From Escherichia coli (GTDB lineage: Bacteria > Pseudomonadota > Gammaproteobacteria > Enterobacterales > Enterobacteriaceae): a stretch of DNA of 49,700 nt. The stretch lies in assembly GCF_003334255.1 (NCBI RefSeq), contig NZ_QOWU01000038.1. One strand, written 5' to 3'. Shown one piece after another: positions 1-49,700 of this stretch (positions are counted from its first letter, which is position 1; each line of letters starts with the position of its first letter). The notes beneath the pieces are model-generated. The model was not told the DNA's origin. It ran no database searches and worked only from the letters and a program-made list of their open reading frames with translations. Position numbers and translations under genes: made by a program.

Positions 1-2
1 AG

Positions 3-368
3 CTGATAGAAACAGAAGCCACTGGAGCACCTCAAAAACACCATCATACACTAAATCAGTAAGTTGGCAGCATCACCCTAGTTGCCAAACAATTAGTGCA
101 GGCCTGCCAACCTACAGAAGAATCATTAATGCCGATTGTGAGCCGCCTTGATGCAGAAAATCGTTGTCCACTGGAAGCATTAATTATTCGTCGATTATTA
201 ATTCAGGCGGCGAATTTTACCGAGAAGCAAACTGTTGAACCGGAGCCGCAACCGCAGCCAATGCCCGTTGACGATGGTGGGCCAGGCTGTCTGGGCATCA
301 TTAAAATTATTTTCTATATTTTTATCTTTGCTGGTTTGATAGGAAAAATACTCCATCTGTTCGGGTGA
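3..368 (+). pseudogene. djlB: 3' region of a DjlB-like J-protein paralog, with an in-frame TAA at 60-62; downstream frame 96-368 encodes a DjlC-like C-terminus with a hydrophobic tail
   Basis: Frame-3 translation 63-368 (..[64 protein letters not shown]) parallels the DjlC C-terminus encoded at 1738-3189 (..[55 protein letters not shown]). The same frame is open from nt 3 but hits TAA at 60-62; the track ORF starts at GTG 96. Confidence 0.5.
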
Positions 369-377
369 CAGTCGACG

Positions 378-932
378 TTAATGTGCGGGAAGCCCGGCAA
401 GTAATCTTTCCGCATTTTTGTAATGTTGTTTGGCGGCCAGTTTTAACCATTTTTGAGATTCATAATGGTTAACATTAATACCTGAGCCATTTCTGTAGAT
501 CAAACCTAAAGTATATTGAGCATGAGCATACCCTTGTTCAGCTGCTTCCTTATACCAGAGAATTGCTTTACGGGTGTCGGGTTTGACCCCCAGACCTTTG
601 AGGTAGATCCACCCCAGTTTACTTTGCGCGCGTGGATTTTCCTGTTCCGCTGATTGCTCATACCAGTATCTCGCCTGTGTATAATCCAGTGGTTTACCGT
701 CGCTACCATGAAGATAAAATTCTCCAAGGCGATATTGCGACGTTGAGTGACCATGAATCGCGGAAAGCTCCGTGGCTGCCGTGGTGAATGGAAGACTGCC
801 CGGTGAGCTTAAATAATCAAAGGCATAATTCACCATGGCTTTATCACGCAACGTCGTTTTCTTGGGTTGGCTAATACAGGTAATTGCTGCAACTATAAAA
901 ATTGCGAATATATACATTAATTTTTTATTCAT
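378..932 (-). CDS. ybeT: Sel1/TPR-like repeat protein with N-terminal signal peptide
   Basis: 184-aa ORF; hydrophobic N-terminus [19 protein letters not shown]; Sel1-type repeats ([32 protein letters not shown]); position between the two J-protein genes. Confidence 0.8.
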
Positions 933-1033
933 GTGTGAATGCTTCGATTTTCTTTTTATTTTGAAAGCGTCAAGTTTATACTCATCAATAATAAAAAAGT
1001 AGTCAGTTAATGCACTTAAGGGATTATTAACAA

Positions 1034-1741
1034 ATGAATAAGGAAGAACAATATCTTCTTTTTGCGCTTTCTGCGCCCATGGAAATACTTAATCAGGGTT
1101 GCAAACCCGCGCATGACTCGCCAAAAATGTATACTGGGATAAAAGAATTCGAGCTCTCATCATCCTGGGGAATAAATAATCGTGATGATTTAATTCAGAC
1201 TATTTATCAGATGACTGATGATGGTCATGCCAATGATTTAGCTGGCTTATATCTGACATGGCATCGCTCTTCCCCTGAAGAGTGGAAAGCATTAATTGCT
1301 GGTGGCTCGGAGAGAGGGTTGATTTATACCCAATTCGTTGCCCAAACCGCTATGTGCTGTGGGGAAGGGGGAATCAAAGCCTGGGATTATGTTCGAATGG
1401 GGTTTCTGTCACGGGTCGGTGTGCTCAACAAGTGGCTGACGGAAGAAGAGAGTTTATGGCTGCAATCGCGCGTCTATGTACGAGCTCACCATTACTATCA
1501 CAGCTGGATGCACTATTTTTCCGCCTATTCGTTAGGACGTCTCTACTGGCAATCTTCTCAGTGCGAAGACAACACTTCGCTACGCGAGGCGCTAACCCTG
1601 TACAAATACGATAGCGCCGGGAGTCGTATGTTCGAAGAGCTGGCAGCGGGAAGCGATCGTTTCTATGCCACGCTTCCCTGGCAGCCATTAACTGTCCAGT
1701 CTGAATGCCCGGTAACGCTTAAGGATGTGAGCGACCTATGA
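1034..1741 (+). CDS. ybeU: Conserved protein of unknown function (YbeU/YbeR family)
   Basis: 235-aa ORF; its stop TGA 1739-1741 overlaps the ATG of the next gene (ATGA). Confidence 0.8.
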
Positions 1742-3189
1742 AAACATGTTGGCAAATCCTCGAAATTGAAAGCACGACGCAAATAGACATTATCCGCCAG
1801 GCTTATCTTGCTCGCTTACCGTTGTGTCATCCCGAAACCGATCCGCAAGGGTTTAAAGCATTACGCCAGGCCTATGAAGAGGCCCTGCGACTGGCGGTAA
1901 ATCCTGTCGAGGAAGCAGATGATGAAGAAAAAGATGCTGCCGCTGAACATGAAATACTACGTGCATTCAGGACATTACTGGATTCAGAAAGTGATCGTTT
2001 TCAGCCTTCCGCCTGGCAGAAATTTATTCAGCAATTAAATACCTGGAACATGGAGGATGTCGATCAATTACGCTGGCCGCTGTGTGCAATCGCCATAGAA
2101 GCGCGATATCTTTCATTAAATTGTGCTTCTTTGCTGGCAGAGCGTTTGAACTGGCATTCATTTAATGACAGCGAAGGAATGGATGAGGAAGAAAGGGAGG
2201 CTTTTCTTGAGGCCATTCAGGCTGGTGATTGTTTCGATTTCCTTAGCCTTCTGGAATATCCCATTGCGTTGCAGAACCAGACTGTTGAGTATTACTTCGC
2301 GCTGGAACGTTGCTGCCGTTACCATCCTGACTATGTCACTGCGTTTTTGGCGATGGAAGGTCCGTGGTTAATTCCTGATGATGCAAAGTTACATCGCAAA
2401 CTGTTGCGCTGGTACAGCTCGGTGCAAACAGGTATGGCGGAACTCATTCCTGTCGCTCAACAGTGGCAAACGGAAGAACCAGAAAGCGAAGATGCCCGGT
2501 ATTACTTGTGTGCACAACGTTTGTACTGCGGCGAGGGGGAAAGCCTGCTTGCCGATCTCTGCGCGTACTGGGAAAGTTACCCATCTACACAAGCTGATAA
2601 TTTGTTGTTGCAGTGGAGCAAGCGTCATTGCCCGGATTATTTCGCGTTATTAGTGATGGTTATCGAAGCGCGGAGCATGGTAGATGCGCAAGGTCAACCG
2701 CTGAAATATGTTCCTGGTGAGAGCGCCCGGACGCGGCTGTTATGGGCGGAGATTTTACATAGCGGAAAATTATCGCCGTTAGGTCAATCGTTTATTGAGT
2801 CGTTATTCTTCAAGCGCAAAGCATGGGCGTGGTGGAAATCGAGAGTCGGTAGCGAGACAGAGCAAGATTCACCGTTCCTGGATTTGTATCGGGTAGCGGA
2901 ACAGGTAGTACTTGAAGCGTTTCCGAAACAAGAGATGCTGGCCCGTCTTAATACAAGGCTGGAAGGCGGAGATGCTCATCCATTAGAGGCCATTGTCACC
3001 CGGATGCTTTTGACGAAAGTGAAACTCGAGCCGGAGGATGAAGATGTCGATGAGCCAACACCTGAAAATCATGAAGAAAAAAATGATGAGGGTGAAAAAC
3101 CACAGAGCATTACCAGCATTATCAAAATCAGTTTAACGGTGCTGGTGATAGGTTATGCTCTCGGCAAAATCGCGATGTTGTTTAGCTGA
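1738..3189 (+). CDS. djlC: J-domain co-chaperone partner of HscC, with C-terminal hydrophobic tail
   Basis: 483-aa ORF; N-terminal J-domain-like region (..[33 protein letters not shown]..); acidic linker; C-terminal hydrophobic segment [17 protein letters not shown]. Confidence 0.85.
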
Positions 3190-3204
3190 CGATGTGTTTT
3201 TTGC

Positions 3205-3243
3205 GCCGATGCCGGATGCAGCGTTTACGCCGCATCCGGCAGC
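3205..3243. repeat. REP-type palindromic unit between convergent djlC and hscC
   Basis: gccgatgccggatgcagcgtttacgccgcatccggcagc; GCCGGATG..CATCCGGC palindrome. Confidence 0.6.
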
Positions 3244-3248
3244 CGTGT

Positions 3249-4919
3249 TTATGGGATCTCAATGGCTAAATAATCGCTCGCCCGCCGCCGAACTTCATCC
3301 ACGCGGGCCATATCGTTTGACTGCAACGCCGCATCAAAATCGGTGATCACCCGGCCGATCTCTTCTCGCTCGTCACCCAGCGCCCGCGCCCACAACTCTT
3401 CCAGTTTGGCTTTAAAGGTGCGATTGATGAGCATATCGCGCGGATAAATTTTCAATGCGGATAACCGCGTCCGACTCTCTTCAATCTGCTGCGCGCTCAA
3501 TGTTACCGGGCTGTGGTTAATCACTCTGGACTTAACGCTGCCGTCTTCCAGAAGCACGTCAACTTCAAGCAACCCGTTGATATCATAACTAAAGCGAATA
3601 TCAATCGACTGATAAGCCCCGGTTTTCTTCAACGGCACATCGAAGGATTCCACCAGAATGTTGTTTTTAACTTTGTGGTTTTCTCCCTGATAGACGTTAA
3701 CCGTAATTGAATCCTGTTCCGGGTGCATGGTTGAATAAGTTTCTACACGCGACACGGGCACAGTGGTGTTTCGTTCAATAATCGGCGAGAAAATGCCGGA
3801 AACGCCCTGGCGGTTAACTTCAACGCCCAACGAGTAAGGGCAAATATCAGTGAGGATTACCTCTTCAATATCTTCACTGCGTAAGCGGCAGGCGGCCTGG
3901 ATTGCTGCGCCCAGCGCGACAATGGTGCTCGGATCGTAACTTTGATACGGTAATTTGCCAAACAGACGCACGGCGATTCGCTGCACCAGCGGCATTTGTG
4001 ACGCGCCGCCAACCAGCACCAGACTGTCGATTTGACTCGGCTTCAGACGCGCATCGCGCAACGCCTGTTCAATCGGCACTCGCAAGCGATTGAGCAGCGG
4101 CAACCACAAATCTTCCAGTTCGTTCTCGTAAAATTCGCATTCCCGCGTTTCTTCCTGATACTGCCAGCGAATGTGCAATGGCGATTGATTGCTACATTTT
4201 GCCGCTTCCACACAGGCGTACAAGGCTGCCAGTTCACTCTCGTTAAGCGTGGTCCTGGCGACATCCGCGCGTTTTAAAACCTCATCGACCAGCATATGGG
4301 TAAAATCTTCGCCACCAAGAAAGTTGTCGCCAGCGGAGGCGTGAACTTCAATCACCGGCGTGGCGTACTCAAGCACCGTAACGTCAAACGTGCCGCCACC
4401 GAGATCAAACACCAGCGAACGGGTATTTTGTTGGGTATGCAGGCCATACGCCATCGCAGCTGCTGTGGGTTCATTAATTAAGCGTACCGCATTTAACCCG
4501 GCTAACTCCGCTGCTAAACGGGTATGCTTGCGTTGTTCATCGCTGAAATAAGCCGGAACGGAGATCACCACATCTTTAATCGGACGTTGCAGAAATTCTT
4601 CGGCATCTTCTTTTAATGAGCGTAATACCAAAGAGGACAGTTCTGGCGCGTTAAATGTGTCGCTGCCTAACCGCCAGTTGGTATTACTGCCCATTGCACG
4701 TTTAAATAACGCTGCCGTTTTATCCGGATGCGAAGTACGCCGTGATACAGCCGGTTTTCCGACTAAAATATGATTATTTTCATCCATGCTAATTATGGAT
4801 GGTGTTAAATATTCACCGAACTTATTTGGAATTAATTGCGCGGCACCGTCTTTCCAGACGGCAATTAAACTATTGGTAGTACCGAGATCGATACCAATGG
4901 CGAGTTCTGCATTATCTAT
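3249..4919 (-). CDS. hscC: Atypical Hsp70-family chaperone; conserved N-terminus is encoded upstream of the first ATG but no canonical in-frame start codon exists
   Basis: Track ORF 3249-4787 (512 aa) starts at an internal Met. The same frame continues upstream as QDINAIDNAELAIGIDLGTTNSLIAVWKDGAAQLIPNKFGEYLTPSIIS-MDENNH.., carrying the Hsp70 phosphate-1 motif IGIDLGTTNS. An in-frame TAA lies at 4958-4956; between it and 4787 there is no ATG, GTG or TTG, only ATA codons at 4928-4926 and 4919-4917. Confidence 0.8.
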   Translation of the reverse strand: MDNAELAIGIDLGTTNSLIAVWKDGAAQLIPNKFGEYLTPSIISMDENNHILVGKPAVSRRTSHPDKTAALFKRAMGSNTNWRLGSDTFNAPELSSLVLRSLKEDAEEFLQRPIKDVVISVPAYFSDEQRKHTRLAAELAGLNAVRLINEPTAAAMAYGLHTQQNTRSLVFDLGGGTFDVTVLEYATPVIEVHASAGDNFLGGEDFTHMLVDEVLKRADVARTTLNESELAALYACVEAAKCSNQSPLHIRWQYQEETRECEFYENELEDLWLPLLNRLRVPIEQALRDARLKPSQIDSLVLVGGASQMPLVQRIAVRLFGKLPYQSYDPSTIVALGAAIQAACRLRSEDIEEVILTDICPYSLGVEVNRQGVSGIFSPIIERNTTVPVSRVETYSTMHPEQDSITVNVYQGENHKVKNNILVESFDVPLKKTGAYQSIDIRFSYDINGLLEVDVLLEDGSVKSRVINHSPVTLSAQQIEESRTRLSALKIYPRDMLINRTFKAKLEELWARALGDEREEIGRVITDFDAALQSNDMARVDEVRRRASDYLAIEIP

Positions 4920-5002
4920 TGCATTTATATCTTGAAAGAAAAAGAGATAAACAGATTAAGACCACCCAGGTAACGCGTGGTGATCTTAATCAATGACGTG
5001 TG

Positions 5003-5938
5003 TTAAGCGTAAAATTTCAGACGATCAGCCAGTAAATCAACAAAGCCCTGACGATCAACATCGACCATTACGGTGGCATTCGGTTTATTGCCTGTCAGAT
5101 AATAATAATCAACAACCGTCATACCCTGGGTATATTTCCCCTGTGTTTCCACGCCAACCCAGCGCTCAACAGAGGTAAATAACTCCGGTTTCAACAGCCA
5201 GGCGATGGTGCATGGGTCATGCAGTGGTGCGCCGACAAAGCCCCATTTTTCGTCTTTATGATATTCGAGGAAGAAATCCAGCAGTTCGGCAACAATGGTT
5301 GAAACAGGGTTACCAATCGCGCGGAAACGCTCGGTGTCTTCAACGTGGATTTGTGCTTTATGAGTAACATCCAGACCGGCCATCACCACCGGGATCCCTG
5401 ACTGGAAGACAATTTCTGCCGCTTCCGGGTCAACGTAAATATTAAATTCAGCCGCAGGCGTCCAGTTACCCAGCCCCATAGCGCCACCCATAATCACGAT
5501 ACGGGCAATTTTGCTATGCAGTTCCGGATGGCTATTGAGCAGCAAGGCAACGTTAGTTTGCGGTCCGGTAGACACAATGGTGACAGGTTCCGCACTTTCA
5601 CGCAGCGTTTTCGCCATCAGCTCTACCGCCGTACAGTTTTGCGGTGCGAATGTCGGTTCCGGTAATGCCGGGCCGTCGAGACCGCTTTCGCCGTGCACAT
5701 TGTCCGCGATAATCAACTCACGCATTAACGGTTTTACCGCGCCGCCTGCTACCGGAATATCGGTGCGATTAAGCAAGGTCAGCATACGCAGAACATTGCG
5801 TAAGGTTTTTTCTGGTGTCTGGTTTCCGGCGGAAGACGTAATTGCTTTGACATCAAGCTCTGGTGAGGCGAGGGCGAGAACTATTGCGATAGCGTCGTCA
5901 TGACCTGGGTCGCAATCTAACAGAATTGGCAGTGCCAT
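5003..5938 (-). CDS. rihA: Pyrimidine-specific ribonucleoside hydrolase (IU-NH family)
   Basis: N-terminal [12 protein letters not shown] nucleoside-hydrolase motif; start refined to ATG 5938 (311 aa), preceded by AAGGAG; the track ORF adds 11 codons upstream. Confidence 0.9.
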
Positions 5939-6055
5939 TGTTGCTCCTTGTTGTGTGCTTCTTTGCGACAAGGGTAACGCCAGGATGTAACAGATACGAG
6001 GGGCGAAACGATAAAGCGTGAGATGGCGCGCAATTGGGTATGCGCGCCAGAGTGA

Positions 6056-6781
6056 TTAATGCAGGATTTTCGCGAGGAAGTCTTTTGCGCGGTCCGATTT
6101 CGGATCATCGAAGAAAGCGTCTTTCGGCGAGTCTTCGACAATTTTACCCTCGTCCATAAAGATCACCCGATTCGCCACTTTACGGGCAAAGCCCATTTCG
6201 TGGGTCACCACCATCATGGTCATTCCTTCGTTCGCCAGTTCCACCATCACGTCCAGTACTTCGTTGATCATCTCCGGATCCAGCGCCGATGTCGGTTCGT
6301 CAAACAGCATCGCAATAGGATCCATACACAACGCGCGAGCGATTGCCACACGCTGCTGCTGACCGCCGGAAAGCTGCGCCGGAAACTTATTGGCGTGAGC
6401 AGAAAGCCCGACACGCTCCAGCAGTTTCAGGGCTTTTTCACGAGCCGGCGCTTTATCGCGTTTAAGCACTTTCACCTGCGCCAGGGTCAGGTTTTCGATA
6501 ATCGACAGATGAGGGAACAGCTCGAAATGCTGGAATACCATCCCGACGCGGGAACGCAGCTTTGCCAGATCGGTTTTCTTGTCGTTAACCACGATACCAT
6601 CGACGGTGATTTCACCTTGCTGCACCGGTTCGAGGCCGTTGACGGTTTTAATCAGCGTTGATTTGCCGGAACCAGACGGGCCGCAAACCACCACCACTTC
6701 GCCTTTTTTCACTTCGGTTGAGCAGTCGGTCAGCACCTGAAAGTGACCATGCCATTTTGAAACATTTTTCAGGGTAATCAT
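6056..6781 (-). CDS. gltL: Glutamate/aspartate ABC transporter ATP-binding subunit
   Basis: Walker [13 protein letters not shown] signature LSGGQQQR, Walker [12 protein letters not shown]. Confidence 0.9.
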
Positions 6782-7455
6782 TATGCTGTCCTTCTTTTCA
6801 AGTAGCTGACCAACAACGACGCGCTAAGACTAATAACGAAATAAACAAATCCGGCAAACAGGATCATCTCAACCTGCGTACCATCACGCTCACCAATGGT
6901 TGAGGCGGTACGGAAGAAATCGGCCAGGGATAACACATACACCAGTGAGGTATCCTGGAACAGTACGATGCCCTGAGTGAGCAGCAGCGGCACCATCGCG
7001 CGGAACGCCTGCGGCAGAATAATCAGTTTCATCGACTGCCAGTGAGTCATTCCCAACGCCAGCGCGGCGCTCGATTGACCACGAGAAATACTTTGAATAC
7101 CAGCACGGATAATCTCTGAATAGTAGGCCGCTTCAAACATCGAAAACGCCACCATCGCCGAAATTAAACGGATATCATTTTTTGGCGATAATCCCAGCAC
7201 GTTTTGCAGAAAACCCGGCACGATCAGGTAAAACCACAGCAAAACCATAACTAAAGGAATCGAGCGGAATACGTTAACGTAGGCTTTGGCAAACCACGCC
7301 ACGGGCGCAAAGCTGGATAAACGCATCACCGCCAGCATCGTGCCCCACAAAATACCAATCACTACCGCCGTGACGGTGATTTTCAGGGTGATCACCAGCC
7401 CGTCGAGCAGATATGGCAGGGAAGGGACAATGGAACTCCAGTCAAACTCGTACAT
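6781..7455 (-). CDS. gltK: Glutamate/aspartate ABC transporter permease
   Basis: 224-aa polytopic membrane protein; stop overlaps gltL start (TAATG). Confidence 0.9.
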
Positions 7456-8195
7456 TATTTGCCCCCCATGTTGCCAGGCAGGCGAACTTTACGTTCAACC
7501 AGCGTCATCACCAGCATGATAAAAGCGTTAATCAACACATACGCCAGCGTAATGGCGGTAAACGACTCCCAGGCATGGGCTGAGTAATCGAGCAATTTAC
7601 CCGCCTGCGCCGCCATATCCACCAGACCGATAGTCGAGGCGATGGCGGAGTTTTTCACCAGGTTCATCATCTCTGAGGTCATCGGCGGGACGATAACGCG
7701 ATAAGCATTAGGCAGCAGTACGTATCGATAAGCCTGCGGTAGCGTCAGGCCCATCGCCAGCGCGGCATTTTTTTGCCCTCGCGGCAGCGACTGAATCGCG
7801 GCGCGTACCTGTTCGCAAACACGGGCGGCGGTAAACAGCCCCAGGCAGAGCATGGATGAAAGGAAAAACTGAATATTGGGATCCAGCTCGGCCTTAAACC
7901 ACATGCCGATTTTCTCCGGCAGCAGCTCCGGGATCACCAGATACCAGGTAAAGAATTGCACAATCAACGGCACGTTGCGGAACAGTTCGACATACAACGT
8001 ACCCAGACCAGAGAGAAAACGGTTTGGAACGGTACGTAAAATGCCGAAAAATGAACCGACGAGGAAAGCGATAATCCAGGCGCAGATCGACAAAGCGATC
8101 GTCACCTGAAAACCACTCCAGATCCAACCAAGATAGGTGGTGTTGCCGAACGGGGCTTGTTGTAAAAAAATACCCCAGTTCCAGTCTATAGACAT
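7455..8195 (-). CDS. gltJ: Glutamate/aspartate ABC transporter permease
   Basis: 246-aa membrane protein; stop overlaps gltK start (TAATG); GGAG 8 nt upstream of ATG 8195. Confidence 0.9.
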
Positions 8196-8202
8196 AAATC
8201 TA

Positions 8203-8242
8203 CTCCAGAAAAAAGAGGGTAGCAGCGTTAACTGCTACCCTC
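8203..8242 (-). terminator. Intrinsic terminator/attenuator hairpin between gltI and gltJ
   Basis: Perfect 11-bp stem gagggtagcag/ctgctaccctc (8215-8225 / 8232-8242), loop cgttaa, followed on the minus strand by TTTTTT (8214-8209) that runs directly into the gltJ ribosome-binding site. Confidence 0.7.
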
Positions 8243-8370
8243 GAAGATTGTTACCCAGCGTATTGCGGTTTTCAGGCCCGATGGGGAACGACCATCAGGC
8301 GTATAGTCTGTCCGTGCTACGTAACAATCGAGAGGGCTGGAATTTCCGCCCCTGGTTCTTGTAATTAGTT
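8209..8370 (-). ncRNA. sroC: gltI 3'UTR-derived small RNA (SroC-like)
   Basis: Positional: the gltI-gltJ spacer ending at the hairpin terminator is where SroC is described in E. coli; the 5' end is not determinable from sequence alone. Confidence 0.45.
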
Positions 8371-9273
8371 CAGTGCCTTGTCATTCGGTTCTTTGAACAG
8401 TGCTTTCATTTCGTCTGACAGTTCGAAATTCATGTTCAGGTTTTTCGGCGGAATTGGATTTTTGAACCACTTATCAAACCATTTTTCCGCTTCACCGGAG
8501 GTCTGCACCTGAGCGATGGTGTCATCCATCAGCTTTTTGAACTGCGGATCATCTTTACGCAACATACAACCGTAGGCCTCCTGAGACTGCGGCTTGCCGA
8601 CGATTTCCCAGTTGTCTGGTTTCTTCGCTTTCGCACGTTCACCGGCCAGCAGAGCGTCATCCATCATAAAGGCAACGGCACGACCGCTTTCCAGGGTGCG
8701 GAAAGAGTCACCGTGATCTTTGGCGCTGATGATGCGCATATTCATTTTTTGCTCTTCATTCAGTTTGTTGAGCAAAACTTCAGAGGTAGTGCCGGAAGTG
8801 ACGACTACGGCTTTGTCTTTCAGGTTGGCAAAATCTTTGATATCGCCACCCTTTTTGGTCAACAGGCGCGTACCGACCACGAAAATAGTGTCAGAGAAAG
8901 CCGCCTGTTTTTGGCGTTCGACGTTGTTGGTGGTAGAACCACATTCAAAATCGAAAGTGCCGTTTTGCAGCAGTGGAATACGGTTTTGTGAGGTAATCGG
9001 AATCAGTTTTACCTGCAAGTCCGGTTTGTTGAGTTTCTTTTTCACTGCTTCAACAATGGCGTTGGAGTAATCCTGCGAGTAACCCACCACTTTTTGCTGA
9101 TTGTCGTAATAAGAGAAAGGCACTGAAGATTCACGGTGACCGACGACAATCACACCGTTTTTGGCGATTTTGTCCAGAGTACTGCCCGCTGCCGGGGCGG
9201 CGTCATCTGCCTGTGCCAGTCCTGCGGAAAGCGCCAGGGCGAGGATTGCTGTGGCAGGTTTACGTAATTGCAT
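8365..9273 (-). CDS. gltI: Periplasmic glutamate/aspartate-binding protein
   Basis: Start refined to ATG 9273 (MQLRKPATAILALALSAGLAQA signal peptide) with AAGGAG upstream; the track ORF extends 25 codons further. Confidence 0.9.
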   Translation of the reverse strand: MQLRKPATAILALALSAGLAQADDAAPAAGSTLDKIAKNGVIVVGHRESSVPFSYYDNQQKVVGYSQDYSNAIVEAVKKKLNKPDLQVKLIPITSQNRIPLLQNGTFDFECGSTTNNVERQKQAAFSDTIFVVGTRLLTKKGGDIKDFANLKDKAVVVTSGTTSEVLLNKLNEEQKMNMRIISAKDHGDSFRTLESGRAVAFMMDDALLAGERAKAKKPDNWEIVGKPQSQEAYGCMLRKDDPQFKKLMDDTIAQVQTSGEAEKWFDKWFKNPIPPKNLNMNFELSDEMKALFKEPNDKALN

Positions 9274-9669
9274 ATCCAACTCCTTTATCTTCTGCGTTAA
9301 GAACGCATGGATACCCGTTGTGAGTGTTTGTGTTGTTATCGTCTGCAACTTTATTGTGCAGTGTTGTGCCTGTTAGGTAACATTTAGTTTGGCTAAATGT
9401 AAAGATATTGCTGTTTTATTGTTTGTTTTTGCGAGATGCGCCGCACCATTCCGAAGCAAAATTCTTAAAATGCACTCTTTTAGTGCTACCGCTGGATTAC
9501 TGTGGTGCAACTAGGTTGTACTGATGCTGATTCAGGGTTTGCCTTGTATAACAAAGCAATAGATGTGCCAAAGTTGGATAGGAGAATATTGTTATCCGGA
9601 TAATGCACTGATGCCGCATCCGGTGAGCGTGCCGAAATATGGGATGTATTCCGGCACGATAAGAAGGGA

Positions 9670-11208
9670 TTATTTACGTCGCTGACGCAGACTCATCAAC
9701 ACAGCAGCAAAACCAAACAATGCCGTCAGCACCCACAGCGGCCAGTTGCCGGTACGTGCGTATGGTGTGAGTCCGGTGGTCGGCGTCACGTTAGTGGTTA
9801 ACACCTCGCGGGTGAACTGCGGGATCATCGCCTGAATCTCACCCTGCGGGCCAATCACCGCCGTAATGCCGTTGTTGGTGCTGCGCAACAGTGGGCGCGC
9901 CAGCTCCAGCGCACGCATTCGCGCCATCTGGAAGTGTTGCCATGGACCAATAGATTTACCAAACCACGCATCGTTGGAGATAGTCAGCAGATAGTCGGTA
10001 TCCGGGCGGAAGTTATCGCGCACTTGCTCGCCGAGAATGATCTCGTAGCAAATAGCCGCAGTAAGCTCAATACCATTTGCCGACAGCGGCGGCTGGATAT
10101 ATGGCCCACGGCTGAACGACGACATCGGCAGATCAAAGAACGGTGCTAACGGACGCAGAATCGACTCCAGCGGGACAAACTCGCCAAACGGCACCAGATG
10201 GTTTTTGTTATAGCGATCGGCTGATTCGTAGCTGTACGGCGCACCTTTACCCAGCGTGATGATGGTGTTGTAGGTATCGTAGCGGTTCTGCTTATTGAGA
10301 CGCGCGTCGACAATCCCGGTTACCAGCGAGCTACCTTTATCACGCAACTCACCGTCCAGTGCTTTGAGGAACGGTTGCTGATTAATTTCCAGATCGGTTA
10401 TCGCCGACTCCGGCCAGATAATCAACGATGATTTGCCCATCAGCGGTGCCGTTGCGTTGTAGTAAATCTTCAGCGTATTAAGAAGCTGGCCTTCGTCCCA
10501 TTTCAGCGATTGCGGAATATCGCCCTGAACCATCGAAACCTGAATGGTTTTCTCCGGTTGTGGGGTAAACCACTGGATGTAACGCAGCGGGAAGGGAAGG
10601 GCAAACAGCACGACGGCCACCACCAGCGGACGCCAGTTGCGTTTGACCAACGCCAGTGCCAGCAGGCCACTAACCATCATCAGCAGGAAGTTAATGGCTT
10701 CCACGCCCATTATCGGTGCCAGCCCTTTTAACGGGCCATCAATCTGGCTATAGCCGAACTGTAACCACGGGAAGCCGGTCAGTACCCAACCGCGCAGAAA
10801 CTCGGTCACTTGCCAGAGGGCAGGGGCGGCAATCGCTACGCGCAGCCAGGTGGTTTTCGGCCACAGACGCGACAGCACGCCAGCAAACAGTCCGGTATAC
10901 AGCGACAAATACGCCGCCAGCAGCACCACCAGGAAGATGTTAACCGGGCCAGGCATTCCGCCAAAGGTCGCGATGCTGACATAGACCCAGTTAATACCGC
11001 TGCCAAAGAGGCCAAATCCCCAGCAAAAGCCAATAGCGGCAGACTGGAGTGGACGGCGGTTAAAGGTCAACGCCTGAAGCCCCATCAGCGAAATAATCGC
11101 CGCAGGCCAGACGTCGTAAGGAGAGAAGGCCAGCGTTCCGCAGGCACCGAATAATAACGCCAGCAGCAGGCGAATGCGCTGGCGTTCAATTAATGAGGCA
11201 AAAGCCAT
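9670..11208 (-). CDS. lnt: Apolipoprotein N-acyltransferase
   Basis: 512-aa membrane protein with C-terminal carbon-nitrogen hydrolase domain; conserved position before corC. Confidence 0.9.
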
Positions 11209-11232
11209 GTAGTTATCTATCCAGTTTCGGTT

Positions 11233-12111
11233 TTATTCATCCAGCTTCGGCTGGGGTGAGTCATCCGGGATTTTGACATGAACCTGAATAATACGCCGAC
11301 TGTCGGCCATCGCCACTTTGAACTGGTAACCGTCGATGTCGATAGTTTCGCCACGCGCCGGAAGATGCCCAAATGCCTGCATCACCAGACCACCGATAGT
11401 GTCGACTTCTTCATCGCTAAAGTGGGTGCCGAACGCTTCGTTGAAGTCTTCAATGGAAGCCAGTGCGCGTACGGTCCAGGTATGACGACTCAGCTGACGG
11501 AAGTCGATATCATCTTCTTCGTCATACTCGTCTTCAATCTCACCAACAATCAGTTCCAGGATGTCTTCAATGGTCACCAGACCGGAAACCCCACCGAATT
11601 CGTCAATAACGATCGCCATGTGGTAACGCTGAGAGCGAAACTCTTTCAGCATCCGGTCTACGCGCTTACTTTCAGGAACGACAACCGCCTGACGTAACAC
11701 TTTGTCCATGCTGAAGGCTTCAGCATCGCTGCGCATAAACGGCAGCAAGTCTTTCGCCATCAGAATCCCTTCAATGTGATCTTTGTCTTCGCTAATCACC
11801 GGGAAACGTGAGTGGGCGGACTCGATGATGACATCAAGACATTCGTCCAGCGTCTGGTTGCGTTTCAGGGTAATCATCTGGGAGCGGGGGATCATGATGT
11901 CGCGAACGCGTTGGTCTGCGATGTCCATCACCCCTTCGAGCATATCGCGCGTATCTTCGTCGATAAGGTCGTTCTGCCCGGAATCACGGATCAGCGCCAG
12001 CAGTTCGTCACGGTTTTTCGGTTCACCGTGGAAAAGTTGGCTGAGTAACAGGGAGAAAAATCCCTTCTTGTTGCTTATCGTGTCACTACTGTGTGAATTG
12101 TCGTCGCTCAT
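11233..12111 (-). CDS. corC: CBS-domain / CorC-HlyC family Mg/Co efflux-associated protein
   Basis: 292-aa ORF with tandem CBS domains and a C-terminal transporter-associated domain. Confidence 0.85.
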
Positions 12112-12200
12112 GGCGTCGTATGGGTTCTCATGTTAGTTAATCAAAACGCCGTCGTTAATCACCAACGGCGGGGACGTCTGCCAGTCAAATGCCTGGCAAA

Positions 12201-12668
12201 TTATTCTTTCTCGGCAATGTACGGATCCTCATAGCCCAGAGCAAGCATAATCTCTGTTTCGAGGGCTTCCATTTCTTCTGCTTCGTCATCTTCGATGTGA
12301 TCGTAACCTAACAAATGCAGACTGCCGTGCACCACCATATGCGCCCAGTGCGCCTCCAGTGGTTTGCCTTGCTCCTGAGCTTCCTTCTCAACCACCTGAC
12401 GGCAGATAACCAGATCGCCCAGTAGCGACATTTCCATGCCAGGCGGCACTTCAAACGGGAAGGAGAGCACGTTGGTCGGCTTATCCTTACCGCGATAGGT
12501 CAGATTCAGACTGTGGCTTTCGGCGGTATCGACCACGCGAATCGTCACTTCCGATTCTTCCTGAAACTGCGGGATCACCGCATTCAGCCATGTCTGAAAC
12601 TGGCTCTCTTCCGGTAACCCGGAATTATCTTCACATGCCAGTTGTAAATCGAGGATCACCTGACTCAT
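12201..12668 (-). CDS. ybeY: Endoribonuclease YbeY (16S rRNA 3'-end maturation)
   Basis: 155 aa; metal-binding motif [11 protein letters not shown]; start overlaps ybeZ stop (ATGA). Confidence 0.9.
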
Positions 12669-13705
12669 TTTTGTTCCTGTTCTTCGCGCTTGCGTTCTGC
12701 TGCCAGCGCCGCTTTTCGTTTTTGTTCGGCTTCTTCCCAGGCTTCATAGGCGTTAACGATACGCGCCACCACAGGGTGACGAACCACGTCTTCGCTGTGG
12801 AAGAAGTTAAAGCTGATCTCTTCGACATCGGCCAGCACTTCGATGGCGTGACGTAAGCCTGATTTAGTATTACGCGGCAGGTCGATCTGTGTGACGTCGC
12901 CGGTGATAACCGCTTTTGAGTTAAAACCGATACGGGTCAGGAACATCTTCATCTGTTCGATGGTGGTGTTCTGGCTCTCATCGAGAATGATAAACGCGTC
13001 GTTCAGCGTACGACCACGCATATAGGCCAGCGGTGCGACTTCAATAACGTTGCGCTCAATCAGTTTCTCGACTTTCTCAAAGCCCAGCATTTCAAACAGC
13101 GCGTCGTACAGCGGGCGCAGATACGGGTCTACTTTCTGGCTTAAATCGCCAGGCAGGAAGCCCAGTTTCTCACCGGCTTCTACTGCCGGACGAGTCAGCA
13201 GAATACGGCGAATTTCCTGACGCTCCAGGGCATCAACTGCCGCAGCCACTGCCAGGTAGGTTTTACCCGTACCCGCCGGGCCAACGCCGAAGGTAATGTC
13301 ATGGTCGAGAATATTGGCGATGTACTGCGCCTGGTTTGGCGTGCGCGGCTTAATTACGCCGCGTTTGGTTTTGATATTGACCGCTTTGCCGTACTCCGGC
13401 ACGCTCTCCGCGCTTTGCTCCAGTACCCGCGCTTCTTTAATCGCAAGGTGGATCTGTTCCGGTTCGATATCCTGAATCTGACCGCGCATCGGGGCAGTAT
13501 CGACATACAGGCTACGCAGAATGTCTGCCGCAGCGGTGACGCAAATCGGACGGCCGGTCAGTTTAAAGTGGTTATCGCGGCGATTGATCTCGATGCCGAG
13601 ACGGCGTTCGAGCTGCTTGATGTTGTCATCAAACGGGCCGCACAGGCTCAACAGACGCGCATTGTCTGCTGGCTCCAGGGTGATTTCGCGAGTGTCTATG
13701 TTCAA
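12665..13705 (-). CDS. ybeZ: PhoH-like ATPase
   Basis: Walker A GPAGTGKT; start refined to TTG 13705 (product [12 protein letters not shown].., 346 aa) with AGAGGA 6 nt upstream; the track ORF starts 13 codons earlier at an ATG with no ribosome-binding site. Confidence 0.8.
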
Positions 13706-13857
13706 ACCGTTCCTCTTATCTGTATGCCGCCGGAAGCTGAACATTCACCGGCCTATAAGGAAATTATTCACGCCACAGGAAAAAGGCGCAAGCATTGCAA
13801 TAAAGATGGGGATAAAGAGAGAAAAAACAAGGCCCACCGGAACGGCAGGCCTGAGAA

Positions 13858-15282
13858 TTACGGCTGATAATAACCCACGCCAAGGTCGTTTTCTTTGCGG
13901 GTACGGGCAATCACTGATTCCGGTGTTTCTGCCACGCGCAGACCCATTTCATCTTCAGTACGCACCACTTTACCGCGCAGAGAGTTCGGGTAGACGTCGG
14001 TAATTTCTACATCGACGAATTTACCGATCATATCCGGCGTGCCTTCGAAGTTGACCACGCGGTTATTTTCCGTACGCCCGGAAAGCTCCATGATGCTCTT
14101 ACGCGATGTACCTTCTACCAGAATACGCTGGGTGGTGCCGAGCATCCGGCGGCTCCACGCCATCGCTTGCTGATTAATGCGCTCTTGCAGAATATACAGA
14201 CGCTGCTTCTTCTCTTCTTCCGGAACATCATCAACCATATCGGCGGCTGGTGTACCCGGACGTGCAGAGAAGATAAAGCTGTAGCTCATGTCGAAATTGA
14301 CGTCGGCAATCAGCTTCATCGTTTTCTCGAAGTCTTCGGTGGTTTCGCCAGGGAAGCCAACGATGAAATCAGAACTGATCTGAATATCTGGACGCGCCGC
14401 ACGCAGTTTACGGATGATCGCTTTGTACTCCAGCGCCGTATGGGTACGGCCCATCAGGTTCAGAATGCGATCGGAACCGCTCTGTACCGGCAGATGCAGG
14501 AAGCTCACCAGCTCCGGCGTGTCGCGATACACTTCGATGATATCGTCGGTGAATTCGATCGGATGGCTGGTGGTAAAGCGAATACGATCGATCCCGTCGA
14601 TCGCAGTAACCAGACGCAGCAGATCGGCAAACGATCCGGTGGTGCCGTCGTAGTTTTCACCACGCCAGGCGTTCACGTTCTGACCGAGCAGGTTGACTTC
14701 ACGCACGCCCTGAGCCGCAAGCTGGGCAATCTCAAACAGAATATCGTCGGACGGACGGCTTACCTCTTCACCACGGGTGTAAGGCACCACGCAGTAGGTG
14801 CAATATTTATTGCAGCCTTCCATGATGGAGACAAACGCGGTCGGCCCTTCGGCGCGCGGTTCCGGTAGACGGTCAAACTTCTCGATTTCCGGGAAGCTGA
14901 TATCTACAACCGGGCTGCGGTCGCCACGCACGGAGTTGATCATCTCCGGCAGACGGTGCAGCGTTTGCGGCCCAAAAATAATATCGACATAGTGGGCGCG
15001 CTGGCGAATGTGCTCGCCTTCTTGCGATGCCACGCAGCCACCGACGCCGATAATCAGGTCTGGATTCTTCTCTTTTAACAGTTTCCAGCGACCCAACTGA
15101 TGGAAGACTTTTTCCTGAGCCTTCTCGCGGATTGAGCAGGTGTTCAGCAGCAGCACATCCGCTTCTTCCGCCACGTCGGTCAGTTGATAGCCGTGGGTGG
15201 CATCCAGCAGATCGGCCATCTTCGATGAATCGTACTCGTTCATCTGACAGCCCCAGGTTTTAATATGGAGTTTTTTGGTCAT
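13858..15282 (-). CDS. miaB: tRNA-i6A37 methylthiotransferase (radical SAM)
   Basis: 474 aa; N-terminal MTTase cysteines, radical-SAM CxxxCxxC (CNKYCTYC), C-terminal TRAM domain. Confidence 0.9.
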
Positions 15283-15427
15283 CGACTTGCTCTTGCGAAA
15301 TAGTAGCCAGGAATGCAGGGCGCATAGTGTAATGCTTTGCTGCCGTTGTGACCAGTATGAGCGTTATCAGCCCTTAGGGGTAAAAATCCTGTAAACTTAA
15401 AGCATATTGCTAACAGGATGATTGACC

Positions 15428-16603
15428 ATGACAAATCAACCAACGGAAATTGCCATTGTCGGCGGAGGAATGGTCGGCGGCGCACTGGCGCTGGGGCTGG
15501 CACAGCACGGATTTGCGGTAACGGTGATCGAGCACGCAGAACCAGCGCCGTTTGTCGCTGATAGCCAACCGGACGTGCGGATCTCGGCGATCAGCGCGGC
15601 TTCGGTATCATTGCTTAAAGGGTTAGGGGTCTGGGATGCAGTACAGGCTATGCGTTGCCATCCTTACCGCAGACTGGAAACGTGGGAGTGGGAAACGGCG
15701 CATGTGGTGTTTGACGCCGCTGAACTTAAGCTACCGCTGCTTGGCTATATGGTGGAAAACACTGTCCTGCAACAGGCGTTGTGGCAGGCGCTGGAAGCGC
15801 ATCCGAAAGTAACGTTACGTGTGCCAGGCTCGCTGATTGCGCTGCATCGCCATGATGATCTTCAGGAGCTGGAGCTGAAAGGCGGTGAAGTGATTCGCGC
15901 GAAGCTGGTGATTGGTGCCGACGGCGCAAATTCGCAGGTGCGGCAGATGGCGGGAATTGGCGTTCATGCATGGCAGTATGCGCAGTCGTGCATGTTGATT
16001 AGCGTCCAGTGCGAGAACGATCCCGGCGACAGCACCTGGCAGCAATTTACTCCGGACGGACCGCGTGCGTTTCTGCCGTTGTTTGATAACTGGGCATCGC
16101 TGGTGTGGTATGACTCTCCGGCGCGTATTCGCCAGTTGCAGAATATGAATATGGCACAGCTCCAGGCGGAAATCGCGAAGCATTTCCCGTCGCGTCTGGG
16201 TTACGTTACACCGCTTGCCGCTGGTGCGTTTCCGCTGACGCGTCGCCATGCGTTGCAGTACGTGCAGCCAGGGCTTGCGCTGGTGGGCGATGCCGCGCAT
16301 ACCATCCATCCGCTGGCGGGGCAGGGAGTGAATCTTGGTTATCGTGATGTCGATGCCCTGATTGATGTTCTGGTCAACGCCCGCAGCTACGGCGAAGCGT
16401 GGGCCAGTTATCCTGTCCTCAAGCGTTACCAGATGCGGCGCATGGCGGATAACTTCATTATGCAAAGCGGTATGGATCTGTTTTATGCCGGATTCAGCAA
16501 TAATCTGCCACCACTGCGTTTTATGCGTAATCTCGGGTTAATGGCGGCGGAGCGTGCTGGCGTGTTGAAACGTCAGGCGCTGAAATATGCGTTAGGGTTG
16601 TAG
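15428..16603 (+). CDS. ubiF: FAD-dependent ubiquinone biosynthesis hydroxylase
   Basis: FAD-binding GxGxxG (IVGGGMVGG); start taken at ATG 15428 (the track start 15422 is a TTG two codons upstream). Confidence 0.85.
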   Translation: MTNQPTEIAIVGGGMVGGALALGLAQHGFAVTVIEHAEPAPFVADSQPDVRISAISAASVSLLKGLGVWDAVQAMRCHPYRRLETWEWETAHVVFDAAELKLPLLGYMVENTVLQQALWQALEAHPKVTLRVPGSLIALHRHDDLQELELKGGEVIRAKLVIGADGANSQVRQMAGIGVHAWQYAQSCMLISVQCENDPGDSTWQQFTPDGPRAFLPLFDNWASLVWYDSPARIRQLQNMNMAQLQAEIAKHFPSRLGYVTPLAAGAFPLTRRHALQYVQPGLALVGDAAHTIHPLAGQGVNLGYRDVDALIDVLVNARSYGEAWASYPVLKRYQMRRMADNFIMQSGMDLFYAGFSNNLPPLRFMRNLGLMAAERAGVLKRQALKYALGL

Positions 16604-16609
16604 CCTTAC

Positions 16610-16720
16610 AACATTGCCGGATGCGTGCCAACCGTAGGTCGGATAAGACGCGGCAGCGTCGCATCCGACATTGAAGGATAAGACGTGTCAACATCGCATT
16701 CGACATTGAATGAACGCAGA
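16610..16720. repeat. REP-like palindromic units with an imperfect tandem ~35-bp repeat
   Basis: ggataagacgcggcagcgtcgcatccgacattgaa followed by ggataagacgtgtcaacatcgcattcgacattgaa; preceded by tgccggatgcg. Confidence 0.6.
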
Positions 16721-16723
16721 AAA

Positions 16724-16752
16724 GCAAAAAGCTCGCCGAAGCGAGCTTTTTT
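16724..16752. terminator. Bidirectional intrinsic terminator (ubiF on +, tRNA operon on -)
   Basis: aaaaa-gctcgc-cgaa-gcgagc-tttttt: 6-bp GC stem flanked by an A-run and a T-run. Confidence 0.75.
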
Positions 16753-16756
16753 AATG

Positions 16757-16831
16757 TGGCTGGGGTACGAGGATTCGAACCTCGGAATGCCGGAATCAGA
16801 ATCCGGTGCCTTACCGCTTGGCGATACCCCA
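16757..16831 (-). tRNA. glnV: tRNA-Gln (anticodon CUG)
   Basis: Minus-strand 75 nt: TGGGGTATCGCCAAGCGGTAAGGCACCGGATTCTGATTCCGGCATTCCGAGGTTCGAATCCTCGTACCCCAGCCA; anticodon loop TTCTGAT, encoded CCA end. glnV and glnX are identical so the symbol is nominal. Confidence 0.9.
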
Positions 16832-16878
16832 ACAAATTGGTTTTGAATTTGCCGAACATATTCGACACATTCAGAATT

Positions 16879-16955
16879 TGGTGGCTACGACGGGATTCGA
16901 ACCTGTGACCCCATCATTATGAGTGATGTGCTCTAACCAACTGAGCTACGTAGCC
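16879..16955 (-). tRNA. metT: Elongator tRNA-Met (anticodon CAU)
   Basis: Minus-strand 77 nt: GGCTACGTAGCTCAGTTGGTTAGAGCACATCACTCATAATGATGGGGTCACAGGTTCGAATCCCGTCGTAGCCACCA. Confidence 0.9.
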
Positions 16956-16984
16956 ATCTTTTTTTTCGCGATACCTTATCGGCG

Positions 16985-17026
16985 TTGCGGGGCGCATTAT
17001 GCGTATAGAGCCTTGCAGCGTCAACC
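16985..17026 (-). promoter_or_regulatory. Putative sigma70 promoter of the tRNA operon with GC-rich discriminator
   Basis: Minus strand: TTGACG (17024-17019), 16-bp spacer, CATAAT (17002-16997), then GC-rich GCGCCCCGCAACGCC typical of stringently controlled stable-RNA promoters, about 35 nt before the tRNA-Met 5' end. Confidence 0.5.
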
Positions 17027-17298
17027 TCTTTTTCAAGGAAAATTGCTCGAAAGTGACTGTTTGGTTAGGTTGCGAACAGCGTGGCGCTATATTCGTCAAT
17101 TATTGTTTACTTTGTGTTTTTTCCCACCCTACAGCCATTCTTTTGTCATACAGGATGAAATTCGGAATTTAACAATAGTGGTGGGAAATTAATCTATGAA
17201 ATACTGGCCTACAGTGATGAGTTGTCAAACAGTGATGTGGCAAACCCGGAACATTTCCTTACTGCATATCAGAATCAACAAGCACCTCAATAACTGAA

Positions 17299-17330
17299 AC
17301 AGCCCCGGATTTCACCAGGGCTGTTTCGCA
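17299..17330. terminator. Hairpin after asnB
   Basis: cagccc-cggatttcacca-gggctg followed by ttt; lies directly after the asnB stop. Confidence 0.5.
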
Positions 17331-17334
17331 TTTC

Positions 17335-18999
17335 TTACTTATACGCCGACTGGTGAACACCAACCGCGCGACCAGACGGATCGTCCATTTTCTTGAACGC
17401 TTCATCCCATTCGATCGCTTTAGCGGAAGAACAAGCGACGGAAGGACCGCCCGGCACGCACTCAGCGGCGCTCGGAAGCGGGAATAGTTCTTCAAAGATC
17501 TCCCGATACAAGTACGCTTCTTTAGAGGTTGGCGTGTTGTACGGGAAGCGGAAGCGGGCAGTTTCCAGTTGCTGATCAGAAACCTGCTGCGCAGCCACTT
17601 CTTTCAGGGTGTCGATCCAACTGTAACCGACGCCATCGGAGAACTGCTCTTTCTGCCGCCAGGCCACGCTTGCAGGCAGATACGCTTCAAAACATTCACG
17701 CAGGATGTGTTTTTCCATTTTGCCGTTACCGCACATTTTATCCTGTGGGTTAATACGCATCGCCACATCAAGGAATTTTTTGTCGAGGAACGGAACGCGT
17801 GCTTCCACGCCCCAGGCTGACATCGCTTTGTTGGCACGCGCGCAGTCATACATATGCAGGGCCAGCAGTTTACGCACCGTCTCTTCATGCAGTTCTTTGG
17901 CATTCGGTGCTTTGTGGAAGTAAAGATAACCGCCGAACACTTCATCAGAACCTTCACCGGACAGCACCATTTTAATGCCCATCGCCTTGATCTTACGCGA
18001 CATTAAATACATCGGTGTTGAAGCGCGAATAGTGGTCACATCATAAGTTTCGATGTGGTAAATCACGTCGCGGATGGCATCCAGACCTTCCTGTACAGTG
18101 AAGTGAATTTCGTGATGCACCGTGCCCAGATGGTTTGCCACTTCCTGGGCTGCTTTCAGATCCGGTGAACCCGGCAGACCTACAGCAAAGGAGTGTAACT
18201 GCGGCCACCAGGCTTCAGAGCGTTCCTGATCTTCCACGCGACGGGCTGCGTATTTCTTGGTGATAGCGGAAATAATTGAGGAATCCAGACCACCAGAAAG
18301 CAGCACACCGTAAGGCACATCAGACATCAGATGGCTTTTAACTGAATCTTCCAGTGCCTGACGCAGCTCGTTTTTGTCGGTCACGTTATCTTTCACCGCA
18401 TCGTAGTCGAACCAGTCGCGATGATAGTAAGAACGGATTTCGCCGTCCTGGCTCCACAAATAGCTCCCCGCCGGGAACTCTTTAATCGTGCGGCAAACTG
18501 GCACCAGCGCTTTCATTTCTGAGGCCACATACAGCTGACCGTGTTCGTCATACCCCATATACAGTGGGATGATCCCCAGATGGTCGCGACCAATCAGGTA
18601 GGCATCTTTTTCGCTGTCGTACAGTGCAAAGGCAAACATGCCCTGCAAGTCGTCGAGAAATTCCGGCCCTTTTTCCTGATACAGCGCGAGGATCACTTCA
18701 CAGTCAGACCCGGTCTGGAACTGGTAACGATCGCCATATTCGGCGCGCAATGCCTGGTGGTTGTAGATTTCACCGTTTACCGCCAGTACGTGGGTTTTTT
18801 GTTGGTTGTAGAGAGGTTGCGCCCCCGCGTTAACGTCAACAATTGACAGACGTTCGTGGGCGAGAATGGCGTTATCGCTGGCATAAATACCGGACCAGTC
18901 CGGGCCACGATGACGCATCAGGCGTGACAGCTCGAGGGCTTTCTTACGCAGCTCAACTGCGTCTGTTTTGATATCGAATACGCCAAAAATTGAACACAT
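17335..18999 (-). CDS. asnB: Asparagine synthetase B (glutamine-hydrolysing)
   Basis: N-terminal MCSIFGV (Ntn amidotransferase catalytic Cys2), SGGLDSS PP-loop; start refined to ATG 18999 (554 aa) with GGAGAAGG upstream. Confidence 0.9.
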   Translation of the reverse strand: MCSIFGVFDIKTDAVELRKKALELSRLMRHRGPDWSGIYASDNAILAHERLSIVDVNAGAQPLYNQQKTHVLAVNGEIYNHQALRAEYGDRYQFQTGSDCEVILALYQEKGPEFLDDLQGMFAFALYDSEKDAYLIGRDHLGIIPLYMGYDEHGQLYVASEMKALVPVCRTIKEFPAGSYLWSQDGEIRSYYHRDWFDYDAVKDNVTDKNELRQALEDSVKSHLMSDVPYGVLLSGGLDSSIISAITKKYAARRVEDQERSEAWWPQLHSFAVGLPGSPDLKAAQEVANHLGTVHHEIHFTVQEGLDAIRDVIYHIETYDVTTIRASTPMYLMSRKIKAMGIKMVLSGEGSDEVFGGYLYFHKAPNAKELHEETVRKLLALHMYDCARANKAMSAWGVEARVPFLDKKFLDVAMRINPQDKMCGNGKMEKHILRECFEAYLPASVAWRQKEQFSDGVGYSWIDTLKEVAAQQVSDQQLETARFRFPYNTPTSKEAYLYREIFEELFPLPSAAECVPGGPSVACSSAKAIEWDEAFKKMDDPSGRAVGVHQSAYK

Positions 19000-19244
19000 A
19001 ACCTTCTCCGTTAACCTGGTATTTGTTGCTTGTTGTGTTTGCTTGTTTAAAAAAATGCCGCAAAGCAGCACTGTGCGCAAGCGATTTGGCGGTGAAAAAA
19101 TAAAAAACGTAATGGTGATTGTCGATTGGTGAAAAAAGGTCTGGTGTGAGGATATATTTATTGATGAATCGATAATTTTTAGCGGGTTTTATTGAATGTT
19201 TATATTTTACGGGGGCCAAATTGCTGACAAAGTGCGATTTGTTC

Positions 19245-19390
19245 ATGCCGGATGCGGCGTGAACGCCTTATCCGGCCTACAAAAGCATGAAAATTCAATA
19301 TATTGCAGGAGCTGCGTAGGCCTGATAAGCGTAGCGCATCAGGCAGTTTGGCGTTTGTCATCAGAGCCAACCACGTCCGCAGACGTGGTT
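19245..19390. repeat. BIME/REP cluster and hairpin between asnB upstream region and nagD
   Basis: catgccggatgcggcgtgaacgccttatccggcctac and gtaggcctgataagcgtagcgcatcaggc, plus hairpin aaccacgtc-cgca-gacgtggtt. Confidence 0.6.
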
Positions 19391-19395
19391 GCTAT

Positions 19396-20148
19396 TCAGA
19401 TAACGTCGATTTCAGCGACTGACGGGTAAATCCAGCTGGGGCGGAAAGGCATACTGTCGATATCGTCGAGCGACGAAACACCAGAAAGCACCAGAATCGT
19501 CTCCAGACCTGCCTGGAAGCCGGCCAGAATATCGGTACGCAGGTTATCGCCGACAATCACCGTTTCTTCCGAATGCGCCTGCATTTTGTTTAATGCTGCG
19601 CGGATGATCCACGGGCTGGGCTTACCAACATAGAACGGTTTGCGCCCGGAGATTTTCTCAATCCCTGCACACAACGCGCCACAAGCGGGATAAAAACCGC
19701 GCCCGTGGGTGTCCGGATTGGTGGCGATAAAACGTGCACCGTTAGCGACGAAATAGGCTGCTTTATGCATCATGTCCCAGTTGTAGGAACGCGTTTCGCC
19801 AACAATCACGAAATCAGGGTTCACATCGGTAATAGTGAAACCGGCTTTGTACAGTTCATGAATCAGTGCGCCTTCGCCCACCACATACGCTTTCTTGCCT
19901 TCCTGGCGACGCAGGAAATCGGCAGTCGCCATCGCAGAGGTATAAAACACGCTGTCAGGTACATCGACACCTGCGGTGGCAAAGCGGTTCGCCAGATCTT
20001 GCCCAGTCTGCGAAGGATAGTTGGTCAGCAACACCAGCGGCAGGCCTTTATCCATAATCCCGTGCAAAAATTCCGCTGCACCCGGTACGGCGACGTTATC
20101 GTGCATCAGCACGCCGTCGATATCGCAAATTACATTTTTAATGGTCAT
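19396..20148 (-). CDS. nagD: HAD-superfamily UMP phosphatase
   Basis: 250 aa; HAD motif I DIDGVL; last gene of the nag cluster. Confidence 0.85.
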   Translation of the reverse strand: MTIKNVICDIDGVLMHDNVAVPGAAEFLHGIMDKGLPLVLLTNYPSQTGQDLANRFATAGVDVPDSVFYTSAMATADFLRRQEGKKAYVVGEGALIHELYKAGFTITDVNPDFVIVGETRSYNWDMMHKAAYFVANGARFIATNPDTHGRGFYPACGALCAGIEKISGRKPFYVGKPSPWIIRAALNKMQAHSEETVIVGDNLRTDILAGFQAGLETILVLSGVSSLDDIDSMPFRPSWIYPSVAEIDVI

Positions 20149-20195
20149 GGACTACCCAGAATATTGACAACAATAAGCGCCACTATAAAAGCACA

Positions 20196-21416
20196 TTAAT
20201 TTTCCAGCAAATGCTGGAGCAAAATACCGTTGAGCATGGCGCGTTTTACCAGCGCAAAAGCGCCGATTGCCGAGCGGTGATCCAGCTCAGAACGTACCAC
20301 CGGCAGATTAGTGCGAAACGCCTTCAGCGCCTGGGTATTAATGCAGCTTTCAATAGCAGGGAGCAGCACTTTATCGGCTTCGGTGATTTCACCGGCAATA
20401 ACAATTTTTTGCGGATTAAATAAGTTGATAGCAATGGCGATGGTTTTACCCAGATGACGACCGACATACTCAATTACTTCCGACGCCAGACTATCGCCTT
20501 TGTTCGCGGCTTTGCAGATAGTTTTGATGGTGCAGTCGTCCAGCGGCACGCGGCTCTGGTAGCCCTGCTTTAACAGATTCAACACCCGTTGTTCAATGGC
20601 AGCGTTGGCAGCGATAGTTTCCAGGCAGCCAAAGTTGCCGCAGTGGCAGCGTTCACCCAGCGGTTCGACCTGAATATGGCCAATTTCACCGACGTTGCCG
20701 TTGCGGCCAATAAAAATGCGCCCGTTAGAGATAATCCCGGCCCCGGTTCCGCGATGGACACGCACCAGAATGGAGTCTTCGCAATCCTGACTTGCACCGA
20801 AGTAGTGCTCCGCCAGCGCCAGACTACGGATATCGTGACCAACGAAACAGGTCACTTTAAAACGTTCTTCCAGAGCTTCTACCAGCCCCCAGTTTTCTAC
20901 CTGAATATGCGGCATGTAATGAATTTTGCCGCTGTCCGGGTCAACAAGCCCTGGCAGGATCACCGAAATCGCGATCAGCTCGCGCAGTTTGCGCTGGTAG
21001 CTATCAATAAACTGAGCAATGGCATTCAACAGGGCATGTTCCAGCGTTTGCTGGGTACGTTCCGGCAGCGGGTAATGTTCTTCTGCCAGCACTTTGCTGC
21101 TGAGATCAAACAGAGTGATGGTGGCGTCATGACGACCAAGCCGTACGCCGATTGCGTGGAAATTGCGGGTTTCGGTGACGATGGAGATAGCGCGGCGGCC
21201 CCCGGTGGAGGCCTGCTGATCAACTTCTTTGATCAGCCCGCGTTCGATAAGCTGACGCGTAATTTTGGTTACGCTGGCGGGGGCAAGCTGGCTTTGCTCG
21301 GCAATCTGAATCCGCGAGATTGGCCCGTACTGGTCAATCAGGCGATAAACCGCCGCGCTGTTAAGCTGTTTTACGAGATCAACATTACCTATCTGAGCTT
21401 GTCCGCCTGGTGTCAT
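20196..21416 (-). CDS. nagC: ROK-family transcriptional repressor of GlcNAc utilisation
   Basis: 406 aa; N-terminal helix-turn-helix plus ROK sugar-kinase-like domain (CHCGNFGCLE zinc motif). Confidence 0.9.
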   Translation of the reverse strand: MTPGGQAQIGNVDLVKQLNSAAVYRLIDQYGPISRIQIAEQSQLAPASVTKITRQLIERGLIKEVDQQASTGGRRAISIVTETRNFHAIGVRLGRHDATITLFDLSSKVLAEEHYPLPERTQQTLEHALLNAIAQFIDSYQRKLRELIAISVILPGLVDPDSGKIHYMPHIQVENWGLVEALEERFKVTCFVGHDIRSLALAEHYFGASQDCEDSILVRVHRGTGAGIISNGRIFIGRNGNVGEIGHIQVEPLGERCHCGNFGCLETIAANAAIEQRVLNLLKQGYQSRVPLDDCTIKTICKAANKGDSLASEVIEYVGRHLGKTIAIAINLFNPQKIVIAGEITEADKVLLPAIESCINTQALKAFRTNLPVVRSELDHRSAIGAFALVKRAMLNGILLQHLLEN

Positions 21417-21424
21417 ACTTTCTC

Positions 21425-23433
<2,009 letters not shown>

Positions 23434-23620
23434 TATTCACCTCAATAAGTAAAATGTAAGCCGTTGGCGGATTAGGCATCTTTAAGCGTAACCTGGATTT
23501 GCGCAGACAGGCGTCAATCCGACCTGATTTTTTGAATGATAAAATAAGTTTTCTGGTTTAGCCAGTAAAAGGGAGTGATGATAACGATATTTGGTGACAA
23601 AACTCACAAAAGACACGCGT

Positions 23621-23645
23621 TTAATTTGCGATACGAATTAAATTT
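23621..23645. promoter_or_regulatory. NagC operator-like palindrome in the divergent nagB-nagE control region
   Basis: ttaatttgcgatacgaattaaattt (TTAATT..AATTAA inverted repeat) between the divergently transcribed nagB and nagE. Confidence 0.55.
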
Positions 23646-23765
23646 TCACACACTCTGTAGCAGATGATCTAACAATCTGATTACAGAACATCGGCAGTAC
23701 AATTTGCAGCAAAATAAAAATACGGCTTGAAACGAGCCAAATAGGGTTCTCGTAGGGGGAATAAG

Positions 23766-25712
23766 ATGAATATTTTAGGTTTTTTCCAGCGACTCGGTAG
23801 GGCGTTACAGCTCCCTATCGCGGTGCTGCCGGTGGCGGCACTGTTGCTGCGATTCGGTCAGCCAGATTTACTTAACGTTGCGTTTATTGCCCAGGCGGGC
23901 GGTGCGATTTTTGATAACCTCGCATTAATCTTCGCCATCGGTGTGGCATCCAGCTGGTCGAAAGACAGCGCTGGTGCGGCGGCGCTGGCGGGTGCGGTAG
24001 GTTACTTTGTGTTAACCAAAGCGATGGTGACCATCAACCCAGAAATTAACATGGGTGTACTGGCGGGTATCATTACCGGTCTGGTTGGTGGCGCAGCCTA
24101 TAACCGTTGGTCCGATATTAAACTGCCGGACTTCCTGAGCTTCTTCGGCGGCAAACGCTTTGTGCCGATTGCCACCGGATTCTTCTGCCTGGTGCTGGCG
24201 GCCATTTTTGGTTACGTCTGGCCGCCGGTACAGCACGCTATCCATGCAGGCGGCGAGTGGATCGTTTCTGCGGGCGCGCTGGGTTCCGGTATCTTTGGTT
24301 TCATCAACCGTCTGCTGATCCCAACCGGTCTGCATCAGGTACTGAACACCATCGCCTGGTTCCAGATTGGTGAATTCACCAACGCGGCGGGTACGGTTTT
24401 CCACGGTGACATTAACCGCTTCTATGCCGGTGACGGCACCGCGGGGATGTTCATGTCCGGCTTCTTCCCGATCATGATGTTCGGTCTGCCGGGTGCGGCG
24501 CTGGCGATGTACTTCGCAGCACCGAAAGAGCGTCGTCCGATGGTTGGCGGTATGCTGCTTTCTGTTGCTGTTACTGCGTTCCTGACCGGTGTGACTGAGC
24601 CGCTGGAATTCCTGTTCATGTTCCTTGCTCCGCTGCTGTACCTCCTGCACGCACTGCTGACCGGTATCAGCCTGTTTGTGGCAACGCTGCTGGGTATCCA
24701 CGCGGGCTTCTCTTTCTCTGCGGGGGCTATCGACTACGCGTTGATGTATAACCTGCCGGCCGCCAGCCAGAACGTCTGGATGCTGCTGGTGATGGGCGTT
24801 ATCTTCTTCGCTATCTACTTCGTGGTGTTCAGTTTGGTTATCCGCATGTTCAACCTGAAAACGCCGGGTCGTGAAGATAAAGAAGACGAGATCGTTACTG
24901 AAGAAGCCAACAGCAACACTGAAGAAGGTCTGACTCAACTGGCAACCAACTATATTGCTGCGGTTGGCGGCACTGACAACCTGAAAGCGATTGACGCCTG
25001 TATCACCCGTCTGCGCCTTACAGTGGCTGACTCTGCCCGCGTTAACGATACGATGTGTAAACGTCTGGGTGCTTCTGGGGTAGTGAAACTGAACAAACAG
25101 ACTATTCAGGTGATTGTTGGCGCGAAAGCAGAATCCATCGGCGATGCGATGAAGAAAGTCGTTGCCCGTGGTCCGGTAGCCGCTGCGTCAGCTGAAGCAA
25201 CTCCGGCAACTGCCGCGCCTGTAGCAAAACCGCAGGCTGTACCAAACGCGGTATCTATCGCGGAGCTGGTATCGCCGATTACCGGTGATGTCGTGGCACT
25301 GGATCAGGTTCCTGACGAAGCATTCGCCAGCAAAGCGGTGGGTGACGGTGTGGCGGTGAAACCGACAGATAAAATCGTCGTATCACCAGCCGCAGGGACA
25401 ATCGTGAAAATCTTCAACACCAACCACGCGTTCTGCCTGGAAACCGAAAAAGGCGCGGAGATCGTCGTCCATATGGGTATCGACACCGTAGCGCTGGAAG
25501 GTAAAGGCTTTAAACGTCTGGTGGAAGAGGGTGCGCAGGTAAGCGCAGGGCAACCGATTCTGGAAATGGATCTGGATTACCTGAACGCTAACGCCCGCTC
25601 GATGATTAGCCCGGTGGTTTGCAGCAATATCGACGATTTCAGTGGCTTGATCATTAAAGCTCAGGGCCATGTTGTGGCGGGTCAAACACCGCTGTATGAA
25701 ATCAAAAAGTAA
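23766..25712 (+). CDS. nagE: PTS N-acetylglucosamine-specific EIICBA component
   Basis: 648 aa; N-terminal membrane EIIC, EIIB cysteine motif (ITRLRLTVAD-like), C-terminal EIIA. Confidence 0.9.
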   Translation: MNILGFFQRLGRALQLPIAVLPVAALLLRFGQPDLLNVAFIAQAGGAIFDNLALIFAIGVASSWSKDSAGAAALAGAVGYFVLTKAMVTINPEINMGVLAGIITGLVGGAAYNRWSDIKLPDFLSFFGGKRFVPIATGFFCLVLAAIFGYVWPPVQHAIHAGGEWIVSAGALGSGIFGFINRLLIPTGLHQVLNTIAWFQIGEFTNAAGTVFHGDINRFYAGDGTAGMFMSGFFPIMMFGLPGAALAMYFAAPKERRPMVGGMLLSVAVTAFLTGVTEPLEFLFMFLAPLLYLLHALLTGISLFVATLLGIHAGFSFSAGAIDYALMYNLPAASQNVWMLLVMGVIFFAIYFVVFSLVIRMFNLKTPGREDKEDEIVTEEANSNTEEGLTQLATNYIAAVGGTDNLKAIDACITRLRLTVADSARVNDTMCKRLGASGVVKLNKQTIQVIVGAKAESIGDAMKKVVARGPVAAASAEATPATAAPVAKPQAVPNAVSIAELVSPITGDVVALDQVPDEAFASKAVGDGVAVKPTDKIVVSPAAGTIVKIFNTNHAFCLETEKGAEIVVHMGIDTVALEGKGFKRLVEEGAQVSAGQPILEMDLDYLNANARSMISPVVCSNIDDFSGLIIKAQGHVVAGQTPLYEIKK

Positions 25713-25761
25713 TCTGCTTTATGCCTGATGCGACGCTTGAGCGTCGCATCCAACAATGACA

Positions 25762-25796
25762 AGCGGTGGAGATCTTCTCTGCCGCTTTTTTTTTCA
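25762..25796 (+). terminator. Intrinsic terminator after nagE
   Basis: gcggtggagatcttctctgccgc followed by a T9 run; preceded by a REP-like palindrome gcctgatgcgacgcttgagcgtcgcatc. Confidence 0.6.
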
Positions 25797-25914
25797 TCAA
25801 TCATCCCCATAATCCTTGTTAGATTATCAATTTTAAAAAACTAACAGTTGTCAGCCTGTCCCGCTTATAAGATCATACGCCGTTATACGTTGTTTACGCT
25901 TTGAGGAATCCACG

Positions 25915-27579
25915 ATGAGTGAGGCAGAAGCCCGCCCGACTAACTTTATCCGTCAGATCATCGATGAAGATCTGGCCAGTGGTAAGCACACCACAGTACA
26001 CACCCGTTTCCCGCCGGAGCCGAATGGCTATCTGCATATTGGCCATGCGAAATCTATCTGCCTGAACTTCGGGATCGCCCAGGACTATAAAGGCCAGTGC
26101 AACCTGCGTTTCGACGACACTAACCCGGTAAAAGAAGATATCGAGTATGTTGAGTCGATCAAAAACGACGTAGAGTGGTTAGGTTTTCACTGGTCTGGTA
26201 ACGTCCGTTACTCCTCCGATTATTTTGATCAGCTCCACGCCTATGCGATCGAACTGATCAATAAAGGCCTGGCGTACGTTGATGAACTGACGCCGGAACA
26301 GATCCGCGAATACCGCGGCACCCTGACGCAACCGGGTAAAAACAGCCCGTACCGCGACCGCAGCGTTGAAGAGAACCTGGCGCTGTTCGAAAAAATGCGT
26401 GCCGGTGGTTTTGAAGAAGGTAAAGCCTGCCTGCGTGCGAAAATCGACATGGCTTCACCGTTTATCGTGATGCGCGATCCGGTGCTGTACCGTATTAAAT
26501 TTGCTGAACACCACCAGACTGGCAACAAGTGGTGCATCTACCCGATGTACGACTTCACCCACTGCATCAGCGATGCCCTGGAAGGTATTACGCACTCTCT
26601 GTGTACGCTTGAGTTCCAGGACAACCGTCGTCTGTACGACTGGGTACTGGACAACATCACGATTCCTGTTCACCCGCGCCAGTATGAGTTCTCGCGCCTG
26701 AATCTGGAATACACCGTGATGTCCAAGCGTAAGTTGAACCTGCTGGTGACCGACAAGCACGTTGAAGGCTGGGATGACCCGCGTATGCCGACCATTTCCG
26801 GTCTGCGTCGTCGTGGTTACACTGCGGCTTCTATTCGTGAGTTCTGCAAACGCATCGGCGTGACCAAGCAGGACAACACCATTGAGATGGCGTCGCTGGA
26901 ATCCTGCATCCGTGAAGATCTCAACGAAAATGCGCCGCGCGCAATGGCGGTTATCGATCCGGTGAAACTGGTTATCGAAAACTATCAGGGCGAAGGCGAA
27001 ATGGTTACCATGCCGAACCATCCGAACAAACCGGAAATGGGCAGCCGTCAGGTGCCGTTTAGCGGTGAGATTTGGATTGATCGCGCCGATTTCCGCGAAG
27101 AAGCTAACAAGCAGTACAAACGTCTGGTGCTGGGTAAAGAAGTGCGTCTGCGTAATGCTTATGTGATTAAGGCAGAACGCGTCGAGAAAGATGCCGAAGG
27201 TAATATCACCACCATCTTCTGTACTTATGACGCCGATACCTTAAGCAAAGATCCGGCAGATGGTCGTAAAGTCAAAGGTGTTATTCACTGGGTGAGCGCG
27301 GCACATGCGCTGCCGGTTGAAATCCGTTTGTATGACCGTCTGTTCAGCGTGCCTAACCCAGGTGCTGCGGATGATTTCCTGTCGGTGATTAACCCGGAAT
27401 CGCTGGTGATCAAACAGGGCTTTGCTGAACCGTCGCTGAAAGATGCGGTTGCGGGTAAAGCATTCCAGTTTGAGCGTGAAGGTTACTTCTGCCTCGATAG
27501 CCGCCATTCTACGGCGGAAAAACCGGTATTTAACCGCACCGTTGGGCTGCGTGATACCTGGGCGAAAGTAGGCGAGTAA
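25915..27579 (+). CDS. glnS: Glutaminyl-tRNA synthetase
   Basis: 554 aa; class I HIGH motif ([14 protein letters not shown]) and VMSKR (KMSKS-type) motif. Confidence 0.9.
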
Positions 27580-27589
27580 TTTTAAGTTT

Positions 27590-27770
27590 CGCTATGCCGG
27601 ATGGGGCGTTTACGTCGCATCCGGCAAGGAACAGACAAACAGTTTCAAACGCTAAATTGCCTGATGCGCTACGCTTATCAGGCCTACATGATCTCTGCAA
27701 TATATTGAGTTTGCGTGCTTTTGTAGGCCGGATAAGGCGTTCACGCCGCATCCGGCAAGAAACAGCAAAC
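27590..27770. repeat. BIME/REP cluster downstream of glnS
   Basis: gccggatggggcgtttacgtcgcatccggca, gcctgatgcgctacgcttatcaggcctac, gtaggccggataaggcgttcacgccgcatccggca. Confidence 0.7.
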
Positions 27771-27776
27771 AATCCA

Positions 27777-27803
27777 AAACGCCGCGTTCAGCGGCGTTTT
27801 TTC
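27777..27803 (+). terminator. Intrinsic terminator
   Basis: aaaa-cgccgc-gttca-gcggcg-tttttt. Confidence 0.7.
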
Positions 27804-28025
27804 TGCTTTTCTTCGCGAATTAATTCCGCTTCGCAATTTATCCATAAAATAAATTTAAAATAACAAAACATAATTAAATAAAATGTAACCGCTTTCATCT
27901 TGCTGGAATTTCACGCTTTTATTCTTCTGCAAGCCTTTCAACCGCAAACTTAAGCCTTGTAACAAAAATCATCAAAATATGTGCGGTTGCTCATGTTCTT
28001 ACATTCTGGTTACAGAAAGAGATTG

Positions 28026-28046
28026 ATAATTCGCGTCGCGAAAAAT
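28026..28046. promoter_or_regulatory. NagC-box-like palindrome upstream of chiP
   Basis: ataattcgcgtcgcgaaaaat (TTCGCG/CGCGAA inverted repeat) in an AT-rich promoter region. Confidence 0.45.
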
Positions 28047-28136
28047 AGTCTGTTCCTGTAGTCAGCGAGACTTTTCTCAACGCTACTTTTTTAATTTTTA
28101 TTTTTTCGCTGTTCACCTTTGGTGCAGCAATTTATA

Positions 28137-28148
28137 CGTCAAAGAGGA
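28137..28148 (+). promoter_or_regulatory. Predicted ChiX sRNA pairing site over the chiP ribosome-binding site
   Basis: cgtcaaagagga, 8 nt before ATG 28156, is complementary to the UCCUCUUUGACG core I recall for ChiX. Confidence 0.5.
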
Positions 28149-28155
28149 TTAACCC

Positions 28156-29562
28156 ATGCGTACGTTTAGTGGCAAACGTAGTACGCTGGCGCTGGCTATC
28201 GCCGGTGTTACAGCAATGTCGGGCTTTATGGCAATGCCGGAGGCTCGCGCCGAAGGATTCATCGACGATTCAACCTTAACCGGCGGTATCTATTACTGGC
28301 AGCGTGAACGCGACCGTAAAGATGTTACCGACGGCGACAAATACAAAACCAACCTTTCTCACTCCACCTGGAATGCCAACCTCGATTTTCAGTCCGGTTA
28401 TGCTGCTGATATGTTCGGCCTTGATATTGCTGCGTTTACGGCGATTGAAATGGCGGAAAACGGCGACAGCTCCCACCCGAACGAAATCGCGTTTTCAAAA
28501 AGTAATAAAGCCTATGACGAAGACTGGTCCGGCGACAAAAGCGGTATAAGCCTGTATAAAGCTGCGGCCAAATTTAAATACGGTCCGGTTTGGGCGAGGG
28601 CAGGTTACATTCAGCCAACTGGTCAAACGCTGTTAGCGCCGCACTGGAGCTTTATGCCAGGTACTTATCAGGGGGCGGAAGCCGGGGCGAATTTTGATTA
28701 CGGCGATGCTGGTGCGTTGAGTTTCTCCTACATGTGGACCAACGAATACAAAGCGCCGTGGCATCTGGAAATGGATGAGTTTTATCAGAACGATAAAACC
28801 ACCAAAGTTGATTATCTGCACTCCTTTGGGGCGAAATACGACTTCAAAAATAACTTCGTACTGGAAGCGGCATTTGGTCAGGCGGAAGGGTATATCGATC
28901 AATATTTTGCCAAAGCCAGCTACAAATTTGATATCGCCGGTAGCCCGTTAACCACCAGCTACCAGTTCTACGGTACCCGAGATAAAGTTGACGATCGCAG
29001 CGTCAACGACCTTTATGACGGCACCGCCTGGCTGCAAGCGTTGACCTTTGGTTACCGGGCGGCTGACGTAGTGGATTTGCGCCTCGAAGGCACCTGGGTT
29101 AAGGCTGACGGTCAGCAGGGATACTTCCTGCAACGTATGACTCCAACCTACGCTTCCTCAAACGGTCGCCTGGATATCTGGTGGGATAACCGTTCTGACT
29201 TCAACGCCAACGGCGAAAAAGCGGTCTTCTTCGGTGCGATGTATGACCTGAAAAACTGGAATCTTCCAGGCTTCGCCATCGGCGCTTCCTACGTTTACGC
29301 ATGGGATGCTAAACCTGCGACCTGGCAGAGCAATCCGGATGCGTACTACGACAAAAACCGGACTATTGAAGAGTCTGCCTACAGCCTGGATGCGGTCTAT
29401 ACCATTCAGGACGGTCGCGCCAAAGGCACGATGTTCAAACTGCATTTCACCGAATACGACAACCACTCCGACATCCCAAGCTGGGGCGGTGGTTACGGCA
29501 ACATCTTCCAGGATGAGCGTGACGTGAAATTTATGGTAATCGCACCATTCACCATCTTCTGA
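28156..29562 (+). CDS. chiP: Chitooligosaccharide-specific outer-membrane porin
   Basis: 468 aa; signal peptide ending AMPEARA; beta-barrel-like alternating pattern and C-terminal aromatic residue. Confidence 0.85.
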
Positions 29563-29611
29563 TGCCCGACGCGGCAGGTTTTGTGCCTGCCGCACGTTTG
29601 AGGAATTTGCT

Positions 29612-29938
29612 ATGAAAAAACTGATTCTCATCGCCATAATGGCATCGGGGCTGGTAGCTTGTGCGCAATCAACCGCGCCACAGGAAGACAGTCGTCTGAA
29701 AGAGGCATACAGCGCCTGTATCAACACCGCACAAGGTTCGCCAGAAAAAATTGAAGCCTGCCAGAGCGTGTTAAACGTGCTGAAGAAAGAGAAACAACAT
29801 CAGCAGTTTGCCGACCAGGAAAGTGTACGCGTACTGGATTATCAGCAGTGTCTGCGTGCAACGCAAACCGGAAATGATCAGGCGGTGAAAGCCGATTGTG
29901 ATAAAGTCTGGCAGGAAATACGCAGTAATAACAAATAA
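29612..29938 (+). CDS. chiQ: Small lipoprotein cotranscribed with chiP
   Basis: 108 aa; lipobox LVAC after a signal peptide. Confidence 0.8.
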   Translation: MKKLILIAIMASGLVACAQSTAPQEDSRLKEAYSACINTAQGSPEKIEACQSVLNVLKKEKQHQQFADQESVRVLDYQQCLRATQTGNDQAVKADCDKVWQEIRSNNK

Positions 29939-29979
29939 GTGAGAGCTGTAACTCTCGCTTTTCTTATTTCCCTTGCATA

Positions 29980-30008
29980 AAAAAGCCAACCCGCAGGTTG
30001 GCTTTTCT
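29980..30008. terminator. Bidirectional terminator between chiQ and fur
   Basis: aaaa-agccaacc-cgca-ggttggct-tttt, with runs on both sides. Confidence 0.7.
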
Positions 30009-30021
30009 CGTTCAGGCTGGC

Positions 30022-30468
30022 TTATTTGCCTTCGTGCGCATGTTCATCTTCGCGGCAATCGCCTTCGGCACAGTGACCGTAAAGATAGAGACTGTGGTTA
30101 GTCAGGCGAATGCCATGTTTTGCGGCAATTTCACGCTGACGCGCTTCGATGGAATCATCACTAAATTCGATAACCTTGCCGCAGTCGAGGCAGATCAGGT
30201 GATCGTGGTGATGTTGCTGTGTCAGTTCAAATACGGATTTACCGCCTTCAAAATTGTGGCGGGTGACGATACCAGCGTCGTCAAACTGGTTCAGTACGCG
30301 ATATACCGTAGCCAGACCAATTTCTTCACCCATATCGATCAGACGTTTGTATAAATCTTCCGCACTGACGTGATGGTTGTCCGGCTCCTGAAGAACTTCC
30401 AGGATTTTTAAACGAGGAAGCGTTACTTTCAGGCCAGCTTTCTTTAGGGCGGTATTGTTATCAGTCAT
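30022..30468 (-). CDS. fur: Ferric uptake regulator
   Basis: 148 aa; MTDNNTALKKAGLKVTLPRLKILEVLQ.. and C-terminal His/Cys-rich metal site. Confidence 0.95.
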   Translation of the reverse strand: MTDNNTALKKAGLKVTLPRLKILEVLQEPDNHHVSAEDLYKRLIDMGEEIGLATVYRVLNQFDDAGIVTRHNFEGGKSVFELTQQHHHDHLICLDCGKVIEFSDDSIEARQREIAAKHGIRLTNHSLYLYGHCAEGDCREDEHAHEGK

Positions 30469-30547
30469 GCGGAATCTGTCCTGTTACTAAGCGGTTCACT
30501 TCATTAGAAGAAGTGACAGAATTTGCTCTTGAGATAATGCGTATCAT
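30461..30547 (-). CDS. uof: Leader ORF upstream of fur (28 codons), translationally coupled
   Basis: MIRIISRANSVTSSNEVNRLVTGQIPHD; stop 30463-30461 overlaps the fur ATG region by 8 nt. Confidence 0.6.
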   Translation of the reverse strand: MIRIISRANSVTSSNEVNRLVTGQIPHD

Positions 30548-30550
30548 TAT
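30532..30550. promoter_or_regulatory. Fur-box-like palindrome
   Basis: gataatgcgtatcattata matches GATAATGATAATCATTATC at 16 of 19 positions and overlaps the uof start codon. Confidence 0.5.
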
Positions 30551-30756
30551 AGAATTGCCACGCCTAAATGAAAACCACAAGTCCCTGGCAAATATTGTTA
30601 ATAAAAACGTGGCACAGCTTACATTTACAACGGCAAGGCCACTTGAACACCGGGACATTGTACAGGTACAACAGCAAAAGTTACAAATTTGTAGCAATTA
30701 TTTTGATTGGCATTATCTATTAATACGGCGTAGACATGAGTCTACGCCGCATCACA

Positions 30757-31287
30757 TCAGGCATTGAGAATTTCGTCGAGATGCAACTCTTCAGAAATCT
30801 GTTTAACCCATTTTTCTACACGTTCAGCGGTCAGTTCCGGCTGACGGTCTTCGTCGATAGCCAGACCGACAAAGTGGTCGTCATCTGCCAGACCTTTTGA
30901 TGCTTCGAAATGATAGCCCGCAGTTGGCCAGTGACCAACGATGGTTGCACCGCGCGGTTCAATGATGTCGCGGATGGTGCCCAATGCGTCGCAGAAATAT
31001 TCGGCGTAATCTTCCTGGTCACCACAACCAAACAGCGCAACCAGTTTGCCGTTGAAATCAATCTCTTCGAGAGTCGGGAAGAAGTCATCCCAGTCACACT
31101 GCGCTTCGCCGTAATACCAGGTTGGGATGCCCAGCAGCAGAATGTCATAAGCTTCCAGATCTTCTTTGCTGCTTTTTGCAATGTCATGGACATCGGCAAC
31201 GTCTTTACCAAGCTGTTTTTGAATCATTTTTGCGATATTTTCGGTATTACCGGTGTCGCTGCCGAAAAAGATGCCAGTGATAGCCAT
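30757..31287 (-). CDS. fldA: Flavodoxin 1
   Basis: Start refined to ATG 31287 ([19 protein letters not shown]-binding loop, 176 aa); the track ORF is extended by 39 codons. Confidence 0.9.
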
Positions 31288-31426
31288 GAGTGAAATAACC
31301 TCTTGAAACTTATTGAAATGGGGGTGGAAAATTGCCCACGGATAAAGGCAATCATAGCAGAACAGGCAGTCTTGCGGAATCAGCAAACGAGCAGGACTGC
31401 ACACTGTGCTACATGAAAGTGGAAAT

Positions 31427-31720
31427 TTAAACGATGCCCTGACTACGCAGCGCCGCCAGTTGCTGCATTAACATCTCTTCGATCAGTTCGCTACGGCTCA
31501 TATTGCGCGACTCCGCCAGCTCGTTCAGCGCCTCGACAGCTTCCGCGTTCAGCTTCAGTTCGACACGCTTAAGGCCACGTACTTTGTCGCGTTTTAGCTG
31601 GTTGCGTTTATTAATACGCAGCTGTTCATCGCGCGAAAGCGGATTAGTTTTCGGTCGTCCCGGTCGACGCTCGTGCGCGAACAGATCTAATGTCGTACGG
31701 TCCGTTTGTTCTTTGGCCAT
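31427..31720 (-). CDS. ybfE: Small conserved protein
   Basis: 97 aa from [14 protein letters not shown]..; lysine/arginine-rich central region. Confidence 0.65.
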
Positions 31721-31859
31721 GATCTTGGTGACTTCGGGGGAAACAATCAGCCAGGCCTCTGCCCGGATGGATAGCGCGCCATAATACATCAGCGCGATGA
31801 GTCACGCCAACGCCCACGCGCGGAAAGCGACGCGGGCGCTGGGTTTTTAATCAGTTGCG

Positions 31860-32624
31860 TTAATCATTGAGATAGCGACGGATAGCGCGTAATACCGCAT
31901 CCGGTTTTTCAGCATGGACCCAGTGACCCGCGCCTGCAATCACATGCGCCCGTGCCTGTGGAAATTGAGCCAGTAAATCATCACGGTACTGCTCGCTAAC
32001 ATACGGAGAATTGCCGCCAGGGATAAACAGGGCAGGGTGATCCCATGCCGGGATTTTCTCCCAACCTACAATATGCGGATACTGATCCCACAATACCGGC
32101 ACGTTAAAGCGCCACTCCCCGTCAACAAAAGATTTCAGCAGAAACTGAATCACCCCTTCTTCATTAAGATGCTGGCGCATTATTGCTGCTGCTTGCTGGC
32201 GAGTTTGTGCGTCCGATTCACTGACCGCGTTGATAGCCGCAAAAATCTCATCATGACGGCGTACGTGATAGTCGACCGGCGCGATATCGATCGCCACCAG
32301 TTTATCGATGCGATCGGAGGCTAGTGCAGTAAGTGCCATTACCGCTTTACCGCCCATGGAGTGACCGATAAATGTTGCTTTGTCGATCTGCTGTGCATCC
32401 AGAGTATCAACAAGATCCTGCGCCATCGCCGGGTAATTCATTACCGGATCTCTCGGTGAAAGACCGTGGTTACGCATATCAACCTGGATGATATTGTGAT
32501 CGTTTACCAGATCGCGAGCCAGTACGCCAAGGTTGTCGAGGGTGCCAAACAGACCGTGGACAAGAACGATGGGAGAATTATTGTGCTGGTTTTGTGCAGT
32601 TTGCGCGCGGATATTCAATTTCAT
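31860..32624 (-). CDS. ybfF: Alpha/beta-hydrolase fold esterase
   Basis: 254 aa; GHSMGG nucleophile elbow, HG oxyanion motif (VLVHGLFG). Confidence 0.85.
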   Translation of the reverse strand: MKLNIRAQTAQNQHNNSPIVLVHGLFGTLDNLGVLARDLVNDHNIIQVDMRNHGLSPRDPVMNYPAMAQDLVDTLDAQQIDKATFIGHSMGGKAVMALTALASDRIDKLVAIDIAPVDYHVRRHDEIFAAINAVSESDAQTRQQAAAIMRQHLNEEGVIQFLLKSFVDGEWRFNVPVLWDQYPHIVGWEKIPAWDHPALFIPGGNSPYVSEQYRDDLLAQFPQARAHVIAGAGHWVHAEKPDAVLRAIRRYLND

Positions 32625-32808
32625 GGCAAAGTTCTTTTTTTCGCGTTGTCGGGTTAGGGTATTATGTTGACCATTGTGCCACAGGGCTGCAACAAATAAG
32701 GTTTATTCCGAGTTTTTCTGCAAGCCAGGCTTGACGCTATCCGCTGCCGGGATTTATTCATATACTCCTGGCGACTTGTATTCAGCTAAGACACTGCACT
32801 GGATTAAG

Positions 32809-33354
32809 ATGAAAACGATTGAAGTTGATGATGAACTCTACAGCTATATTGCCAGCCACACTAAGCATATCGGCGAGAGCGCATCCGACATTTTACGGCG
32901 TATGTTGAAATTTTCCGCCGCATCACAGCCTGCTGCTCCGGTGACGAAAGAGGTTCGCGTTGCGTCACCTGCTATCGTCGAAGCGAAGCCGGTCAAAACG
33001 ATTAAAGACAAGGTTCGCGCAATGCGTGAACTTCTGCTTTCGGATGAATACGCAGAGCAAAAGCGAGCGGTCAATCGCTTTATGCTGCTGTTGTCTACAC
33101 TATATTCTCTTGACGCCCAGGCGTTTGCCGAAGCAACGGAATCGTTGCACGGTCGTACACGCGTTTACTTTGCGGCAGATGAACAAACGCTGCTGAAAAA
33201 TGGTAATCAGACCAAGCCGAAACATGTGCCAGGCACGCCGTATTGGGTGATCACCAACACCAACACCGGCCGTAAATGCAGCATGATCGAACACATCATG
33301 CAGTCGATGCAATTCCCGGCGGAATTGATTGAGAAGGTTTGCGGAACTATCTAA
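32809..33354 (+). CDS. seqA: Replication-origin sequestration protein
   Basis: 181 aa from [33 protein letters not shown]; the track ORF begins 45 codons upstream. Confidence 0.9.
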
Positions 33355-33379
33355 AACGTTGCAGACAAAGGACAAAGCA

Positions 33380-35020
33380 ATGGCAATCCACAATCGTGCA
33401 GGCCAACCTGCACAACAGAGTGATTTGATTAACGTCGCCCAACTGACGGCGCAATATTATGTACTGAAACCAGAAGCAGGGAATGCGGAGCACGCGGTGA
33501 AATTCGGTACTTCCGGTCACCGTGGCAGTGCAGCGCGCCACAGCTTTAACGAGCCGCACATTCTGGCGATCGCTCAGGCAATTGCTGAAGAACGTGCGAA
33601 AAACGGCATCACTGGCCCTTGCTATGTGGGTAAAGATACTCACGCCCTGTCCGAACCTGCATTCATTTCCGTTCTGGAAGTGCTGGCAGCGAACGGCGTT
33701 GATGTCATTGTGCAGGAAAACAATGGCTTCACCCCGACGCCTGCCGTTTCCAATGCCATCCTGGTTCACAATAAAAAAGGTGGCCCGCTGGCAGACGGTA
33801 TCGTGATTACACCGTCCCATAACCCGCCGGAAGATGGTGGAATCAAATACAATCCGCCAAATGGTGGCCCGGCTGATACCAACGTCACTAAAGTGGTGGA
33901 AGACAGGGCCAACGCACTGCTGGCCGATGGCCTGAAAGGCGTGAAGCGTATCTCCCTCGACGAAGCGATGGCATCCGGTCATGTGAAAGAGCAGGATCTG
34001 GTGCAGCCGTTCGTGGAAGGTCTGGCCGATATCGTTGATATGGCCGCGATTCAGAAAGCGGGCCTGACGCTGGGCGTTGATCCGCTGGGCGGTTCCGGTA
34101 TCGAATACTGGAAGCGTATTGGCGAGTATTACAACCTCAACCTGACTATCGTTAACGATCAGGTCGATCAAACCTTCCGCTTTATGCACCTTGATAAAGA
34201 CGGCGCGATCCGTATGGACTGCTCCTCCGAGTGTGCGATGGCGGGCCTGCTGGCACTGCGTGATAAGTTCGATCTGGCGTTTGCTAACGACCCGGATTAT
34301 GACCGTCACGGTATCGTCACTCCGGCAGGTTTGATGAATCCGAACCACTACCTGGCGGTGGCAATCAATTACCTGTTCCAGCATCGTCCGCAGTGGGGCA
34401 AAGATGTTGCCGTCGGTAAAACGCTGGTTTCATCTGCGATGATCGACCGTGTGGTCAACGACTTGGGCCGTAAACTGGTAGAAGTCCCGGTAGGTTTCAA
34501 ATGGTTTGTCGATGGTCTGTTCGACGGCAGCTTCGGCTTTGGCGGCGAAGAGAGTGCAGGGGCTTCCTTCCTGCGTTTCGACGGCACGCCGTGGTCCACC
34601 GACAAAGACGGCATCATCATGTGTCTGCTGGCGGCGGAAATCACCGCTGTCACCGGTAAGAACCCGCAGGAACACTACAACGAACTGGCAAAACGCTTTG
34701 GTGCGCCGAGCTACAACCGTTTGCAGGCAGCTGCGACTTCCGCACAAAAAGCGGCGCTGTCTAAGCTCTCTCCGGAAATGGTGAGCGCCAGCACCCTGGC
34801 AGGTGACCCGATCACCGCGCGCCTGACTGCTGCTCCGGGCAACGGTGCTTCTATTGGCGGTCTGAAAGTGATGACTGACAACGGCTGGTTCGCCGCGCGT
34901 CCGTCAGGCACGGAAGAAGCATATAAGATCTACTGCGAAAGCTTCCTCGGTGAAGAACATCGCAAGCAGATTGAGAAAGAAGCGGTTGAGATTGTTAGCG
35001 AAGTTCTGAAAAACGCGTAA
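33380..35020 (+). CDS. pgm: Phosphoglucomutase
   Basis: 546 aa from [10 protein letters not shown]..; catalytic serine loop TPSHNP; GGEESAG motif. Confidence 0.9.
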
Positions 35021-35032
35021 ACACATTTAATA

Positions 35033-35066
35033 AAAAAAGGGCGGTCGCAAGATCGCCCTTTTTTAC
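35033..35066 (+). terminator. Intrinsic terminator after pgm
   Basis: aaaaaa-gggcggtc-gcaa-gatcgccc-tttttt. Confidence 0.7.
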
Positions 35067-35084
35067 GTATGACAAACACAGAAT

Positions 35085-35215
35085 TGCCTGATGCGCTACG
35101 CTTATCAGGCCTACGAGGATGGTGCAATATATTGAATTTAAGCGATTTTGTAGGCCGGATAAGGCGTTCACGCCGCATCCGGCAAAAACAACGAACACTT
35201 TGTCAACAAACTGAG
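35085..35215. repeat. BIME/REP cluster
   Basis: gcctgatgcgctacgcttatcaggcctac ... gtaggccggataaggcgttcacgccgcatccggca. Confidence 0.7.
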
Positions 35216-35233
35216 TAGCTCAAGGAAATCCCA

Positions 35234-35728
35234 ATGAAGACCAACAGGAGTCTGGTCGTCATAGTGTCACTAATTACCGCCACATTACTGCTGACTGCAT
35301 GCGCCCAACCTGAACAATCATCATTAGCTGGCGACTGGTTACTGACCCCTAAAGATAAAACCAGAGGATTAACGGGTAGCATTGCGGTAAATATTGCACC
35401 TTTCCGGTGTAAGACAAATTGCCGTGGTGATAACTTACCTGATAATACCCGCCGCTGGCAGTTGTCAGGCGGGAACGAAAAAGAACTTACTTATCTTCAT
35501 AATATGTCAGCACAAGAAAAGGTCGGTTTAAATCCCGGTTGGCAATGCTACACCTCATTTTTTATGCGGGTTTGCCAGGGCAAGCCCGGCACTCGACCGA
35601 TAGTCAATGAGGATTATGTCAGCGAAAGCGGATTTTTTGGCTCGATGATGCATGTCGGGATTATTGAGTTACGACGCTGCCAGTCAGAAAATTGCCAGCA
35701 AGAATTGAAAGCGATAAATACACATTAA
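35234..35728 (+). CDS. ybfP: Small lipoprotein
   Basis: 164 aa; signal peptide with lipobox LTAC. Confidence 0.7.
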   Translation: MKTNRSLVVIVSLITATLLLTACAQPEQSSLAGDWLLTPKDKTRGLTGSIAVNIAPFRCKTNCRGDNLPDNTRRWQLSGGNEKELTYLHNMSAQEKVGLNPGWQCYTSFFMRVCQGKPGTRPIVNEDYVSESGFFGSMMHVGIIELRRCQSENCQQELKAINTH

Positions 35729-35768
35729 AATAGTGAGTCCGGGAATGAAACCCGGACCTGAACATGTC

Positions 35769-36419
35769 TTATTGCGTGAATGTTTCTTTCATTTGATACT
35801 GCATTTCCCAGAGTTCAGTAAGCGAAATAACTTTTCTTGTTCTTGCTTCTTCACTTTGTACCCATAAGAAAGGGTAGAACGTGAAGGCTTCCGTTGCCGA
35901 TAATTTTATTACGTCTTCTCGCCATTGCTGCCATCGTACATTTTCATAGAAGGTATCTAAATCACCGGATAATGCCCACTGAAGAAACTCAGAATATCCA
36001 ACTTCCAGACTTTCCCAATTCAGCGTATCTGGCGCAAAATAATAAACGCAGCCAGTATCTTCCCCAAGATCGCCACCATTAAGAGCAAAAATTCCCCCTG
36101 CGACATCGTCAGCGATGGGTAAAGCCCGCACGCCTGCGAATTCAGGGCGTTGTGTCCAACTTACTGGATCTCGTGGCAACCGGGGGTGACCAGATCCTGC
36201 TATGCGTAACCAACCATTATCAATCAGCAGACCTCCGGAGCCATAGACAAGCGCACCCATCGGTGATTTTGTTGTCACCTCTAATTGATAAAGTGCGGTT
36301 TCGGCTAAATCTTTATTAACCGGTAAGAGTTCGGTATGGTTTGTGGCGTCTTTTAACCAGTTCTGGATTATTGGCCAGGCTGAATCTTCAGTATTTACTA
36401 ACTGATTCATTTCACGCAT
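35769..36419 (-). CDS. ybfG: Conserved hypothetical protein
   Basis: 216 aa from ATG 36419 (MREMNQLVN..) with AAGGAG upstream; the track ORF adds 36 codons. The symbol is from position only. Confidence 0.5.
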   Translation of the reverse strand: MREMNQLVNTEDSAWPIIQNWLKDATNHTELLPVNKDLAETALYQLEVTTKSPMGALVYGSGGLLIDNGWLRIAGSGHPRLPRDPVSWTQRPEFAGVRALPIADDVAGGIFALNGGDLGEDTGCVYYFAPDTLNWESLEVGYSEFLQWALSGDLDTFYENVRWQQWREDVIKLSATEAFTFYPFLWVQSEEARTRKVISLTELWEMQYQMKETFTQ

Positions 36420-36542
36420 CGCTACTTGCTCCTTGTGTGCTACGGTGTCATTTATGATGAGGAATTGTATGGAACATTTTTTAAATATTAAGTTCCTTAT
36501 ATTTGAATAAAAAATGACTTTATCCATACATTGCCACTTTTT

Positions 36543-36681
36543 TCAAAGCATAAACCGATACCCAATACCGGTTTCAGTAATAAAATGGCGAGGCCGGGCC
36601 GGATCCTGTTCCAGTTTTTGTCGCAGATGCCCCATATAATTACGCAAATAGTTGCTGTGTTCGATCGCGTTTAGACCCTAC
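36543..36681 (-). pseudogene. ybfI: Fragment of a response-regulator gene: paralogous copy of the kdpE 3' end (last ~45 codons plus stop)
   Basis: About 90% nucleotide identity by eye with 40878-41016; it translates in frame to ..NAIEHSNYLRNYMGHLRQKLEQDPARPRHFITETGIGYRFML*, against the KdpE C-terminus ..NAVEHSHYLRIYMGHLRQKLEQDPARPRHFITETGIGYRFML*. No start codon or N-terminal receiver domain. Confidence 0.8.
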
Positions 36682-36727
36682 ATCTGCCGGATGCGGCATA
36701 AATAACGAACTATTTGCCAACAAACAG

Positions 36728-36756
36728 AAAGGGCGATCATTCAATCGCCCTTTTTT
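36728..36756. terminator. Hairpin terminator downstream of potE
   Basis: aaa-gggcgat-cattca-atcgccc-tttttt; REP-like gccggatgcggc just upstream. Confidence 0.55.
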
Positions 36757-36767
36757 ACTTTGTTTTA

Positions 36768-38087
36768 TTAACCGTGTTTATTTTTCAGTTCAAAGCGTGG
36801 TGATACCAGACCATACAGTGTCCAACCAAGGAAGGTCACGATGGAACCGTACAGCATGGCTTCTTCCCCGGATGAGTACAGCGCATAAAAGCTATACATC
36901 GCGCCAACAAAAGCAACAAAGTTTGCAACTTTCGCTTTTGAGGGGGGCACATTAGCTACCTTCTGAATAATGACTAATGCCGCCATTGACAGAATATACG
37001 GAATGATATTGGTCACCACGGCCAGGTTAACCAGCACGTTGAACTGACTGTTTAGCGACGGGCTAATGGTCATCAGTGCCAATCCACTCTGAATAATCAC
37101 AATGGTCAACATTCCCTGCACCGGTGCATCCACTTTGGTTACACGGGAGAAAATTTTAGGGAAGTAGCCTTCATCAGATGAAGATTTAAACACCTGGGCA
37201 ATGGTGAACTGCCAGCCAAGTAGCGAACCGCAGCAGGACATCACCATCAGCGCCATAATGACTTTACCCACTTCCGGCGTGAACATCTGCGCGAAGGCCA
37301 GACCAAATGGTGCCGTTGAATTTGCCAGCTCCATATTTGGCACAATCCCGGCAATCACGTTGGTGGAGACGATATAAATCACCGCCGCACCTAACGTACC
37401 GCCGAGTACCGCGATTGGCACATTACGTTCCGGGTTTTCCACTACATCAGTATTCGCACACGCAGACTCCAGACCAAGAAAAGCCCACAGCGTCATAGCG
37501 ATGGAAGAACCTACCGCACTGAAGAACGGTGCATGATGCGGATTCCAGGAATCAACGTACAGCGTCGGGCTAAACCAGAACCAGCCAATAATGCACAGAC
37601 CGACGACCGGAATAATGACCCCCCACACGGTAATGCTACTGATTTGCCCGGTAATGCGCGCACCACCAAAGTTAGCCACGGTACAAATCCACAGCACCCC
37701 GATGGTCGCAAGACCAATCTGCACTGGCGACAAACTCGCGCCGAGCAGTTCGGTGCCGTAACCAACCGCCGAAATAGCAATCGCGACGTTAGCAATCAGC
37801 AGTGAGACGCCGTAGGTATAGTTCGCCATAAAGTTACCGGATTTACCGAAAGCATACTCGGCATAACCGCCCATACCGCCTGATTTACGGCTGAACATAC
37901 CGCATTTTGCGAATGCCCATGCCAGTGCCATTGAGCCTACGGCTGTCACCAGCCAGGAGATAATTGAGATTGTCCCGACTTCGGCAAGCTTTGTCGGCAG
38001 CATGATGATACCGGAGCCCATCATGTTGACCATCGTCAGTATGGTTAACTGAACGACGCCCATTTTGTTCGATTTAGCCTGACTCAT
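36768..38087 (-). CDS. potE: Putrescine-ornithine antiporter (APC family)
   Basis: 439-aa polytopic membrane protein; start overlaps the speF stop. Confidence 0.9.
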   Translation of the reverse strand: MSQAKSNKMGVVQLTILTMVNMMGSGIIMLPTKLAEVGTISIISWLVTAVGSMALAWAFAKCGMFSRKSGGMGGYAEYAFGKSGNFMANYTYGVSLLIANVAIAISAVGYGTELLGASLSPVQIGLATIGVLWICTVANFGGARITGQISSITVWGVIIPVVGLCIIGWFWFSPTLYVDSWNPHHAPFFSAVGSSIAMTLWAFLGLESACANTDVVENPERNVPIAVLGGTLGAAVIYIVSTNVIAGIVPNMELANSTAPFGLAFAQMFTPEVGKVIMALMVMSCCGSLLGWQFTIAQVFKSSSDEGYFPKIFSRVTKVDAPVQGMLTIVIIQSGLALMTISPSLNSQFNVLVNLAVVTNIIPYILSMAALVIIQKVANVPPSKAKVANFVAFVGAMYSFYALYSSGEEAMLYGSIVTFLGWTLYGLVSPRFELKNKHG

Positions 38088-40282
38088 AATTTTTCCCCTT
38101 TCAACAGGGTGCTTTGCGCATCACGAGGCTTGATGACATAGCACCAAACTTGCTTACGACCATCATGTTCTTCGATATAGACACCCTGCAGCTCCGGTGC
38201 AAAACCTGGCAGCAGGTTGATCCCTTCTTCCAGAGCGCTGAAGTAACGCAGAACAGCACCACCCCAGATTTCACCCGGAACAACACACAGCACACCCGGA
38301 GGATAAGGAAGCGCACCTTCGGCAGCGATACGGCCTTCTGCATCCGGCAGACGAACCAGTTCCACTTCACCGCGTAAATAGGCGTAGTTGGCTTCTTGCG
38401 GATTCATGCTGACGCGTGGGAAGTGCTCCTTACGGAACATCTCTTTTTGCAGTTGTTTCACGTTGTGGCGGGCATACAAATCATGCATTTCCTGACACAA
38501 CTGACGCAGGGTATAACCGGCGTAGCGCTCTTCATGCTGTTTGTAGATGGAAGGTAGCACTTCTGCTAATGGCGCGTCGGACTCAAGCAGTTTTTCGAAG
38601 CGTACCAGCAGGGCAACAAGTTGCTGAAGTTTGGCCATATCTTCTGCCGGAGTCAGCAGGAAGAGGATGGAGTTAAGATCGCATTTTTCCGGCACTACGC
38701 CATTTTCGCGCAGGAAGTTAGCAAGAATCGTCGCGGGTACACCGAACGCTTCATATTCGCCGTTACGTGCATCAATACCTGGGGTTGTCAGCAACAGTTT
38801 GCATGGATCGACAAAGTATTGATTCTCTGCATAGCCTTCAAAAGAATGCCAGTGTTCCCCTGGTACAAACTGGAAGAAGCGCAGATCAACCGCAATTTGC
38901 GCTGTTTCATACGACTGCCAGGGTTTACCATCCACCAGTTCAGGTACGAACGGACGAATATGCTGACAGTTATCGAGGATCAGTTTGCGGGCATTAATGC
39001 CATTTACCACACAATCCATCCACATATTACGACCGCTGACACCTTCATGCATTTTGGCGTTGATATCCAGTGCGGCAAACAGCGGATAGAACGGGCTGGT
39101 GGAGGCGTGCATCATAAAGGCGTTGTTCATGCGTTTGTGCGGTACATAACGCTGTTGCCCTTTGATGTGGCTGTCTTTTTTATGAATTTGTGAAGTCTGA
39201 GAAAAACCAGCCTGTTGTTTATGCACAGATTGCGTAACCAGAATACCCGGATCGTTCTCATTAAGATCCAGCAACAGCGGCGAACAGTCCGCCATCATCG
39301 GAATAAACTGTTCATAGCCGACCCATGCTGAGTCAAACAGGATGTAGTCACACAGATGACCAATTTTATCCACCACTTGGCGGGCGTTATAAATCGTACC
39401 GTCGTAGGTGCCTAACTGAATCACAGCGAGGCGGAAAGGACGAGCCTCTTTTGCCCGCTGCGGTGCGACTTCCGCGATCAGCTCACGCAGGTAACTTTCT
39501 TCAAAACAGTGCGCATCAATGCCACCGATAAAGCCATACGGGTTACGTGCCGTTTCCAGATAAACCGGTGTTGCACCAGCCTGTAGCAACGCTCCGTGGT
39601 GGTTAGATTTGTGGTTATTGCGATCAAACAGCACCAGATCACCCGGTGTTAGCAGGGCGTTTAAAACCACTTTGTTAGAAGATGAAGTGCCATTTAAAAC
39701 GAAGTAGGTTTTATCGGCATTAAACACTTTTGCCGCATGTTGCTGTGCAATGCATGGCGCGCCTTCGTGAATCAGCAGATCGCCCATCGCTACGTCGGCG
39801 TTGCACAAGTCGGCACGGAACAGCGCCTCACCAAAGTATTCCACAAACTGATTCCCCGCCGGATGGCGACGGAAAAATTCGCCGCCCTGATGACCAGGGC
39901 AATCAAACGCGCTGTTACCTTGATTGACATAATCGACCAGTGCGCGGAAGAAAGGTGGGCGCAGTTGAGTTTCATAATGGCTGGCAGCGGTTTCTAACTG
40001 GCGACCATAAAATTCTCGTCGCGATTCGCAATTCTCAAAGACACCCGAAATACGGGGCAAATACTCTGCGGGTACACGTTCTTGATTTTCAGTAGCAATA
40101 AATACCGGGATGCCATAACCCGTGGCATCGATTTCATCGAGTTTTCCGCATGTAACATCGTTGAGCGATAAAACTATTGCCGCCACATCGATATTACGAC
40201 TTTCATTAATGTAGATACATTCTCGCTGCGTGGTAAAACAGTCCGGGCAAGAATCACTAACCGCAATTTTTAATTTTGACAT
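38084..40282 (-). CDS. speF: Inducible ornithine decarboxylase (PLP-dependent)
   Basis: 732 aa; fold-type I PLP decarboxylase with N-terminal wing domain. Confidence 0.9.
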   Translation of the reverse strand: MSKLKIAVSDSCPDCFTTQRECIYINESRNIDVAAIVLSLNDVTCGKLDEIDATGYGIPVFIATENQERVPAEYLPRISGVFENCESRREFYGRQLETAASHYETQLRPPFFRALVDYVNQGNSAFDCPGHQGGEFFRRHPAGNQFVEYFGEALFRADLCNADVAMGDLLIHEGAPCIAQQHAAKVFNADKTYFVLNGTSSSNKVVLNALLTPGDLVLFDRNNHKSNHHGALLQAGATPVYLETARNPYGFIGGIDAHCFEESYLRELIAEVAPQRAKEARPFRLAVIQLGTYDGTIYNARQVVDKIGHLCDYILFDSAWVGYEQFIPMMADCSPLLLDLNENDPGILVTQSVHKQQAGFSQTSQIHKKDSHIKGQQRYVPHKRMNNAFMMHASTSPFYPLFAALDINAKMHEGVSGRNMWMDCVVNGINARKLILDNCQHIRPFVPELVDGKPWQSYETAQIAVDLRFFQFVPGEHWHSFEGYAENQYFVDPCKLLLTTPGIDARNGEYEAFGVPATILANFLRENGVVPEKCDLNSILFLLTPAEDMAKLQQLVALLVRFEKLLESDAPLAEVLPSIYKQHEERYAGYTLRQLCQEMHDLYARHNVKQLQKEMFRKEHFPRVSMNPQEANYAYLRGEVELVRLPDAEGRIAAEGALPYPPGVLCVVPGEIWGGAVLRYFSALEEGINLLPGFAPELQGVYIEEHDGRKQVWCYVIKPRDAQSTLLKGEKL

Positions 40283-40539
40283 TTTTCATCTCTTTATTTT
40301 AGGTAATAGCAGGTCCTCAATTTCTCGAATGAGAAATCGATCGTGCCGGAAAAAAGCAAAGTTACCCCGCTGATAAATAAATCAGGTAGATTGCTTTTTT
40401 CAGAATGCAGAAACCCTTACCAGTCAGGTGGCTGATAATACAAGGGTTAACAGAGAATGAGCACTGCGGAATACAGGCATATGCCTGTAATACAGAGAGT
40501 CAGGAAGACCTGTACGCTGAAGTGCCCTTAGTCGGTAGA

Positions 40540-40644
40540 CTAACGGGCATTGAAGAAGTGAAAGTCGAAGCTATTGCGATGAGCAAACTTCATAATATGA
40601 GTTGTCCGCCTTATATGGGGCATAGTGCGGCTGTTATTTTCCAT
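40540..40644 (-). CDS. speFL: Ornithine-sensing leader peptide of the speF operon
   Basis: 34-codon ORF MENNSRTMPHIRRTTHIMKFAHRNSFDFHFFNAR*, not in the ORF track, in the AT-rich leader about 260 nt upstream of speF. Confidence 0.8.
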   Translation of the reverse strand: MENNSRTMPHIRRTTHIMKFAHRNSFDFHFFNAR

Positions 40645-40812
40645 TTAATTTACCTTTCCTGATGTGAATGAAGGTGAAGATATTCTATCCAGGAAATACG
40701 GTTGAACTGTGAAGGTGATCAATAAAAAATGATCAATCTTAATTTATTTAATGATGAGCTTTTTACTCAGTAATATAAAATATTGAATTGTTATTTTTGT
40801 GTGTTGTTTAAG

Positions 40813-40842
40813 ATAAAAAGCCGTATTTATTATTACGGCTTT
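40813..40842 (-). terminator. Intrinsic terminator after kdpE
   Basis: Minus strand: aaagccgta-ataataaa-tacggct-ttttatctt. Confidence 0.65.
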
Positions 40843-40877
40843 AATTAATAAAAGGCAGGCTGTATTAAAATTAATAT

Positions 40878-41555
40878 TCAAAGCATAAACCGATAGCCAA
40901 TACCGGTTTCAGTAATGAAATGGCGTGGGCGGGCGGGATCCTGTTCCAGTTTTTGTCGCAGATGTCCCATATAAATACGCAAATAGTGACTGTGTTCGAC
41001 CGCGTTTGGCCCCCACACCTGGTTAAGGAGCTGGCGCTGGGTGAGTACTTTTCCGGCATTGTTGAGCAGCACCGCCAGCAGGCGGAACTCAATTGGTGTG
41101 AGATGCACCTCTTCCTCACCCCGGTGAATCACGCGGGCGGCTAAATCGACGGTAACATCGGAAAATTTTACCAGCGGATCGGGCGCGGTGGTGGCAGAGT
41201 GGCGGCGTAATGCGACGCGCAGACGGGCCTGCAATTCGCCAATGCCAAACGGCTTACTCAGATAATCATCCGCTCCGGCATCCAGCGCGGCGATTTTGTC
41301 GCTCTCTTCGCTGCGTGCGGAAAGCACAATCACCGGCACCGCGCTCCACTGGCGCAGGTCGCGGATAAACTCAATCCCATCACCATCGGGCAGGCCGAGA
41401 TCGAGAATAATCAAATCTGGCTTACGGGTTGCCGCTTCCAGCAAGCCGCGTTGCAGCGTTTCGGCCTCAAAGACGCGCATCCCGTCGCCCTCCAGCGCCG
41501 TGCGCAGAAAGCGACGAATAGCCTGTTCATCTTCAACAATCAGAACGTTTGTCAC
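40878..41555 (-). CDS. kdpE: OmpR-family response regulator of the kdp operon
   Basis: 225 aa; receiver domain (LIILDLGLPDGDG) plus winged-helix; GTG start 41555-41553 overlaps the kdpD stop (ATGTGA). Confidence 0.9.
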   Translation of the reverse strand: MTNVLIVEDEQAIRRFLRTALEGDGMRVFEAETLQRGLLEAATRKPDLIILDLGLPDGDGIEFIRDLRQWSAVPVIVLSARSEESDKIAALDAGADDYLSKPFGIGELQARLRVALRRHSATTAPDPLVKFSDVTVDLAARVIHRGEEEVHLTPIEFRLLAVLLNNAGKVLTQRQLLNQVWGPNAVEHSHYLRIYMGHLRQKLEQDPARPRHFITETGIGYRFML

Positions 41556-44236
41556 ATATCCTCATGAAATTCTTCAAGTTCAGGGGCAGTTTGCTGGGGA
41601 AGTGTAACACGAAAACAGGCACCACCTTCCGGTCGGTTGAACGCGGTAATAGTGCCCCCGTGTACATCCACTATCGCCCGACAAATTGCCAGTCCAAGCC
41701 CTACCCCCGGTACTGCCGACTCTTTATTCCCGCGAGCAAACTTATCAAATATCGTCTGCTCCTGGCCTGGCGGAAGACCGGGGCCGTTATCCCAGACATC
41801 CAGTTGTAGATTTTCGCCCTCAACGTGGGCATCGATACCAATTTCGGCCTGCGCACCCGCATATTTCACCGCGTTCTCCAGCAGATTAATCAGCACCCGT
41901 TCAAAGAGTGGCCCGTCAACGTGGATTAAGGTCAGCGGTTCTGGCAGAGAAAGATTGATGGGCGACGATAAACCCGGTTCCAGCATTTGCAGCGCGCTGC
42001 CGACTACTTCTTCCAGCGTTAACCACTCTTTCTTCAAATTAAAGCCGCCGGACTGAATTCGCGCCATATCCAGTAGATTATTCACCAGTCGGGTAGTGTT
42101 CAGCACATGCTGACGGATCTCGCTGGCCTGGCGGGCGTGGGGTGATCCTTCGCTTGCCAGATCGAGCGTTAAGATTTCTGCCTGACCAAACAGCACCGTA
42201 AGCGGCGTGCGTAAATCATGCGAAAGCGCCGCCAGCAGGGCGTTGCGGATCTGTTCACGTTCGCTTGCCATCCGCGCCTGTTCTTCGCTGGCGGTTAGCG
42301 TCAGCCGCTCAAGGGCATTGGCGACTAACAGCGTAAACGTCTCCAGCAGGCGCTGCTGTTCCGGGATCATCAACTGGCGCAGATTCCCCGGCTCCACCAC
42401 CACCAGCCCGTAGGTTTTCTCGCCGCTTTTTAGCGGCAAAATCTGGTACGGTACACCGGGTAACGTGTCGGTGCCCGCGCCCGCAGGCAGGCCTTTATCA
42501 AAACTCCACTGCGCGATGGCATCGTCCCACGGCGTCATTCCTTGCGGATGTGTTAACGGCTGCAATTTACCGTTGTCATCGGGCAACAACACCTGACTGC
42601 GGGCATGAAACGTGGAGGCAATAAATTGTTCGCTGGTGGCAGCGATATCCTGCGGACTGCGGCCCACCGCCAGAGCTTTCGACATTTCATATAAGTGCCG
42701 TGTGCGTTGCTCGCGGTAACGGGCTACCCGCGCCTGATAACGCACGCCAGCAGTAAGGTTCCCGATCACCAGCCCGACGGTTAACATCACCGCGAAGGTC
42801 AGCAGATATTGCACATCAGAGACGGCGAGCGTGCCGCGTGGGGCGATAAAAAAGAGATCGAAACTCACTACATTAATGACGGTGGCAACCACTGAAGGCC
42901 AGCGTCCATAAAATAGCGCCACCACCACCACGCCAAGCAGATACAGCATCACCAGGTTGGCGGCATCAAACGCCATCAGCCACTGCATGGCAATTAAGGT
43001 GATAACGGCGCATAACGCGGCGGCAACCACGCATCCCTGAATTTGTACACGCCACTTGTCTTTAAAAGAGCGGTTATCCGGCGCGTTGTTAATCGTGCGG
43101 GCGGGTGGTTCATCAAGCGCGACCAGCACCTGATCGAGATCGGGGGCGATGCGCGCCAGTCGGTCAGCAAACGTTTCCCGACGCCACCAGCGGCGCGAGG
43201 CCGGGCGACCGAGAATAATCTTGCCGAGATTATGTTCACGGGCATAACGCACTACCGCTTTCTCTTCCGCTGGATCAGAAAGTGTTGCCGTCTCCGCGCC
43301 CAGTTCCTGCGCCAGACGTAAGGCGCTGAGAATTGCCCGACGTTTTTTTTCCGGTAAGCGGTGCAGGGCAGGGGTTTCAACATACACCGCGTGCCAGACG
43401 CTACCCAGCCGTGACTCCAGCCGCGCCGCTGCGCGGACCAGTTTTTCGCTGCCGGTGTTATGGCCGATGCATAAAAGGATCGCGTCGCGCGTGTGCCACA
43501 CTTTCTCTTCGCCAGGATGCCCCCGCCAGGCGCGCATTTGCTCATCAACGCGATCGGCAGTACGGCGCAGTGCCAGTTCGCGCAGGGCGATCAGATTACC
43601 TTTGCGGAAAAAATGTTCAATGGCGCGCTCCGCCTGCCCGGCAATATAGACTTTGCCTTCTTTCAGCCGCTGGCGCAGATCGTCCGGGGGCAAGTCCACC
43701 AGCACCACGTCGTCGGCGGCATCGAAAAAAGGATCGGGCACGGTTTCCCGTACCTGAATTCCGGTGACGCCGCTGACCACATCATTCAGACTTTCCAGAT
43801 GCTGAACGTTGACGGTAGTGAAAACATCAATGCCAGCTTCCAGCAGTTCTTCGATATCCTGCCAGCGTTTGGGATGACGGGAACCTGGCGCATTACTGTG
43901 CGCCAGTTCGTCCATTAAGATCAGCGCCGGGCGGCGGGCGAGGGCGGCATCGAGATCAAACTCGCTGATATGCCGCCCACGGTACGCCTGGCGTTTTAAC
44001 GGCAGAACAGCCAGCCCTTCCAGCATGGCGGCGGTATCTTTTCGCCCGTGGGTTTCTACCACGCCAACCACAATATCCAGCCCTTGCGCCCGCAGTCGCT
44101 GGGCTTCTGCCAGCATCGCCCAGGTCTTCCCGACGCCTGCACAGGCACCGAAGAAAACTTTCAGCTTCCCCCGATGCGGCGCGGCAGTTTGTTCCAGCAG
44201 ACGATCGGGGTCGGGACGTAAGGGTTCGTTATTCAT
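41552..44236 (-). CDS. kdpD: Sensor histidine kinase KdpD
   Basis: Start refined to ATG 44236 ([16 protein letters not shown].., 894 aa); N-terminal KdpD domain with Walker [10 protein letters not shown], four TM helices, H-box LSHDLRTPL, HATPase_c. Confidence 0.9.
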
Positions 44237-44801
44237 CAAGTTTATCCAGCGCCAGATTGAGTTCAACAATGTTGACAACCGGCTGGCCGATATATTTCAC
44301 CTGCGGTTGTTGGCTGTATTTTGCGATCAGTTGCGTGAGCTGTTCAACGCTGAGATTACGCGCTTTCGCCACGCGTGGGATTTGCCAGGCCGCCGCTTGC
44401 GGGGTGATATTATTGTCCAGCCCGCTTGCCGATGCCGTCACCAGTTCAACCGGAACGCTCGCGCTGGCATCCGGGTTAGCGGCCCGTAATGCAGCAACGC
44501 GTGCGGCTATTAGTTTATCCAGCTCAGGGTTACTGACCGCCAGATTGCTCCCGCCAGAAGCCTGTGGATTATAGGGCATTTCTGCCGTTGCCGACGGGCG
44601 ACCATGAAAATAGCCGTTGCCGGTAAAATTCTGCCCGATTAATGCCGAACCGCGCACCGTATCACCTTCACGAATCAACGAACCATTGGCCTGCCAGGGA
44701 AACCACCATTGCCCCAGTACGGTGGTCAGCAGCGGGTAAACGCCGCCAGTAATCAATAACAGAAAGATAAATGTTGATAATGCCGGACGTAATCCACTCA
44801 T
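44229..44801 (-). CDS. kdpC: K+-transporting ATPase subunit C
   Basis: 190 aa from [27 protein letters not shown]. Confidence 0.9.
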
Positions 44802-44809
44802 GGTAAACC

Positions 44810-46858
44810 TCACACCAGACCGCAAACGGTCAGCAGTAAATCAATGACTTTGATACCGATAAACGGCACCAGCAGCCCACCCAGACCGTAAATCCATAAG
44901 TTACGGCGCAACATGGCAGAAGCGGTAAGCGGTTTATAACTCACGCCTTTTAACGCCAGGGGAATCAAAAAGACGATAATCAAGGCGTTGAAAATCACCG
45001 CACTGAGGATTGCGGAGTCGGGCGAATGCAGGCACATGATGTTCAGCGCATTTAACTGCGGATACGTTGCCGCGAATGCCGCCGGAATAATGGCGAAGTA
45101 TTTCGCCACATCGTTGGCAATGCTGAAGGTGGTCAGCGAGCCACGGGTCATCAGCATCTGTTTGCCAATGTGCACCACCTCGATCAACTTGGTCGGGTTA
45201 GAGTCGAGATCGACCATATTGCCCGCCTCTTTCGCCGCCTGGGTGCCGGAGTTCATCGCCACCGCGACATCTGCCTGCGCCAGCGCCGGAGCATCGTTGG
45301 TGCCGTCGCCGGTCATCGCTACCAAACGACCTTCCGCCTGATACTGACGGATCAATGCCAGCTTGGCCTCCGGTGTCGCTTCGGCGAGAAAATCATCGAC
45401 ACCCGCTTCCGCAGCAATCGCGGCGGCAGTCAGACGGTTATCGCCGGTAATCATCACCGTTTTAATGCCCATTTTGCGCAGCTGGGCGAAGCGCTCTTTA
45501 ATACCGCCTTTGACGATATCTTTCAGCGCAATAACGCCCAGCACACGAGAACCTTCCACCACCACCAGCGGCGTGGCTCCCTGACGCGCAACCTGATCGA
45601 CTTTTTGATCAACATCGGTAGGGAAGTGACCACCGTTAGCCTCAACATGGCGACGAATGGCATCGACAGAACCTTTACGGATCATGCGGTTGTCGATGTT
45701 GATCCCGCTCATCCGGCTTTGCGCAGTAAACGGTACAAAGGTGGCATGGAGCGACTGCACATCGCGCTCGCGCAGGTTAAAACGCTGCTTGGCGAGGATC
45801 ACAATACTGCGGCCTTCCGGCGTTTCATCAGCCAGCGAAGCCAGTTGTGCGGCGTCAGCCAGCGTTTTTTCATCCACGCCCTGCGCGGGGATAAACTCCG
45901 ACGCCTGACGGTTACCGAGTGTGATGGTGCCGGTTTTATCCAGTAGCAGAACGTCAACGTCACCTGCCGCTTCAACTGCACGTCCGCTGGTGGCAATCAC
46001 ATTCGCGCCTAGCATCCGGCTCATCCCGGCGACGCCGATCGCTGACAACAGGCCGCCAATAGTGGTTGGGATCAGACAGACCAGCAGCGCCACCAGTACC
46101 GTTACGCTGACTGCATTACCGCCCCACGCGGAAAACGGCCACAGCGTGGCGGTTGCCAGTAAAAAGACGATAGTCAGGGCAATCAGCAGAATGGTCAGGG
46201 CAATTTCGTTCGGCGTTTTGCGTCGCTGTGCGCCTTCCACCATCGCGATCATCCGATCCAGAAATGTCTCGCCGGGGTTAACGCTACACTCAATCACCAG
46301 CCAGTCAGAAAGAATACGCGTGCCGCCGGTGACGGAGGCAAAATCGCCGCCGGATTCACGGATCACCGGTGCCGATTCCCCGGTGATGGCGCTTTCATCG
46401 ACCGATGCACCCCCTTCAATAACTTCACCATCGCAGGGGATAATATCGCCAGCTTCTACCAGTACGATATCGCCTTTACGAAGTTGGTCGGCAGGAACTT
46501 TGTCCGCCGCAGCGCCATATTTCGGCTCACGCAGCTTGCGGGCAAAGGCAGTTTTTTTCACCCCTTTCAGACTGTTGGCCTGCGCTTTACTGCGGCCTTC
46601 TGCCAGCGCCTCGGCGAAATTAGCGAACAGTACGGTGATCCACAGCCAACCGCTAATGGCCGCGCTAAACAGCGCATTGCCGGGCATCGCACCGCTTGCC
46701 ATCGCGATGCTAATACAGGTGGTCAGCAGACTGCCGATCCAGACGATAAACATCACCGGATTGCGCCATTGCGCCTGCGGGTTTAATTTTTTCACCGCTT
46801 CTTTCAGCGCCTGAACGACAAGTGTTGGTTCGAATAGCGCCAGTTGTTTACGACTCAT
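44810..46858 (-). CDS. kdpB: K+-transporting P-type ATPase catalytic subunit B
   Basis: 682 aa; phosphorylation motif DKTGTIT; TGDN and [10 protein letters not shown] hinge motifs. Confidence 0.95.
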
Positions 46859-46880
46859 ATTCAGTGCTCACTCAATATCA

Positions 46881-48554
46881 TCAGGAGAGATATTCCGCCA
46901 CCGGACCAAGCGCCAGGGCAGGGATAAAGGTCAGTGCGCCAACCAGCAACACGGTGCCGATTAACAGGCCAACAAACAGCGGGCCGTGCGTTGGCAGCGT
47001 GCCGGAGCTGGCGGCTTGGCTCTTTTTACTCACCAGCGAACCGGCAATTGCCATCACCGGGATAATCACCCCGAAGCGACCGACAAACATGCAGAACGCC
47101 AGTAAACAGTTCCAGAACGGAGAGTTGGCGCTTAATCCGGCAAAGGCGCTGCCGTTGTTGTTAGCGGCGGATGACACGGCGTACAGCACTTCGCTAAAAC
47201 CATGCGGGCCAGGGTTGAGCATGGCGCTACGTCCGGCGTCGGTCATCATCGCCAACGCCGCGCCCATCAGCACCAGCGTCGGGGTAACCAGAATTGCCAG
47301 TGCAGTCAGTTTCATCTCGCGTACGTCGATTTTTTTACCCAGATATTCCGGTGTACGACCAATCATCAGCCCGGCAATAAACACCGCCAGCAGGACAAAC
47401 AGCATCATGCCGTAAAGACCAGAACCGACACCGCCGAACACCACTTCACCAATTTGCATCAGCCACATCGGCACCATGCCACCGAGAGCGGTAAACGAAT
47501 CATGCATCGCAATCACCGCGCCACAGGAAGCCGCCGTCGTCACGACCGCAAACAGGCTACTGACCAGCACGCCGAAACGGCTCTCTTTACCTTCCATATT
47601 GATGCTGCTGTCCGTGCCCAGTGCCAGCAGATGAGGATTACCCTGAACTTCTGCCCACATCACCACGCCTACGCAGATGACAAAAATCACTGACATCGCC
47701 CACAGCAACATGCGCCCCTGGCGGCGATCGCCCGTCACTTCACCAAAGGCAAAGCACAGCGCCGTTGGGATCAAGAAGATCGCCAGCATCTGCACGAAGT
47801 TGGTCAGTGCGGTTGGGTTTTCAAACGGATGCGACGAGTTGGCATTAAAGAAGCCACCGCCGTTAGTACCGAGCATCTTGATCGCTTCCTGAGAAGCTAC
47901 AGGCCCCATGGGTAACAGCTGTTGCGCTCCTTCAACGGTATTCACAGCCTGATAAGGCAGAAAGTTTTGCAGCGCACCTTGTTGAATAAAAAACAGTGCA
48001 ATCAACAACGCCACAGGGACTAGCACCCATAACGTGATGCGTAGCAGATCGACCCAGGCATTCCCGAGCGTGCTCATGCTCTGGCGGGTAAACGCACGGA
48101 TGAGGGCAAAAATCACCGCAATCCCGCTGGCGGCAGAAAGAAAGTTTTGCACCGTTAAGCCCGCCATCTGGCTGAAATAGCTCAACGTGGTTTCACCGCT
48201 ATAAGATTGCCAGTTGGTATTGGTGACAAAGCTGACGGCGGTATTCAGCGCCAGATCCCACGACAGCCCTGGCAACTGCTGTGGATTAAGCGGCAGATAG
48301 TGCTGACCGAGCAACATAAAAAACAGCACCGCCAGCCCCAGCATGTTCAGGCCGAGAATGGCACAAAGATATTGCTTCCAGTTCATCTCACGGTCAGAGA
48401 CGCCAAGTGCGCGAAAAAGTACGCGCTCAACGCCCGTTGTACCGGGAAGAGGAATGTCATTAATCAGCCGCGCCAGCCCGCTGCCTAAAGGACGCGCCAG
48501 CACCATTAACACCAGTAAAAACGTGGCGATCAGTAAGAACCCTTGCGCAGCCAT
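46881..48554 (-). CDS. kdpA: K+-transporting ATPase channel-like subunit A
   Basis: 557 aa from [16 protein letters not shown]..; the track ORF extends 48 codons upstream across kdpF. Confidence 0.9.
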
Positions 48555-48643
48555 CAGAACGCCTCCGCATTGATCAGGGCATAAACCAGATAACCCAGTA
48601 ATAAAAACACCAGCAATACGCCGGTTATCACGCCTGCACTCAC
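48554..48643 (-). CDS. kdpF: 29-residue single-TM subunit of the Kdp complex
   Basis: GTG start at 48643 with GGAGGTG upstream; product (M)[28 protein letters not shown]; stop overlaps the kdpA start. Confidence 0.75.
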
Positions 48644-48716
48644 AGTGCACCTCCAGTGGCCTAAAAGTGATACCGGAAGGGTAGAATTCTGGCTGCAAAG
48701 ATTTCGCAAAAATCTG

Positions 48717-48746
48717 CGGGCGGGGTGTAAAAAAAGTATAAAAATG
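48717..48746 (-). promoter_or_regulatory. KdpE binding site in the kdpFABC promoter
   Basis: Minus-strand CATTTTTATACTTTTTTTACACCCCGCCCG: direct repeats TTTATA / TTTACA, about 75 nt upstream of the kdpF start. Confidence 0.6.
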
Positions 48747-48955
48747 GCAAAAGCCATGATTTAACTAATGTTTAGTATTAATTTAACTTTTGTGTAACTT
48801 AATTACAGGATGAATGTAAATAAACCATCAATAAGCAAAAATAAGTGGTCGGATGAGTAGTAAAATTACACAAAAGGCGGTACTATTTTCATCAGATAAA
48901 CAAATTCATTTTTCCGGTGCCATTCACCGGGTAGATACAAAAGGGGGAGAAAAGT

Positions 48956-49162
48956 ATGGAACTCTACAGAGAATATCCTGCATGGCTTATCTTTTTACGC
49001 CGTACTTATGCGGTTGCAGCGGGCGTTCTGGCGCTGCCTTTCATGCTTTTCTGGAAAGACCGCGCCCGCTTTTACAGCTACCTGCATCGCGTCTGGTCGA
49101 AAACCAGCGATAAACCGGTGTGGATGGATCAGGCCGAAAAGGCAACTGGTGATTTTTATTGA
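48956..49162 (+). CDS. ybfA: Small membrane protein
   Basis: 68 aa, [33 protein letters not shown]..; GGAG-rich sequence upstream. Confidence 0.7.
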
Positions 49163-49186
49163 TTGCTGAGTTTTGAATACATTGAA

Positions 49187-49217
49187 AACCGCCAGCGGAA
49201 ACGCTGGCGGTTTTTTG
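49187..49217 (+). terminator. Intrinsic terminator after ybfA
   Basis: aaaa-ccgccagcg-gaaa-cgctggcgg-tttttt. Confidence 0.8.
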
Positions 49218-49404
49218 TATCAGGAAGATGTTCAGAGGAATATTTAGACATCGTTATACCAATCGAAACATATATTCATGAAATATATATAAATATTTTC
49301 CTAATTGTTCTTATCTGACAGATATCTCACTTAAGGCTTTCTTATAAATCTGTAGGGTTTCGCCTGTCAGCAGACAAATAACCCGATAAAACAAGGATGA
49401 GCAG

Positions 49405-49700
49405 ATGAGCGGAAAACCGGCGGCGCGTCAGGGCGACATGACGCAGTATGGCGGTAGCATTGTCCAGGGTTCAGCCGGGGTACGCATCGGTGCCCCCACC
49501 GGCGTGGCCTGTTCGGTGTGCCCCGGCGGGGTGACGTCCGGCCATCCGGTCAATCCGCTGCTCGGTGCAAAGGTCCTTCCCGGTGAAACCGACATCGCCC
49601 TGCCCGGCCCGCTGCCGTTCATTCTCTCCCGCACCTACAGCAGTTACCGGACAAAAACGCCCGCGCCGGTGGGGAGCCTCGGCCCCGGCTGGAAAATGCC
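49405..49700 (+). CDS. rhsC: 5' end of an Rhs-family polymorphic toxin gene (runs off the window)
   Basis: ATG 49405 with AAGGA upstream; product MSGKPAARQGDMTQYGGSIVQGSAGVRIGAPTGVACSVCPGG..LPFILSRTYSSYRTKTPAPVGSLGPGWKM, the conserved Rhs N-terminus; sharp rise in GC content; no stop before the window end. Confidence 0.8.
   Translation, partial: MSGKPAARQGDMTQYGGSIVQGSAGVRIGAPTGVACSVCPGGVTSGHPVNPLLGAKVLPGETDIALPGPLPFILSRTYSSYRTKTPAPVGSLGPGWKM

Follow-up and report, generated by a model that had tools for sequence, protein, structure and literature searches.

The minus-strand ORF at 40644..40540 of the window, the 49,700-nucleotide stretch of Escherichia coli DNA that was analysed, is almost certainly speFL, the leader gene of the speF–potE operon of K-12-type E. 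coli, working by the published mechanism. Nothing contradicts its identification as speFL. The gene is already well studied, and the ORF itself is without novelty: the structure of SpeFL has been solved by cryo-EM, the peptide has its own Pfam family, RefSeq and EcoCyc both annotate the gene, and it is covered by reviews of arrest peptides and of Rho, among them one on Rho from 2025, so that the finding adds no new biology. It serves rather as a calibration point. An earlier note, made from the raw sequence, had read a functional 34-codon gene that falls under the usual ORF cut-off, and only the position that it gave for the rut site was wrong.

The leader ORF and its operon

The ORF opens with ATG at 40644..40642, runs for 34 codons and closes with TAG at 40542..40540. 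The earlier note had quoted a translation without naming a strand; the ORF listing places the frame on the minus strand and returns exactly the quoted peptide, MENNSRTMPHIRRTTHIMKFAHRNSFDFHFFNAR. Since 95 ORFs of at least 25 amino acids overlap positions 36000..43000, the length of this one carries no weight alone. In a comparison with the published sequence all 34 of 34 residues agreed with the chain named SpeFL in 6TBV and 6TC3 of the PDB (E = 7.6e-20), in agreement with the proposed match to the ornithine-sensing arrest peptide. Pfam family PF10940, "Leader peptide SpeFL", matches residues 8–33 (E = 4.6e-5, 23.6 bits), and RefSeq annotates the same ORF in MG1655 as 'leader peptide SpeFL' (WP_211180488.1). 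A scan of the 34-residue peptide against NCBIfam returned no family at E ≤ 0.001, a result that is uninformative for a 34-mer; Pfam does match.

The neighbouring genes all lie on the minus strand, as speFL does, in the order kdpD, kdpE, speFL, a 257-nt gap, speF and potE. The regulated gene, speF (38084..40282, minus strand), encodes the inducible ornithine decarboxylase and scores 1435 bits against NCBIfam TIGR04301 (cut-off 1310). The second gene of the operon, potE (36768..38087, minus strand), encodes the putrescine–ornithine antiporter, scores 857 bits against NF007938 (cut-off 409) and overlaps the speF stop codon by 4 nt. The suggestion that the peptide controls speF–potE is therefore matched by what lies downstream. 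From the speFL stop codon to the speF ATG at 40282 there are 257 nt (40539..40283); this is the long untranslated gap that had been pointed out, and the primary paper reports the same length for it (Herrero del Valle et al., bioRxiv 10.1101/604074). The 595-nt kdpE–speF intergenic region is 100% identical to that of E. coli K-12 MG1655. The leader is also AT-rich, as described, with a GC content of 35.8% for the intergenic region and 26% upstream of speFL, against 51.1% for the whole window.

Conservation within E. coli and across species

In a blastn search the speFL segment was found in 5044 of 5426 complete E. coli genomes and the first kilobase of speF in 5045. An apparent confinement of the leader to 1709 of the 5426 genomes in a megablast search was rejected as an artefact of the identity limit of that program. 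Two alleles of the segment are present. Approximately 1700 genomes match the window at 99% identity or more, and in approximately 3340 the identity is only 80–90%. The divergent allele encodes MENNNRLMPHIRRTTHIMKFAHRNSFDFHFFNAR, and the two are about 83% identical in DNA. Within the ORF they differ at 15 nucleotides, ten of which fall in codons 8–34 and are without exception silent third-position transitions; when ten transitions were placed at random, the peptide was left unchanged in none of 100,000 trials. The codons ATA-AGG-CGG-ACA and the TAG stop consist of the same nucleotides in both alleles.

For the comparison across species, approximately 100,000 species-representative genomes were scanned for exact matches to the back-translated motif FDFHFFNA. 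The scan gave 71 loci, 59 of enteric type, and 58 of these could be analysed in full. In the enteric loci FDFHFFNA is part of a short ORF, with the stop two codons after the motif and HIRRXXH in register, and in all 53 loci that cover the start of speF this gene begins 197–381 nt downstream of speFL. The other 12 matches, in Methanobrevibacter, Treponema, Bacteroidetes and other unrelated organisms, have none of the features of the enteric loci and serve as controls.

Among the 56 distinct enteric speFL sequences HIRRTTH (residues 10–16), which lies outside the search pattern, is invariant, while position 7 takes nine different residues. Phe20 is present in 53 of the 56 and Arg34 in 54; these two positions are independent of the search pattern, unlike residues 26–33, which are forced by it. 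Codon 12 is a rare arginine codon in all 56 sequences and codon 13 in 51, and the stop codon is TAG in 44 and TAA in 12. The earlier note had held that its reading would fail if the ORF were not conserved in orthologous speF leaders; conservation over the 58 enteric species is very strong. These comparisons independently confirm, on evolutionary grounds, that selection acts on the peptide sequence, on the rarity of codons 12 and 13 and on the coupling to speF.

Sensor, effector and rare codons

The residues with published roles are at their published positions in the window peptide, namely Pro9, His10, Ile11, Arg12, Arg13, His16, Phe20, Arg23, Asn24, Phe26, Phe28, Phe30, Phe31, Asn32, Ala33 and Arg34, and the stop codon is UAG, as in SpeFL. 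The sensor domain, HIRRTTH, is encoded by codons 10–16 (40597..40617, minus strand) and corresponds to the published HIRRXXH ornithine-recognition loop, preceded by Pro9. Contacts to ornithine are made by Pro9, Arg12 and Arg13 (Herrero del Valle et al., bioRxiv 10.1101/604074). The description of an Arg-rich sensor thus captures the two arginines, and is refined to a loop of residues 10–16 acting with Pro9. The effector or stalling domain, FAHRNSFDFHFFNAR, is encoded by codons 20–34 (40543..40587, minus strand) and carries Phe20, Phe26, Phe28, Phe30 and Phe31; its role is taken from the cryo-EM paper, in which the effector is the Phe-rich stretch from Phe20 to Arg34 and Phe26 is strictly conserved (bioRxiv 10.1101/604074). 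The FHFFNAR tail to which stalling had been ascribed is part of this effector and not the whole of it.

Codons 11–14, ATA-AGG-CGG-ACA (40603..40614, minus strand), form a run of rare codons that includes those for Arg12 and Arg13. Their shares of the respective synonymous families in the long ORFs of the window are 5% (ATA), 2% (AGG), 12% (CGG) and 10% (ACA), and the consecutive rare arginine codons that the earlier note had proposed to look for are found at codons 12 and 13. The published role of the rare codons in SpeFL is to slow ribosomes, so that the rut site stays exposed (bioRxiv 10.1101/604074).

The proposed Rho-binding segment

The proposed core of the Rho-binding (rut) site, which is also the proposed anti-Shine–Dalgarno strand, is a CU-rich segment, CUUUCACUUCUUC, within codons 27–31 (40552..40564, minus strand). 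A 13-nt stretch without G occupies 40565..40553, offset by one base from CUUUCACUUCUUC at 40564..40552, and the CU-rich site lies 10–24 nt before the speFL stop. Between about 40640 and 40430 there is more C than G, reaching the 92nd–96th percentile of the window background; for the rut region the bias is modest, at the 86th–96th percentile. The rut-like, C-rich and G-poor stretch to be looked for in 40283–40540 is thus only partly borne out, in the proximal part of that interval, whereas in the distal 147 nt (40429..40283) the fractions of C and G are similar, 0.18 and 0.20.

A rut site in the distal gap was rejected, given this composition and the location of the Rho site inside the ORF in the E. 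coli and the Salmonella paper alike. In the E. coli work rut is drawn overlapping speFL (Herrero del Valle et al., bioRxiv 10.1101/604074). In Salmonella a 12-nt CU-rich segment (mRNA nt 112–124), to which CUUUCACUUCUUC corresponds, lies before the stop codon, opposite the speF ribosome-binding site, and termination by Rho yields an RNA of 157 nt with its end approximately 21 nt beyond the stop (Ben-Zvi et al., PMC6386406). The position of the Rho site in the ORF, together with this Salmonella end point, places attenuation elsewhere than in the long gap. The segment lies at the 3′ end of the ORF, so the interval proposed for rut was mostly the wrong place. Rho-dependent attenuation itself, as the earlier note had supposed for speF–potE, is supported by published work: bicyclomycin leads to constitutive expression from speFL with the 257-nt gap, exactly the arrangement of the window (Herrero del Valle et al., bioRxiv 10.1101/604074), and northern blots and fusions point to Rho in Salmonella (PMC6386406). 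The G-free CU-rich segment and the modest excess of C over G in the window are supporting sequence features.

Leader RNA structures and expression signals

A hairpin around the stop codon, GCCCGUUAGUC-UACC-GACUAAGGGC (40524..40548, minus strand), has a predicted stability of −15.2 kcal/mol and coincides with the published RNA polymerase pause hairpin. A helix at this position is predicted in 47 of 51 species, and 83.6% of alignment cells pair, against at most 45% in slid controls. Covariation in the cross-species alignment was no better than in shuffles, which is attributed to the 5′ arm being fixed by coding. We regard this hairpin as conserved pairing potential, predicted by folding, rather than as a proven structure. 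A weak match to the pause consensus GGN8YG (40515..40526, minus strand) would let a prematurely ended transcript finish at 40516, which is 24 nt beyond the stop codon. It occurs in only 13 of 51 species and was discarded as a conserved pause element. Further 3′ of the stop, the centroid fold contains two small hairpins, CAGG-UCUU-CCUG and then ACAGGCAUAUGCCUGU (40472..40512, minus strand). CAGGUCUUCCUG recurs in many genera, and by analogy the two hairpins are likely to be equivalent to the 'DS' hairpin region of Salmonella.

The minimum free-energy fold of the full leader pairs the CU-rich segment in speFL codons 27–31 with the Shine–Dalgarno (SD) and AUG region of speF (40294..40278, minus strand), a long-range helix that would sequester the ribosome-binding site. 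A helix with this function in Salmonella has been proven by compensatory mutations (Ben-Zvi et al., PMC6386406), and the predicted helix is, on the basis of the modelled fold, its E. coli counterpart. Duplexes between ORF and ribosome-binding site in 53 species have a mean energy of −12.4 kcal/mol, compared with −8.6 kcal/mol when the ORF segment is shuffled, and are better than the control in 41 of the 53. The K-12 allele is among the weakest. Its isolated duplex, at −13.1 kcal/mol, is no better than shuffles, 20% of which do as well (p ≈ 0.2).

Signals for expression of speFL itself were read from the sequence. A Shine–Dalgarno-like element, AGGAAAGG, lies 8–12 nt upstream of the ATG (40653..40660, minus strand); AGGA has been named as the SD of Salmonella orf34, the AUG of which is placed at +32 by the transcription start site (Ben-Zvi et al., PMC6386406). 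By analogy with Salmonella, TAGAAT at 40687..40682 is a candidate −10 box, with a putative start at about 40675, 31 nt before the ATG (40675..40687, minus strand). The sequence TGGATAGAATA, in the candidate promoter region, is identical in both E. coli alleles. A scan with the sigma-70 consensus over 40200..40950 found no full promoter. An intrinsic-terminator-like hairpin with a T-run just after kdpE (40817..40842, minus strand) shows where the kdp operon upstream ends, and speFL therefore needs a promoter of its own. An Rfam search of 36000..44000 at a permissive threshold found nothing in the leader. Matches elsewhere, a sub-threshold MicX-like hit downstream of potE and a chance BcKCsr2 hit inside speF, were set aside.

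Two alleles and a distal hairpin

The divergence between the two E. coli alleles extends over about 1.8 kb (approximately 41100..39300 of the window) and takes in the 3′ end of kdpE, the whole leader and the first 950 nt or so of speF. Identity between the alleles is 68–87% within this patch and 97–100% in its flanks, and the PotE protein is identical. The K-12 type, which is that of the window, is carried by about a third of E. coli genomes and differs from the majority allele at about 17% of bases. With approximately 90% identity to E. albertii the majority allele behaves as vertical descent would predict, and the K-12 allele is at most 80–83% identical to any sampled species. Judged from these identities, the K-12 allele appears to have been imported long ago from a lineage outside the sample. 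The gap between speFL and speF is 310 nt in the majority allele and 257 nt in the K-12 allele, through 51 extra nucleotides and small indels elsewhere. We also note that in several strains the leader is broken up by an IS1 element, and that two MAG or isolate records with non-enteric names carry enteric speFL–speF DNA. All E. coli experiments have used the K-12 leader, a minority allele that appears to have been imported, and this may matter when their results are generalized.

A second, terminator-like hairpin lies in the distal part of the leader (40351..40400, minus strand). It is built in two tiers, with an A-tract and GCAA, CUGAU, a loop, AUCAG, then UUGC and a U-tract, followed by CCGG. 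Across 52 species it has 26 double-sided cells, compared with 6.1 ± 2.1 in shuffles (none of 500 reached this value), and its score is 0.165, compared with at most 0.084 when slid. This covariation was obtained by naming the structure explicitly; RNAalifold on the gappy 52-species alignment gave no structure. No Rfam family covers 40400..40351, and four supplementary files of the Term-seq study of Adams et al. contain no 3′ end in the leader, the only speF entry being antisense, at 720082. The element is probably the equivalent of one of the 'ring' hairpins near the Salmonella RNase G site (nt 388–400). It is conceivable, though we think it unlikely, that the distal hairpin is a second checkpoint, either a factor-independent attenuator or a stability or processing element, and that the allele patch gives E. 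coli lineages different ornithine or arginine set-points for putrescine synthesis.

Mechanism and alternative explanations

Ornithine-dependent arrest and dependence on Rho have been shown by others on the identical sequence; what our data add are sequence prerequisites and indications of evolutionary constraint. SpeFL toeprints depend on ornithine, which is also visible in its bound state in the cryo-EM map (Herrero del Valle et al., bioRxiv 10.1101/604074); codon-swap experiments on speFL have also been published. As published for the identical sequence, an N-terminal sensor hairpin (HIRRXXH with Pro9, Arg12 and Arg13) and 23S rRNA trap one molecule of L-ornithine in the exit tunnel during translation. 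Completion of the C-terminal effector leads to its compaction, and RF1 is blocked at UAG with the ribosome stalled and Arg34 in the P-site (bioRxiv 10.1101/604074).

Mapped onto the window, the mechanism would proceed as follows. RNA polymerase would pause at the hairpin that encloses the speFL stop. When ornithine is low, the ribosome would terminate and leave, uncovering the CU-rich rut in the last speFL codons, and Rho would then end transcription about 20–25 nt after the stop, just past the hairpin; the rare codons 11–14 would keep trailing ribosomes off rut. When ornithine is high, stalled and queued ribosomes would cover rut and transcription would continue into speF–potE. The CU-rich segment may also pair with the speF ribosome-binding site, and ribosome occupancy would thus free speF translation as well.

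The leader might instead be mainly a sensor of arginine supply, in which scarcity of charged tRNA-Arg pauses ribosomes at the rare arginine codons and so alters leader folding (the DS hairpin versus a ring-like structure) and decay by RNase G, with ornithine capture secondary. We consider this decidedly improbable. It draws on the finding of Ben-Zvi et al. (PMC6386406) that arginine destabilizes Salmonella speF mRNA by way of the two arginine codons and RNase G, and on the conservation of the rare codons and the presence in the window of the downstream hairpins and of the covarying leader hairpin. A device that works by codon pausing, however, needs no particular peptide, yet the whole peptide is conserved: HIRRTTH and FDFHFFNA are fixed and the allelic changes in codons 8–34 are silent. 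Moreover, the published substitutions R12K/R13K, or alanine at His10, Ile11, His16 or the Phe residues, abolish ornithine-dependent arrest, and ornithine itself is seen in the cryo-EM map. The K-12 leader also lacks 51 nt of the majority allele, and the Salmonella ring structure may not transfer to it directly. Reasoning by analogy, it is plausible that control by arginine and RNase G forms an extra layer on the ornithine arrest and not a replacement for it.

That the frame is open merely by chance, as may happen in AT-rich intergenic DNA, and is untranslated, with regulation residing purely in the RNA, has a probability close to nil. Short ORFs are abundant in the 7 kb of 36000..43000 and no NCBIfam model matches the peptide, but a chance frame would have to accommodate purely silent substitutions in codons 8–34, peptide motifs that are invariant over 58 species, an SD at the right spacing, a Pfam family and a PDB structure of the nascent peptide. 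It is in any case refuted already by the substitution pattern and by the published orf34–lacZ translation fusions in Salmonella, where start-codon mutants also speak against it (PMC6386406). A further alternative is a function in trans, in which the released peptide of 34 residues would act on a target such as SpeF or PotE, and not in cis as a nascent chain. Some small leader-encoded proteins do have functions in trans. This general precedent is all that speaks for the proposal, and we find it very hard to credit. The chain has been seen folded in the exit tunnel, touching rRNA and uL22 (bioRxiv 10.1101/604074), and a mechanism in cis agrees with the conserved link between stop codon, hairpin and CU-rich site.

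Comparison with related systems

The SpeFL of E. coli K-12 (bioRxiv 10.1101/604074; PDB 6TBV and 6TC3; PF10940, formerly DUF2618) is the same gene and shows no difference: the 34-residue sequence, the UAG stop, the AGG-CGG pair at codons 12–13 and the 257-nt gap are common to both. The orf34 of Salmonella Typhimurium (Ben-Zvi et al., 2019, PMC6386406) is likewise a 34-codon upstream ORF before speF with consecutive AGG-CGG codons. On the predictions for the window, further points of agreement are the hairpin around the stop, the CU-rich Rho site opposite the speF ribosome-binding site, termination by Rho some 20 nt beyond the stop and an AUG approximately 31 nt from the start site. Salmonella subspecies representatives encode MENNNRFMPHIRRTTHIMMFAHRNSFDFHFFNAR, which differs from the SpeFL of the window at positions 5, 7 and 19. 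In Salmonella about 379 nt separate the ORF from speF, compared with 257 nt here, and UGA has been reported as the stop of Typhimurium orf34 (PMC6386406), compared with UAG. Only in Salmonella has control by arginine and RNase G been demonstrated.

TnaC, the leader peptide of tnaCAB in E. coli, offers a parallel that is drawn by the SpeFL paper itself (bioRxiv 10.1101/604074). There too a leader peptide senses a free amino acid in the ribosome and blocks release at its own stop codon, and the stalled ribosome hides rut so that Rho cannot terminate transcription before the structural genes; of this arrangement it is the geometry that is seen in the window. The two peptides nevertheless have no sequence similarity, TnaC is outside PF10940 and its ligand is tryptophan and not ornithine. 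The TnaC stop is UGA, read by RF2 (PMC8450073), whereas SpeFL ends in a UAG that RF1 recognizes. The ornithine pocket of SpeFL has been described as a new site in the tunnel (bioRxiv 10.1101/604074).

MdtU, the upstream ORF of mdtJI, differs from SpeFL in peptide, ligand and operon. It resembles SpeFL in being an upstream ORF of the polyamine pathway, responsive in this case to spermidine, the translation of which controls premature termination by Rho, and the authors of the MdtU work compare it explicitly to speFL.

Two alleles at the speFL locus

Among complete E. coli genomes, the patch surrounding the ornithine-sensing leader ORF speFL (window 40644..40540, minus strand) occurs as two sharply distinct alleles. 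It runs from about 41100 to about 39300 and covers the 3' end of kdpE, the leader, speFL itself and the first ~950 nt of speF. The comparison was made with positions 6700–8600 of the E. coli locus L075 and with L002 and L003, two loci from genomes carrying the majority allele. The K-12 type, which is the version in the window and in MG1655, is represented by approximately 1700 complete genomes that match the window at no less than 99% identity; the majority allele is found in about 3340 complete genomes that are only 80–90% identical to it. The flanks of the patch are 97–100% identical between genomes of the two alleles, which encode the same PotE protein. The gap between speFL and speF is 51 nt longer in the majority allele than in the K-12 type.

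The majority allele and Escherichia albertii share about 90% identity. Since the K-12 allele is only 80–83% identical to any sampled species, it has, on these sequence comparisons, the appearance of an old import.

Annotation, disruption and provenance of speFL–speF copies

In majority-allele genomes RefSeq annotates a 44-residue 'hypothetical protein' (L002, 1121–1255; L003, 1102–1236), which is read in a different frame from speFL, overlaps its start and is likely to be a spurious call in an AT-rich promoter region.

Several E. coli carry IS1 within the kdpE–speF leader region (NZ_AP022177.1, NZ_CP101005.1, NZ_CP020835.1, NZ_CP060083.1 and others), and in NZ_AP023235.1 the element lies inside speF. 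Such insertions presumably inactivate or rewire the control of speF–potE in the strains that carry them.

The scan of species representatives for the FDFHFFNA motif of speFL returned two loci that may be decaying copies of speFL–speF. In Kluyvera genomosp. 3 (L051) codon 5 is a stop, which disrupts the N-terminus of speFL, and the best match to SpeF begins at residue 130; in Enterobacter sp. EA-1 (L061) the best SpeF match begins at residue 303, 1170 nt downstream. The same scan found enteric speFL–speF DNA under two non-enteric names, namely a 2225 nt MAG contig labelled 'Collinsella sp.' (L028), which matches the K-12 allele with 100% identity across 1401 nt, and 'Chryseobacterium sp. 18061' (L053). 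The presence of enteric sequence suggests that these assemblies are contaminated or mislabelled.

The region downstream of potE

Directly downstream of potE (36580..36765, minus strand) Rfam gives a sub-threshold match to the Vibrio sRNA MicX, with 34.1 bits and E = 1e-4, where the gathering score is 75. The match arises from a strong GC hairpin and U-run, which looks like the potE terminator, and is most likely not a true MicX homologue. A 145 nt stretch at 36542..36686 is 89% identical to the kdpE 3' end (L075 6789–6933) and appears to be the counterpart of the winged-helix pseudogene fragment, lacking its N-terminus, that is annotated downstream of potE in MG1655 RefSeq. The potE–pgm interval of the K-12-type window holds about 1.6 kb that is absent from FDAARGOS_433.

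A conserved hairpin upstream of speF

Approximately 70–120 nt upstream of speF (40351..40400, minus strand) lies a two-tier hairpin of terminator-like appearance, arranged as AAAAAAGCAA, CUGAU-loop-AUCAG and UUGCUUUUUU, then CCGG. Most of the 52 enteric species compared retain it, its covariation is significant, and Rfam has no entry for it. The hairpin is probably part of the 'ring-like structure' published for Salmonella, near the RNase G site.

Follow-up and report, generated by a model that had tools for sequence, protein, structure and literature searches.

An Escherichia coli sequence that stops shortly after the start of rhsC in the kdp-ybfA / phrB locus

DNA that breaks off just inside an Rhs gene raises the questions of which Rhs gene it is, why the sequence stops there, and what can be said of the toxin that would be encoded beyond the break. 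We examined these questions for the last 296 bases of the window, that is, the whole stretch of 49,700 nucleotides of E. coli DNA that was analysed. The best explanation as a whole, which we hold at a probability of roughly 95%, combines the 5' end of rhsC, the standard Rhs effector mechanism and a sequence end caused by a repeat.

The sequence-only reading had placed a conserved Rhs N-terminus at 49405, with a marked shift to GC-rich composition, and both statements held. An ATG at 49405-49407 on the plus strand opens a frame of 98 codons that reaches the window end, and the remaining two plus-strand frames at 49405-49700 contain stops. The GC content of these bases is 0.676, compared with 0.33-0.36 in the spacer before it and a window average of 0.511, and no other 296-base stretch of the window is as GC-rich (next highest, 0.642; mean 0.511, sd 0.054); the third codon positions of the 98-codon frame reach 0.765. 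The start codon is preceded by a ribosome-binding motif:

49393..49397, plus strand: Shine-Dalgarno-like AAGGA, 7 nt before the ATG, read directly from the sequence and conserved in rhsA

A 68-codon open reading frame on the minus strand (49428-49634) was dismissed as a shadow of the GC-rich plus-strand frame, and the chance-ORF reading was dismissed with it. A mini-ORF of three codons (ATG AGC AGA TGA, 49397-49408) begins within the ribosome site and terminates on the rhsC start codon, the two overlapping as ATGA; in rhsA one base is deleted at this place, and the mini-ORF is probably without meaning.

Residues 1-98 of the translated frame matched positions 1-98 of the NCBIfam RHS_core model NF041261 (E 4.6e-61, 206.9 bits), a score that falls short of the whole-protein cut-off of 2,000 bits only because 7% of the protein is present. 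In addition, Pfam DUF6531 was found on residues 46-97 (E 1.2e-12), over model positions 1-47 of 74, where the match is cut by the window end. Since the 98-residue peptide is identical in RhsA, RhsB and RhsC of K-12 (and 93% identical to RhsD), the peptide alone cannot name the paralogue, and it is the flank and the paralogue-specific bases that do so. Upstream lie kdpE, kdpD, kdpC, kdpB, kdpA, kdpF and ybfA, in the same order as in annotated genomes, and ybfA, the immediate neighbour, encodes a DUF2517 protein. Many E. coli chromosomes match the final 1 kb at 100% identity, among them that of K-12 MG1655, in which it is annotated as ybfA followed by rhsC; indeed, not a single base differs from K-12 between 47735 and 49700, across ybfA and then rhsC. 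Within 49405-49623, the window carries the rhsC base at seven of the seven sites that separate it from K-12 rhsA and likewise at 7/7 sites separating it from rhsB. The 1-kb query found matches in 5,424 of the 5,426 complete E. coli genomes, with a median of four matching places per genome, and the ybfA-rhsC junction was covered in 3,687 of the 5,426. Two further marks of a clade I Rhs gene are present, namely a GC-rich core between AT-rich flanks and multiple copies in each genome. Judged by these sequence matches, positions 49405-49700 hold the beginning of E. coli rhsC, specifically the gene in the kdp-ybfA / phrB locus. The rhsC start is an already known feature, and the window adds nothing new on the Rhs effector mechanism; rhsC has been known since the 1980s-90s, and the family is by now understood structurally. 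In the catalogue of E. coli Rhs (rearrangement hot spot) loci (Jackson et al. 2009), the site from kdpA to phr is position 5, which belongs to clade I and was inferred to be ancestral in E. coli (PMC2935791).

The spacer between ybfA and rhsC contains two further features:

49188..49217, plus strand: intrinsic terminator after ybfA, CCGCCAGCG-GAAA-CGCTGGCGG and then TTTTTT (fold -28.6 kcal/mol, z -7.9 versus shuffles)
49287..49404, plus strand: AT-rich 5' leader or promoter region of the Rhs element, common to rhsA and absent from rhsB and rhsD

The hairpin at 49188-49217 was missed by the simple scan that also covered promoters and was confirmed by folding. Since a strong hairpin with a T-run ends ybfA, rhsC is transcribed as a separate unit, preceded by 187 bases of AT-rich spacer. 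In blastn, K-12 rhsA aligned to 49287-49700 at 95.9% identity, with the spacer part (49287-49404) at 92%, and homology to K-12 rhsB and rhsD begins only at 49404/49405. As the rhsA homology is present already from 49287, the repeated element starts at about 49287, 118 bases before the ATG. The spacer shared by rhsA and rhsC fits the published inference that the rhsA position is a duplication of the rhsC position (PMC2935791). A sigma-70 promoter scan of 48550-49700 gave no consensus match, with fewer matches than in shuffles, and genomic SELEX lists a minor-sigma holoenzyme binding site for the ybfA-rhsC spacer (PMC5493296). Our literature search on the function of rhsC or ybfB found only these minor-sigma tables and an in-silico study of O157.

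The visible codons, which make up only 7% of the rhsC gene, divide into the following parts:

49405..49545, plus strand: rhsC codons 1-47, a head with one PAAR-like repeat (residues 2-29, KPAARQGD...VRIG) and a Cys-rich linker, by homology to Tse5-NT
49543..49548, plus strand: predicted N-terminal autocleavage site H47/P48 (cat/ccg), from the alignment with the Tse5 shell chain
49546..49698, plus strand: rhsC codons 48-98, the first approximately two-thirds of the N-terminal plug (DUF6531), ended by the window, from Pfam DUF6531 and Tse5

The 47-residue head is predicted, by analogy, to be the part that binds the VgrG spike. Its residues 2-29 (GKPAARQGDMTQYGGSIVQGSAGVRIG) find a counterpart only in the last (third) repeat of PAAR proteins of solved structure (E 9e-4 to 0.8), the best structure alignments being those to 9rce_c (E 9e-4) and 4jiv_D (E 0.011). 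A full PAAR domain (PF05488; NF033420) was rejected, since the head has one repeat rather than three and scores under the family thresholds (Pfam PAAR_motif, i-E 0.027; NCBIfam T6SS_PAAR_dom, 16.4 bits versus a cut-off of 124). On the alignments, "PAAR-like", as used for Tse5, is the correct term for this head. In Tse5, residues 1-47 (Tse5-NT) are a PAAR-like fragment described as required for secretion, the Lys47-Pro48 bond is cut, as determined by N-terminal sequencing, and the N-terminal plug of the shell consists of residues 48-124 (DUF6531) (PMC10684867). The Tse5 shell chain 8cp6_B begins at its own P48 and aligns from P48 of RhsC (PVNPLLGAKVLP versus PVNPMLGSKLLP), and by analogy RhsC may be cleaved between H47 and P48.

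We then turned to the abrupt end of the sequence, which falls within a perfect repeat:

49624..49700, plus strand: first 77 bases of a 341-base exact run common to K-12 rhsC, rhsA and rhsB (the run being 49624-49964 in K-12)

The rhsC-specific bases end at 49623, after which the window covers exactly 77 bases of the 341-base run. When the strain-specific KdpC variant (Leu to Gln) was used for an exact-protein look-up, the lineage turned up only in draft assemblies and metagenomes. One draft contig of this lineage matches the window over 13.6 kb with 100% identity, and among the five lineage contigs listed, four break off 211-346 bases into rhsC and the fifth between ybfA and rhsC. The lineage draft contigs L009 and L010 end 127 and 121 bases, respectively, into the same 341-base run, and 77, 121 and 127 are all plausible de Bruijn k-mer sizes. 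As the window ends 77 bases into an exact repeat and the lineage drafts end likewise, the pattern is the signature of a de Bruijn contig end, and 49700 is most likely where a short-read assembly with k = 77 became stuck at the Rhs repeat. Since the window start lies inside djlB, where there is no repeat boundary, only the 49700 side is a contig end. Extending the window by 6 kb downstream in the source assembly, as had been proposed from the letters, would thus probably fail, and the five listed lineage draft contigs yielded no rhsC downstream sequence, all of them stopping before the YD repeats.

The tRNA cluster downstream of ubiF (16750-16960, minus strand) holds two genes only, Gln-CUG and Met, and ML35 and K-12-like genomes have seven tRNAs there (glnX, glnV, metU, glnW, glnU, leuW and metT). 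The window is without 505 bases (112 + 393) at this cluster, and both tRNA-Gln(UUG) genes and tRNA-Leu(UAG) are gone with them; the two-tRNA layout in one piece occurs in a handful of the 5,426 complete genomes (MC1061, GF47 and HS13-1). To our knowledge, the missing tRNA-Gln(UUG) genes are the only readers of CAA in E. coli, so that the two-tRNA cluster most likely reflects repeats that were collapsed during short-read assembly, in agreement with the contig-end reading at 49700. The stop in the Rhs core and the collapsed tRNA cluster together mark a short-read assembly, in which repeat copy numbers are untrustworthy.

The window has several other features of its own. Relative to ML35, private differences at 32542, 34768, 34918, 36281, 36957, 43416 and 44302 are all transversions (7/7), and the nine private differences further upstream are all transitions (9/9). 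By comparison with the K-12 proteins, we take the change at 44302 to be Leu to Gln in KdpC and that at 43416 to be Ala to Glu in KdpD; the KdpC variant is also present in independent public assemblies, so that at least this difference is real. The 3' end of kdpE (40877-41021) is copied downstream of potE (36542-36686) over 145 bases at 90% identity, and this copy is annotated in relatives as a winged-helix pseudogene fragment. An intergenic repeat of about 125-140 bases occurs three times (19221-19361, 27646-27771 and 35069-35209), the copies being 85-90% alike and the second lying in the opposite orientation to the first; an Rfam ES036 (CssrF) match at 19281-19323 coincides with part of the first copy, and the repeat is probably of the ERIC/IRU type. 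A DUF2625 gene (35769-36419, minus strand) is intact in the window, in ML35 and in FORC 064, whereas in K-12 and MC1061 an internal stop has made it a pseudogene. The small RNA sroC, in the gltI-gltJ region (8207-8369, minus strand), gave a full-length Rfam match of 174.8 bits, as expected for E. coli.

The sequence-only reading had also stated that the variable part lies beyond the window and that the toxin type cannot be assessed from it, and we agree, as the window ends at codon 98. Past the position equivalent to 49700, and hence outside the window, the K-12 locus continues with the YD repeats, protease motif, toxin and immunity gene. K-12 RhsC (b0700, WP_000015200.1) has 1,397 residues, with RHS_core at 1-1247 (2,683 bits), shell-forming YD repeats of the type YDxxGRL[I/T] (TIGR01643, E 9e-41) and Rhs_assc_core (TIGR03696) at 1170-1247. 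Its protease motif, of the PxxxxDPxGL type that marks where the variable tip begins, consists of DPIG at 1221 and DPLGL at 1243 (PLNPISNIDPLGL, ending at 1247), spaced as DPIG-X18-DPLGL, which matches the DPxG-X18-DPxG spacing quoted for Enterobacteriaceae (PMC10684867). The variable tip that follows is cysteine-rich and 150 residues long, and a Pfam search of K-12 RhsC residues 1201-1397 (the last 197, including the tip) returned zero families. From the core through the tip to ybfB, the GC content in K-12 falls from 0.61 to 0.41 and 0.31. Directly 3' of K-12 rhsC, ybfB encodes a very hydrophobic, small membrane protein of 108 residues; next come an orphan core fragment that carries a tip of its own (YbfO) and then YbfC, the start of which is signal-peptide-like. 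An NCBIfam search of YbfB, YbfC and YbfA gave zero matches. The immunity candidates YbfB and YbfC look envelope-located, which would suggest toxins that act in the membrane or periplasm.

Taking the K-12 orthologue and the solved Rhs effectors as a basis, we propose the following mechanism for RhsC. The full protein of about 1,400 residues would fold into a closed beta-shell of YD repeats that encloses the variable C-terminal toxin of about 150 residues, which would be cut inside the shell by the aspartyl protease plug with the DPxG-X18-DPxGL motif. Mounted by its head on a VgrG spike, the shell would be delivered to neighbouring bacteria by a type VI secretion system, and a small immunity protein encoded just downstream would protect the producer. 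The GC-rich core, present in about four near-identical copies per genome, is thereby a recombination substrate, and the downstream orphan core-tip/immunity modules could replace the toxin by recombination. K-12, which has the same rhsC gene, is not known to have a type VI system. No VgrG, Eag chaperone or type VI gene was found in the window or near the locus, and the in-silico study of E. coli O157 calls it unclear whether any VgrG carries RhsA/B/C and, if so, which one (PMC7216683).

We compared the downstream state of rhsC in the closest complete genomes. Over the last 25 kb, the closest of them are all 8 mismatches off, and none of the 5,426 complete E. coli genomes is identical; the eight differences are private to the window, that is, absent from the closest complete genomes. 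In the genomes inspected, the rhsC locus takes at least four forms:

K-12, MC1061 and Z1323HEC0011: rhsC intact, 1,397 residues
ML35: an IS5-family element within the tip-coding end of rhsC
JP538: rhsC annotated as frameshifted
FORC 064 and BA92: a 2,697-base deletion within the rhsC locus (FORC 064: L006 15693-15710; BA92: L008)

The 2,697-base deletion was made through an 18-base overlap, so that core residue ~668 now runs directly into the orphan fragment at its residue ~50. Its product has 1,118 residues, about 280 shell residues fewer; RhsC-CT and ybfB are gone, and ybfC is directly next. The exact junction was found in seven complete genomes, six of which (6/7) are among the best 25 nearest to the window, and the K-12-type tip with ybfB is present in 2,536 of the 5,426 complete genomes. 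In about half of the inspected closest complete genomes, rhsC is interrupted or rearranged. Since near-identical genomes differ downstream and the differences of the window are private, the state of the relatives is not transferable to the source strain. A SNP comparison for choosing the downstream state of a relative was uninformative, as the differences are private to the window. As a rough estimate, the source strain has an intact K-12-type rhsC with 55-65%, the deletion fusion with about 20%, and other states for the rest. The toxin and immunity content of the rhsC locus is thus not one to be inferred from relatives, and strain-level claims on Rhs weaponry need long reads.

Three other explanations were weighed against this account. 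That the stretch is instead the head of the paralogue rhsA, rhsB or rhsD, or a mis-joined chimera, we consider almost inconceivable: the identical 98-residue peptide of K-12 RhsA, RhsB and RhsC would allow it, as would a source that looks like a short-read assembly with other repeats collapsed, but the DNA is contiguous with ybfA and kdp and has the rhsC bases at all 7 + 7 discriminating sites, and the kdp-ybfA flank is present in five of five draft contigs of the lineage, four of which continue into rhsC. A reading with a real chance, which we nevertheless put somewhat short of even, is that the rhsC of the source strain is a non-working toxin gene, interrupted by an IS element, frameshifted or fused by deletion to the orphan YbfO tip. 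The IS5-family hit of ML35, the frameshift of JP538 and the deletion of FORC 064 and BA92 all occur among the closest genomes, and the deletion junction recurs in seven complete genomes, six of them in the best 25. On the other side stand the intact 1,397-residue gene of K-12, MC1061 and Z1323HEC0011 and the K-12-type tip with ybfB in 2,536 of 5,426 genomes, and, with its eight private differences, the window has no inspected genome that could stand in for it.

The delivery step admits a further alternative, that rhsC works without type VI secretion, either as an intracellular toxin-immunity (toxin-antitoxin-like) module or as a silent reservoir. Type VI genes do not adjoin the locus, the head has a single PAAR-like repeat only, and K-12 keeps rhsC though it is not known to have the secretion system. 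One Salmonella study reports that Rhs elements can also be type II toxin-antitoxin modules (PMC7043789). We nevertheless regard such a role as unlikely, since Tse5, the closest solved homologue, has the same short head and is a type VI effector whose head is described as needed for secretion, and since the very hydrophobic YbfB and the signal-peptide-like YbfC fit a toxin that comes from outside. Finally, we allow a slim chance that the unseen part of rhsC holds an undescribed toxin tip and immunity pair, or a shortened shell with the YbfO tip, or that the single-repeat head uses a non-canonical mounting or release route. If so, the shell-YbfO fusion would be a functional case in which unequal recombination had activated an orphan toxin, and a clade-I "orphan" Rhs head, kept even without type VI secretion, would mount by means other than PAAR-VgrG.

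The preferred reading, the 5' end of rhsC with the standard Rhs effector mechanism, can be set against systems that are already known. K-12 rhsC is the nearest of these, with identical visible DNA (from 47735 on) and the same upstream genes, start codon, ribosome site and 98 residues. The source strain nevertheless differs from K-12 by 10 differences in the last 15 kb, by the lack of an IS5 between gltI and lnt, and by an intact DUF2625 gene.

Among solved structures, the best match to full-length K-12 RhsC is Pseudomonas aeruginosa Tse5 (RhsP1; 8cp6), with E 1e-125. The two share a PAAR-like head of about 47 residues, a cleavage position before the PVNP motif at residue 48, which for RhsC is predicted, and the DUF6531 plug. 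Tse5 is a type VI Rhs effector with a pore-forming toxin, and it comes from another genus and has low overall identity to RhsC. While Tse5 adjoins its own VgrG, rhsC has no type VI neighbour, and the RhsC tip has no Pfam match. The N-terminal cleavage of Tse5 was dispensable for killing (PMC10684867). In canonical PAAR spike tips (PF05488; 4jiv), three repeats build the cone, whereas the RhsC head matches the third repeat only (GKPAARQGD...VRIG). The PAAR/TMD Rhs effectors with Eag chaperones, namely P. protegens RhsA (7q97) and Photorhabdus Rhs1/Tre23 (7pq5), have in common with RhsC the YD-repeat shell, the N- and C-terminal plugs and a double autoproteolysis, which for RhsC would be expected by homology. 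Their N-terminal regions of 25-45 kDa carry transmembrane segments and a full PAAR domain (PMC10684867), whereas the RhsC head is of about 5 kDa and has no chaperone gene upstream.
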